Source of the DNA: an uncultured Clostridia bacterium
GTDB taxonomy: Bacteria; Bacillota; Clostridia; Christensenellales; Aristaeellaceae
Direction of reading: 5' to 3'
DNA length: 32,000 nucleotides
Assembly: GCA_937907055.1 (NCBI GenBank)
Contig: CALCTW010000036.1
Span: forward strand, 2,510-34,509
The position numbers and the translations under genes are program-made. The notes below the pieces were generated by a model that did not search any database, had not been told where the DNA came from, and was given only the letters and a program-made list of their open reading frames with translations. Shown here piece by piece: positions 1 to 32,000 of the stretch. The stretch's first letter is position 1, and the number at the start of each line of letters is the position of its first letter.

Positions 1-763
1 GCACAATCATGCGTACACCGCTGCCGTCAGAATTTATAAAACCATCAAGGCACGCCTTGACTGAGGTCAGATTATCGAGCCGCGGCGCGGAAACAAACTC
101 CTGCCCGGCACCGAAGCGGCACCCTGCCTCATAGGGATAAACCGTAAGGTCGTACGAGAGAAGCTCCTCCTTCTCCACACCAAGCTCCCGCGCCAGCAGC
201 CGGCTGAAGAAATCGGGCTCCTCCTCTTTTTGGAGCAGCGTCAGAAGCGGCATCAGGTCGGTCTGCCGATTGAGCTTCACACCATCATTGAGCTGCCGGT
301 TCAGATGAATAGCCAGCCCGGGGATTGTCAATAACGGCCGGGCAAAATCCAGCAGCTGCACCTCAGGCGAAAAGGCATTCTTCCCGCGCAGTGCCACTTG
401 CCCGGCCAAAGACAGCGGCCGGTCGAGCCAGCTCGCCAGAACAAGTCCGCCATAGGGCTCAACATTGAGCATCCCGTAGCCGCCGCAGTTCATCCCTGCC
501 GCCGGCTTTACCCGAAAGCCCGGGAAATCCGTATGCGCCGCCGCAATCCGCAGTCCGCGCCGCTTCCTGCCGGCACAAAACGCCACCAGTGCCGAGCCGA
601 ATACCCGCACAAAATAACGGGCGCCCCGCTTCAGCTTCCACGCTTCACCCCACTCCAGCTCAATGAAGCCGGCCTCCTTCAGGCGCAACGCGCTCTGCTC
701 CACCGCATGAAAGGCTGACGGAGCTTTTGCTATAAAATCAAGCAAATTCTCAACTGTGTCCAT
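1..763 (-). CDS. M18-family aminopeptidase, N-terminal ~254 codons (3' end lies left of the window)
   Basis: Absent from the ORF track because its stop is outside the window. My own reverse-strand translation from ATG 763-761 stays open to position 1: MDTVENLLDFIAKAPSAFHAVEQSALRLKEAGFIELEWGE...RIAAAHTDFPGFRVKP...MLNVEPYGG...IPGLAIHLNRQ. The N-terminal layout and AHTDxPgFrvKP motif match M18 (ApeA/aspartyl) aminopeptidases as I remember them. Confidence 0.75.
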   Translation of the reverse strand, partial: MDTVENLLDFIAKAPSAFHAVEQSALRLKEAGFIELEWGEAWKLKRGARYFVRVFGSALVAFCAGRKRRGLRIAAAHTDFPGFRVKPAAGMNCGGYGMLNVEPYGGLVLASWLDRPLSLAGQVALRGKNAFSPEVQLLDFARPLLTIPGLAIHLNRQLNDGVKLNRQTDLMPLLTLLQKEEEPDFFSRLLARELGVEKEELLSYDLTVYPYEAGCRFGAGQEFVSAPRLDNLTSVKACLDGFINSDGSGVRMIV

Positions 764-783
764 TTTACCCACTCTCTTCTCCA

Positions 784-833
784 AAACAAAAAAGGCTGCC
801 CCGGCCATAAAAGCTTATGGCCCGACGGCAGCC
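784..833 (-). terminator. rho-independent terminator after the 107-aa gene
   Basis: Long hairpin GGCTGCC..GGCCATAA-gc-TTATGGCC..GGCAGCC (794-833), followed on the minus strand by a T-run (A-run 784-793 on plus). Confidence 0.6.
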
Positions 834-841
834 CCTGTCTC

Positions 842-1165
842 TCAATAATGCGGATGTTCTTTTACATAATCAACCGGACGGCTCCAGTCAACATATACAC
901 CTGTTGCCACCCACAGACGGGTCATCGCAATCTGGAAGCTGCGGACATCGGCATTCGGCACAATCGTCTCGACGGTAAAATCAAGCAGCGTATTATGAGG
1001 AATGTTTATCTCGTGCGGCTGACTCAAATATTCCTCAGCCCGCTTCTGGCCCTCCGCATCGCCGAGCGTAACCTTTATTTCCTTTTTCTCCCCATCGTAA
1101 TCAACATACCCGAGCGCATTGTTATAGCTGATAGCTACACTGAAAAACTTATCATTGTTCTCCAT
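842..1165 (-). CDS. hypothetical protein, 107 aa
   Basis: Clean ORF with coding-like composition and a strong terminator directly downstream. No motif I recognise. Confidence 0.55.
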   Translation of the reverse strand: MENNDKFFSVAISYNNALGYVDYDGEKKEIKVTLGDAEGQKRAEEYLSQPHEINIPHNTLLDFTVETIVPNADVRSFQIAMTRLWVATGVYVDWSRPVDYVKEHPHY

Positions 1166-1361
1166 ATATTATGCTCCTTCCCTTTTTCCAAATTCACAAT
1201 ATCTTTTTATTTTTACCCGTTATCAAGTTTATAGCTTTTGTTTTAATTATACAGTCTTTTATGAAAACTTTATGAAAAACTGTCACCTTAAACACCTGAA
1301 AACTACTTTTATTATTTCTTTAGTGATGAAATTAGGACAATTCAAAGAAGCGACCGTCTTT

Positions 1362-1604
1362 TCAACTGTCCAGATCGTCCATAAACAAGAACTTCTTGAA
1401 TGTGATATGCTTTACCGTGCTTGTTGAATAATCCACTTCATCCATTGTAATAATAACCTTCTGAACAGAATTATCCAGTGTCGCAAAAGCGGAATAAACA
1501 AATTTACTTTTTGTGATAATTTGTTCGATACTACTAAACAAATTATCATCTTCAGGTAAATTTGTCCAGTAGCAAAAAATACCTTGCAAGCAAATATAGC
1601 TCAC
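1362..1604 (-). CDS. hypothetical small protein (80 aa, GTG start) in an AT-rich islet
   Basis: Only sizeable ORF in the ~30% GC segment 1166-1710. A 28-codon ORF (MEAVFMEEQDFPEEYLVCTRQGKPINTL) ends in a GTGA overlap with its start, so these may be one frameshifted gene. No family recognised. Confidence 0.3.
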   Translation of the reverse strand: MSYICLQGIFCYWTNLPEDDNLFSSIEQIITKSKFVYSAFATLDNSVQKVIITMDEVDYSTSTVKHITFKKFLFMDDLDS

Positions 1605-1710
1605 AAGGTATTTATCGGCTTACCCTGTCTTGTACAAACAAGATATTCCTCCGGAAAATCCTGTTCTTCCATGAACACCGCTTCCATCCGGGAAAAAAAT
1701 TTCCCCCATA

Positions 1711-2214
1711 TCAATATTCATGCAAAACTGGAAATCCCTCCCGGTACTCCTTTATCATCTGCGGATGCTTCTGCCCCTCTTCATATATAGACCGGACCAG
1801 TCCCTCCTCCGTCACAAAAGCCTTTAGCTCAGCAAGCGAACGCTTATTTATAACCGGACAGGTCGGCGTAAGCGCGAGCACAAGCCGGCCCTGCTTCCTC
1901 ATAAGGCGGAAGGGCCATATTTTGCAATCAAAGGGCTTAAGCTCATCAGTAAGTATACAGCCCTTTCCGGGCACCAGAAAAAAGCAGGCTGCTTCTTCCT
2001 CCGGGTCGGCTGTTTTGTAAAGAGGAGCAAGGTCCATCAGCCCATAGCCCTGATGCCGGATAAAAGTATATCCCATTTCTTCAAGCTTTTTCTTTTCTTC
2101 CTCAAAAAAGAGAGGTGCCTCCCAAAGACTCGCCCGCCTGAAGGAACAGCAGAAGCGGCATCTTTCACACTCTTTCGGGGAAAGTAATTTTTTAATCATA
2201 TTATCTGGTCCCAT
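1711..2214 (-). CDS. YkgJ-family cysteine-cluster (CxxCxxCC) protein
   Basis: N-terminal CERCRFCC = CxxCxxCC motif, further conserved Cys, ~165 aa. Typical of the UPF0153/YkgJ zinc/iron-chelating family. Confidence 0.7.
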   Translation of the reverse strand: MGPDNMIKKLLSPKECERCRFCCSFRRASLWEAPLFFEEEKKKLEEMGYTFIRHQGYGLMDLAPLYKTADPEEEAACFFLVPGKGCILTDELKPFDCKIWPFRLMRKQGRLVLALTPTCPVINKRSLAELKAFVTEEGLVRSIYEEGQKHPQMIKEYREGFPVLHEY

Positions 2215-2231
2215 TTCATTTTTTCAGCCGC

Positions 2232-3122
2232 TCAGCCCAAAAACTGCGCTCTGTATTTATGATATATCATACTGGGACGGTAGGACAGCTTGGACTGACG
2301 AAGCCCTGCTTTCCCCAGGTCCTCTTCCCGGTTGATATATCCGTATGCCAAAAGCCTTTCGGCGGCCAGCTTGCATATAACGCTGTAACCGCCGTATTTC
2401 GCACATCCGGCCACAGCCTTTTCAAAGTGTATATCGCACAAATTGTCATTTATTTCAGAATAAACCGTCATGGCAACCGGACCGCCATTATCGTATAAAA
2501 TAAGACCTCCCAGTCCAAGGCTGCTGATATTTTCCAATGCTTCCGCTATTGTCCTGTATTCTGTCCGGTTCTCTTCAGTATCTCCATGCTCCTCAAGCCA
2601 CTTTTCTGCTACCTTCAGAGCATCCTGCCAGGTTGAAGCACTCAAGGGCAGAGCCCGGACATCAGGAAATTCTCTTCCGAAACGGTTTACATGATTTTTA
2701 TGCTTATGATACTGCGCCCCGCGAAATTCCGCCAGCTTTTCAGTACAATAGATATAGTCGCTGTCGCCAGTCTCCGCCCTTAACCTGAAGCTGTCCGGCC
2801 AAAGCTCTGTGAGCAGCTTCTTTTGGGACTCTGAGAGAAAGATAAAATCAAAGCTCATATTTTTGGAAAGAGCATACTCCTTCAAGCTGCCAAGCACCTT
2901 TTCCGGACTTCCTTCCCCTATCGGAAAGGCAAAGCCTTTTCTGCCGTAAGGCCCATCATAATGACGCAGAAGGAAATCATCTGCAAAGCATATTTTCAGA
3001 TTATATTTATACCGCAGCAAAAATATATTGCCGAAGGCCAGGTCGCTTCCCAAAAGCCCGCTCTTGCTGACAATATTGAATATTTTTTGTCTGTCGCCCA
3101 GTTGAGGCGTTCTGAAGTCCAT
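2232..3122 (-). CDS. DUF2156 / LPG-synthase-C-like (GNAT-fold) protein
   Basis: 296 aa with SDYIYCTEKLAEFRGAQYHKHKNHVNRF and a C-terminal GLRQSKLSYRP-type tail. This matches stand-alone homologues of the MprF C-terminal domain as I remember them. Confidence 0.65.
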   Translation of the reverse strand: MDFRTPQLGDRQKIFNIVSKSGLLGSDLAFGNIFLLRYKYNLKICFADDFLLRHYDGPYGRKGFAFPIGEGSPEKVLGSLKEYALSKNMSFDFIFLSESQKKLLTELWPDSFRLRAETGDSDYIYCTEKLAEFRGAQYHKHKNHVNRFGREFPDVRALPLSASTWQDALKVAEKWLEEHGDTEENRTEYRTIAEALENISSLGLGGLILYDNGGPVAMTVYSEINDNLCDIHFEKAVAGCAKYGGYSVICKLAAERLLAYGYINREEDLGKAGLRQSKLSYRPSMIYHKYRAQFLG

Positions 3123-3311
3123 TACGCATATTTACCCCGTTATCGTTAATATCTATAATAAATATTATAGCATAATAAAAAAATATACGGTTCAAAAAAA
3201 ATTCATCGTCCTTTCCTGATAAACCAGCGTTTCTGTTCCGGCTCAATTACCTTTTCTTCCCAGCCGCGCTGTGATAAAATAGAGAAAATTTATTGAAAAG
3301 GTGGTCTTAGC

Positions 3312-4490
3312 TTGAAAATCAAAACCACTTATGAGACAGGCACGATGAATTTACTCGATGGCATAAAGGTTGTTGACTTTTCCAAATGGCTGCCCGGCCA
3401 GTTCTGCGGAATGCTGCTCGGTGACTACGGCGCTGACATCATAAAGCTCGAGGACCTCAGTGGCGACGCCACCCGCAAATTTTTCCCCGAACGCGAGCCC
3501 GGCATGAGCTACTGGAACCTCATGCTCAACCGCAACAAGCGGTCGCTGGCCTTTGACCTCAAAAAGGAAGAGGGCCGCGAGCTTCTCCTGAAGCTCCTCA
3601 AGGACGCCGATGTTTTTTTGGAGGGCTTCCGCCCCGGCTACCTCGCCCGCTACGGACTTGACTACGGGACTGTACACGCCGTCAACCCGCGGCTCATCTA
3701 TGTATCGGTCACCGGCTTCGGCCAGAGCTCCCACAAGCCCGCTCACGACCTCAATGTCATCGGTCTCGCCGGACTCAGCTTCCTCGACGACGAGGGAGAA
3801 GCCTGCGTCTCCGAAATCCAGATATCGGCCCTCGGCAGCGCCCTCAACGCCCTGAGCGCCATCTCCCTCGCTCTCTTTGCCCGGGAGCGGAGCGGCGAAG
3901 GACAGTTTATTGATGTCAATCTCTACGCCACCGCCCTCAGCCTCCAGACGACAGCCGTAAGCAGTATGTGGGGCTGCGAGGAAACCGGCACTCCGCGCTT
4001 CTCGCGCGTCACCCATTATTACAACAACTACCGCACGAAGGACGGCCGTTACCTGACTGTCGGCACTATTGAGCCCAAATTCTGGCAGCGTTTCTGCGAC
4101 CTCATCGGCTGCCCGGAGCTCAAGGGTGAGCAATTCCATTTTGCCCGCGAAAAAGAACTCATCGCCATCATCAAGGAAAAAATCGCCGCCAAAACCCTTG
4201 CCGAATGGCTCGCCCTTATCGGCAACGAGGAATTTTGCGTCACGCCGGTGCTCGGCCTGAAGGAAGCTCTTGCCTCGGAGCTGACAGCCCGTGAAGAAAT
4301 GCTCGAAACAAAGCCCTCGGATATCGGCGACATCCGCTACCTGAAGGGGCCGGTAAAATTTTCTGCCGCCCGCAGCGAAATCCGCCACCGGGCCCCGCGT
4401 CTCGGCGAGCATACCACTGAAATTCTCGGCGCGCTCGGCTATAAGCCGGAGGAAATCTCCGCCCTGAAGCAAAAAAATATAATTTTATGA
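3312..4490 (+). CDS. family III CoA-transferase (CaiB/BaiF type)
   Basis: LDGIKVVDFSKWLPGQFCGMLLGDYGADIIKLE...GFRPG...Y.S.TGFGQ are hallmark CaiB/BaiF motifs. TTG start at 3312 lies 8 nt after AAAGGTGG; an in-frame ATG at 3345 is the alternative start. Confidence 0.85.
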   Translation: MKIKTTYETGTMNLLDGIKVVDFSKWLPGQFCGMLLGDYGADIIKLEDLSGDATRKFFPEREPGMSYWNLMLNRNKRSLAFDLKKEEGRELLLKLLKDADVFLEGFRPGYLARYGLDYGTVHAVNPRLIYVSVTGFGQSSHKPAHDLNVIGLAGLSFLDDEGEACVSEIQISALGSALNALSAISLALFARERSGEGQFIDVNLYATALSLQTTAVSSMWGCEETGTPRFSRVTHYYNNYRTKDGRYLTVGTIEPKFWQRFCDLIGCPELKGEQFHFAREKELIAIIKEKIAAKTLAEWLALIGNEEFCVTPVLGLKEALASELTAREEMLETKPSDIGDIRYLKGPVKFSAARSEIRHRAPRLGEHTTEILGALGYKPEEISALKQKNIIL

Positions 4491-4522
4491 TGCAGGAACC
4501 ACAAAACCTTATTTGTCAAGAC

Positions 4523-4551
4523 TTGTAATGATAAAATCTTTATGCTACTAT
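4523..4551 (+). promoter_or_regulatory. sigma-70-like promoter with extended -10
   Basis: TTGTAA (4523-4528), 17-nt spacer, TGcTACTAT (TG 4543-4544, -10 at 4546-4551). Would fire into the 4.55-4.85 kb ORF-free leader. Confidence 0.45.
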
Positions 4552-4753
4552 AAAAAACAAGAAGGCGGACCGCCTGGGGTGTGCGTAGATTTATAATGTC
4601 TAACCGACTCTATTAAATAGGGAACCTGATTTGGTCTCTGCAGCTGCTGGAGCGTCCTTGAACGAAGAGCAAAAACAGAGCTTAAGGTACCCACCTGCTT
4701 GCGCGCAGGTTTAGGCATATACAAATTTACGGCAGTCCGGACACCACCTTGAG

Positions 4754-4785
4754 AAGAGCTTGCGTTGCAGGCTCTTTTCGTCTTT
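4754..4785 (+). terminator. intrinsic terminator/attenuator hairpin inside the CYTH leader
   Basis: 10-bp stem AAGAGCTTGC/GCAGGCTCTT (one G.U pair) with 3-nt loop, followed by TTCGTCTTT. Lies 65 nt upstream of the CYTH ATG. Confidence 0.5.
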
Positions 4786-4849
4786 AAGCGGCAAAATTCC
4801 CGGCCAGCCTGCCGGACCGCTGACAATTTTTTGAAAAACGAGGTGCAAA

Positions 4850-5344
4850 ATGGAAATAGAACGGCAATTTCTCGTCCGTCCCGGACACCTTCCTGACCTT
4901 ACTGACATTCCCTGCAGCCGCATAAGTCAGGGCTATATCTCCTTCTCTCCCGAAATCCGTCTGCGCGAAATCGACGAACGGCAATTCCTTCTCACCGTCA
5001 AAACCGGCACCGGACTCGTCCGCGAGGAATTTGAAGCGGCCCTCTCAGAAAGCGACTGGCGCCGCCTCAGTACCAAAATCGAAAACAATCGTCTGGAAAA
5101 AACCCGCTACCATATCCCTCTGCCCGGCGGTCTCACCGCCGAGCTTGACTGCTTCAGCGGCCACCTTGACGGGCTGCAGTACGCCGAGGTCGAATTTCCC
5201 TCCGAAGAAGCTGCCGCCGCCTTCACTCCGCCCGACTGGTTCGGGCAGGAAATCACCGAACGGGCCGACTTCTCCAGTCAGCTCCTCACCGAATTGTCCG
5301 GCTTTACTGACCTCTGCCGCCACTTCCCGGAGCTTTTCGGCTGA
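4850..5344 (+). CDS. CYTH-domain protein (triphosphate tunnel metalloenzyme, CyaB/ThTPase family)
   Basis: Starts MEIERQFLV (the family's EIERKFLV signature). ~160 aa with alternating acidic/basic beta-strand pattern. GAGGTG RBS. Confidence 0.8.
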   Translation: MEIERQFLVRPGHLPDLTDIPCSRISQGYISFSPEIRLREIDERQFLLTVKTGTGLVREEFEAALSESDWRRLSTKIENNRLEKTRYHIPLPGGLTAELDCFSGHLDGLQYAEVEFPSEEAAAAFTPPDWFGQEITERADFSSQLLTELSGFTDLCRHFPELFG

Positions 5345-5391
5345 AAACACTCTCCATAAGCCCGACAACGGCTCATAGCTTCACCTTTCCG

Positions 5392-5427
5392 AAAAAAAAG
5401 AAACCTGCCGGCGCAAGTTTCTTTCTT
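5392..5427. terminator. bidirectional terminator between convergent genes
   Basis: AAGAAAC..TGC-cggc-GCA..GTTTCTT hairpin (5398-5423), flanked by an A-run upstream and a T-rich tract downstream. Confidence 0.55.
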
Positions 5428-5448
5428 GACTGATATTGTTTTTTCTTC

Positions 5449-5643
5449 TCAGGCGTTTGCCGGGGCCTCGCCGGTGGAAGCGTTGTCCTCCTCTTCTTCT
5501 ATTTCCTCCGTTTCTTCGCCATGTCTTCTGGAGCTGGAAATAATCCTTCCTGCCGGTCTGCCGCTGCCCGAATCCTCATTGATGTCCTGATAGATTGCCA
5601 TACCGACTGCTCCTAATGCGACTCCTGCCAAAAATTTCCACAT
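5449..5643 (-). CDS. small membrane protein with acidic tail (64 aa)
   Basis: Strong RBS AGGAGGAA 6 nt before the ATG. N-terminal hydrophobic helix MWKFLAGVALGAVGMAIY, then an E/S-rich tail. Confidence 0.55.
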   Translation of the reverse strand: MWKFLAGVALGAVGMAIYQDINEDSGSGRPAGRIISSSRRHGEETEEIEEEEDNASTGEAPANA

Positions 5644-5692
5644 ATTACATTCCTCCTTTTTTTGGGGCTTCAGCTTTCCCCTGAGATAATAA

Positions 5693-5728
5693 TAAAAAAA
5701 TCCTCACCGGCTTTGTTGACCTGTGAGG
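5693..5728 (-). terminator. terminator after kinase 1
   Basis: CCTCAC(5702-5707)/GTGAGG(5723-5728) hairpin, followed on the minus strand by TTTTTTT (A-run 5693-5700). Confidence 0.45.
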
Positions 5729-5746
5729 ACAATAAAATTTATTTTT

Positions 5747-6526
5747 TCAGTTGTCATCGTCAAAAAATATTTTCCCCAGCAGCAGTATCCCGCCCACCCC
5801 GATGCCGACCTTCTTCCAAAAATCCCAGGGCTCGTCTTCAAGGTCCTTTTTCAGCTCAGCAATGCTCCGGTAGCGGTCCTCGGGCGAAAAGGCCGTACAT
5901 TTTTCCAAAATAGGCTTGAGCCGGCCGTCGTAGTCCTCACCGAGCAGCTCCTGCAGGGTGCGGCCAAGGGCGTATATATCGCTGCGCGCGTCAGTTTCTC
6001 CGCAGCCGAACTGCTCCGGCGGCGCATAGCGGCGGGTAACAATTACTGTTGTATCGGTATCCTTCTCCCCGCTGTATTCACGCGAGGCGTCAAAATCGAG
6101 CAGATAGACATCGCCCTTGAAAATTTTGAGATTGTCGGGCTTTATATCGCGGTGAATTATGCCGAGCGCGTGAAGCCGGCTCAGCCCGTCACAAAGCCGC
6201 AGAAGAATTTTGAGCGCATTTTCCTCATCGAGCCTTTTCCCCTGTGCGACAATCTCTCCCAGCGTAACGCCGCTGATAAATTCCTCAATGACGACCGTAT
6301 CGCCCGCCTCGCTGTCCTCCGCGCAGTATTTGACCCTCGGCCAGAGGCTGTCAGGGTTCTGCTTGAGAAGCTTGTAGGGAAGACCCGTCAGCTTTACCTG
6401 CTTCCAGATTACATACTGCCCGGTGCTTATTTCCCGCGCAAGCCAGACCGTGCCGCGCCGGCTTTTTTTCAGACAATCGACCTTTTTGTACTGGTCGTTC
6501 AGATACTGCAAAACCCGTTTTTCCAT
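5747..6526 (-). CDS. Hanks-type Ser/Thr protein kinase, tail-anchored (259 aa)
   Basis: HRDIKPDN catalytic loop, VIWK lysine, DFD in place of DFG, YAPPEQ in place of APE. Short C-terminal hydrophobic segment VGIGVGGILLLGKIFF and no ectodomain. Confidence 0.85.
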   Translation of the reverse strand: MEKRVLQYLNDQYKKVDCLKKSRRGTVWLAREISTGQYVIWKQVKLTGLPYKLLKQNPDSLWPRVKYCAEDSEAGDTVVIEEFISGVTLGEIVAQGKRLDEENALKILLRLCDGLSRLHALGIIHRDIKPDNLKIFKGDVYLLDFDASREYSGEKDTDTTVIVTRRYAPPEQFGCGETDARSDIYALGRTLQELLGEDYDGRLKPILEKCTAFSPEDRYRSIAELKKDLEDEPWDFWKKVGIGVGGILLLGKIFFDDDN

Positions 6527-6552
6527 TTTCCCGCCTCCGAAAACTTCTCCCC

Positions 6553-6580
6553 TTGCATTGGAGAGGAAAATAATTATAAT
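6553..6580 (+). promoter_or_regulatory. sigma-70-like promoter for HTH gene 1
   Basis: TTGCAT (6553-6558), 16-nt spacer, TATAAT (6575-6580), in the 92-nt divergent intergenic region. Confidence 0.5.
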
Positions 6581-6618
6581 TTATTGTAATGGAGAAAATC
6601 TGCAAAGGAGGAGCCTTT

Positions 6619-7062
6619 ATGCCCAACGGCCCTGCTGAACAAAAGGACACCCAGATGCTTTTCAATGAAATAAAAAATGCCCGCTCGCGCGATGAATTCA
6701 AAAAGAGCATCACCGACAATCTGCCGGCCGGCAGCCTTACGGAGTATCTTGCCCGGCTGCTCGAAGAAAAGAAGCTCAAAAAGGCCGAGGTCGTTACCCG
6801 CTCGGAGCTCGACAAATCCTATGCCTATCATATTTTTTCCGGCGAAAAGCGGCCCTCCCGCCAAAAAGCCCTTGCCCTCGCGCTTTCCTTCGGACTGACT
6901 GTCAGGGAAGCCAATTACCTTTTATATTTTGCCGGCACCAACCAGCTCAATCCGCGCTCAACCTGGGACAAGGTAATCCTCTACGCGCTTGACAAGCACT
7001 GGAGTGTACACGATACGAATATCTTTCTCGATGAGGTCGGAGAAGCCGTTTTTCTGGAATGA
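6619..7062 (+). CDS. XRE-like HTH protein with C-terminal helical extension (147 aa)
   Basis: ATG at 6619 sits 6 nt after AAAGGAGG (the track ORF begins upstream at 6589). HTH segment LTEYLARLLEEKKLKKAEVVTRSELDKSYAYHIFSGEKRPSRQKALALALSFGL fits the Cro/C1 pattern. Confidence 0.75.
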   Translation: MPNGPAEQKDTQMLFNEIKNARSRDEFKKSITDNLPAGSLTEYLARLLEEKKLKKAEVVTRSELDKSYAYHIFSGEKRPSRQKALALALSFGLTVREANYLLYFAGTNQLNPRSTWDKVILYALDKHWSVHDTNIFLDEVGEAVFLE

Positions 7063-7123
7063 TGCTCCTCGTATTCCGCTGTCCCGTCATGTCTTCGGAG
7101 TCCTGCTTTTGCAGGGCTCTTTT

Positions 7124-8590
7124 TTATTTCCCCGCCTTCATGCCGGTTGCCCCTGCCGTATTTCTTCCGGACCGCTCATCAATCATCTTGACAGCGGCCT
7201 CCTCCTTTCTCTTTTTCTCCTCCATCTCTTTCACATAGCCGCGGTAGTATTCCTGAACCAGTGGCGACTTTGACTCCGCCCAGTTGCGGTAGTTGTTGTC
7301 CTGACGAAAATACAGCCGCTGCGCAACGGCTGACCCGCGACGCGGGAGTCCCTCCGGCCACTGCGGCTGAAAGTATACATTGGCCTCAGAGCCTGCCCGG
7401 TCATGTACCCGTCCTGACAGGTCAAACCTGACAGTCAGCGTTTCTCCGGGCATCAGGTCGTCAAAATAGCGCAGCTCCTTTTCATCATGCTCTGTGCTGC
7501 GGTATTCAATGCGGATAGCCGGCTTCACCCAGACCTGGTCCGTACAGTTGACAAAAAACGCCTCCACATACCAGCCCTCAGGAAAAATCACCGCATAATC
7601 ACCGGTCAAATCATTCTGATTCCGCCGTTCCCAGTGACGGTAAAGGTCAGAGGATATAAAAAAGGTGTTTTCCGAATCCTTCCCATTGACACGGCTCCCC
7701 ATAACCAACCGTGTTTCCGGACGACCCGCTATAGCATACTTCTTTTGTACCTGTGACAGCTTATCATTGGCGAACCTTCCCGTCATCCCGGCCGGAAGCT
7801 CCACTCTCCAGGCAGGCGGTGCGGCCAGCTGCCAAAGCACCAGCCCCGCGCTCAGAAGCAGCGCTGCCGCAAGCGGCCAAAGCCTCCGATATCTTCCGAA
7901 GCGGACAGCCCTGAGCAGCTCTGCCGTATTTTGGTAGCGGCTGTCCGGGTCAAACGAATGACATTTTTTCAGAACCGGCCTGAGCCAGCCGCGATAATCC
8001 GGCCCGAGCAGAGCCTCCACTGTCACTCCCAGCGCATAAATATCGCTGCGGCCATCGGTACGGCTGTAGCCGAACTGCTCCGGCGGAGCATATCCCCGCG
8101 TTCCCAGCAGGGTTGTATCCTCACAGCCGTCCCCCGGCATTTCCCTGGCCGCATCAAAATCCACCAGCCGCACCGTGCCGCCGTCCTCTAAAATAAGATT
8201 GGCCGGTTTTACATCGCGATGCACCACACCGAGGGCATGAAGAGCCCCAAGGCCCTCTCCCAGTGACTGCAAAAGGGCCACTGCTTCCTTTTCCGAAAAA
8301 AAGCTTTGTCCGTCCAGCCGCTCCTGCAGATTCGTCCCGCGGATATATTCCTCGGCAATAAAGGTTTCCCCGGCCGCCGTATCCTCAGCAAAATAAATAA
8401 TCCGCGGAAACAGCGACGGCAGGCGGTCCTTCATCAGCTTGCCGGGGATACCGGCATGCCGGATTGTCTTCATCACTACCAGCTCGCCTGTCACTCCGGC
8501 TGCCAGCCAGACCTCACTCCGTTCAGACCGCTTAAGCAGCCTGACCTTTTGGTATTGCTCTGTCAAAAATTCTATTGTCAGACTGTTCAT
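7124..8590 (-). CDS. Hanks-type Ser/Thr protein kinase with one TM helix and ~225-aa extracytoplasmic domain (488 aa)
   Basis: HRDVKPAN, VVMK, DFD, YAPPEQ. TM LWPLAAALLLSAGLVLWQLAA. C-terminal domain unassigned. Paralog of kinase 1. Confidence 0.85.
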   Translation of the reverse strand: MNSLTIEFLTEQYQKVRLLKRSERSEVWLAAGVTGELVVMKTIRHAGIPGKLMKDRLPSLFPRIIYFAEDTAAGETFIAEEYIRGTNLQERLDGQSFFSEKEAVALLQSLGEGLGALHALGVVHRDVKPANLILEDGGTVRLVDFDAAREMPGDGCEDTTLLGTRGYAPPEQFGYSRTDGRSDIYALGVTVEALLGPDYRGWLRPVLKKCHSFDPDSRYQNTAELLRAVRFGRYRRLWPLAAALLLSAGLVLWQLAAPPAWRVELPAGMTGRFANDKLSQVQKKYAIAGRPETRLVMGSRVNGKDSENTFFISSDLYRHWERRNQNDLTGDYAVIFPEGWYVEAFFVNCTDQVWVKPAIRIEYRSTEHDEKELRYFDDLMPGETLTVRFDLSGRVHDRAGSEANVYFQPQWPEGLPRRGSAVAQRLYFRQDNNYRNWAESKSPLVQEYYRGYVKEMEEKKRKEEAAVKMIDERSGRNTAGATGMKAGK

Positions 8591-8665
8591 AAAACCTCCT
8601 TGCGGATACCACTGAAAATGCGGTAGAATAATAAGGTACGAAAAAACTCAAAGGAGACCGTCACA

Positions 8666-9097
8666 ATGCCCGAAAACGACACCGACAAGCTCGAACACCA
8701 GATATCTGCCAGTACCGACCCGGCCAGACTATGCTCCGAACCGGACGGTACCATCCCGCAAATGACTGTCAGTCAATACCTCGACCAGCTCATCACCGAA
8801 CACGGCCTTTCCAAATCCGATATCGTAAACCGCTCCAACCTCGAGCGTTCCTACGCCTACCATATCCTTTCGGGCGACAAAGCCCTGCCCAGCCGTCCGA
8901 AAATTCTGGCCCTGGCTCTCGCCATGCAGCTTTCGCACAAGGAAGTCCAGCGGCTTCTCTACTACTCCAAGCACGAGCATCTCTATGTCAAAAACAAATG
9001 GGACGCCATAATCTGGTACGCCATCAGCAAAAAGCTCTCACCCGCTGACGCCAACATAATCCTCAGCGACCTCTCCATGCTCCCGCTTTTGGAATAA
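8666..9097 (+). CDS. XRE-like HTH protein, paralog of 6619-7062 (143 aa)
   Basis: SNLERSYAYHILSGDKALPSRPKILALALAMQL...WDAIIWYAISKKLS aligns by eye with HTH protein 1. RBS AAAGGAGA. Confidence 0.75.
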   Translation: MPENDTDKLEHQISASTDPARLCSEPDGTIPQMTVSQYLDQLITEHGLSKSDIVNRSNLERSYAYHILSGDKALPSRPKILALALAMQLSHKEVQRLLYYSKHEHLYVKNKWDAIIWYAISKKLSPADANIILSDLSMLPLLE

Positions 9098-9110
9098 TAC
9101 TGTAATTTCT

Positions 9111-9144
9111 ATTCATATTTTACACCATTCAATATTTTACACCA
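9111..9144 (+). repeat. tandem ~17-bp direct repeat ATTCA(A)TATTTTACACCA x2
   Basis: Copy 1 at 9111-9127 and copy 2 at 9127-9144 (one extra A). Sits between the HTH-2 stop and its terminator. Confidence 0.8.
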
Positions 9145-9146
9145 AG

Positions 9147-9180
9147 TCCCGCGGCCTGACGCCCGGGATTTATTTTTTTC
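9147..9180 (+). terminator. terminator after HTH gene 2
   Basis: TCCCG-c-GGC..GCC-CGGGA hairpin (9147-9168), followed by TTTATTTTTTT. Confidence 0.55.
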
Positions 9181-9305
9181 TTCAGTTTATTTTACAAAAA
9201 CACAAGCATTATTTGGTGTTCTCTCAGGACAATGCCGGGACAGGCTTCACTATCAGGCAGCAGCTGCTGACAATGTATATATATAATAAAGTTCAGAACA
9301 TACGC

Positions 9306-9334
9306 TTGCTAAATAACAGAACTAATGTTATGAT
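9306..9334 (+). promoter_or_regulatory. sigma-70-like promoter for the PD-(D/E)XK gene
   Basis: TTGCTA (9306-9311), 17-nt spacer, TATGAT (9329-9334). Confidence 0.5.
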
Positions 9335-9387
9335 GTTCTCAAGAGGTGATAACATTGAGCAACAAAGCCAAAATCCGCGAGGATGCC

Positions 9388-10152
9388 ATGAAACTCAACC
9401 CGATAGATGATGCCTTGTTCCAGAAGATGGCCGAGGATATTGCTTTTTGTGAGGAAATATTGCAAGTGTTTTTGGAAGATGACAAGCTGAAGGTGCTGGA
9501 CAATGTACCGCAAGTCTCTGTCAAAAATCTTCAGGGACGGTCCTGTATTCTGGATGTCAAATGTTCCCTGAGAAACGGCAGGATTGTCGGCGTAGAGGTA
9601 CAAAAGGCTGATGACGACGACCATCAGCGGCGGGTGCGCTACAATGGTGCTCTGCTGCCCACCAACATTACCGACCCCGGAAGCCGGTTTGAAAATGTTC
9701 CGGATATTATTATCATATTTATTTCCAGGTTTGATATTTTCAAATCGGGCAAAACATTGTATCATATAGACAGGATAATCCGTGAGACTGGCAAAAAAGC
9801 AGAAAACGGGTTTACCGAAATCTATGTCAATGCCGAGGTCAACGATGATTCAGATGTATCAAGACTGATGGAAATATTCACGCAGGATAACGCCTACGAT
9901 GACGACCGCTTCCCGGCCACCTCCGGCCGCAAGCGCAGATTCAAGACAACCGAGGAAGGAGCGAGTGAGATGTGTGAGATAATCGAGAAATACAAGGCCG
10001 AAGGAAGAGCCGAAGGAAAGGCCGAAGGAAAGGCCGAAGGAAGGATTCAGGCCGTCAAGGATATGATAAAAGCAGGTCTTACTACGCTGACCGATGTCAA
10101 AAAATCGGGACTGTATACAGAAGCGGAGCTGGCCGCCATCATTGCTCCTTGA
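9388..10152 (+). CDS. PD-(D/E)XK nuclease family protein (Rpn/PDDEXK_2 'putative transposase' type)
   Basis: N-terminal MKLNPIDDALFQKM resembles the family's xNDxxFKxxF start. Core is ILDVKCS...IVGVEVQK (D...ExQK). The tail has (AEGK/R)4 then a helical HTH-like end. Alternative in-frame starts are GTG 9346 and TTG 9355 (RBS AAGAGGTG). Confidence 0.7.
   Translation: MKLNPIDDALFQKMAEDIAFCEEILQVFLEDDKLKVLDNVPQVSVKNLQGRSCILDVKCSLRNGRIVGVEVQKADDDDHQRRVRYNGALLPTNITDPGSRFENVPDIIIIFISRFDIFKSGKTLYHIDRIIRETGKKAENGFTEIYVNAEVNDDSDVSRLMEIFTQDNAYDDDRFPATSGRKRRFKTTEEGASEMCEIIEKYKAEGRAEGKAEGKAEGRIQAVKDMIKAGLTTLTDVKKSGLYTEAELAAIIAP
9997..10044 (+). repeat. 4 x 12-bp in-frame tandem repeat GCCGAAGGAA(A/G)(G/A)
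   Basis: Directly visible: gccgaaggaaga gccgaaggaaag gccgaaggaaag gccgaaggaagg, encoding AEGR-AEGK-AEGK-AEGR. Confidence 0.9.
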
Positions 10153-10211
10153 AATGGCAGTCTTAGCCATAGCCGATTATAAGGGAATTTTCGTCAAATA
10201 ATTTTTGTATC

Positions 10212-10246
10212 AAAAGGAGCTGTAAAAAAGCAGCTCCTTTTCTGTC
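10212..10246 (+). terminator. terminator after the PD-(D/E)XK gene
   Basis: 11-bp stem AAAAGGAGCTG/CAGCTCCTTTT with 8-nt loop, followed by a T-rich tail. Confidence 0.65.
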
Positions 10247-10317
10247 GGCCTATGGCCCGCCAATCAGCGATGACATAATAAACAATTGGATATTTATGAC
10301 TTTTTAATCTTGAAGGG

Positions 10318-12513
10318 TTGGGATTTTTTTTGCTTTTGACTGAAATAAATGACGCTATCGCCAAAGAACTGAAGCTCCGTGCAAAACAGGTCGAAGCGGC
10401 GGTCGGACTGCTCGATGACGGCAACACCATTCCGTTTATCGCCCGCTACCGCAAGGAGACCACCGACGAGCTCGACGAGGAGCAGCTGCGCGCCATAGAA
10501 GAGCGGCTCACCTATCTCCGCAATCTGGTAAAACGCCAGGAGGAAATCCTTGCAAAAATCGAGGAGCAGGGCAAGCTGACCGACGAGCTTCGCACCGCAA
10601 TCGAAAAAGCCCGGAAGCTCCAGGAGCTTGAGGACCTTTACCTCCCCTACAAGCAGAAGCGCCGTACCAAGGCGCAGGCGGCCCGGGAGAAAGGTCTGGC
10701 CCCGCTCGCCGCACTCATGCTGCTGCAAAATAAGACCGACGGCACCCCTGAGGAAGCCGCTGCCCCATTTATCGATGAAGAAAAAGGCATCGCCACCGCT
10801 GCCGACGCCCTGACAGGCGCGCAGGACATTCTGGCTGAGGAAATCACCGAGGACGCGGCTCTGCGCCAGCGGCTGCGTGAAAAGCTCTGGCAGACAGCCC
10901 TCCTTTCTACCGCTCTCGATGCCGAAGCTCCTGAGGCCAATACCTTTCTCATGTACGACAACGGCAGCGAGCCGGTACGCTCCCTGCCGTCACACCGCAT
11001 TCTGGCCATCAACCGCGGCGAGAAAAAGGAATGTCTCAAGGTAAAGCTGACAGCTGACTTTGACGGCATCTGTGAAGAAATATTCCGGAGCGTTTACCGC
11101 GGCCCCTCGATTTTTGCGGAGCTTATCCGTGCCGCTATCGACGATGGTGCAAAACGCCTGCTCTTCCCGGCATTGGAGCGCGAAATCCGCGCCCGCCTTA
11201 CGGAAGCCGCCGAAAAACAGGCCATTCATGTTTTCGGGGAAAATCTGCGGCAGCTTCTCCTGACGCCGCCGCTTGCCGGCCATACCGTAATGGGACTCGA
11301 CCCCGGCTACCGCACCGGCTGCAAGGTCGCAGTTGTCGACCCGACGGGCCGTATTCTCGCCCACGATGTTTTCTATATCACCAAAAGCGAGGGCGAAAAA
11401 AATCAGGCCGCCCAAAAGGCACTCGCCCTCATCAAAAAATACAAGGTTACGCTCATCTCTATCGGCAACGGTACTGCCTCCTATGAAACCGAGGTCTTTA
11501 CAGCCGACCTTATCCGCACAAACAGCCTTGCGGTCCGCTACATCATCACCAGCGAGGCCGGGGCTTCCGTCTACTCCGCCTCCCCACTGGCCCGCGAGGA
11601 GCTGCCTGATTACGATGTTACTGTACGCGGCGCAGTTTCCATTGCCCGGCGGGTTCAGGACCCGCTGGCCGAGCTGGTAAAAATCGACCCGAAAGCAATC
11701 GGCGTCGGCCAGTATCAGCACGATGTCGACCAGAAGGAGCTGACCGGCACACTCGACGCGACAGTCGAATCCGCTGTAAACCATGTCGGTGTCGACCTCA
11801 ATACCGCCTCACCCGCACTGCTGAAGCATATTTCCGGAATAAATGCCACCCTTGCCAAAAACATTGTCGCCTACCGCAATGACCATGGCCGCTTCCAAAG
11901 CCGCCGCGAGCTTCTTGAGGTACCGCGTCTTGGCAAGGCGGCCTTCACCCAGTGCGCAGGCTTTTTGCGCATCGCCGGTGGCACAATGCCGCTCGACAAC
12001 ACCCCCGTTCACCCGGAATCATATCCGCTCACCGAAAAGCTGCTTGCCCGTCTCGGCAGCTCGCTTGACGAGCTGGGAGACAAAGAAGCCCAGCCCGTGC
12101 TGCAGGCCCGTCTGAAGCTGGCTGACAGCGAAAAGCTCGCCCACGACCTCGACGCCGGACTGCCGACGGTACGCGATATTCTGGCAGCCCTCGCCCGTCC
12201 GGGACGCGACCCGCGCGAGGATGTTCCGCCGCCGGTTACCCGTCAGGCCGTTGTCAAGCTCTCCGACCTGAAGCCCGGCACACTGGTAAGAGGCACAGTC
12301 CGCAACATTACTGACTTCGGTGCCTTTGTCGATATCGGCATCAAGACTGCCGGTCTCATTCATATTTCCGAGCTTTCCAAACGCCGCGTCAAGCACCCGC
12401 TCGAGGTACTCGCCGTCGGAGAGGTAATTACCGTACTCATACTTTCTGTCGATGAAGCGCGCAACCGCATTGCGCTCAGTCTAAAACAAGTTCCCAAGGA
12501 GGCCGCCTCATGA
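10318..12513 (+). CDS. tex: Tex-like transcription accessory protein (S1 domain, YqgF/HhH domains)
   Basis: IAKELKLRAKQVEAAVGLLDDGNTIPFIARYRKETT is the canonical Tex N-terminus. C-terminal S1 domain GTLVRGTVRNITDFGAFVDIG...GLIHISEL. Start is uncertain: TTG 10318, 10330 or 10336, none with a good RBS. Confidence 0.9.
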   Translation: MGFFLLLTEINDAIAKELKLRAKQVEAAVGLLDDGNTIPFIARYRKETTDELDEEQLRAIEERLTYLRNLVKRQEEILAKIEEQGKLTDELRTAIEKARKLQELEDLYLPYKQKRRTKAQAAREKGLAPLAALMLLQNKTDGTPEEAAAPFIDEEKGIATAADALTGAQDILAEEITEDAALRQRLREKLWQTALLSTALDAEAPEANTFLMYDNGSEPVRSLPSHRILAINRGEKKECLKVKLTADFDGICEEIFRSVYRGPSIFAELIRAAIDDGAKRLLFPALEREIRARLTEAAEKQAIHVFGENLRQLLLTPPLAGHTVMGLDPGYRTGCKVAVVDPTGRILAHDVFYITKSEGEKNQAAQKALALIKKYKVTLISIGNGTASYETEVFTADLIRTNSLAVRYIITSEAGASVYSASPLAREELPDYDVTVRGAVSIARRVQDPLAELVKIDPKAIGVGQYQHDVDQKELTGTLDATVESAVNHVGVDLNTASPALLKHISGINATLAKNIVAYRNDHGRFQSRRELLEVPRLGKAAFTQCAGFLRIAGGTMPLDNTPVHPESYPLTEKLLARLGSSLDELGDKEAQPVLQARLKLADSEKLAHDLDAGLPTVRDILAALARPGRDPREDVPPPVTRQAVVKLSDLKPGTLVRGTVRNITDFGAFVDIGIKTAGLIHISELSKRRVKHPLEVLAVGEVITVLILSVDEARNRIALSLKQVPKEAAS

Positions 12514-14402
12514 AGCTGCTTGAAAAAACAATCGCCCAAATAAGTGCTCCCCACCCCGGACCGGCCGCTATTGCCCGCAAAAAGCTTGAACAGGCAATGG
12601 CTGACCCCCGTGCACTTGGAGAGCTTTATCCGCTGATACTGAAATACATCTCCGCCACTGGCAGTGCCAATCCGGAGCTGCCCCAAAAATGCCTTATTAT
12701 CTGCTGCGCCGACCATGGCGTTGCCGAACTCAAGGTCAGTGCCTACCCGCAGGAAACCACCCTGCAAATGACCAAAAACTATCTTTTCAGTAAAGGCTCT
12801 GTCGCCAACGCGCTTGCCAATTTTACTGATGCGGAGCTTCTTACCGTCGACCTTGGCATTGCCGCGCTCAAGGAGCCGCTGCCTGAGCTGCTCAACCGCC
12901 GTATTGCCGCGGGGACAAAAAACTTCACCCTCGGACCGGCCATGACGCGCGAGCAGGCAGTACAGGCCCTCGAAACCGGCATTGAACTCGCCGTAACCTG
13001 TGTCAAAAACGGCTTCACCTGTATTCTCCCCGCTGAAATGGGTATCGCCAACACGACCTCCAGCTCTGCCATCTGTGCTGCCATCTGCGGCATGACTGCG
13101 GAGGAAATCACCGGCCGCGGCACCAGCATTTCCGATGAACGGCTTGCCGTAAAAATTGAAGCTGTAAAAACCGCCCTCCGCGTAAACCAGCCCGACCCGG
13201 CCGACGGAATTGATGTTCTCGCCAAGGTCGGTGGCTTTGAATTTGGCTGTATCGCCGGAATTATCCTCGGCGCAGCCTCCGCCGGTGCCGTGGTCGGCAT
13301 TGACGGCTTCAACACCGCCGCCGCCGGCATCATTGCCCAGGCCATCTGCCCGGAGGTCGTGCATTATCTCCTCGGCTCGCATCTGGCTGCTATGCCGCAG
13401 CACCGCACAGTACTGGCCCGGCTCGGCATCACGCCGTATATGGACCTCAAATTCAAGCTCGGCGAAGCAACCGGCTCCTCCATTACCGCCGACCTCCTCG
13501 ACGCCTCAATCCTCGCCTACAATGCGCTTGTCCGTCCGGGACAGAGCAAATCAGCCGGCGTCGTCTGCGTTCTGCCGCATGTAATGCCTGCCGAAGCCGA
13601 CCAAGTATCCGGCCGCGTTCTTGACAGCTTCCTCGACGACTTTCCCCAGCTCAACCGCGCCGCCATGGAGGCCTGCCGCAACCGGCTCGACCATCTGGCC
13701 AAGCCAATCTGCAGTCTCGGCTATCTTGAAGAAATCGCCATTGAACTGGCCGGCATTATCGAAGAAAAGCAACCGCCGACCGGGCTCAACCGAACCCTTG
13801 TCTGCTTTGCCGAAAGCAATCCCTACGGCGAATACGGCCAGCTTCTCGCCGCCTTCACACACCACGCCGATGCCAAATGTCTGCTGTCGCTCCTGCGCCC
13901 CGGCCAGCCGCCGACTGCCGGCTGGGCCTACGGCTGCCAGCTGGCGGAGGAAATCGCCGAAAGCGACGACCTCATCGGCTTCAGCATCCACCATGAGGAC
14001 GCGCCTCTCATAAAGAACCTGCTCAATCCCGACGGCAGCCTGCGCTACCGGGCCGATGAATTTCTCGCCCATCTGCCGGACTCCCTCAAAATATACGCCT
14101 CTGTCCTGACCGGCGCAATGCTCGGCGCCGCCCGCAAAAGGCTGCTTATCGTCCTCGACAACGAACCCGTCGATATCCTCGGACGCTACATCGAAGCCCT
14201 TGTCCCGGCGGTTCGCCCGTTTGTCCTCCATGTCCAGCCACAGCTTCTCCAGCTCGGAATCACCACCGACGCAGGAGCCGTCGCCTGTCTGGGCTTCCGG
14301 CTCGTTGACGCCGCTCTGCATATTCTCAACGACATGAAAACCTTTGCCGAATGTGAAGTAGCCACCGCCGTAGACGGCATCGGCAAGGACCGCCAAAGCT
14401 GA
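12510..14402 (+). CDS. cobT: tandem-domain CobT: nicotinate-nucleotide--dimethylbenzimidazole phosphoribosyltransferase domain fused to a degenerate second CobT-like domain (630 aa)
   Basis: The N-terminal half has CADHGV, GPAMT, EMGIANTT, DGIDVLAKVGGFE, DGFNT, LGEATGS. The C-terminal half restarts with a CobT N-terminal motif (LAKPICSLGYLEEIAIELAG) and ends with NDMKTFAE, but the catalytic motifs are replaced (CFAESN, TDAGA). ATGA overlap with the tex stop. Confidence 0.8.
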   Translation: MKLLEKTIAQISAPHPGPAAIARKKLEQAMADPRALGELYPLILKYISATGSANPELPQKCLIICCADHGVAELKVSAYPQETTLQMTKNYLFSKGSVANALANFTDAELLTVDLGIAALKEPLPELLNRRIAAGTKNFTLGPAMTREQAVQALETGIELAVTCVKNGFTCILPAEMGIANTTSSSAICAAICGMTAEEITGRGTSISDERLAVKIEAVKTALRVNQPDPADGIDVLAKVGGFEFGCIAGIILGAASAGAVVGIDGFNTAAAGIIAQAICPEVVHYLLGSHLAAMPQHRTVLARLGITPYMDLKFKLGEATGSSITADLLDASILAYNALVRPGQSKSAGVVCVLPHVMPAEADQVSGRVLDSFLDDFPQLNRAAMEACRNRLDHLAKPICSLGYLEEIAIELAGIIEEKQPPTGLNRTLVCFAESNPYGEYGQLLAAFTHHADAKCLLSLLRPGQPPTAGWAYGCQLAEEIAESDDLIGFSIHHEDAPLIKNLLNPDGSLRYRADEFLAHLPDSLKIYASVLTGAMLGAARKRLLIVLDNEPVDILGRYIEALVPAVRPFVLHVQPQLLQLGITTDAGAVACLGFRLVDAALHILNDMKTFAECEVATAVDGIGKDRQS

Positions 14403-14422
14403 CAAAATAAAAAACCAAATTG

Positions 14423-14458
14423 AAAAAGCAGGCCGGGAAAAATCCCGTCCTGCTTTTT
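14423..14458. terminator. bidirectional terminator
   Basis: AAAAAGCAGG-CCGGGA-aaaa-TCCCG-t-CCTGCTTTTT: long hairpin with an A-run and a T-run on either side. Confidence 0.7.
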
Positions 14459-14692
14459 ATATTTCACTATACGACGCTGTTCCATCTCTCACAAAAGCAT
14501 CAGATATTTGGAGTAGTCACTCCGGGCTATGCCAAGAGCCTGCATTGTCGCTTCTGCCGATAAGCTCATATTTTTCATAAGATTTTTATAACGCCTTGAA
14601 TTAAGAAAATGCAACGCATTTTCTTCCTCCGTCAGCCTTTGGCTCTGCATTTCTTTATTTTGTCTGAAGCGCTTTTCCAGTCCTCCGGCAGG

Positions 14693-16081
14693 TTACTTTA
14701 CAACCCCCGGGGTGGTCATGTTTTCCGGCTGGAGAATGCGCTCAAGGTCCTCGTCAGGGAGAAGGTGTTCTTCCTTGACGATTTCCATTATCGGACGGCC
14801 GGTTTCGTAGGATTTCTTGGCCAGCGGCGAGAGCTTTTCGTAGCCGACATGCGGCAGAAGAGCCGTTACGACACAGATGCTGTAGCTCATCCAGAATTTG
14901 CAGCGTTCCTCATCGGCCTTGAGCCCGATCAGCAGCTTGTCAATAAAGGTGTTGACCGCGTTTGTCAGGTAGCGGAAGGAGTTGAAGAGGTTGAATGCCA
15001 TTACCGGCTCCATTACATTGAGCTCAAGCTGACCGTTTTCGACAGCCAGGGTGACGGCCATATCGTTGGCGATTACCTGATAGCAGGTCTGGTCGAGGAC
15101 CTCGGCAATGACAGGGTTTACCTTGCCCGGCATGATTGAGGAGCCTGGCTGCCGCGGCGGAATTTTGAGCTCGTCAAAGCCGCAGCGTGGCCCGGAGCCC
15201 ATGAGGCGGAAGTCGTTTGCCATCTTGGCAAGGACAAGCGCCGTACCCTTGAGACCGGCGGAAACATCAGCGAACCCGTCGGTGTTGTTGGTGCAGTCAA
15301 TCATGTTTTCGGCGGTAACAAATTCCTCGCCGGCAATCTCGCTGAGCACCTTTGCAACTTCCTTTATATAGGCAGGCTCGGCATTGAGTCCAGTACCGAT
15401 TGCGGTACCGCCCATGTTTATCATGCGGATATTGGTCAGAGCGGCCAGAATACGCTTCGTCGAGCGGCGTACCGCAGCAGCGTAGGAGTGCATTTCCTGT
15501 CCGAGGGTAATCGGCACAGCGTCCTGCAGATGGGTGCGGCCGACCTTGAGAATGTCCTTGAATTCCTCGCCCTTTTTGTCAAGCTCGCAGGCCAGACGGT
15601 CGAGGGCTTCGATGAGCTTATGGCTTTTCTTTATAAGGCAGACCTTTATACCGGTCGGAAAGGCGTCATTTGTTGACTGAGCCATGTTGGCATGGTTGTT
15701 CGGTGAAACAATATCATAGCGGCCACGCGCTTCGCCCAAAATTTCAAGGGCACGGTTGGAAAGCACCTCGTTCATGTTCATATTTACTGAAGTACCGGCT
15801 CCGCCCTGAATCGGGTCGAGCGGGAACTGGTCGTCGAGCTTTCCCTGAATTACATCCTCCGCTGCCTGCATAAGAGCGGTACCAATCCGTCCGTCAAGGC
15901 GTCCGGTGCGCATATTGGCCAGCGCCGCTGCTTTTTTTACCATCGCTACGGCGTGAATAAAATCGGGGTCGATATGTTCCCCCGTAATATTGAAGTTGTC
16001 CATAGCCCGCAAAGTCTGAACCCCGTAGTAGGCGTCATCGGGAATTTCAAGCTCCCCTAAAAAGTCGCGTTCTTTTCTCAT
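14693..16081 (-). CDS. aspA: aspartate ammonia-lyase
   Basis: MRKERDFLGELEIPDDAYYGVQTLRA N-terminus (AspA-type rather than FumC-type), GSSIMPGKVNPV signature, 462 aa, RBS AAAGGAGA. Confidence 0.85.
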   Translation of the reverse strand: MRKERDFLGELEIPDDAYYGVQTLRAMDNFNITGEHIDPDFIHAVAMVKKAAALANMRTGRLDGRIGTALMQAAEDVIQGKLDDQFPLDPIQGGAGTSVNMNMNEVLSNRALEILGEARGRYDIVSPNNHANMAQSTNDAFPTGIKVCLIKKSHKLIEALDRLACELDKKGEEFKDILKVGRTHLQDAVPITLGQEMHSYAAAVRRSTKRILAALTNIRMINMGGTAIGTGLNAEPAYIKEVAKVLSEIAGEEFVTAENMIDCTNNTDGFADVSAGLKGTALVLAKMANDFRLMGSGPRCGFDELKIPPRQPGSSIMPGKVNPVIAEVLDQTCYQVIANDMAVTLAVENGQLELNVMEPVMAFNLFNSFRYLTNAVNTFIDKLLIGLKADEERCKFWMSYSICVVTALLPHVGYEKLSPLAKKSYETGRPIMEIVKEEHLLPDEDLERILQPENMTTPGVVK

Positions 16082-16135
16082 ACTGATTTCTCCTTTACTG
16101 TTTTCCTGTTCCGAAAGCTGCTCTGATAGCCGATA

Positions 16136-16164
16136 TGAAAAAAAGCCGCCGCATTGTGCGGCGG
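16136..16164 (-). terminator. terminator after the CBS/ACT gene
   Basis: GCCGCCGCA-ttg-TGCGGCGGC stem (16144-16164), followed on the minus strand by a T-run (A-run 16138-16143). Confidence 0.7.
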
Positions 16165-16171
16165 CCCGGCT

Positions 16172-16816
16172 TCAACCAATCTTTACGCTGTGGATTACAT
16201 CGTAACCATGCTGGATAAGCTTGGCGTTCACGCTGTCCACATCATCAAAATCGCCACGGATAAGTATTTCGTACACGCCATTGCCCTTATTGCAGGTTAC
16301 AAGGCTGTCGATGTTGAGACCTTCACCGGCAAAAATACCGGCAATGTCCTCAATAACCCCGACCTTATCCATTACATTTATCGTAATCCGGGTCTTGCCC
16401 TCCGCAAGGCCCATAATGTCAACAAAGGTACGGAAAATATCGGTATCAGTAATAACGCCGACAACAGCACCGACCTCACTTACAACCGGCAGCGAACCGA
16501 TTTTGTTCTGTGCCATCATCAGGGCAGCCTCTTCAATCGTGGCATCAGCGGTAATCGAGATGACATTTGTCGACATGACATCCTTTACCTTGATTTTCCC
16601 CAAAAGCTCTCTTATTTCAAATTTGGAAAGGGTGGTGGCCGGAGACGGGGCTACCATCGCCAGGTCCTGCCGCGTGAGGAAGCCGACCAGCCGGCCTTCC
16701 TGCACTACCGGCAGACGGCGCACCTTGCTGCGCTTCATCATGGCCATTGCATCATCAATTCTGGCTTCAGGATTGACGGTAAGCGGATTCTTTGTCATTC
16801 TGTTCGCTACAAACAT
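16172..16816 (-). CDS. CBS-CBS-ACT domain protein (AcuB-like)
   Basis: 214 aa. Two CBS repeats (MTKNPLTV...RRLPVV; VMSTNVISI...GSLPVV) plus a C-terminal ACT-like segment. Same size and layout as B. subtilis AcuB, but no acuA/acuC neighbours. Confidence 0.75.
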   Translation of the reverse strand: MFVANRMTKNPLTVNPEARIDDAMAMMKRSKVRRLPVVQEGRLVGFLTRQDLAMVAPSPATTLSKFEIRELLGKIKVKDVMSTNVISITADATIEEAALMMAQNKIGSLPVVSEVGAVVGVITDTDIFRTFVDIMGLAEGKTRITINVMDKVGVIEDIAGIFAGEGLNIDSLVTCNKGNGVYEILIRGDFDDVDSVNAKLIQHGYDVIHSVKIG

Positions 16817-16909
16817 AAATAATCACCTGCACTTGCTTGAGTTTTTCACATCAAAGGATATTTCGACTTAATTTTACCATACCGGTACAAAAAATCAATC
16901 GCTCTCCTA

Positions 16910-17617
16910 TCAGCCACCGAGGTAAGCCTTGCGTACCGATTCGCTCGCCGCCAGCTCCTGAGCATTGCCGGAAAGAGTGATGCGGCCGGTTTCAAGCACA
17001 TAAGCCCGATGGGCAATCGACAGGGCCATATTGGCATTCTGCTCGACCAGCAGGACGGTCGTACCGGCCTCATTTATGTCCTTGATTATCGAGAAAATCT
17101 CTTTTATGAGCAACGGAGCCAGACCCATTGACGGCTCATCCAGCAGCAAAAGACGCGGACGGCTCATCAGGGCCCGTCCCATAGCCAGCATCTGCTGCTC
17201 GCCGCCGGAAAGGGTACCCGCCTCCTGCTGGAGACGCTCCTTCAGACGGGGGAAGCGTTCGAACATCTCATCGATGCTGCCGCGGATCTCATTGGCCGGG
17301 CGGGTGAAACCGCCCATTTCCAGATTCTCGCGGACGGACATCTGCTGGAAGATGCGGCGGCCTTCGGGGCAGAGCGCGATGCCGCGGGGCACGATCTTGC
17401 TGGCGGAAACGCCGCTGATCACTTTATCGTCAAATGTGACAGAACCGCTGCGGGGCTTGAGCAGACCGGCGATGGTGTTCAGCGTGGTGGATTTGCCGGC
17501 GCCGTTCGCGCCGATCAGGGTGACGATCTCGCCCTCATTCACTTCCAGAGAAATGCCCTTGATGGCATGGATCGCGCCATAGTAGACGTGGATATCATCA
17601 ACTTTCAGCAGGCTCAT
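16910..17617 (-). CDS. livF: branched-chain amino-acid ABC transporter ATP-binding protein LivF
   Basis: GANGAGKST Walker A, LSGGEQQMLA signature, LLLLDEPS Walker B, 235 aa, last gene of the livJHMGF order. Contains the codon-usage break (see findings). Confidence 0.9.
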   Translation of the reverse strand: MSLLKVDDIHVYYGAIHAIKGISLEVNEGEIVTLIGANGAGKSTTLNTIAGLLKPRSGSVTFDDKVISGVSASKIVPRGIALCPEGRRIFQQMSVRENLEMGGFTRPANEIRGSIDEMFERFPRLKERLQQEAGTLSGGEQQMLAMGRALMSRPRLLLLDEPSMGLAPLLIKEIFSIIKDINEAGTTVLLVEQNANMALSIAHRAYVLETGRITLSGNAQELAASESVRKAYLGG

Positions 17618-17618
17618 A

Positions 17619-18476
17619 TCACTCCGCCTCCTTCTGCTTGCCCAGATAAGCCTCGATAACGGTGGGGTTGTTCTGGATCTCGCTGGCGGTGCCCTTTGCG
17701 ATGATCCTGCCGAAGTTCAGCACGCAGATACCTTCGCACACGCCCATGACCAGATTCATATCATGCTCGATCAGCAGGATGGCGATCTGGAACTGATCAC
17801 GGATCTTGGCGATGTTGTACATCAGTTCCTCGGTCTCCTTGGGGTTCATACCGGCGGCAGGCTCGTCCAGCAGCAGAAGCTTGGGATTGGTCGCCAGCGC
17901 GCGGACGATCTCCAGTCGGCGCTGCGCGCCGTAGGGGAGGCTGCCGCTGCGGACATCGGCCAGATCGGCCATGTCGAAGATATCCAGCAGCTCCAGCGCG
18001 CGCTTGTGCTGGGCCTTTTCACCCTTCCAGTAGCCGGGAGCGCGCAGAATGCTCTGGAACATGCCGTACTTGATCTGATTGTGAAGGCCGATGCGCACGT
18101 TATCCTCCACGCTCATCTTATCGAAAAGGCGGATATTCTGGAAGGTACGGGCGATACCGGCTTTGTTCGCGTCCACGATGGACATGTTGGCGGTGTCCTT
18201 GCCGTCCAGCAGCACGGTGCCGTGGGTGGGCTGATACACCTTGGTGAGGAGGTTGAATACTGTGGTCTTACCGGCGCCGTTCGGGCCGATCAGACCGGCG
18301 ATCTCGGTCTTGCCGATGGTGAGGTTGAAATCATCAACGGCCTTCAGACCGCCGAATTCGATGCCCAGATGGCTGGCTTCCAGCACGAAAGGCTGACCAA
18401 GGTCACGCTCCGGGACGATGGATACGCTGGGGACGGGAACCATTTTCACGTCCTGATTCAGTTTTGCCTGCGGCAT
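17619..18476 (-). CDS. livG: branched-chain amino-acid ABC transporter ATP-binding protein LivG
   Basis: GPNGAGKTT, LPYGAQRRLEI, LLLLDEPAAGMNP, C-terminal BCA_ABC_TP_C-like tail. I place the start at ATG 18476 (MPQAKLN), 1 nt after the livM stop, not at the track's 18530. Confidence 0.9.
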   Translation of the reverse strand: MPQAKLNQDVKMVPVPSVSIVPERDLGQPFVLEASHLGIEFGGLKAVDDFNLTIGKTEIAGLIGPNGAGKTTVFNLLTKVYQPTHGTVLLDGKDTANMSIVDANKAGIARTFQNIRLFDKMSVEDNVRIGLHNQIKYGMFQSILRAPGYWKGEKAQHKRALELLDIFDMADLADVRSGSLPYGAQRRLEIVRALATNPKLLLLDEPAAGMNPKETEELMYNIAKIRDQFQIAILLIEHDMNLVMGVCEGICVLNFGRIIAKGTASEIQNNPTVIEAYLGKQKEAE

Positions 18477-18477
18477 A

Positions 18478-19554
18478 TCACTTGACCTCCTTTTCTTCGT
18501 CTGCCTTATTGCGCTTGAAGAGGGCAACAAAGGAGGTGAACAGGTTGCGCACGCTCTTGCTGTTGGTGAGCAGCATGACCAGGATCAGCACGATGGCGTA
18601 GATCAGCATGCGGTATTCGTTCAGGAAACGCAGCTGCTCGGGCAGCACCTTCAGCACCACGGTGGAGACGATGGAGCCGCTCATATTACCGATACCGCCC
18701 AGTACGACGAAGACCAGCGAGTCGATACTTTCGTTGACGCTGAACTTGACGGGGGAGACGGTGGAGTTCATGCCGAACAGGGCACCGGCCATACCGGCCA
18801 GTGTGGCGGAGATCACGAAGGCCATCAGGCGGTACTTGGTCACGTTCACGCCCGTGCTTTCCGCGGCGATGCGGTTGTCACGCACAGCCATGATGGCACG
18901 GCCGGAACGGCTGTTGACCAGGTTCAGCACCACGATCAGGGTGAAGATAACAAGAATGAAGCCGATCACAAAACCGCCCTTATCCGGCGCGATCTTGGCG
19001 CCCTGGATCAGCGTGGTGGCGGAAGAACCGTTCACGATGCCGGTACCGGTGCGAATGGGCTCGATAAAGCTGAAGGACAGTTTGGTGCCTTCGATGGACA
19101 CATACACACAGTTCATCAGGTTCATGATGATCTGACCGAACGCGAGGGTAACGATGGCAAGGTAGTCACCGCGCAGACGCATGACGGGGATGCCGATCAG
19201 AACACCGAAGACGCAGGACATGAGCCCGGCGCAGATGAAGGTGATGATCACGCGCGGCACCATGTCCTGGACACCGGCATTCACCAGCCAGGCGTTCGTC
19301 ACAACGCCCGTGAAGCAGCCGATGCTCATGAAACCGGCATGACCCAGACTCAGCTCGCCGGAAATACCGACGACCAGGTTCAGGGACAGCGCCATGACCA
19401 CCCAGCAGCACAGCGGCACGATCTGCTGCTTCATCTGGTTGGTCAGCTTCATGCCGAACGCCTTGTTTATCATCAGCTCGATCAGGATGAAGAGGAGCGT
19501 TGCGATCAGGAAAGGCAACGCGTTTTTCAAAGCTTTCTTTGTCTTTCGATTCAT
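18478..19554 (-). CDS. livM: branched-chain amino-acid ABC transporter permease LivM
   Basis: Polytopic membrane protein positioned between livH and livG. Start at ATG 19554 (MNRKTKK), 5 nt after GAGGTGA. Confidence 0.85.
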   Translation of the reverse strand: MNRKTKKALKNALPFLIATLLFILIELMINKAFGMKLTNQMKQQIVPLCCWVVMALSLNLVVGISGELSLGHAGFMSIGCFTGVVTNAWLVNAGVQDMVPRVIITFICAGLMSCVFGVLIGIPVMRLRGDYLAIVTLAFGQIIMNLMNCVYVSIEGTKLSFSFIEPIRTGTGIVNGSSATTLIQGAKIAPDKGGFVIGFILVIFTLIVVLNLVNSRSGRAIMAVRDNRIAAESTGVNVTKYRLMAFVISATLAGMAGALFGMNSTVSPVKFSVNESIDSLVFVVLGGIGNMSGSIVSTVVLKVLPEQLRFLNEYRMLIYAIVLILVMLLTNSKSVRNLFTSFVALFKRNKADEEKEVK

Positions 19555-19564
19555 CACGCTCACC

Positions 19565-20461
19565 TCACACTTTCTCACGCATCTGCTTGCCCAGCAGACC
19601 CGCAGGCTTGACGAGCAGCACGATGATCAGCACAACGAACACGAAGGTGTTGCCCAGCTGGGTGGAGATGTAGGAGTTGCTCAGGATCTCGATCAGGCCC
19701 AGCAGGATGCCGCCCAGCAGCGCGCCGGGGATGGAGCCGATACCGCCGAATACGGCAGCGGCGAAGGCGTTGATGCCGGGGATGGAGCCGGTGGTGGGGG
19801 TCAGCGTGTGGCTGTAAGAGCAGTAAAGCACGCCCGCGACAGCGGCCAGCGCGGAACCGATGGCGAAGGTGAGGGAGATGGTGCGGTTCACATTGATGCC
19901 CATCAGCTCAGCCGCGCCCTTATCCTCGGACACAGCGCGCATGGCGCGGCCGGTCTTGGTGGAGGAGGTGAACCAGGTGAGGGTCAGCATGATGACGATG
20001 TTGACCACGATGGTCAGCAGCGTATCCCAGGAGATGGTCAGCGCGCCGTCCGCAAGGCTGATGGGAGCCAGCGTGATCAGGTTGCTGACCGTTTTGGGAG
20101 CGGAACCCCAGATCAGCTGCGCGGCGTTCTGCAGCAGATAGCTCATACCGATGGCGGTGATCAGAACGGCCAGAGAGGCGGCCTGACGCAGCGGCTTGTA
20201 GGCCAGACGCTCAATGGTGATGCCCAGCACCGTGCACAGCGCCATGGAGATCACCAGCGCGGCGACGGGCGCGAAAGCCCCCAGCGCGCTTTGTGTGCTT
20301 TGTACGAAGATGAACGAAACATAAGCGCCGACCATGATAACATCACCGTGCGCGAAGTTGAGCATTTTGGCGATACCGTACACCATGGTATAGCCCAAAG
20401 CGATAATGGCGTACACACTGCCAAGACTGATACCCTGGATCAGGTTTTGCAGTAAATCCAT
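19565..20461 (-). CDS. livH: branched-chain amino-acid ABC transporter permease LivH
   Basis: 298 aa, N-terminus LLQNLIQGISLGSVYAIIALGYTMVYG typical of LivH/BraD. Confidence 0.9.
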   Translation of the reverse strand: MDLLQNLIQGISLGSVYAIIALGYTMVYGIAKMLNFAHGDVIMVGAYVSFIFVQSTQSALGAFAPVAALVISMALCTVLGITIERLAYKPLRQAASLAVLITAIGMSYLLQNAAQLIWGSAPKTVSNLITLAPISLADGALTISWDTLLTIVVNIVIMLTLTWFTSSTKTGRAMRAVSEDKGAAELMGINVNRTISLTFAIGSALAAVAGVLYCSYSHTLTPTTGSIPGINAFAAAVFGGIGSIPGALLGGILLGLIEILSNSYISTQLGNTFVFVVLIIVLLVKPAGLLGKQMREKV

Positions 20462-20540
20462 CAGATCACACCTTTCTGAAGAAGACTGGGTTCCCGGGCA
20501 GATATGACCGGCAGGCGATGGAAGAAGACCGCCGGCTCAT

Positions 20541-20612
20541 ACTGCTCTCCGATAAGAGCGGGACGCGCGTAGGGGAGACAGGGCCCCGGACTCGCTCTTA
20601 TTGGAGAACAGT
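20541..20612 (-). repeat. 20-bp-arm inverted repeat (RNA stem-loop) in the livJ-livH intercistronic region
   Basis: ACTGCTCTCCGATAAGAGCG (20541-20560) against CGCTCTTATTGGAGAACAGT (20593-20612). 18 Watson-Crick pairs plus 2 positions that are G.U on the minus-strand RNA, with a 32-nt loop. Confidence 0.7.
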
Positions 20613-20673
20613 ATAAAATGACATAACCCGGCTCGGGATAAAACCCGGGCCGGGCACAAATCCCTGTGCGAGA

Positions 20674-21813
20674 TCAGTAGTTTTCGGGAGAGACGTAAAC
20701 GCCGTTCTTGATGATGACAGCGTTCGGGCTCTTGGTAACAGCACCGGTGTCATCCCAGGACATGGTGCCGGTCACGCCGACGATCTCGAAATCACCGGAG
20801 AAGACGGCGATCAGCGCTTCGCAGCAATCTTCATAGGAAGCGGTGCCGTCCAGGCCGGCCTTCTGGAAAGCAGCGTACATGGCGTACACGCAGTCATAGG
20901 CATCGGCAGCGAACTGGTTGGGGATCTCGTTGTAAGCGGCAACGTACTTGGTGACGAAGTTCTGGGTCAGATCATCGGTCGCGTCAGCAGCGAAGGGGGT
21001 CAGCAGCAGAACGCCCTCGGCATTGGCAGCGTCGAAACCGTCGATGGTCAGAATACCGTCCATACCGTCAACGCCGAAGAACTTGGGCGCGTAATCGACG
21101 GTCTTGGCCTGGATCAGGATCTGGGAAGCGGGGGTGTAGTACATGGGCAGGAACACGACGTCGCAGCCCGCGGACTTCATGGCGTTGACCTGCACGGAGT
21201 AGTCGGCAGCGCCCTCGATGAAGGCTTCGGTGGCAGCGATGGTCACGCCCTGAGCGGTGCACTCATCAACGAAGGTCTGGTAGATACCGACGGAGTAGGG
21301 GTCGGAGATGTTGTAGATGACGCCGATGGTCTCGCCCAGCTTGTTGCCCAGGATGTACTGAGCGGCCAGGGTGCCCTGAGCGGGGTCAGTGAAGCACAGC
21401 TGATAGCAGTTGTCCTTATCGGCGGTCACGGCGGTGGAAGAAGCAGAGGGCGTGAGCATGAACACGCGATCATCAAAGGCCTGTGCGGAAACGGCGATGC
21501 AGGGGGTGGTGGTAACGGTGCCGACGATGGCCTGAGCGCCGTTGTCCACAGCGTGGCCGTAAGCGCTCAGCGCGCGCTCGGCGTCGTGGGTGTCGTCTTC
21601 GATGATCAGGTTGATCACGGTCTTGCCGGCCGCTTCGTTGATCTCATTGGCAGCGATGGTAGCACCGTACTGAACAGCAGTACCGTAAACAGCAGCACCG
21701 CCGGTCATGGGGCCGATGACAGCCAGGGTGATGGCTTCATCTTCGGCAACGGCAGTCATCATGCAGGTGAAAGCCATAACGAGTACAAGAAGAATAGAAA
21801 GAGTACGCTTCAT
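20674..21813 (-). CDS. livJ: branched-chain amino-acid ABC transporter substrate-binding protein (LivJ/K, BraC type)
   Basis: Signal peptide MKRTLSILLVLVMAFTCMMTAVA, then IGPMTGGAAVYG and a type-I periplasmic-binding-fold pattern. First gene of the liv operon. Confidence 0.85.
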   Translation of the reverse strand: MKRTLSILLVLVMAFTCMMTAVAEDEAITLAVIGPMTGGAAVYGTAVQYGATIAANEINEAAGKTVINLIIEDDTHDAERALSAYGHAVDNGAQAIVGTVTTTPCIAVSAQAFDDRVFMLTPSASSTAVTADKDNCYQLCFTDPAQGTLAAQYILGNKLGETIGVIYNISDPYSVGIYQTFVDECTAQGVTIAATEAFIEGAADYSVQVNAMKSAGCDVVFLPMYYTPASQILIQAKTVDYAPKFFGVDGMDGILTIDGFDAANAEGVLLLTPFAADATDDLTQNFVTKYVAAYNEIPNQFAADAYDCVYAMYAAFQKAGLDGTASYEDCCEALIAVFSGDFEIVGVTGTMSWDDTGAVTKSPNAVIIKNGVYVSPENY

Positions 21814-21863
21814 TTTGTTCTCTCCTCCATGTAGAAAGTTACATCCTCAGGGATGTTGGGGTT

Positions 21864-21892
21864 ATTATAATATACGATGAATCTGTATACAA
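21864..21892 (-). promoter_or_regulatory. sigma-70-like promoter of the liv operon
   Basis: On the minus strand: TTGTAT (21892-21887), 17-nt spacer, TATAAT (21869-21864). Confidence 0.5.
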
Positions 21893-22011
21893 CATTTCCG
21901 GCTCAAAAATGCAATCGGAATACAAAAAACGGCCCGTTTCCGGAAACGGAAACCGCGCCGCCGTCTGCGTTTCAGGCTTCAGAGTTTACAAGCCCGAAGC
22001 AGCTGGTTCGA

Positions 22012-22040
22012 TTGACAAAAAAGGCCGGAAGCGATATGAT
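22012..22040 (+). promoter_or_regulatory. near-consensus sigma-70 promoter for ylbF-mltG-U32
   Basis: TTGACA (22012-22017), 17-nt spacer, TATGAT (22035-22040). Confidence 0.6.
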
Positions 22041-22099
22041 GAACAGGATAAAAAACGCGCCTTTTCCATTGGGAAACGGCCTTGCCGGAGGAATGAAGC

Positions 22100-22447
22100 A
22101 TGCATGCTTTGGATACAGCCAGAGTGCTGGCAAAGGATATCAGAGAAACGGAAGAATATAAGGAATACGCCGCCTGTAAGGAGCGCATCGGCGATGACGC
22201 CGGGATCAAAAGCCTGATCAGGGAATTCAAAAAGCTGCAGGTCGCGGTGCAGATGGGCGCTGTGATCGGCAAAACGGCTGCCGAATCCGATACCCAGCGC
22301 TTTCAGGCGCTGTCCTCCCTGCTCTTTTCGGATGACCGCACCCGTGAATACCTGATGGCGGAGATCCGTCTTCAGCGCATGATGGCGGAGATCTTCGGCA
22401 TCCTGCAGGAGGCCAGCGGCATCGAGATGGAGATCCCCGGGATCTGA
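22100..22447 (+). CDS. YlbF/YmcA-family protein (UPF0342)
   Basis: 115-aa helical protein: ARVLAKDIRETEEYKEYAACKERI...LIREFKKLQ...EYLMAE, matching the family pattern as I recall it. GGAGGA RBS 7 nt upstream. Confidence 0.6.
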   Translation: MHALDTARVLAKDIRETEEYKEYAACKERIGDDAGIKSLIREFKKLQVAVQMGAVIGKTAAESDTQRFQALSSLLFSDDRTREYLMAEIRLQRMMAEIFGILQEASGIEMEIPGI

Positions 22448-22492
22448 GTATAAAGCAAAACACAGAAAAATGAGCCGGAAGGCATAGAGCAT

Positions 22493-23719
22493 ATGAAAAA
22501 GGAAGATAAGGAACAAATCCGCCGCATCCTGGATGAAAAGGCGGAGCACGGCGCGTTCTGGTACAGTTGGCTGTGGAGCGTGCTGCGCCCGGTCAGCATC
22601 GGGCTTTGTGTGCTGCTGGTGGTCACGGGCGTGCTGATGGGCGTGGTCAATCAGATCCGCCGCGCGTATTTTGACGCGGTGGATCCCAGGGATGCGACGC
22701 CGGTCAGCTTCACGGTCTCCAGCGGCAGCAGTCTGACCAGAGTGGCCAATAACCTTGAAAAGGCCGGGCTGATCAACAACGCCAGTGTTTTCAAGTATTA
22801 TGCCGATTTTCTGGGCTACGGACAGAAGATCCAGGCCGGTGATTATGTGCTGACCAGGCAGATGGATACCACCCAGATCATGGAGCAGCTCACCACCGGT
22901 GACGGCAATCCCATCGTGCGCAATATCACCGTCATCCCCGGCTGGACGGTGGAGGATCTGGCGGATAACCTGTTCGCGCAGGGCGTCATCAAGGATCAGG
23001 CGGCCTTTTTGCAGTTGTGCCGCAGCGGCAGCCTGTTCGCGGATTACTACTACATCAGCGATATCCTGAAACTGAACACCTATATGTCCCGTCCCTACGC
23101 GCTGGAGGGCTATCTGGCCCCCGATACCTATGAGGTCTACACCAATGCCACCCCGGAGGAGATCATCAAAAAACTCCTCAGCCAGACCGGCAAGGTGTTC
23201 AATGACGTGTATGATGAACGCGCGCGTGAGATCGGCATGACCATGGATCAGGTGATCATTCTGGCCAGCATCATTGAAAAAGAAGCCAAGACGGCTGATT
23301 TTGCGAAGGTCAGCGCTGTGTTCCACAATCGTATGAGCACGGCGGAGGCGCTGCGTTATCACGGCAGGCTCAGCGAGGCCAACGGCACGCTGGGCAGCGA
23401 TGCCACCATCAAGTATGTGACAGGCTCCAGAAAGATGGCGCTGAACAGCAGCGACACTCAGATGGCCTCGCCCTATAACACCTACACCAATCAGGGTCTC
23501 CCGGCGGGTCCCATCTGCAATCCCTCGCCCAATGCCATCCACGCGGCCCTCTACCCGGATACCGCGTTCCTGCAGCAGGGCTATCTGTATTTCTGCAGCA
23601 AGGAGCCGGACAGCGGCGAACTGGCCTTCGCGGTCACCTACGCGGATCACCAGCGCAATGTGGCCATCTATTCTCCGCTCTGGCAGGCGTTTGATGAGGA
23701 GCATGGATACAATGATTGA
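22493..23719 (+). CDS. mltG: endolytic murein transglycosylase MltG (YceG-like)
   Basis: N-terminal TM, LysM-like segment, LEGYLAPDTYEVY, ILASIIEKEA (catalytic Glu), VFHNRM, SPYNTYTNQGLPAGPICNPS. Confidence 0.85.
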   Translation: MKKEDKEQIRRILDEKAEHGAFWYSWLWSVLRPVSIGLCVLLVVTGVLMGVVNQIRRAYFDAVDPRDATPVSFTVSSGSSLTRVANNLEKAGLINNASVFKYYADFLGYGQKIQAGDYVLTRQMDTTQIMEQLTTGDGNPIVRNITVIPGWTVEDLADNLFAQGVIKDQAAFLQLCRSGSLFADYYYISDILKLNTYMSRPYALEGYLAPDTYEVYTNATPEEIIKKLLSQTGKVFNDVYDERAREIGMTMDQVIILASIIEKEAKTADFAKVSAVFHNRMSTAEALRYHGRLSEANGTLGSDATIKYVTGSRKMALNSSDTQMASPYNTYTNQGLPAGPICNPSPNAIHAALYPDTAFLQQGYLYFCSKEPDSGELAFAVTYADHQRNVAIYSPLWQAFDEEHGYND

Positions 23720-24950
23720 ATTACTGTGCCCGGCGGGCGGGATGGATCAGCTGAAGGCGGCCCTGCGTTACGGCGCGGATGCCGTGTACGGCGGTGCCCG
23801 CAGGTTTGGCCTGCGCGCCTTCGCGGGCAATTTCAGCATGGAGGAGCTGGCGGAGGCCGTCCGTCTGTGCCACGAAAAGGGAAAGAAGTTTTATATCACG
23901 CTGAATATCCTGCCCTATGATGAGGACATGGAGGAAATGACCGCGGTCGCTGCCGAGGCCTGCGCGCTGGGCGTGGATGCCGCCATCGTGAGCGATCTGG
24001 GTGCCATCGCGCGTCTGCGCCGCGAGGTGCCGGGGCTGCCCATCCATGTCAGCACACAGGCCAATGTGATGAACACCGAGGCGGCCAATGTGATGATCGG
24101 CCTTGGCGCGGAGCGCATCGTGCTGGCGCGGGAGCTGAGCCTTGAACGCATCAAAAAGCTGCGCGCGTCCATTCCGCAGAGGGTGGAGCTGGAGGCCTTC
24201 GTGCACGGCGCGATGTGCATGAGCTTTTCCGGCCGCTGCATGCTGAGCGATCACATGATCGGCCGCGGCGGCAACAAGGGCGCGTGCGCGCAGCCCTGCC
24301 GGTGGGAATATGCCATCATGGAGGTCAAGCGGGAGGGCATGTATATGCCCATCGCGGAAGACGAGCGCGGCACCTATTTGCTTTCGGCCTATGACCTTTG
24401 CATGCTGGAGCATCTGCCGGAAATGATCGATGCCGGCATTGTTTCCCTCAAGATCGAGGGCCGCATGAAGACGGCCAATTATGTGGCGGCGGTCACCTAT
24501 GTGTACCGCGCGGCGCTGGATGCCCTGCAAAGGAGCGAGGCGGAATACCGCGCGCTGGTGCCGCAACTGCTGGAGGAACTGAAAAAATCCAGTCATCGTG
24601 ACTGGAATACGGGGTTCTTCTTCGGCAATCCCGCGCCGGCGGCCGGGGCGGAGGGCTTCAGCCAGACCATGGAATTTACGGGCGATGTGACCGGCTTTGA
24701 AGCAGGAGAAAACGGCGCGCCGAACCGCGCTATAGTGCGGATCAAGAACCGCTTCTTCGTGGGCGATACGCTGGACGCGCTGACACCGGAGGGTAGCGTG
24801 AAGGTGAATGTGCTGGGTATCGTGACGGCTGACGGCACGGCTGTCGATACCGTTTCCATCGCGGGGCAGACCGTGACCGTGCTGACGGACGCGGTGCTGA
24901 GCGAAGGAGATATCCTGCGCGGCCCCAACCGCAATCATCAGAAAAAATAA
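23712..24950 (+). CDS. U32-family peptidase-like protein
   Basis: MIELLCPAGG start and the U32 signature EAFVHGAMCMSFSGRCMLS. mltG-U32 adjacency mirrors B. subtilis yrrL-yrrNO. Start could also be ATG 23703; the track's 23532 start overlaps mltG and is unlikely. Confidence 0.85.
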   Translation: MIELLCPAGGMDQLKAALRYGADAVYGGARRFGLRAFAGNFSMEELAEAVRLCHEKGKKFYITLNILPYDEDMEEMTAVAAEACALGVDAAIVSDLGAIARLRREVPGLPIHVSTQANVMNTEAANVMIGLGAERIVLARELSLERIKKLRASIPQRVELEAFVHGAMCMSFSGRCMLSDHMIGRGGNKGACAQPCRWEYAIMEVKREGMYMPIAEDERGTYLLSAYDLCMLEHLPEMIDAGIVSLKIEGRMKTANYVAAVTYVYRAALDALQRSEAEYRALVPQLLEELKKSSHRDWNTGFFFGNPAPAAGAEGFSQTMEFTGDVTGFEAGENGAPNRAIVRIKNRFFVGDTLDALTPEGSVKVNVLGIVTADGTAVDTVSIAGQTVTVLTDAVLSEGDILRGPNRNHQKK

Positions 24951-24973
24951 TCAGAAAGATCGGGCTTTTGATC

Positions 24974-25831
24974 ATGCAGGAAAGAGTGATCCGCTTCGGC
25001 CCCTCGGGCAACAGCGATGCCTTTTATGATGAAGGCTATAAGCATTCCTGGCAGGCGGCGGCCTGGCTGAAGGGGATGGGCCTGAACGCGTATGAGGTAC
25101 CCTTCGGGCGCGGGATCAATATGACGGAGGAAAGCGCGGCGAAGCTGGCGGAGGAAATGTAGAAAAACGGCATCCTTGTCAGCGTGCACGCGCCGTATTT
25201 CATTAACCTGGCCAATATGGACGCGGAAAAACGGGAAAACTCCTTTGGCTATATCACCGAAAGCGCCAAATGGCTGGACAGGCTGGGCGGCACGGAGCTG
25301 GTGGTGCACACCGGCTCACAGATGAAAATGCCAAGGGAAGAGGCGCTGAAAAACTGCGCGGAGGGCCTGAAGGAAGCCTATCGCCGTCTGGATGAGATGG
25401 GGCTTTCGCATATCATCCTCTGCCCGGAAACGATGGGCAAGCTGACGCAGATCGGCGATCTTGAGGAGATCTGTGACCTGTGCAATGTGGATGAGCGCCT
25501 GATCCCCTGTGTGGATTTCGCGCATCTGCACGCGCTGCACGGCGGTGTGATGAACACGGAAGCGGATTTCGCGGCTGTGCTGGATACGCTGGAGGAAAGG
25601 CTGGGTCCGGACCGCGCGAAGAGGATCCACGCGCATTTCTCCACCATCGAATATACCGCCAAGGGCGAAAAGTGCCACCGCACCTTTGATGATGAAGGCT
25701 ACGGTCCCCGTTTTGAGCATCTGGCCCCGCTCCTCAGGCAGCGCGGCTATACGCCCACCATCATCTGCGAATGCCGCGGCACACAGGCCAAGGATGCCTG
25801 TGCAATGAAGCGGATCTACGAAATGCAATAA
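24974..25831 (+). pseudogene. endonuclease-IV-like TIM-barrel (AP endonuclease family 2) gene interrupted by one in-frame TAG at 25160-25162
   Basis: Track ORFs 24968-25162 and 25184-25831 are in the same frame. Reading through gives ...AKLAEEM*KNGILVSVHAPYFINLA..., i.e. a continuous homolog (HAPYxINL, VVHTG, ETMGK, CVDFAH). The only defect is the single stop. Confidence 0.7.
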
Positions 25832-25845
25832 CACACGTATAAGGC

Positions 25846-25891
25846 AAGGCTGTGACGAAACACACGAAAAAGCGCGTTTTGTCACAGCCTT
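25846..25891. terminator. hairpin terminator between convergent genes
   Basis: 11-bp stem AAGGCTGTGAC (25846-25856) / GTCACAGCCTT (25881-25891) with a large loop, followed by ATTTCG. Confidence 0.45.
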
Positions 25892-25967
25892 ATTTCGATA
25901 TACCAATATTGAAGTTTTAGCAACGGATGTTGTAAAAGCCGTTGATATATTGTTCGCGTGTGAAGGT

Positions 25968-26213
25968 TCATTGTATTTCCTGTTCCAGTTCATCGAATAC
26001 AGTGTCCGCGAAGAACTCTCCCAAAGTGATCCCCAGTCCGTCACAAAGTTTTTTGATCAGGTTGACAGAGACTTCTTTACGGGAAGGATCCAGCATACTG
26101 TATACGCTTGAAGGGGTAACACCGGCATAATTCGCAAGCGCGTTTGTCTTTATTCCCCGTTCCTTCATGATTTCTTGAAAACGTATCACAACTGCTTCCT
26201 TTACGGTCAACAA
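25968..26213 (-). CDS. XRE-family (Cro/C1-type) HTH transcriptional regulator, 81 aa
   Basis: IRFQEIMKERGIKTNALANYAGVTPSSVYSMLDPSRKEVSVNLIKKLCDGLGITLGEFF is a textbook HTH_3 pattern. TTG start 6 nt after GAGGTGA. Confidence 0.8.
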   Translation of the reverse strand: MLTVKEAVVIRFQEIMKERGIKTNALANYAGVTPSSVYSMLDPSRKEVSVNLIKKLCDGLGITLGEFFADTVFDELEQEIQ

Positions 26214-26255
26214 CTTTTCTCACCTCAATGAGATGATAGAAAATTTTTCGCAACA

Positions 26256-26322
26256 GCGTATACGCACTTGCGTTTATCAATAAAAAGAGTTATAATATGT
26301 CAAGAATTTACGCAGATGCGTA
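26256..26322. promoter_or_regulatory. two palindromic candidate operators sharing TACGC(A) half-sites
   Basis: GCGTATACGC (26256-26265, perfect 10-bp palindrome just upstream of the -35) and TACGCAgaTGCGTA (26309-26322, perfect 6+2+6 palindrome just downstream of the predicted TSS). Confidence 0.55.
26268..26296 (+). promoter_or_regulatory. sigma-70-like promoter of the secreted-protein operon
   Basis: TTGCGT (26268-26273), 17-nt spacer, TATAAT (26291-26296). A TTGACA on the opposite strand (26303-26298) abuts it, suggesting back-to-back promoters. Confidence 0.55.
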
Positions 26323-26421
26323 TAAATGTAAATTTGCTGTGGGAATCGATTTTGCAACTGTTTTGCCACCGGGATCAAGAGATCATGGATCAAATAAATA
26401 AATGAAAGGAAAGATAACATC

Positions 26422-27828
26422 ATGAAAAGGAATTTGGCCTTATGCATGGCGATCCTGCTATGCGTGATCCCTTGTTCATCCTTGGCAGGGTCACTGCCGG
26501 GGTTGAATACCCTGTACGGCGAATACATGCCGTCTCCGGCATTCGTTCTTGATCGCGCGGCTTCTTCCTCGCAGACTGTGGGGGAGGATAAGGTGGAGAC
26601 TTATAACCCCTTCACCGATGCCGATTATGACAAGTGGGGCGGTTACCTGAAGGCCTGGGGCTGCACCCTCGGCACGGAAAAGGTGGAGGGCAGCGTGATC
26701 ACCATCCCGGTGAAGAGCGGCGCAAGCACCATCGCCTTTGCCTATGACCGCGCGCAGCACACGGCTGCCGTGACCTATCCCAAAGGAACCCGCCCGGAAA
26801 CGGAGGGGAAGACCGCGACCGGCAATGAAGCTTCCATCCTGCCGGTGCTTCGTATCGCGTTCGGGGTGGAAATGCCGTCCTTCGCGGTCTCCTTCGGGAA
26901 GAAGGCAGCCTCCACAGAAGAAAAGAACGGTACGATCACCGAAAAGTATGCAAATGTGCAGGAAGAGGATTATACCGCCTTCGGCGCGTATGCTGCTGGG
27001 TTTGGCTGCACCCTGAAGGGACACACCTATGAGAACGGCATTGTCACCTGCACCCTGCAGAAGGGTGGAGCATCGTTTACCTTCGCCTATGACCGTATGA
27101 ATGCCGCGGCATCCTTGACCTATCCTGCCGATACCTATATCACGAAAAGTACAGCAAAGAAGACTGCCGCATCCGTCCTGCCCGGCACGGAAAGCCTGTA
27201 CGGCGTTTATCTGCCCACGGCGGTCGCGGCGCTCAAGCGCCAACCGGATGCCGAGCGGATGACCGCGGAAAATGCCACCGAGCAGGTGTTTGGTCATTTT
27301 GATGATGATGCCTATAACACCTACAGCACCTTCATCATGCAGGCCGGCTGCACGGTGACGGGCTACACGGTGGAAGGCGCGGTGATGGATATCAAACTGG
27401 AAAAGGAAGGACTGCAGTTCACCTTCATCTATGACCGTGAGAACAGCAAGGCTACCTTCATCTATCCCGTCGGTACAAGGCCGGAAAAGATCGCGCTGGC
27501 GACCGCCACGCCAAAGATAACGGCCACACCGGTGAAGACCGCGACACCCAAGCCGACAGCAACGCCTACACCCAGGCCGACAAACGTGCCTTTGCCAAAG
27601 CTTTATACACGGAACGAGTGTCTGCGGATCGCGCAGGATCATTTGAATTACAGCCATAGATACAGTTCACGGTATTATTATGGCATCAACTTCGAGCAAG
27701 AATGGAACGATTATAGCTGCTATTACTTTGGACTTGCCTATTATTCGTTGGATGGCCGTGGCAAGGTATCTGTCGGTATAACAGTTAACTGGTATAACGG
27801 TAATGTTGTGTCCTGTACATGGGATTAA
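26422..27828 (+). CDS. secreted protein: signal peptide + 3 copies of a ~105-aa repeat module + Pro/Thr linker + C-terminal Tyr-rich domain (468 aa)
   Basis: Repeats begin LPGLNTLYGEYMPS / LPVLRIAFGVEMPS / LPGTESLYGVYLPT. Each contains ..Y..(F/W)..Y....GC(T)(L/V)........F(T/A)F.YDR......(L/V/F)(T/I)YP. Linker is ATPKITATPVKTATPKPTATPTPRPT. Confidence 0.75.
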   Translation: MKRNLALCMAILLCVIPCSSLAGSLPGLNTLYGEYMPSPAFVLDRAASSSQTVGEDKVETYNPFTDADYDKWGGYLKAWGCTLGTEKVEGSVITIPVKSGASTIAFAYDRAQHTAAVTYPKGTRPETEGKTATGNEASILPVLRIAFGVEMPSFAVSFGKKAASTEEKNGTITEKYANVQEEDYTAFGAYAAGFGCTLKGHTYENGIVTCTLQKGGASFTFAYDRMNAAASLTYPADTYITKSTAKKTAASVLPGTESLYGVYLPTAVAALKRQPDAERMTAENATEQVFGHFDDDAYNTYSTFIMQAGCTVTGYTVEGAVMDIKLEKEGLQFTFIYDRENSKATFIYPVGTRPEKIALATATPKITATPVKTATPKPTATPTPRPTNVPLPKLYTRNECLRIAQDHLNYSHRYSSRYYYGINFEQEWNDYSCYYFGLAYYSLDGRGKVSVGITVNWYNGNVVSCTWD

Positions 27829-27843
27829 GAAAGGAAGTATACT

Positions 27844-28905
27844 ATGAAAAAACTCATGTTTCCCATCGTTTTGCTTTTGACGCTGATCATCGCATCAAAT
27901 GCCGTTGCAGGTGGTTTACTTCCTACTCTGGGCGATGTGTTTGGCGTGGATATGCCCAATATGGAAAAGGCACTGTTGAAGGCGGCTGACGGCACCGAAA
28001 CACTGCCGGATGGCAGCAAGCGGATGAACTTCAGCGGTATCACGGAAGATGATTACGCGGCTTTCAGCGCGTACCTGAGTGACTTTGGCTGCGAACTTGG
28101 GGATTACACCTTTGAAGGCACGCTGCTGACCGCGAACATGATGAAGGACGGCAAATACTTCATTTTCGCGTATGACGGCGCGGCAGGCACAGCCTGCCTC
28201 ACTTACCCTGTTGGCACCAATTGTGAGGAATTTGACCTTGCCATGTACGAGGCGGAGCAAGTTGCTGCTGCTGCTGCGCGCGAGGCCGCGCTTGCGCCAT
28301 ACAAGACACCCGGCAGCATCGTCACCTTCGGTGCGTATGAGCAGGATAACAACACCGGAAATGGCAAGGAAGCCATTGAGTGGCTGGTGTTGGATTATGA
28401 TGTTGCGAATAACCGTGCGTTGGTGATCAGCAAATACGCGCTGGATTGCAAGCTGTATAACACAACAGAGACTGATATCACGTGGGAAAAGTGTACGCTT
28501 CGCTCGTGGCTGAATAGTGAGTTTATCAACGCGGCGTTCAGCACGGAAGAACAGAAGATGATCCCCTCGGTGACGGTGAGCGCGGATAAGAACCCGAAAT
28601 ACAGCACGGATCCCGGAAATGCCACGCAGGACAAAGTATTCCTTTTGAGCATCACGGAAGCAAACAAGTTTTTCAAGAATGATGACACGCGTATGTGCGC
28701 GCCGACAGCCTATGCAGTAGCACAAAACGCCTACATGGCGGATAACGGAAACTGCTGGTGGTGGCTCCGCTCGCCCGGCTACAGTAGTGATAGCGCCGCC
28801 TATGTGGACCACGATGGCTATGTCCGTACCTTTGGCAACGGTGTGTACTTCAGTCATAACGCCGTTCGCCCCGCCTTGTATATAGACCTGAATCTGATCC
28901 CTTAA
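27844..28905 (+). CDS. secreted protein: signal peptide + 1 copy of the same repeat module + C-terminal WWLRSPG-motif domain (DUF6273-like as I recall)
   Basis: LLPTLGDVFGVDMPN...DDYAAFSAYLSDFGCELGDY...KYFIFAYDGAAGTACLTYPVGT matches the module of the upstream gene. C-terminus has GSIVTFGAYEQD...IEWLVLD...CWWWLRSPGY...AVRPALYIDL. Confidence 0.75.
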   Translation: MKKLMFPIVLLLTLIIASNAVAGGLLPTLGDVFGVDMPNMEKALLKAADGTETLPDGSKRMNFSGITEDDYAAFSAYLSDFGCELGDYTFEGTLLTANMMKDGKYFIFAYDGAAGTACLTYPVGTNCEEFDLAMYEAEQVAAAAAREAALAPYKTPGSIVTFGAYEQDNNTGNGKEAIEWLVLDYDVANNRALVISKYALDCKLYNTTETDITWEKCTLRSWLNSEFINAAFSTEEQKMIPSVTVSADKNPKYSTDPGNATQDKVFLLSITEANKFFKNDDTRMCAPTAYAVAQNAYMADNGNCWWWLRSPGYSSDSAAYVDHDGYVRTFGNGVYFSHNAVRPALYIDLNLIP

Positions 28906-28920
28906 ATCCTTTAAATCCAA

Positions 28921-29043
28921 GGCGCCCGCAGGCGCCGGAATCCTACGTATCCCGCGGCGCAGCCGCGAATCAGCGGCCGAAAGGCCGCAATCGGGGCCGA
29001 AAGGCCCCCGTGCTCCTTGTGCCGCCGCCACCGGCGGCGGCAC
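28921..29043. repeat. cluster of five consecutive perfect GC-rich hairpins
   Basis: GGCGCC-cgca-GGCGCC (28921-36); CGCGGC-gca-GCCGCG (28953-67); GCGGCC-gaaa-GGCCGC (28973-88); GGGGCC-gaaa-GGCCCC (28993-29008); GTGCCGCCGCC-acc-GGCGGCGGCAC (29019-43). Confidence 0.85.
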
Positions 29044-29231
29044 GGGGAAGGAGAAACCTGTCGATGGGATGACGATCACCGGAGCTTTTGTCAGGGGTCG
29101 TACCTTCCTTGAGGAACAAGTGAACTGAGATGGAAATACACAAAACGGCCGCGCAGGAAAGGAAGGTGTCGATAAAACCGTAATACATCAAAATTACGAT
29201 TTTGAGGCATCTGCCATAGCCGGGACAGCCG

Positions 29232-29283
29232 AAAAAAGCAGGTATATCAAGGGTTTACGCCCTTCGGTATGCCTGCTGTTTTC
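29232..29283. terminator. strong bidirectional intrinsic terminator
   Basis: ~17-bp interrupted stem AGCAGGTATATCAAGGG / CCCTTCGGTATGCCTGCT with loop tttacg. AAAAAA upstream and GTTTTC downstream. Confidence 0.7.
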
Positions 29284-29521
29284 ATATCCTGACGGATTTT
29301 GTACCTGCTTTTCGCTTGTTATGACTGATCCATAAGTTTATCGCCGATCACATTTTCAGCGCGGTAATCGGCACCACAAATATGCCATCCGGCCGGCGGT
29401 AAACTGCGTTGGACATACCGCAGATCACACAGAGGACTGCGGGCGGTTTCCCTTTTGGAGATACTCGGATTCTTTCATATCCTTGTTCCTTCGGACGATT
29501 GGCTTTTGAACAATTATCTCC

Positions 29522-29606
29522 CGTTCGGTCGGATTTTGCAACACCATTCGGTCGGATTTTATAATAACATTCGGTCGGATTTTACAATGCCATTCGGTCA
29601 GATTTA
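29522..29606 (+). repeat. four direct repeats with exact 23-bp period (iteron-like), core C(A/G)TTCGGTC(G/A)GATTT(T/A)
   Basis: 16-nt cores start at 29522, 29545, 29568 and 29591. Copies 2 and 3 are identical, copy 1 differs at 1 nt and copy 4 at 2 nt. The 7-nt spacers are variable and AT-rich. Confidence 0.9.
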
Positions 29607-29609
29607 TGA

Positions 29610-29627
29610 AAATTAACCGGTCAATTT
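29610..29627. promoter_or_regulatory. 18-bp imperfect palindrome AAATTAACCGGTCAATTT adjoining the repeat array
   Basis: 16 of 18 positions are self-complementary around a central ACCGGT. Function unknown (operator-like). Confidence 0.4.
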
Positions 29628-29907
29628 CTGCGAAATCGTACGGCCAAAAACATAAGCGTTGGCACGACGCGCAGTCGCAGGAGAATTTTGCGATCAATAT
29701 GGGGGTTGGAGCATAGCACCGACAAGCAGAACCGGCGCTTTCCGGGCAACGGAAATACTCCTGTTTTTGCGTTTGTGTACACGAAGGTATTGCTTGCCGG
29801 GGAAGTATGACTCATTTGCTCATTTGGCGGCAGAGAATGTGTAAGCGTAAACAGCACATTCACATCAAGTACGATGGAGCGGGGTTCATCCCTCTCGGTA
29901 TGCTTAT

Positions 29908-29941
29908 GAAAAAGAAAACGGTGTGACCGAAGTCACACCGT
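29908..29941 (-). terminator. terminator of the eda/uxaC transcription unit
   Basis: 10-bp stem ACGGTGTGAC-cgaa-GTCACACCGT (29918-29941), followed on the minus strand by TTTCTTTTTC. Lies ~100 nt downstream of the eda stop. Confidence 0.7.
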
Positions 29942-30042
29942 CAATCCTCGGAAGTGCTGAAATATCGGCATTTCCATTCATTTTTACTTATTACGGTTTT
30001 ACGAGCACCCACCTATTGGCGTAGCCGTTGGTGATGCGTATA

Positions 30043-31002
30043 TTACTTCTGCAGCAGATGGAAAGCGAAGCCCGCGATTTCTTCATTCATGTAGATGAAC
30101 TTCTTGCGACCGTCGGGGGTGAAGGTGGCGGTGCTTTCATCGAAGGTGAAGCCGCGCTGTTCCAGATGCCACTGGGCGCGTTCCACATTCAGGGTGCCCA
30201 GCGCGATGTGGCCGTGCGCTCCGCGGACCTGCAGCTTGTGCATTTCCACGGGGCCGATGAACATGCCCTTTTCGCTCTCGCGTTCGATGGGCAGGCCCAG
30301 CAGACGGCTCATCTTTTCCGCTTCAGCCTTGGCGGCTTCGGCGTTGTCATTGTTCATGCCGATGTGGATGATGGAGAAGCCCAGCATCTTCTGCACGGCG
30401 TCACGGGCGATGGTTTCGATCTTGTCCCAGGCGCCCTGATTGATCAGATCCTCCGGCACCATCCAACTGCCGCCGCAGGCCGCGATCTTCGGGAAGGCCA
30501 GGTATTCGCACAGGTTCTTCTCGCTGATGCCGCCGGTGGGGACGAACATCATATCGCCGTAGGGAGCGCTCATGGCCTTGATGAGCTTCAGGCCGCCCAG
30601 CGCCTCGGCAGGGAAGAACTTGACCGTCTTCAGACCCAGCGCGATGGCCGCTTCCACATCAGAGGGATTGGCGCAGCCGGGCAGGACGGGATAGCCCTTT
30701 TCGATGCAGTGCTTGACCACAACGGGGTTGAGGCCGGGGGAAACGATGTAACCGGCACCGGCGGCCCAGGCGCGGTCGGCCTGTTCGCAGGTGAGGACAG
30801 TGCCGGCACCCAGCAGCACCTCGGGCAGGGCTTCGTGTACCAGACGGATGGCTTCTTCAGCGGCATCGGTGCGGAAGGTGATCTCGGCAACAGGCAGGCC
30901 GCCCTTGCTGAGCGCGGTGCACAGCGGCACGGCATCCGCCGCGTTCTTGACCTTGATGACCGGGACGAGGCCGGCCAGAGAGAGCTTCTTGAGCATATCC
31001 AT
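30043..31002 (-). CDS. eda: KDPG/KHG aldolase (Eda) fused to a ~105-aa C-terminal VOC/glyoxalase-like domain (319 aa)
   Basis: The first ~210 aa (VPVIKV...GGLPVAEITFRT...LLGAGTVL...VSPG...PG..NPSDV...K.FPA...GG......P...F.PTGGI) are Eda-type. The tail (GFSIIHIGMNNDNAEAA...HIALGTLNVERAQWHLEQRGFTF...GFAFHLLQK) looks like a VOC beta-alpha-beta(3) module. Confidence 0.8.
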   Translation of the reverse strand: MDMLKKLSLAGLVPVIKVKNAADAVPLCTALSKGGLPVAEITFRTDAAEEAIRLVHEALPEVLLGAGTVLTCEQADRAWAAGAGYIVSPGLNPVVVKHCIEKGYPVLPGCANPSDVEAAIALGLKTVKFFPAEALGGLKLIKAMSAPYGDMMFVPTGGISEKNLCEYLAFPKIAACGGSWMVPEDLINQGAWDKIETIARDAVQKMLGFSIIHIGMNNDNAEAAKAEAEKMSRLLGLPIERESEKGMFIGPVEMHKLQVRGAHGHIALGTLNVERAQWHLEQRGFTFDESTATFTPDGRKKFIYMNEEIAGFAFHLLQK

Positions 31003-31039
31003 AAGAGAGTTCCTCCTTATATGAAATGAACTTTATGAA

Positions 31040-32000
31040 TTACAGTTTGAAGTAGTCGCGGGCGTTGTTGAAGCTGATGTCGCGCACGACCTGCTTGAGG
31101 TATTCGATGTCATTGGGATATTCGCCGTTCTCCACCAGATTGCCGATGTAGGCGCACAGGATGCGGCGGAAATATTCGTGACGGGGGTAGCTGATGAAGC
31201 TGCGGCTGTCGGTGAGCATACCCACGAAGGTGGACAGCACACCCAGATCGGACAGGGACTTGAGCTGCTCGGTCATGCCGTTCTTGTTATCCAGGAACCA
31301 CCAGGCGCTGCCCATCTGGATCTTGCCCTTCACGCCGCTCTGCTGGAAGTTGCCGGTCATGGTGCCGATGGCGCTGTTGGCGGCGGCATTGAGGGAGTAG
31401 AGGATGGTGCGGGGCAGGGCGTTATCGGCAGCCTGCGCGTCCATCAGACGGGAAAGCTTGTAGGCGATGGGCTCATCGATGATGGAGTCAAAGCCGACAT
31501 CGGGGCCGTACTGACGGAACATGGCGGTGTTGTTGTTGCGCATGGCGGCAATGTGATACTGCTGAGACCAGTCGCGCGCGGCGTACATCTTGCCCAGACC
31601 CACGAGCAACAGGGTCTTGTAGCTTTCAACGCAGGCGGCATCGGCGGCTTCGCCGTTCATCGCGGCCTTGAAGGCACGATCGGCCTTGCCCCAATCCATC
31701 TCGCCGTAGGGGACGGTATCCAGCGCGTGGTCGGATACGCGGGCGCCGCAGGCATGGAAGTAATCCATACGCTTTTCAAGGGCGCAAAGCACATCCTGTG
31801 CGTTGTTGATGGCAACGCCGCTCACGGCAGCCAGCTTTTCGATGTAGGCCTTGTAGCCCTCGCGGTCGATATTGATGGCCTTGTCGGGGCGGAAGGTGGG
31901 CAGCACACGCGCCTTCAGGGTGCCCTGCGCGGCGATCTGCTTGTGATAGGCCAGATCATCCACGGGATCATCGGTGGTGCAGATGGTATCGACATTGAAA
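31040..32000 (-). CDS. uxaC: glucuronate (uronate) isomerase UxaC, C-terminal ~320 codons (5' end beyond the window)
   Basis: ...RVLPTFRPDKA...QYHIAAMRNNN...GFDSI...QMGSAWWFLD...LTDSRSFISYPRHEYFRRILC... are UxaC hallmarks. The frame stays open to position 32000 upstream of the track's internal Met at 31963. Confidence 0.9.
   Translation of the reverse strand, partial: FNVDTICTTDDPVDDLAYHKQIAAQGTLKARVLPTFRPDKAINIDREGYKAYIEKLAAVSGVAINNAQDVLCALEKRMDYFHACGARVSDHALDTVPYGEMDWGKADRAFKAAMNGEAADAACVESYKTLLLVGLGKMYAARDWSQQYHIAAMRNNNTAMFRQYGPDVGFDSIIDEPIAYKLSRLMDAQAADNALPRTILYSLNAAANSAIGTMTGNFQQSGVKGKIQMGSAWWFLDNKNGMTEQLKSLSDLGVLSTFVGMLTDSRSFISYPRHEYFRRILCAYIGNLVENGEYPNDIEYLKQVVRDISFNNARDYFKL

Follow-up and report, generated by a model that had tools for sequence, protein, structure and literature searches.

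The window analysed in the present study, a stretch of 32,000 nucleotides from an uncultured Clostridia bacterium (GCA_937907055.1 CALCTW010000036.1:2510-34509), contains two paralogous kinase/HTH modules side by side at positions 5747-9097. In each module, a Hanks-type Ser/Thr kinase without the Gly-rich loop is encoded divergently from a Cro/C1-type HTH protein of approximately 145 aa. We found that this pairing is conserved, is specific to the Gly-loop-less kinase clade, and occurs across Firmicutes, including Listeria. The gene pair is so far undescribed; searches of Pfam, NCBIfam, PADLOC, PDB and the literature gave nothing specific, in agreement with the original prediction that no named system has this architecture. 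On balance, we lean toward the explanation that each module works as a transmembrane signalling pair of one kinase and one dedicated regulator, in which the kinase would phosphorylate its cognate HTH protein.

The two modules and their kinases

The four open reading frames of the original prediction are all present (Table 1), and the proposed paralogy holds for both kinds of gene. The kinases K1 and K2 are about 49% identical over 226 aa (E 3e-71; 40-50% had been estimated by eye), and for HTH1 and HTH2 the identity is 37% over 141 aa (E 8e-31). Judged by sequence identity, the duplication of the module appears to be old, because a Schwartzia kinase is nearer to K2 (51%) than K1 is (48%). Where the HTH1 and K2 genes converge, a terminator-like hairpin separates the two modules; its 10-bp stem contains 6 GC pairs, and a T-run follows it. 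Next to the modules in the window is an Rpn/PDDEXK_2 nuclease gene of low GC content.

Table 1. Positions of the features of the two modules, counted from the first nucleotide of the window
Feature	Position	Strand	Basis
Kinase 1 (K1), 259 aa; domain of the Gly-loop-less clade, aa 1-232	5747..6526	-	ORF, Pkinase 1.6e-22, motifs
K1 C-terminal tail, short hydrophobic, aa ~240-255	in 5747..6526	-	hydrophobicity, borderline
Divergent intergenic region 1, 92 nt	6527..6618	.	sequence
Region 1, 12-nt direct repeat TTGCATTGGAGA / TTGTAATGGAGA	6553-6564 and 6584-6595		repeat search
Region 1, weak -35-like TTGCAT	6553-6558		by eye
Region 1, putative -10 TATAAT	6575-6580		by eye
Region 1, RBS AGGAGG, 7 nt before HTH1 ATG	6606-6611		
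HTH protein 1 (HTH1), 147 aa	6619..7062	+	ORF, sub-threshold HTH_31/HTH_3, AF2, Foldseek, family conservation
HTH1 codon of conserved Thr11	6649-6651		
Terminator-like hairpin	7097..7120	+	terminator scan
Kinase 2 (K2), 488 aa	7124..8590	-	ORF
K2 extracytoplasmic region, aa 258-488	7127..7819	-	orphan domain
K2 TM helix, aa 239-257	7820..7876	-	Kyte-Doolittle 19-residue window score 1.81
K2 catalytic domain, aa 1-232	7895..8590	-	Pkinase 3.9e-26, 49% identity to K1, motifs
Divergent intergenic region 2, 75 nt	8591..8665	.	sequence
Region 2, weak -35-like TTGCGG	8600-8605		by eye
Region 2, putative -10 TAGAAT	8624-8629		by eye
Region 2, RBS AGGAGA	8652-8657		
HTH protein 2 (HTH2), 143 aa, paralogue of HTH1	8666..9097	+	ORF, identity to HTH1, family profile
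HTH2 codon of conserved Thr6	8681-8683		

Both kinases match Pfam Pkinase (PF00069) well above the cut-off of 31.7 (80.6 bits for K1 and 92.4 bits for K2), and the match is limited to profile positions ~70-191, the C-lobe portion of the profile. The motifs quoted in the original prediction are present, namely VxxK, HRD[IV]KPxN (HRDIKPDN in K1 and HRDVKPAN in K2), DFD and APPEQ, and the beta3 Lys is found in both proteins by alignment. The GxGxxG of subdomain I is absent from the alignment of K1, K2 and all paired clade kinases, whereas the canonical kinases of the same metagenome scan do carry it. Among 43 clade members, conservation is complete or at least 90% for the HRD Asp, the catalytic-loop Asn, the DFx Asp and the APE Glu, and likewise for the DT and GT of the activation loop; the DFx motif itself varies (DFD, DFG, DFN and DYG). 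This conservation of catalytic residues argues for an active enzyme, and the clade kinases would be expected to transfer phosphate from ATP to Ser/Thr. However, activity is not guaranteed, because the clade has no Gly-rich loop and the related DYD family is partly classed as pseudokinases (PMC12599244).

The input side of the pairs is modular, and the kinase domain and the HTH protein on the output side are conserved. The idea of a cassette duplicated with different inputs is borne out in the window: K2 has a clear TM helix with 231 residues beyond it (~225 had been claimed), and K1 has no ectodomain. As for the proposed tail anchor of K1 without a sensor domain, the absence of an ectodomain stands, but the tail is only ~16 aa long, contains a Lys and is a borderline TM helix. 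The extracytoplasmic region of K2 is probably a beta-rich domain followed by a Lys/Glu-rich helix. It had no match in Pfam, no homologue in the indexed search and no similarity to the ectodomains of the closest orthologues, and its single-sequence AF2 model was unusable (pLDDT 35.5). Membrane anchoring is the rule among clade kinases. Fused ectodomains among the pairs include CBM_X2 with Cthe_2159 and BspA-type LRR; kinases with three TM helices have a gene for a DUF5067/DUF4352 extracellular protein directly downstream (10 loci plus Listeria), and soluble clade kinases are preceded by a zinc-ribbon/TM/ectodomain protein.

The HTH proteins and the intergenic regions

In HTH1, a two-helix N-terminal extension starting at Thr11 precedes the Cro/C1 core (aa ~40-91), which is followed by a C-terminal extension of three helices (aa 95-139). 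The Cro/C1 HTH with a helical extension had been predicted, and the AF2 model of HTH1 (pLDDT 88 overall and >95 over aa 40-140) reproduces it, with helices at 95-104, 115-126 and 130-139 after the core. Foldseek matched the model, within the HTH core only, to DdrO-NTD and C.AhdI (probability 1.0; rmsd 1.9 A over 59-61 residues); as modelled, the core is thus a genuine five-helix Cro/C1 fold. Sequence-specific DNA binding is predicted. The Pfam matches are below threshold for both HTH1 (HTH_31 23.6, cut-off 27; HTH_3 20.9, cut-off 23) and HTH2 (HTH_31 20.7, cut-off 27). No FHA domain was matched in Pfam, and the AF2 model is entirely helical. The family is large, with 1,266 clusters at E<=1e-10, and HTH2 ranks second among the matches to the family profile. 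The family lacks a dedicated Pfam entry and bears only generic names.

The N-terminal tail was misread in the original prediction as a low-complexity Ser/Thr segment. It is predicted to form two helices (11-19 and 24-32), the first of which begins at one near-invariant Thr, Thr11 in HTH1 and Thr6 in HTH2. This Thr is kept in 126/131 members of the HTH family and in all 53 paired HTH proteins, within the motif K-[S/D/T]-T-x-x-L-L, which resembles the [K/S/R]-D-T-x-h-[L/M]-G of the kinase activation loop. A purely structural role is possible, since in the HTH1 model the residue occupies the N-cap position of helix 1.

The two divergent gene pairs had been described as sharing gaps of 92 and 75 nt with -35/-10 boxes. 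The gap sizes are correct and good -10 sequences can be seen by eye, but the -35-like sequences match at only three of six positions, and a promoter scan of both intergenic regions called no site at its thresholds. Because of the latter result, we treat the promoter and operator roles of region 1 as putative. Region 1 contains the 12-nt direct repeat; no repeat was found in region 2, nor was an operator motif common to the HTH family.

Conservation of the kinase-HTH pairing

The original prediction regarded the kinase and the HTH protein as a self-contained cassette, and the gene-neighbourhood test that it put forward lends this idea strong support, with an association that holds in both directions. 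Starting from the HTH gene, a clade kinase was found within 3.5 kb in 40 of 49 genome loci from Clostridia, Negativicutes, Erysipelotrichaceae and Coriobacteriaceae, and within 150 nt in 29 of them, with a median gap of 81 nt. Starting from the kinase in the metagenome scan, an HTH gene lay within 80 nt of 10/11 assessable clade kinases, compared with 0/54 canonical Gly-loop Hanks kinases (Fisher p=6e-11). Among the nine exceptions, three are cut by contig edges (L016, L026 and L028, the last of which keeps a truncated kinase ectodomain), and in three the HTH gene is immediately followed by two genes for PP2C Ser/Thr phosphatases. The HTH genes of L017, L018 and L020 stand alone, as does one clade-like kinase gene (L063). 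The distances among kinases and among HTH proteins co-vary (Mantel r=0.78, reached in 0/2000 permutations), an effect that is inseparable from the shared species phylogeny. Of 53 pairs, 35 are divergent over a short shared control region and 14 take the form of a same-strand operon.

Listeria monocytogenes Lmo0618, a putative protein kinase, and its divergent neighbour form the same kind of pair. The assignment of the locus to lmo0618 and of the neighbour to lmo0619 is putative, made by length, annotation and gene order rather than by locus tag; the published length of Lmo0618, 380 aa, agrees with that of the Listeria clade kinase (PMC4379056). This kinase has no Gly loop, has three TM helices and contains HRDIKPSN, DFD, DT...GTIGYAAPEQ and PGFR. 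The divergent HTH partner (151-154 aa) belongs to the HTH family and had no Pfam match at all. The pair shares ~33-34% identity with K1/K2 and HTH1. The Listeria kinase is of the three-TM type with a separate extracellular partner, a DUF5067 lipoprotein encoded downstream; in this it differs from K2, whose ectodomain is fused, and from K1, which lacks one. We found no study of the kinase-HTH link or of the HTH protein of Listeria in the searchable literature; deletion of lmo0618 reduces intracellular replication (PMC3091722).

Possible mechanism, alternatives and known systems

In the favored explanation, the signal would reach a membrane-associated Gly-loop-less kinase by way of a variable module that is extracytoplasmic or lies in the membrane. 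For K2, the input would be the fused 231-aa ectodomain; as K1 has none, its input may be membrane-borne, cytoplasmic or received via a partner. The kinase would then phosphorylate the cognate XRE-type HTH protein, most likely at the near-invariant N-terminal Thr. Phosphorylation may alter DNA binding or oligomerisation, and thereby transcription from the shared divergent promoter region and probably from other targets, and PP2C phosphatases would reset the switch. In favor of this explanation are the two-way association of the genes, the co-varying distances, the conserved catalytic residues, the conserved HTH Thr with its resemblance to the activation loop, the modular inputs, the Cro/C1 core and the predominance of divergent pairs. 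Against it count the missing Gly-rich loop, the N-cap position of the Thr, the negative result for a family-wide operator motif, the phylogenetic component of the Mantel correlation and the few HTH and kinase genes that stand alone.

An alternative possibility is that the HTH protein regulates transcription of the kinase gene only, as a local repressor or activator at the divergent promoter, while the kinase acts on other substrates; the pair would then be conserved for regulation and not for phosphate transfer. Local regulators typically show such a divergent layout over a shared control region (75-92 nt here), Hanks kinases are pleiotropic as a rule (review PMC4601284), and the conserved Thr occupies an N-cap position. 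However, N-caps normally accept S/T/D/N, yet Thr is fixed in nearly the whole family, and it is rare for a simple local regulator to diverge together with a single enzyme clade and to remain specific to it in different phyla. Same-strand operon forms keep the pairing as well. Furthermore, PP2C genes adjoin the HTH gene where the kinase is absent, which ties the HTH protein to Ser/Thr phosphorylation rather than to regulation of the kinase gene. We consider this alternative doubtful. It is still less probable that the kinase is a pseudokinase or scaffold that holds the HTH protein at the membrane and releases it on a signal, in an anti-sigma-like manner, without phosphate transfer. A pure scaffold would not be expected to keep the catalytic Asp and Asn, the Mg-binding Asp and the activation-loop Thr residues with little or no variation, as the clade does, and the PP2C genes beside kinase-less HTH genes imply real phosphorylation. 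A scaffold would fit the lack of a Gly-rich loop in every clade member, the general membrane anchoring of the clade and the partial classification of similar membrane-associated Firmicutes kinases as pseudokinases (PMC12599244). The atypical C. difficile kinase CD2148, which shows no autophosphorylation (PMC9674922), also points in this direction, but CD2148 lacks exactly these catalytic and activation-loop residues and is thus a different case.

The original prediction also raised a toxin-antitoxin-like or defence-like pair following HipA/HipB logic. In a toxin-antitoxin or anti-phage pair of this kind, the Hanks kinase would act as the toxin that arrests growth, and the HTH protein as its antitoxin and autorepressor. 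HipBA likewise pairs a Ser/Thr kinase with an XRE-type HTH protein, the kinase domains match the PADLOC kinase models PD-T4-6, mad6 and Stk2 at 1e-18 to 1e-31, and the nuclease gene lies next door. However, HipA differs in its kinase fold, resides in the cytoplasm and is transcribed together with hipB, downstream of it, and the window pairs share none of these traits; no HipA_N or HipA_C was among the Pfam matches, the domain being Pkinase, and most pairs, including both in the window, are divergent rather than co-transcribed. The PADLOC kinase matches are confined to the generic C-lobe, and the NCBIfam scores are far under every defence-family cut-off (e.g., 68 vs 460 for MAD6; PglW and Stk-type likewise). 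In PADLOC-DB 2.0, the HTH proteins had matches only at E>0.003. The clade kinases are membrane proteins, and they carry extracellular modules (carbohydrate-binding, LRR or others) or have extracellular partners. Defence matches were scattered and single-locus, with none recurrent among 123 flanking genes, and phage and plasmid collections gave only Listeria sequences (four 'phage' and three 'plasmid' records, of which one or more are as large as a chromosome) and one 6-kb fecal contig. A toxin-antitoxin or defence role for the pair is therefore unlikely, and we see hardly any room for the HipBA-like scheme.

The favored signalling pair resembles two-component systems in its adjacent 1:1 sensor kinase and DNA-binding output, paralogous pairs in one genome, conserved transmitter/receiver interface and swappable modular sensor domains. 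The chemistry and folds are wholly different: the presumed acceptor is Thr, not Asp, and no HisKA, HATPase_c or REC domain was found by Pfam in any of the four window proteins. More tentatively, and perhaps not quite as an even prospect, the pairs may represent a widespread Firmicutes system that does the two-component job with different parts, namely a Gly-loop-less kinase, a conserved N-terminal Thr of a dedicated XRE regulator, plug-in sensors and PP2C reset. If so, the extracellular sensors would either be fused to the kinase or be encoded as partner proteins of their own, and the system would have escaped notice because the HTH protein lacks its own Pfam family and the kinases of the clade are frequently written off as pseudokinases.

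Hanks-type membrane or sensor kinases encoded beside the transcription factor that they phosphorylate are known from mycobacteria and streptomycetes (PknH-EmbR, PknK-VirS and AfsK-AfsR). The regulators are of the OmpR/SARP type with an FHA phospho-recognition domain, or of the AraC type, and the kinases have canonical Gly loops; such pairs are lineage-specific cases and not one conserved two-gene family. In contrast, the regulator in the window is a ~140-aa XRE HTH protein without FHA. In the clostridial RsgI-SigI systems, paralogous membrane sensors with swapped extracellular parts (carbohydrate-binding and other) are each wired to their own transcription factor, but RsgI is an anti-sigma factor rather than a kinase, and the output is a sigma factor rather than a repressor-like HTH protein.

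The DYD bacterial Ser/Thr (pseudo)kinases are membrane-associated proteins of Firmicutes and Actinobacteria with divergent ATP-binding elements, and the papers on them report neither an HTH partner nor a neighbourhood analysis (PMC12599244; bioRxiv 10.1101/2025.01.12.632604). They have a D-Y-D motif, a beta3 Arg/Lys and no alphaC Glu, and the basic beta3 residue is the proposed partner of the second Asp in D-[Y/F]-D (PMC12599244). Compared with this description, K1 and K2 have DFD and a beta3 Lys.

Pairing of the kinase and HTH genes

The original prediction was that the kinases K1 and K2 and their divergent Cro/C1-type HTH partners, HTH1 and HTH2, form self-contained cassettes. A conserved pairing was found both from the HTH side and from the kinase side, and the kinase and HTH genes very probably constitute one functional unit. 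The scan from the HTH side, which used one genome per species, gave 49 loci in Clostridia, Negativicutes, Erysipelotrichaceae and Coriobacteriaceae. At 40 of them, a kinase domain of the K1/K2 group (Hanks-type Ser/Thr kinases without a Gly-rich loop, hereafter clade kinases) lies within 3.5 kb of the HTH gene; the median gap is 81 nt, and the gap is 150 nt or less at 29 loci. The other nine HTH loci lack a clade kinase domain within this distance. Three of these are cut by contig ends, and one of the three (L028) keeps the C-terminus of a kinase ectodomain. Three others (L017, L018 and L020) have neither a kinase nor PP2C genes, and the remaining three (L023, L025 and L032) have two tandem genes of PP2C-type Ser/Thr phosphatases just after the HTH gene, in convergent orientation, without an adjacent clade kinase (see the table). 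In L023, a canonical zinc-ribbon Hanks kinase is located 3.4 kb away.

From the kinase side, a metagenome scan with the kinase alignment gave 80 loci, in which clade members and ordinary Hanks kinases were mixed. The Gly loop was classed on the full N-lobe, with the leftovers checked by hand; the HMM envelopes of canonical kinases begin after the loop. Thirteen kinases were matched by the clade profile from the N-lobe and lacked the Gly loop: ten are 80 nt or less from an HTH gene, two lie at a contig edge, and L063 is without an HTH gene. An HTH neighbour was found for 0 of 54 canonical Gly-loop kinases, whereas it was found for 10 of 11 assessable clade kinases (Fisher's exact test, p=6e-11). 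On the kinase side, only L063 clearly departs from the pairing. Its clade-like, Gly-loop-less kinase (403 aa) is encoded in a low-GC genome, where it seems to form an operon with mnmG-like and thymidine-kinase-like genes upstream of it.

The distances between the kinases and between the HTH proteins of 53 pairs were correlated (Mantel r=0.78, reached in 0 of 2000 permutations), as expected from co-evolving partners and also from a common species history. The two genes of these 53 pairs are divergent in 35 cases, on the same strand in 14 (HTH first in 10, kinase first in 4) and convergent in 4. Neighbouring kinase and regulator genes are already known from PknH-EmbR, PknK-VirS and AfsK-AfsR. 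The present pairs resemble these in gene adjacency, but the phylum-wide 1:1 pairing of two families is a property of this clade. Such a conserved pairing of a Hanks-kinase clade with an XRE-type HTH family, with modular sensors, was undescribed in the resources queried.

The HTH family and the kinase clade

A word-index homologue search with HTH1 gave only three relatives, and the family became visible only when 1.84 billion representatives were searched exhaustively with a profile. It includes 3,001 proteins at E<=1e-3, of which 1,266 reach E<=1e-10; nearly all are of about 140 aa and matched end to end. The family is unannotated (more than 1,200 clusters at 50% identity), its members being named 'XRE/helix-turn-helix' or not at all in the sources. 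Matches of HTH1 and HTH2 to HTH_31 and HTH_3 were below the curated Pfam cut-offs, the Listeria member had no Pfam match, and a PDB sequence search with the family found generic HTH cores only. The AF2 model of HTH1 (54 homologues, pLDDT 88) has nine helices, with two at the N-terminus (11-19 and 24-32), the HTH core at 40-91 and three at the C-terminus (95-139). Thus, the N-terminus, previously taken for a low-complexity tail, is predicted to form two helices that start at a single conserved Thr. This residue (Thr11 in HTH1 numbering) is kept in 126 of 131 family members, in the context K-[S/T/D]-T-[D/E]-E-L. Foldseek searches of PDB and BFVD with the model matched only the Cro/C1 core (rmsd about 1.9 A over about 60 residues), as in the N-terminal domains of DdrO and CapH and in C.AhdI, and no solved or viral structure in these databases spans the whole protein (TMq <=0.46).

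In five longer proteins of 287-318 aa (P0047, P0049, P0059, P0069 and P0102), the profile matches twice over its full length. They consist of two HTH units fused in tandem and hint at a dimer as the functional unit. An inverted repeat, TTGTGC-N9-13-GCACAA, was observed upstream of the HTH gene, between its -10 box and RBS, at L013, L015, L021, L036 and L045-L047. These are related loci of the 3-TM type, for which the repeat may serve as an operator or a 5'-UTR hairpin. It was not enriched family-wide (3 of 52 regions vs 0.6 +/- 0.8 in shuffles, maximum 3).

In the alignment of the partner kinases, the Gly-rich loop is absent from all members, and all have the HRD Asp, the DFx Asp, the 'DT' of the activation loop, the 'GT' Thr and the PE Glu. 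The catalytic-loop Asn is conserved in at least 90%, and the residue after DF is variable (D, G, N, S or E). Judged by these residues, the clade kinases would be atypical and catalytically competent, a better fit than dead scaffolds. According to a review of 2025 (PMC12599244), Firmicutes and Actinobacteria have a membrane-associated 'DYD' family, for which the second Asp of D-Y-D was proposed to offset the missing alphaC Glu. K1 and K2, which have DFD, may be members or near neighbours of this family. Neither the review nor its underlying atlas includes an HTH partner or a gene-neighbourhood analysis. C. difficile CD2148 was considered as a characterised relative and rejected; it is without the catalytic Asp, Asn, GT and SPE motifs, which the clade retains.

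Input modules, proposed mechanism and alternatives

The kinase domain and the HTH protein are conserved, whereas the part downstream of the kinase domain varies. The commonest type has a 3-TM 'PGFR' module without an ectodomain. Others have a single TM helix with a CBM_X2 and Cthe_2159 carbohydrate-binding ectodomain (L042), a BspA-type LRR ectodomain (L034) or orphan ectodomains (K2, L006, L012, L022 and L031), a tail anchor only (K1 and L005), or no membrane segment. The hydrophobic tail of K1 is a short one and a borderline case of a TM helix. A DUF5067/DUF4352 gene is directly downstream of 3-TM kinases at 10 loci and in Listeria, and such a gene was found beside the kinase at L007, L013, L014, L021, L024, L030, L035, L045-L047, L049, L054 and L055. 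Its product, a lipoprotein or single-pass membrane protein with an extracellular beta-sandwich domain and, in some cases, an N-terminal zinc ribbon, is likely the third component of the 3-TM sub-type. In five cases, the kinase is soluble and its operon has the order HTH-X-kinase; the protein X combines a zinc ribbon, a TM helix and an LRR_5 or DUF6273 ectodomain. Zinc-ribbon motifs (CPFC...FCLYCM) were observed on the cytoplasmic side of the membrane partners encoded between the HTH and kinase genes at L027, L029, L037, L039 and L040, and at the kinase N-terminus in L069 and L071; the ribbon may be an element that docks the sensor protein to the kinase.

The extracellular parts are unrelated even in the orthologues nearest to K1 and K2, which are from Selenomonas, Schwartzia and Acidaminococcales. 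For the K2 ectodomain, there was no Pfam match, no homologue in the indexed search and no similarity to the ectodomains of these orthologues, and its single-sequence AF2 model (pLDDT 35.5) is meaningless. Together, the modules and partners found mean that most architectures supply an extracellular module, in cis or from an adjoining gene, which suits a transmembrane signalling device and not a toxin. The variety of ectodomains (carbohydrate-binding, LRR and DUF5067) suggests the sensing of environmental or host polymers.

As a whole, the mechanism that we somewhat favour is a dedicated pair of sensor kinase and regulator. The kinase would perceive the signal through its variable module or a partner and phosphorylate the cognate HTH protein, which would then alter transcription, at the shared control region and probably at other sites too; the PP2C phosphatases would reverse the phosphorylation. 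The acceptor would most likely be the near-invariant N-terminal Thr (Thr11 in HTH1, Thr6 in HTH2), which is fixed as Thr though its N-cap position would allow S, D or N. The motif around it, K-[S/D/T]-T-x-x-L-L, is similar to the activation-loop site of the kinases, [K/S/R]-D-T-x-h-[L/M]-G. Mycobacterial Hanks kinases prefer a large hydrophobic residue at +3.

That the HTH protein is a purely local transcription factor seems unlikely, because both the fixed Thr and the presence of PP2C genes in place of the kinase would be left unexplained. Less likely again is a pseudokinase that only tethers its partner: the missing Gly loop fits this role, but the invariant catalytic residues do not. The original prediction also named a HipBA-like toxin-antitoxin or defence pair. 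This is very improbable, since it is contradicted by the fold, the orientation of the genes and the membrane topology with extracellular modules; furthermore, no recurrent defence neighbours were found, defence-family scores were below threshold, and the similarity found with PADLOC and NCBIfam was only that of generic kinase domains.

Hanks-type kinases of bacteria are commonly viewed as pleiotropic, with few substrates that are hard to find. A hard-wired 1:1 partner, as in the sensor-kinase/regulator pair, would provide a kinase-substrate pair that can be tested cleanly, together with a specificity code, for which 53 co-varying pairs are already available. If true, it would assign a function to two large gene sets of gut, rumen and food-borne Firmicutes, namely the unannotated HTH family and kinases now suspected to be pseudokinases.

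In a protein-level search of phage and plasmid collections, the HTH was found essentially in Listeria records only, at least one of which is chromosome-sized (2.9 Mb). In L. innocua and L. monocytogenes, the genes of the family member (151-154 aa, 'hypothetical protein') and of a 3-TM Ser/Thr kinase are transcribed divergently, and a DUF5067 lipoprotein gene is downstream of the kinase gene. The L. monocytogenes kinase has 380 aa, as published for Lmo0618 (PMC4379056), with which we identify it by length, annotation and gene order. By gene order, the HTH gene would be lmo0619 and the DUF5067 gene is probably lmo0617. The lmo0618 deletion is among mutants with reduced intracellular replication (PMC3091722); the literature searched did not mention the HTH gene beside it. 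The Listeria orthologue thus offers a route to direct testing of the hypothesis in a genetic model organism.

The duplicated module and its surroundings

Coordinates of features in the window and at other loci
Feature	Locus	Position	Strand	Basis or remark
K1	window	5747-6526	-	ORF, 259 aa
HTH1	window	6619-7062	+	ORF, 147 aa
Terminator-like hairpin between convergent HTH1 and K2 ends	window	7097-7120		sequence scan
K2	window	7124-8590	-	ORF, 488 aa
HTH2	window	8666-9097	+	ORF, 143 aa
CCTCC-TTG arrangement	window	6536-6558		
CCTCC-TTG arrangement	window	8596-8605		
Rpn-family / PDDEXK_2 gene	window	9346-10152	+	
Small ORF	window	5449-5643	-	64 aa
Long antisense ORF	window	3351-4472	-	
Long antisense ORF	window	5723-6589	+	
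Long antisense ORF	window	10990-11784	-	
PP2C phosphatase pair	L023	6476-8467		Huintestinicola / Oscillospiraceae genomes
PP2C phosphatase pair	L025	6495-8258		Huintestinicola / Oscillospiraceae genomes
PP2C phosphatase pair	L032	6473-8222		Huintestinicola / Oscillospiraceae genomes
Clade-like kinase	L063	3938-5149		

All four ORFs were found where they had been predicted, and the intergenic gaps of 92 and 75 nt agree. K1 and K2 are indeed paralogues (49% identity over 226 residues, E 3e-71), as are HTH1 and HTH2 (37% over 141 residues, E 8e-31). The kinase motifs were also read correctly: GxGxxG is absent, and VxxK, HRD[IV]KPxN, DFD and APPEQ are present. K1 and K2 both score above the Pfam Pkinase threshold, but their match is confined to the C-lobe part of the profile. 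K2 is nearer to a Schwartzia kinase (51%) than to K1 (48%), and thus the duplication is old. The nearest kinase and HTH relatives (Selenomonas, Schwartzia and Acidaminococcales) suggest that the window comes from a member of the Negativicutes. Tandem modules with different inputs, as in the window, are rare among the sampled loci; two kinases were found only in L012 and two HTH genes only in L049.

An AGGAGG 7 nt upstream favours ATG 6619 as the start of HTH1 over the longer ORF from 6589. As for the -35/-10 boxes proposed in both intergenic regions, a good -10 can be seen by eye in each, although the -35 is poor and the promoter scan calls none. In many divergent intergenic regions, including both in the window, the kinase RBS, read as its reverse complement, is immediately followed by the TTG of the -35-like element in the presumed HTH promoter (CCTCC-TTG); thus, the control regions of the two divergent units must overlap. 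The 12-nt direct repeat of intergenic region 1, with two copies only, may be due to chance.

Directly after HTH2 is a gene for an Rpn-family / PDDEXK_2 'recombination-promoting nuclease / putative transposase', whose product has an AEGK/AEGR repeat at its C-terminus (KAEGRAEGKAEGKAEGR). The G+C content of this stretch is 0.45-0.47 vs 0.52-0.60 around it. The gene was not recurrent beside the pair at other loci, and it is probably mobile or recently acquired. The 64-aa ORF, on the same strand as K1 and 103 nt downstream of it, codes for a product that is hydrophobic in its N-terminal segment (MWKFLAGVALGAVGMAI) and strongly acidic in its tail, with no Pfam match; the ORF could encode a small membrane partner co-transcribed with K1, or not be a gene. 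The long ORFs antisense to real genes (CoA-transferase, K1 and Tex), of which the table lists three among others, are artefacts of composition and not genes.

What the first reader, a model, noticed from the sequence alone, without database searches (positions are those of the whole stretch)
29522..29627. Iteron-like array: four direct repeats at an exact 23-bp period next to an 18-bp palindrome, with no Rep or regulator gene nearby
Seen in the sequence:
- 16-nt cores CGTTCGGTCGGATTTT, CATTCGGTCGGATTTT (x2) and CATTCGGTCAGATTTA start at 29522, 29545, 29568 and 29591, separated by variable AT-rich 7-mers.
- Degenerate copies of the (T)CGGATT(T/C)TT core occur further left (about 29294-29302 and 29465-29474).
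- Immediately right of the array is AAATTAACCGGTCAATTT, with 16 of 18 positions self-complementary.
- The array lies in an ORF-free stretch. The only ORF over it (29425-29697, minus strand) merely reads through the repeats.

Established knowledge: a ~22-23-bp period (two helical turns) with a conserved core and variable spacer is the classic geometry of plasmid/phage Rep-binding iterons and of some partition centromeres.

Inference, several options:
- A relic or satellite origin or centromere.
- A multi-site operator for an unlinked DNA-binding protein.
- On the plus-strand RNA, repeated AUUC-GGUC-GGAU mini-hairpins carrying GGA motifs, i.e. a protein-sponge-like RNA.
- Spacers 2 and 1 also create minus-strand promoter-like boxes (TTGCAA-N17-GATAAT), which would fire toward the terminator at 29283.
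Basis: partly seen in the sequence, partly recalled or inferred. Interest (0 to 1): 0.6.

Follow-up and report, generated by a model that had tools for sequence, protein, structure and literature searches.

The report
Orphaned promoter repeats of deleted ATPase gene
The four 23-bp repeats are the leftover promoter and docking-site array of a candidate anti-phage ATPase-nuclease gene (DUF4143 / PDC-S01) that has been almost wholly deleted here; the repeats are real, but in this genome they are a relic and not a replication origin.

Summary
Four in-phase 23-bp units lie at 29522-29613, and the "palindrome" is a degenerate fifth unit.

Read on the minus strand, the array overlaps a sigma-70-like promoter (TTGCAA-17-GATAAT). 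After it come an ATG, six codons, a deletion scar of about 1,150 bp, the last ~35 codons of an AAA_14/DUF4143 gene (PADLOC PDC-S01), and a strong terminator.

- **Intact orthologue:** a same-genus genome has the whole 425-aa gene behind six copies of the same motif.
- **Family-wide pattern:** in my survey of 76 homologues from many phyla, 58 had period-23 (or 46/69) arrays just upstream. None of 67 far-upstream controls did.
- **Motif differs by lineage:** the core tracks residue 254 at the start of the predicted winged-helix recognition helix. The formal phylogenetic test was underpowered.
- **Orphan status:** no DUF4143 gene was found in this 89%-complete genome.

The most likely past function is self-binding of the protein at its own promoter for autorepression. 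That is an inference.

Origin, centromere and RNA-sponge readings are not supported.

Earlier notes of this scan report the same array type on other DNA.

The parts
29522..29613 (-). Four well-kept 23-bp units. On the minus strand the core reads AAAATC(C/T)GACCGAA(T/C)G followed by a variable 7-nt spacer. Units run 29544-29522 (promoter-proximal), 29567-29545, 29590-29568 and 29613-29591.
   Evidence: 76% identical to the six-unit array in front of the intact orthologue G003:C68.
29614..29636 (-). Degenerate fifth (distal) unit, in phase.
   Evidence: minus strand reads ATTTCGCAGAAATTGACCGGTTA, and its core matches AAATCTGACCG with one base missing.
29513..29541 (-). Sigma-70-like promoter TTGCAA-17-GATAAT. 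The core of the proximal repeat lies in the spacer between the -35 and -10 boxes.
   Evidence: Same geometry at the orthologue (TTGTAA-17-TATAAT) and at L115 (TTGCCA-17-TATAAT with TG).
29460..29478 (-). 5' stump of the AAA_14/DUF4143 (PDC-S01) gene: ATG at 29478-29476 plus about six codons (MKESEY).
   Evidence: aligns with L021:1634-1652, the start of the intact 425-aa gene.
29455..29459 (-). Deletion junction. About 1,150 bp of the orthologue's 1,278-bp gene (L021 ~1653-2803) is missing here.
29348..29454 (-). 3' stump of the gene: the last ~35 codons (...CVICGMSNAVYRRPDGIFVVPITALKM, stop at 29350-29348). A missing base puts it out of frame with the ATG, and that reading frame stops at 29427-29425.
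   Evidence: 85% nucleotide identity to L021:2804-2909 (G003) and to L011:1501-1607 (G001).
29231..29277 (-). Intrinsic terminator of the former gene: a long hairpin followed by UUUUUU.
   Evidence: -30.4 kcal/mol, z = -4.16, 0 of 200 shuffles fold as well.
29661..29811 (+). Fragment homologous (71%) to the DNA just downstream of a MobA/VirD2-type relaxase gene in same-genus genome G003:C140. Mobile-element debris next to the array.
25798..30031 (.). 4.2-kb segment absent from same-genus genome G001, where the TIM-barrel gene and eda are 87 bp apart. It carries a Cro/C1 HTH gene, a 468-aa unknown, a DUF6273 protein, the PDC-S01 stump with its array, and the relaxase-flank fragment.

Best explanation
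The array is the cis-acting promoter module of a single-gene cassette. That cassette encoded an AAA+ ATPase / winged-helix / PD-(D/E)xK nuclease protein (Pfam AAA_14 + DUF4143, PADLOC candidate defence gene PDC-S01).

**In intact relatives.** Two to nine 23-bp units sit head to tail directly upstream of the gene. The proximal unit's core lies between the -35 and -10 boxes. I infer that the protein's winged helix reads the units, one protomer per unit, and that this shuts off its own promoter (autorepression). It may also assemble an oligomer on the DNA.

**In this genome.** An internal deletion of about 1,150 bp plus a 1-base frameshift has destroyed the gene. What remains is the array, the promoter, 6 codons, about 35 terminal codons and the terminator, all inside a 4.2-kb patch of mobile-element debris. 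No other DUF4143 gene was found in the assembly, so the array is most likely a non-functional relic of a fairly recent gene loss.

**Shown:** the repeat, the gene stump, the orthology, the family-wide association and the promoter geometry.
**Inferred:** protein binding and autorepression.
For: - **Gene stump and intact orthologue:**
- **Family assignment:** P0001 matches Pfam AAA_14 + DUF4143 and PADLOC PDC-S01 at E = 4e-61.
- **Own survey:** 58 of 76 upstream regions of homologues (44-83% identity, many bacterial phyla plus Methanomassiliicoccales) carry period 23/46/69 arrays, against 0 of 67 far-upstream controls. Period 23 is the best period between 12 and 44 in 65 of 82 regions.
- **Direct link of this motif to the gene:** the motif pair at a 23-bp spacing lies directly before intact homologous genes in 4 metagenome contigs (L110, L115, L116, L122).
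- **Promoter geometry** is conserved across three loci.
- **DNA-binding domain:** an AF2 model (pLDDT 94) shows AAA+, winged helix (H3 253-265, wing 269-292) and PD-(D/E)xK domains. The best Foldseek matches are archaeal AAA+ ATPases 2qen and 2fna, then Orc1/Cdc6 on origin DNA, 2qby.
- **Motif tracks residue 254:** the CCGA[AT][TC] core occurs only with D254 (11 of 11; 0 of 38 non-D). TCG[GA][AG]TT occurs only with E254 (6 of 6; 0 of 46 non-E). On a tree built without the winged-helix columns these need 6 and 4 DNA-state changes.
- **Mutual information** is enriched in H3 plus wing (6 of the top 25 columns, p = 0.015; entropy-matched p = 0.0085).
- **No DUF4143 gene** in G000.
Against:
- The independent-pairs test on well-supported branches had too few pairs to reach significance. 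My first domain-level mutual-information tally showed no clear enrichment.
- The genome is only 89% complete, so a paralogue that could still use the array may be unassembled.
- The four cores are no more decayed than those of the intact orthologue's array. That fits recent loss, but it would also fit continued selection.
- The deletion is seen in one metagenome-assembled contig and could not be checked against reads.
Confidence: 0.8

Rival explanations
1. The orphan array is still functional. It would be kept as a binding platform, decoy or regulatory site for a protein encoded elsewhere (an unassembled or incoming PDC-S01 paralogue), or as a homology landing pad that lets a new cassette be re-acquired.
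For: - Three of the four cores are identical over 14-16 nt while the spacers are fully diverged.
- Arrays with the same motif but no intact gene are frequent in metagenome contigs: about 8 of 12 distinct loci, three of them with gene stumps.
- The genome is 89% complete.
Against: - No DUF4143 match in the assembly.
- The contrast between conserved cores and diverged spacers is inherited from the time before the loss.
- Both stump reading frames are broken, here and at L121, in different places.
- The tail shows no DNA-level conservation that would mark a recombination substrate: third-codon identity is 0.31-0.35, as in the rest of the gene.
Confidence: 0.1
2. The repeats are iterons of a relic or satellite replication origin, or a partition centromere of a plasmid or phage.
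For: - The 23-bp period with a conserved core and variable spacer resembles iterons (general knowledge).
- Mobile-element debris, including a relaxase-flank fragment, lies next to the array.
Against: - There is no Rep, ParA or ParB gene.
- The array type sits at the promoter of PDC-S01 genes in chromosomes across phyla.
- PLSDB plasmids and INPHARED phages give no match.
- The orientation and distance to the -10 box are fixed relative to the ATPase gene.
Confidence: 0.04
3. The array acts as RNA: a plus-strand transcript with repeated GGA mini-hairpins that sponges an RNA-binding protein.
For: GGA-containing repeats on the plus strand, from the sequence only.
Against: - The plus-strand fold is weaker than shuffled sequence (z = +1.12; 175 of 200 shuffles fold at least as well).
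- No Rfam family matches here.
- In relatives the motif sequence changes freely while phase and promoter position are kept, which is a DNA-level constraint.
Confidence: 0.02
4. The repeats are recombination or mobility sites that move the one-gene cassette, not operators.
For: - The gene or its stumps lie in three different contexts in three same-genus genomes.
- Distribution is sporadic: 4 of 61 family genomes.
- Close homologues occur across phyla and in archaea.
- Stumps repeatedly keep the 3' tail (WIN, G001, L119, L121).
Against: - No recombinase is linked.
- The array lies on one side of the gene only.
- The array's position is tied to the -35 and -10 boxes.
- The tail is not conserved at synonymous sites.
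Confidence: 0.04

Closest known systems
PADLOC phage-defence candidate PDC-S01 (Pfam AAA_14 + DUF4143, COG1373)
   Same: The deleted gene belongs here. The orthologue P0001 hits PDLC04790 at E = 4e-61 and both Pfam domains. The family is reported as the fourth most common 'defence' system in prokaryotes, with multiple inter-domain transfers and validation still pending (PMC12988326; PMC13356809).
   Different: Those papers treat it as a bare single gene. None of the papers I found mentions an upstream repeat array. In this window the gene itself is destroyed.
Plasmid iterons with their Rep initiator (R6K, pPS10, P1, F; general knowledge)
   Same: Head-to-tail units of about 22 bp with a conserved core and variable spacer, lying next to and overlapping the promoter of the gene whose winged-helix product is thought to bind them. 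Copy number varies (2-9 in relatives).
   Different: There is no replicon, no Rep fold and no AT-rich unwinding element. The partner is an AAA+ ATPase-nuclease, and the arrays are chromosomal.
Archaeal Orc1/Cdc6 with origin recognition boxes (PDB 2qby)
   Same: An AAA+ domain plus C-terminal winged helix, encoded next to repeated binding boxes. 2qby is among the top Foldseek matches (E = 1.7e-5).
   Different: The overall TM-score is low (0.23-0.25). There is an extra PD-(D/E)xK nuclease domain, no evidence of origin function, and the units are direct repeats at a fixed 23-bp phase.
Archaeal AAA+ ATPases PAB2304 (2qen) and SSO1545 (2fna)
   Same: Best structural matches of the modelled protein (E = 6e-6 and 9e-6, TM 0.40-0.48).
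   Different: No function or DNA site is given in their PDB titles, and sequence identity is 13-14%.

Membership tests
Promoter-proximal 23-bp phased array of PDC-S01 (AAA_14/DUF4143) genes (defined from my own survey) | Head-to-tail units at an exact 23-bp period, two or more copies | tested here: met
   Four good units plus one degenerate unit, period 23.
Promoter-proximal 23-bp phased array of PDC-S01 (AAA_14/DUF4143) genes (defined from my own survey) | Lies within about 30-200 bp upstream of the start codon of a PDC-S01 gene, on the gene's strand | tested here: met
   The array ends 44 bp before the ATG of the gene stump. An orthologous intact gene stands behind the same array in G003.
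Promoter-proximal 23-bp phased array of PDC-S01 (AAA_14/DUF4143) genes (defined from my own survey) | The proximal unit is interleaved with the -35 and -10 boxes | tested here: met
   TTGCAA-17-GATAAT with the unit core in the spacer. The same holds in L021 and L115.
Promoter-proximal 23-bp phased array of PDC-S01 (AAA_14/DUF4143) genes (defined from my own survey) | Unit skeleton: A-tract, variable core, then AAT | tested here: met
   The window consensus AAAATCCGACCGAATG fits the survey consensus AAAATCTGACCGAATGAAAATTA.
PDC-S01 gene (intact member) | AAA_14 P-loop domain and DUF4143 PD-(D/E)xK domain present in one open frame | tested here: not met
   Only about 6 + 35 codons remain and they are frameshifted. 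The stump ORFs have no Pfam hit. It is a pseudogene stump, not a member.
Plasmid or phage iteron origin | Adjacent Rep initiator gene on an autonomous or integrated replicon | tested here: not met
   No such gene among the ORFs from 25.8 to 31 kb. No match to plasmids or phages.
Plasmid or phage iteron origin | Supports replication | not testable with these tools
   This needs a replication assay.
Partition centromere (parS/parC type) | Adjacent parA/parB-type operon | tested here: not met
   None found in the flanking ORFs.
CRISPR array | Repeats of about 24-48 bp separated by unique spacers of similar length | tested here: not met
   The whole period is 23 bp, with a 16-bp core and a 7-bp spacer.
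Structured regulatory RNA (Rfam) | Match to a covariance model, or a fold better than shuffled sequence | tested here: not met
   No Rfam hit in the region. Fold z = +1.12.

The most novel reading that the evidence does not exclude
The 23-bp arrays may be more than autorepression operators. They could be assembly platforms, analogous to origin recognition boxes, on which the AAA+ winged-helix nuclease is parked as an inactive oligomer and from which it is released or activated on infection. Gene-less arrays such as this one would then persist because they still matter, for example by titrating incoming paralogues or serving as landing pads for cassette re-acquisition. The single recognition-helix position 254 (D, E, N or K) would act as a simple code that retargets each lineage to its private units.
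Probability: 0.12. Interest if true: 0.8.

Novelty: new variant of a known kind. Interest (0 to 1): 0.5.

Why it matters
PDC-S01 is reported as one of the most abundant candidate defence genes in bacteria and archaea, yet it has no tested function (PMC12988326, PMC13356809). A conserved, phased and lineage-private repeat array at its promoter gives the family its first concrete experimental handle: a predicted DNA ligand, and a predicted specificity residue.

This window adds the natural gene-less state. The array and the gene tail outlive the gene, which explains iteron-like arrays that have no nearby Rep gene, and it shows how fast these cassettes turn over inside mobile-element debris. As an object in this genome the array is most likely dead DNA. 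The interest therefore lies in the family-level pattern more than in this locus.

Tried and rejected
- **RNA reading.** Rfam gathering scan of the whole window found only 6S RNA at 4568-4747. The plus-strand fold of the array is no better than shuffled sequence. Rejected.
- **Dispersed repeat.** BLAST and pattern searches of the whole assembly found the array only here. Rejected.
- **Plasmid or phage origin.** Distant blastn against PLSDB and INPHARED found nothing.
- **Domain-level mutual information** between protein columns and repeat positions showed no clear enrichment in the first tally and a modest one when restricted to recognition helix plus wing.
- **Independent-pairs test** of residue 254 against core class was underpowered on well-supported branches and is formally inconclusive.
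- **Tail conservation.** I tested the idea, a lead from earlier scan notes, that the gene's 3' tail survives deletions because it is a DNA-level conserved recombination block. Third-codon identity and codon identity in the last 45 codons are no higher than elsewhere in the 22 closest homologues. Not supported in this clade.
- **Solved structures.** A PDB sequence search with P0001 found nothing meaningful.
- **Literature.** Searches for DUF4143, PDC-S01, COG1373 and 'AAA_14' with 'direct repeats' found no description of the arrays.

Full report
**1. The observation**

The window holds a tandem array at 29524-29605 with period 23, 3.6 copies and score 122.

None of 30 Markov-1 simulated windows reached more than two in-phase copies. 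In the real window, 23 is the only period between 15 and 40 that gives three or more copies. The array occurs once in the 2.55-Mb, 140-contig, 89%-complete assembly.

The neighbouring 'palindrome' falls exactly on the next phase position (29614). On the minus strand it reads AAATTGACCGGTTA, a unit core with one base lost, so it is a degenerate fifth unit. The two 'degenerate copies further left' are out of phase. One lies inside coding sequence of the gene stump described below.

**2. What lies next to the array**

On the minus strand the array is followed by, in order:
- a sigma-70-like promoter, TTGCAA-17-GATAAT, at 29541-29513;
- a GAAGGA ribosome-binding motif;
- an ATG at 29478-29476 with the codons MKESEY;
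- after a junction at about 29459-29455, the reading ...CVICGMSNAVYRRPDGIFVVPITALKM with its stop at 29350-29348;
- a strong hairpin with a U-run at 29277-29231 (-30.4 kcal/mol, z = -4.16).

A search of relatives found the key. In same-genus genome G003, contig 68, window 29460-29609 (array, promoter and first codons) matches at 76% and window 29350-29454 (the tail) at 85%. The two blocks lie 1.15 kb apart there. Between them G003 has an intact 425-aa gene (P0001), and six copies of the same GAAATCYGRCCGA unit at a 23-bp period run up to its TATAAT box.

P0001 carries Pfam AAA_14 and DUF4143 and matches the PADLOC model PDC-S01 at E = 4e-61. The window therefore holds the promoter, the array and two stumps of a PDC-S01 gene. 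That gene has lost about 1,150 of its 1,278 bp, plus one further base that breaks the frame. The 90-aa minus-strand ORF that 'reads through the repeats' simply ends in the stump's first 17 codons.

A second same-genus genome, G001, keeps only the tail, in another context between an HtrA-like protease gene and rpmA. A Pfam DUF4143 search of the window's own genome found no other copy.

**3. Is the array a property of the gene family?**

Homologues at 44-46% identity in the same bacterial family each have their own, different direct repeats at a 23-bp period directly before the -10 box.

I then fetched 80 loci from genome contigs. They range from 44 to 83% identity and come from Clostridia, Bacilli, Bacteroidota, Spirochaetota, Fibrobacterota, Kiritimatiellia, Actinomycetota and Methanomassiliicoccales.
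- With TRF, 58 of 76 upstream regions (300 bp) carry an array of period 23 (54 regions), 46 (3) or 69 (1). None of 67 control segments taken 600-900 bp upstream does.
- By autocorrelation, 23 is the best period between 12 and 44 in 65 of 82 regions.
- Put in register, the units share an A-tract, a variable core and an AAT triplet. The consensus is AAAATCTGACCGAATGAAAATTA, and the window's units fit it.

An exact-pattern scan of metagenome contigs looked for two window-type cores 23 bp apart and gave 15 contigs, about 12 of them distinct.
- Four have an intact homologous gene directly behind the array: L110, L115 (nine units), L116 and L122.
- Three have stumps. L119 and L121 keep only the last 35-50 codons, as here. 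L118 keeps a middle piece.
- The rest have no recognisable gene.

Gene-less and stump-bearing arrays of this type are therefore common.

**4. How it most likely works**

The promoter geometry is the same in the window, in G003 and in L115. The -35 hexamer is formed by the end of a spacer and the first bases of the proximal unit. The unit core fills the 17-bp spacer, and the -10 box follows. Anything bound to the proximal unit would exclude RNA polymerase.

An AlphaFold2 model of the L115 protein, built from 77 aligned homologues, has pLDDT 94 and pTM 0.93. It shows:
- an AAA+ domain (about residues 1-190);
- a lid;
- a winged helix (helices 216-228, 236-247 and 253-265, with a wing at 269-292);
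- a PD-(D/E)xK domain at 339-420.

The best Foldseek matches in the PDB are the archaeal AAA+ ATPases 2qen and 2fna, followed by Orc1/Cdc6 bound to origin DNA, 2qby.

Listing the repeat consensus beside the recognition helix shows a simple correspondence with residue 254 of the L115 protein:

| Residues 253-255 | Repeat core |
|---|---|
| x-D-T | ACCGAAT or CGGAAT |
| V/L-E-T | TCGG(A/G)TT |
| A/L-N-T | ACTGAAT |
| x-K-T | TCCAAT |

The CCGA[AT][TC] core occurs only with D254 (11 of 11; 0 of 38 others). The TCG[GA][AG]TT core occurs only with E254 (6 of 6; 0 of 46 others). On a tree built without the winged-helix columns, these DNA states need 6 and 4 changes. One tight clade (L027-L030, L045) holds three helix types, each with its matching core.

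Mutual information is modestly enriched in the recognition helix plus wing (6 of the top 25 columns, p = 0.015; entropy-matched p = 0.0085).

The strict independent-pairs test on well-supported branches had too few pairs. I therefore rate the covariation as suggestive, not proven.

The inference is that the protein reads its own units and represses its own promoter. No binding or expression data exist.

**5. The setting in this genome**

Compared with G001, where a TIM-barrel (AP_endonuc_2) gene and eda are 87 bp apart, the window has an extra 4.2 kb at 25798-30031. This segment holds:
- a Cro/C1 HTH gene;
- a 468-aa unknown;
- a DUF6273 protein;
- the PDC-S01 stump with its array;
- a 150-bp fragment (29661-29811) that matches the DNA just downstream of a MobA/VirD2 relaxase gene in G003.

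The array thus lies in decaying mobile-element DNA.

In three same-genus genomes the gene or its stump lies in three different contexts. Only 4 of 61 genomes of the bacterial family have a close homologue. Both points fit a horizontally moving accessory gene.

**6. Rival readings**

- **Origin or centromere.** No Rep or Par gene is present, plasmids and phages give no match, and the array's position is tied to the ATPase promoter.
- **RNA sponge.** The fold is weaker than shuffled sequence and Rfam has no match.
- **Mobility sites.** No recombinase is linked, the array is one-sided, and the gene tail is not conserved at synonymous sites. That last result also argues against a conserved-tail recombination block in this clade, an idea raised in earlier scan notes.
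- **Still-functional orphan array.** This cannot be excluded. The cores are as intact as those of the intact orthologue, and the genome is incomplete. However, no partner protein was found.

**7. Comparison with what is known, and novelty**

PDC-S01 is published as a very abundant, untested single-gene defence candidate (PMC12988326; PMC13356809). DUF4143 is listed as a PD-(D/E)xK family of unknown function (PMC3424549). I found no paper that describes upstream repeat arrays.

Earlier notes of this scan report the same 23-bp, and in other sub-families 33-bp, arrays on other DNA, including orphan arrays and leftover tails. I reached the reading before consulting those notes and re-tested the claims on my own data. 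The name PDC-S01 came from the notes and was confirmed.

Functionally the closest analogues are iteron/Rep modules and Orc1/Cdc6 with origin recognition boxes. Membership in either fails on the defining features.

The locus itself is an ordinary relic. The family-level element appears undescribed in the searched literature.

**8. Limits**

- Binding, autorepression and any defence role are all inferences.

Noticed in passing
window 4568-4747 (+): 6S RNA (SsrS) gene: Rfam RF00013, 61 bits, full length.
   Followed up: no
window 25798-30031: 4.2-kb segment absent from same-genus genome G001. It carries a Cro/C1 HTH gene (25968-26213, minus), a 468-aa protein with no Pfam hit (26422-27828), a DUF6273 protein (27844-28905), the PDC-S01 stump and a relaxase-flank fragment. 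Probably the remains of an integrated mobilisable element.
   Followed up: partly
window 30043-31002 (-): The eda (KDPG aldolase) ORF is 319 aa, but the aldolase domain covers only residues 6-197. A C-terminal extension of about 120 aa with no Pfam hit is present at the same length in G001.
   Followed up: no
L021 (G003:C68) about 1130-1290; L026 (G003:C127) upstream region: A second, different repeat set with a period of about 34-36 bp lies further upstream of the 23-bp arrays. It is AGATCCCCG x5 in L021 and GCCACTTTTCAATAT x3 in L026. These may be relics of a 33-bp-type PDC-S01 array or a second class of site.
   Followed up: no
L021 (G003:C68) about 3060-3150: Downstream of the intact PDC-S01 gene there are repeats that look like CRISPR repeats (TTTCAATCCAATCACCCCGCGCGGGGTGAGAC, a spacer of about 36 nt, then TTTCAATCCA...). 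The intact copy may therefore sit in a defence neighbourhood.
   Followed up: no
L119 about 689-1000; L121 (reverse) about 8533-8700; L011 about 1480-1600; window 29348-29478: Four independent stumps of this gene all keep the last 35-50 codons, and two of them, like the window, are joined almost directly to the start codon. The clustering of 3' breakpoints around codons 373-392 is unexplained. Synonymous-site conservation does not account for it.
   Followed up: partly
L111 about 3066-3250 (oriented): An array closely related to G003's, with the same spacers, is followed there by a MATE-type transporter gene with its own TATAAT box in place of the ATPase gene. This is either another orphan array or a promoter takeover.
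   Followed up: no
window 28962-29006: A 20-bp tandem repeat of 2.1 copies (GCCGCGAATCAGCGGCCGAAAG) lies just downstream of the DUF6273 gene.
   Followed up: no
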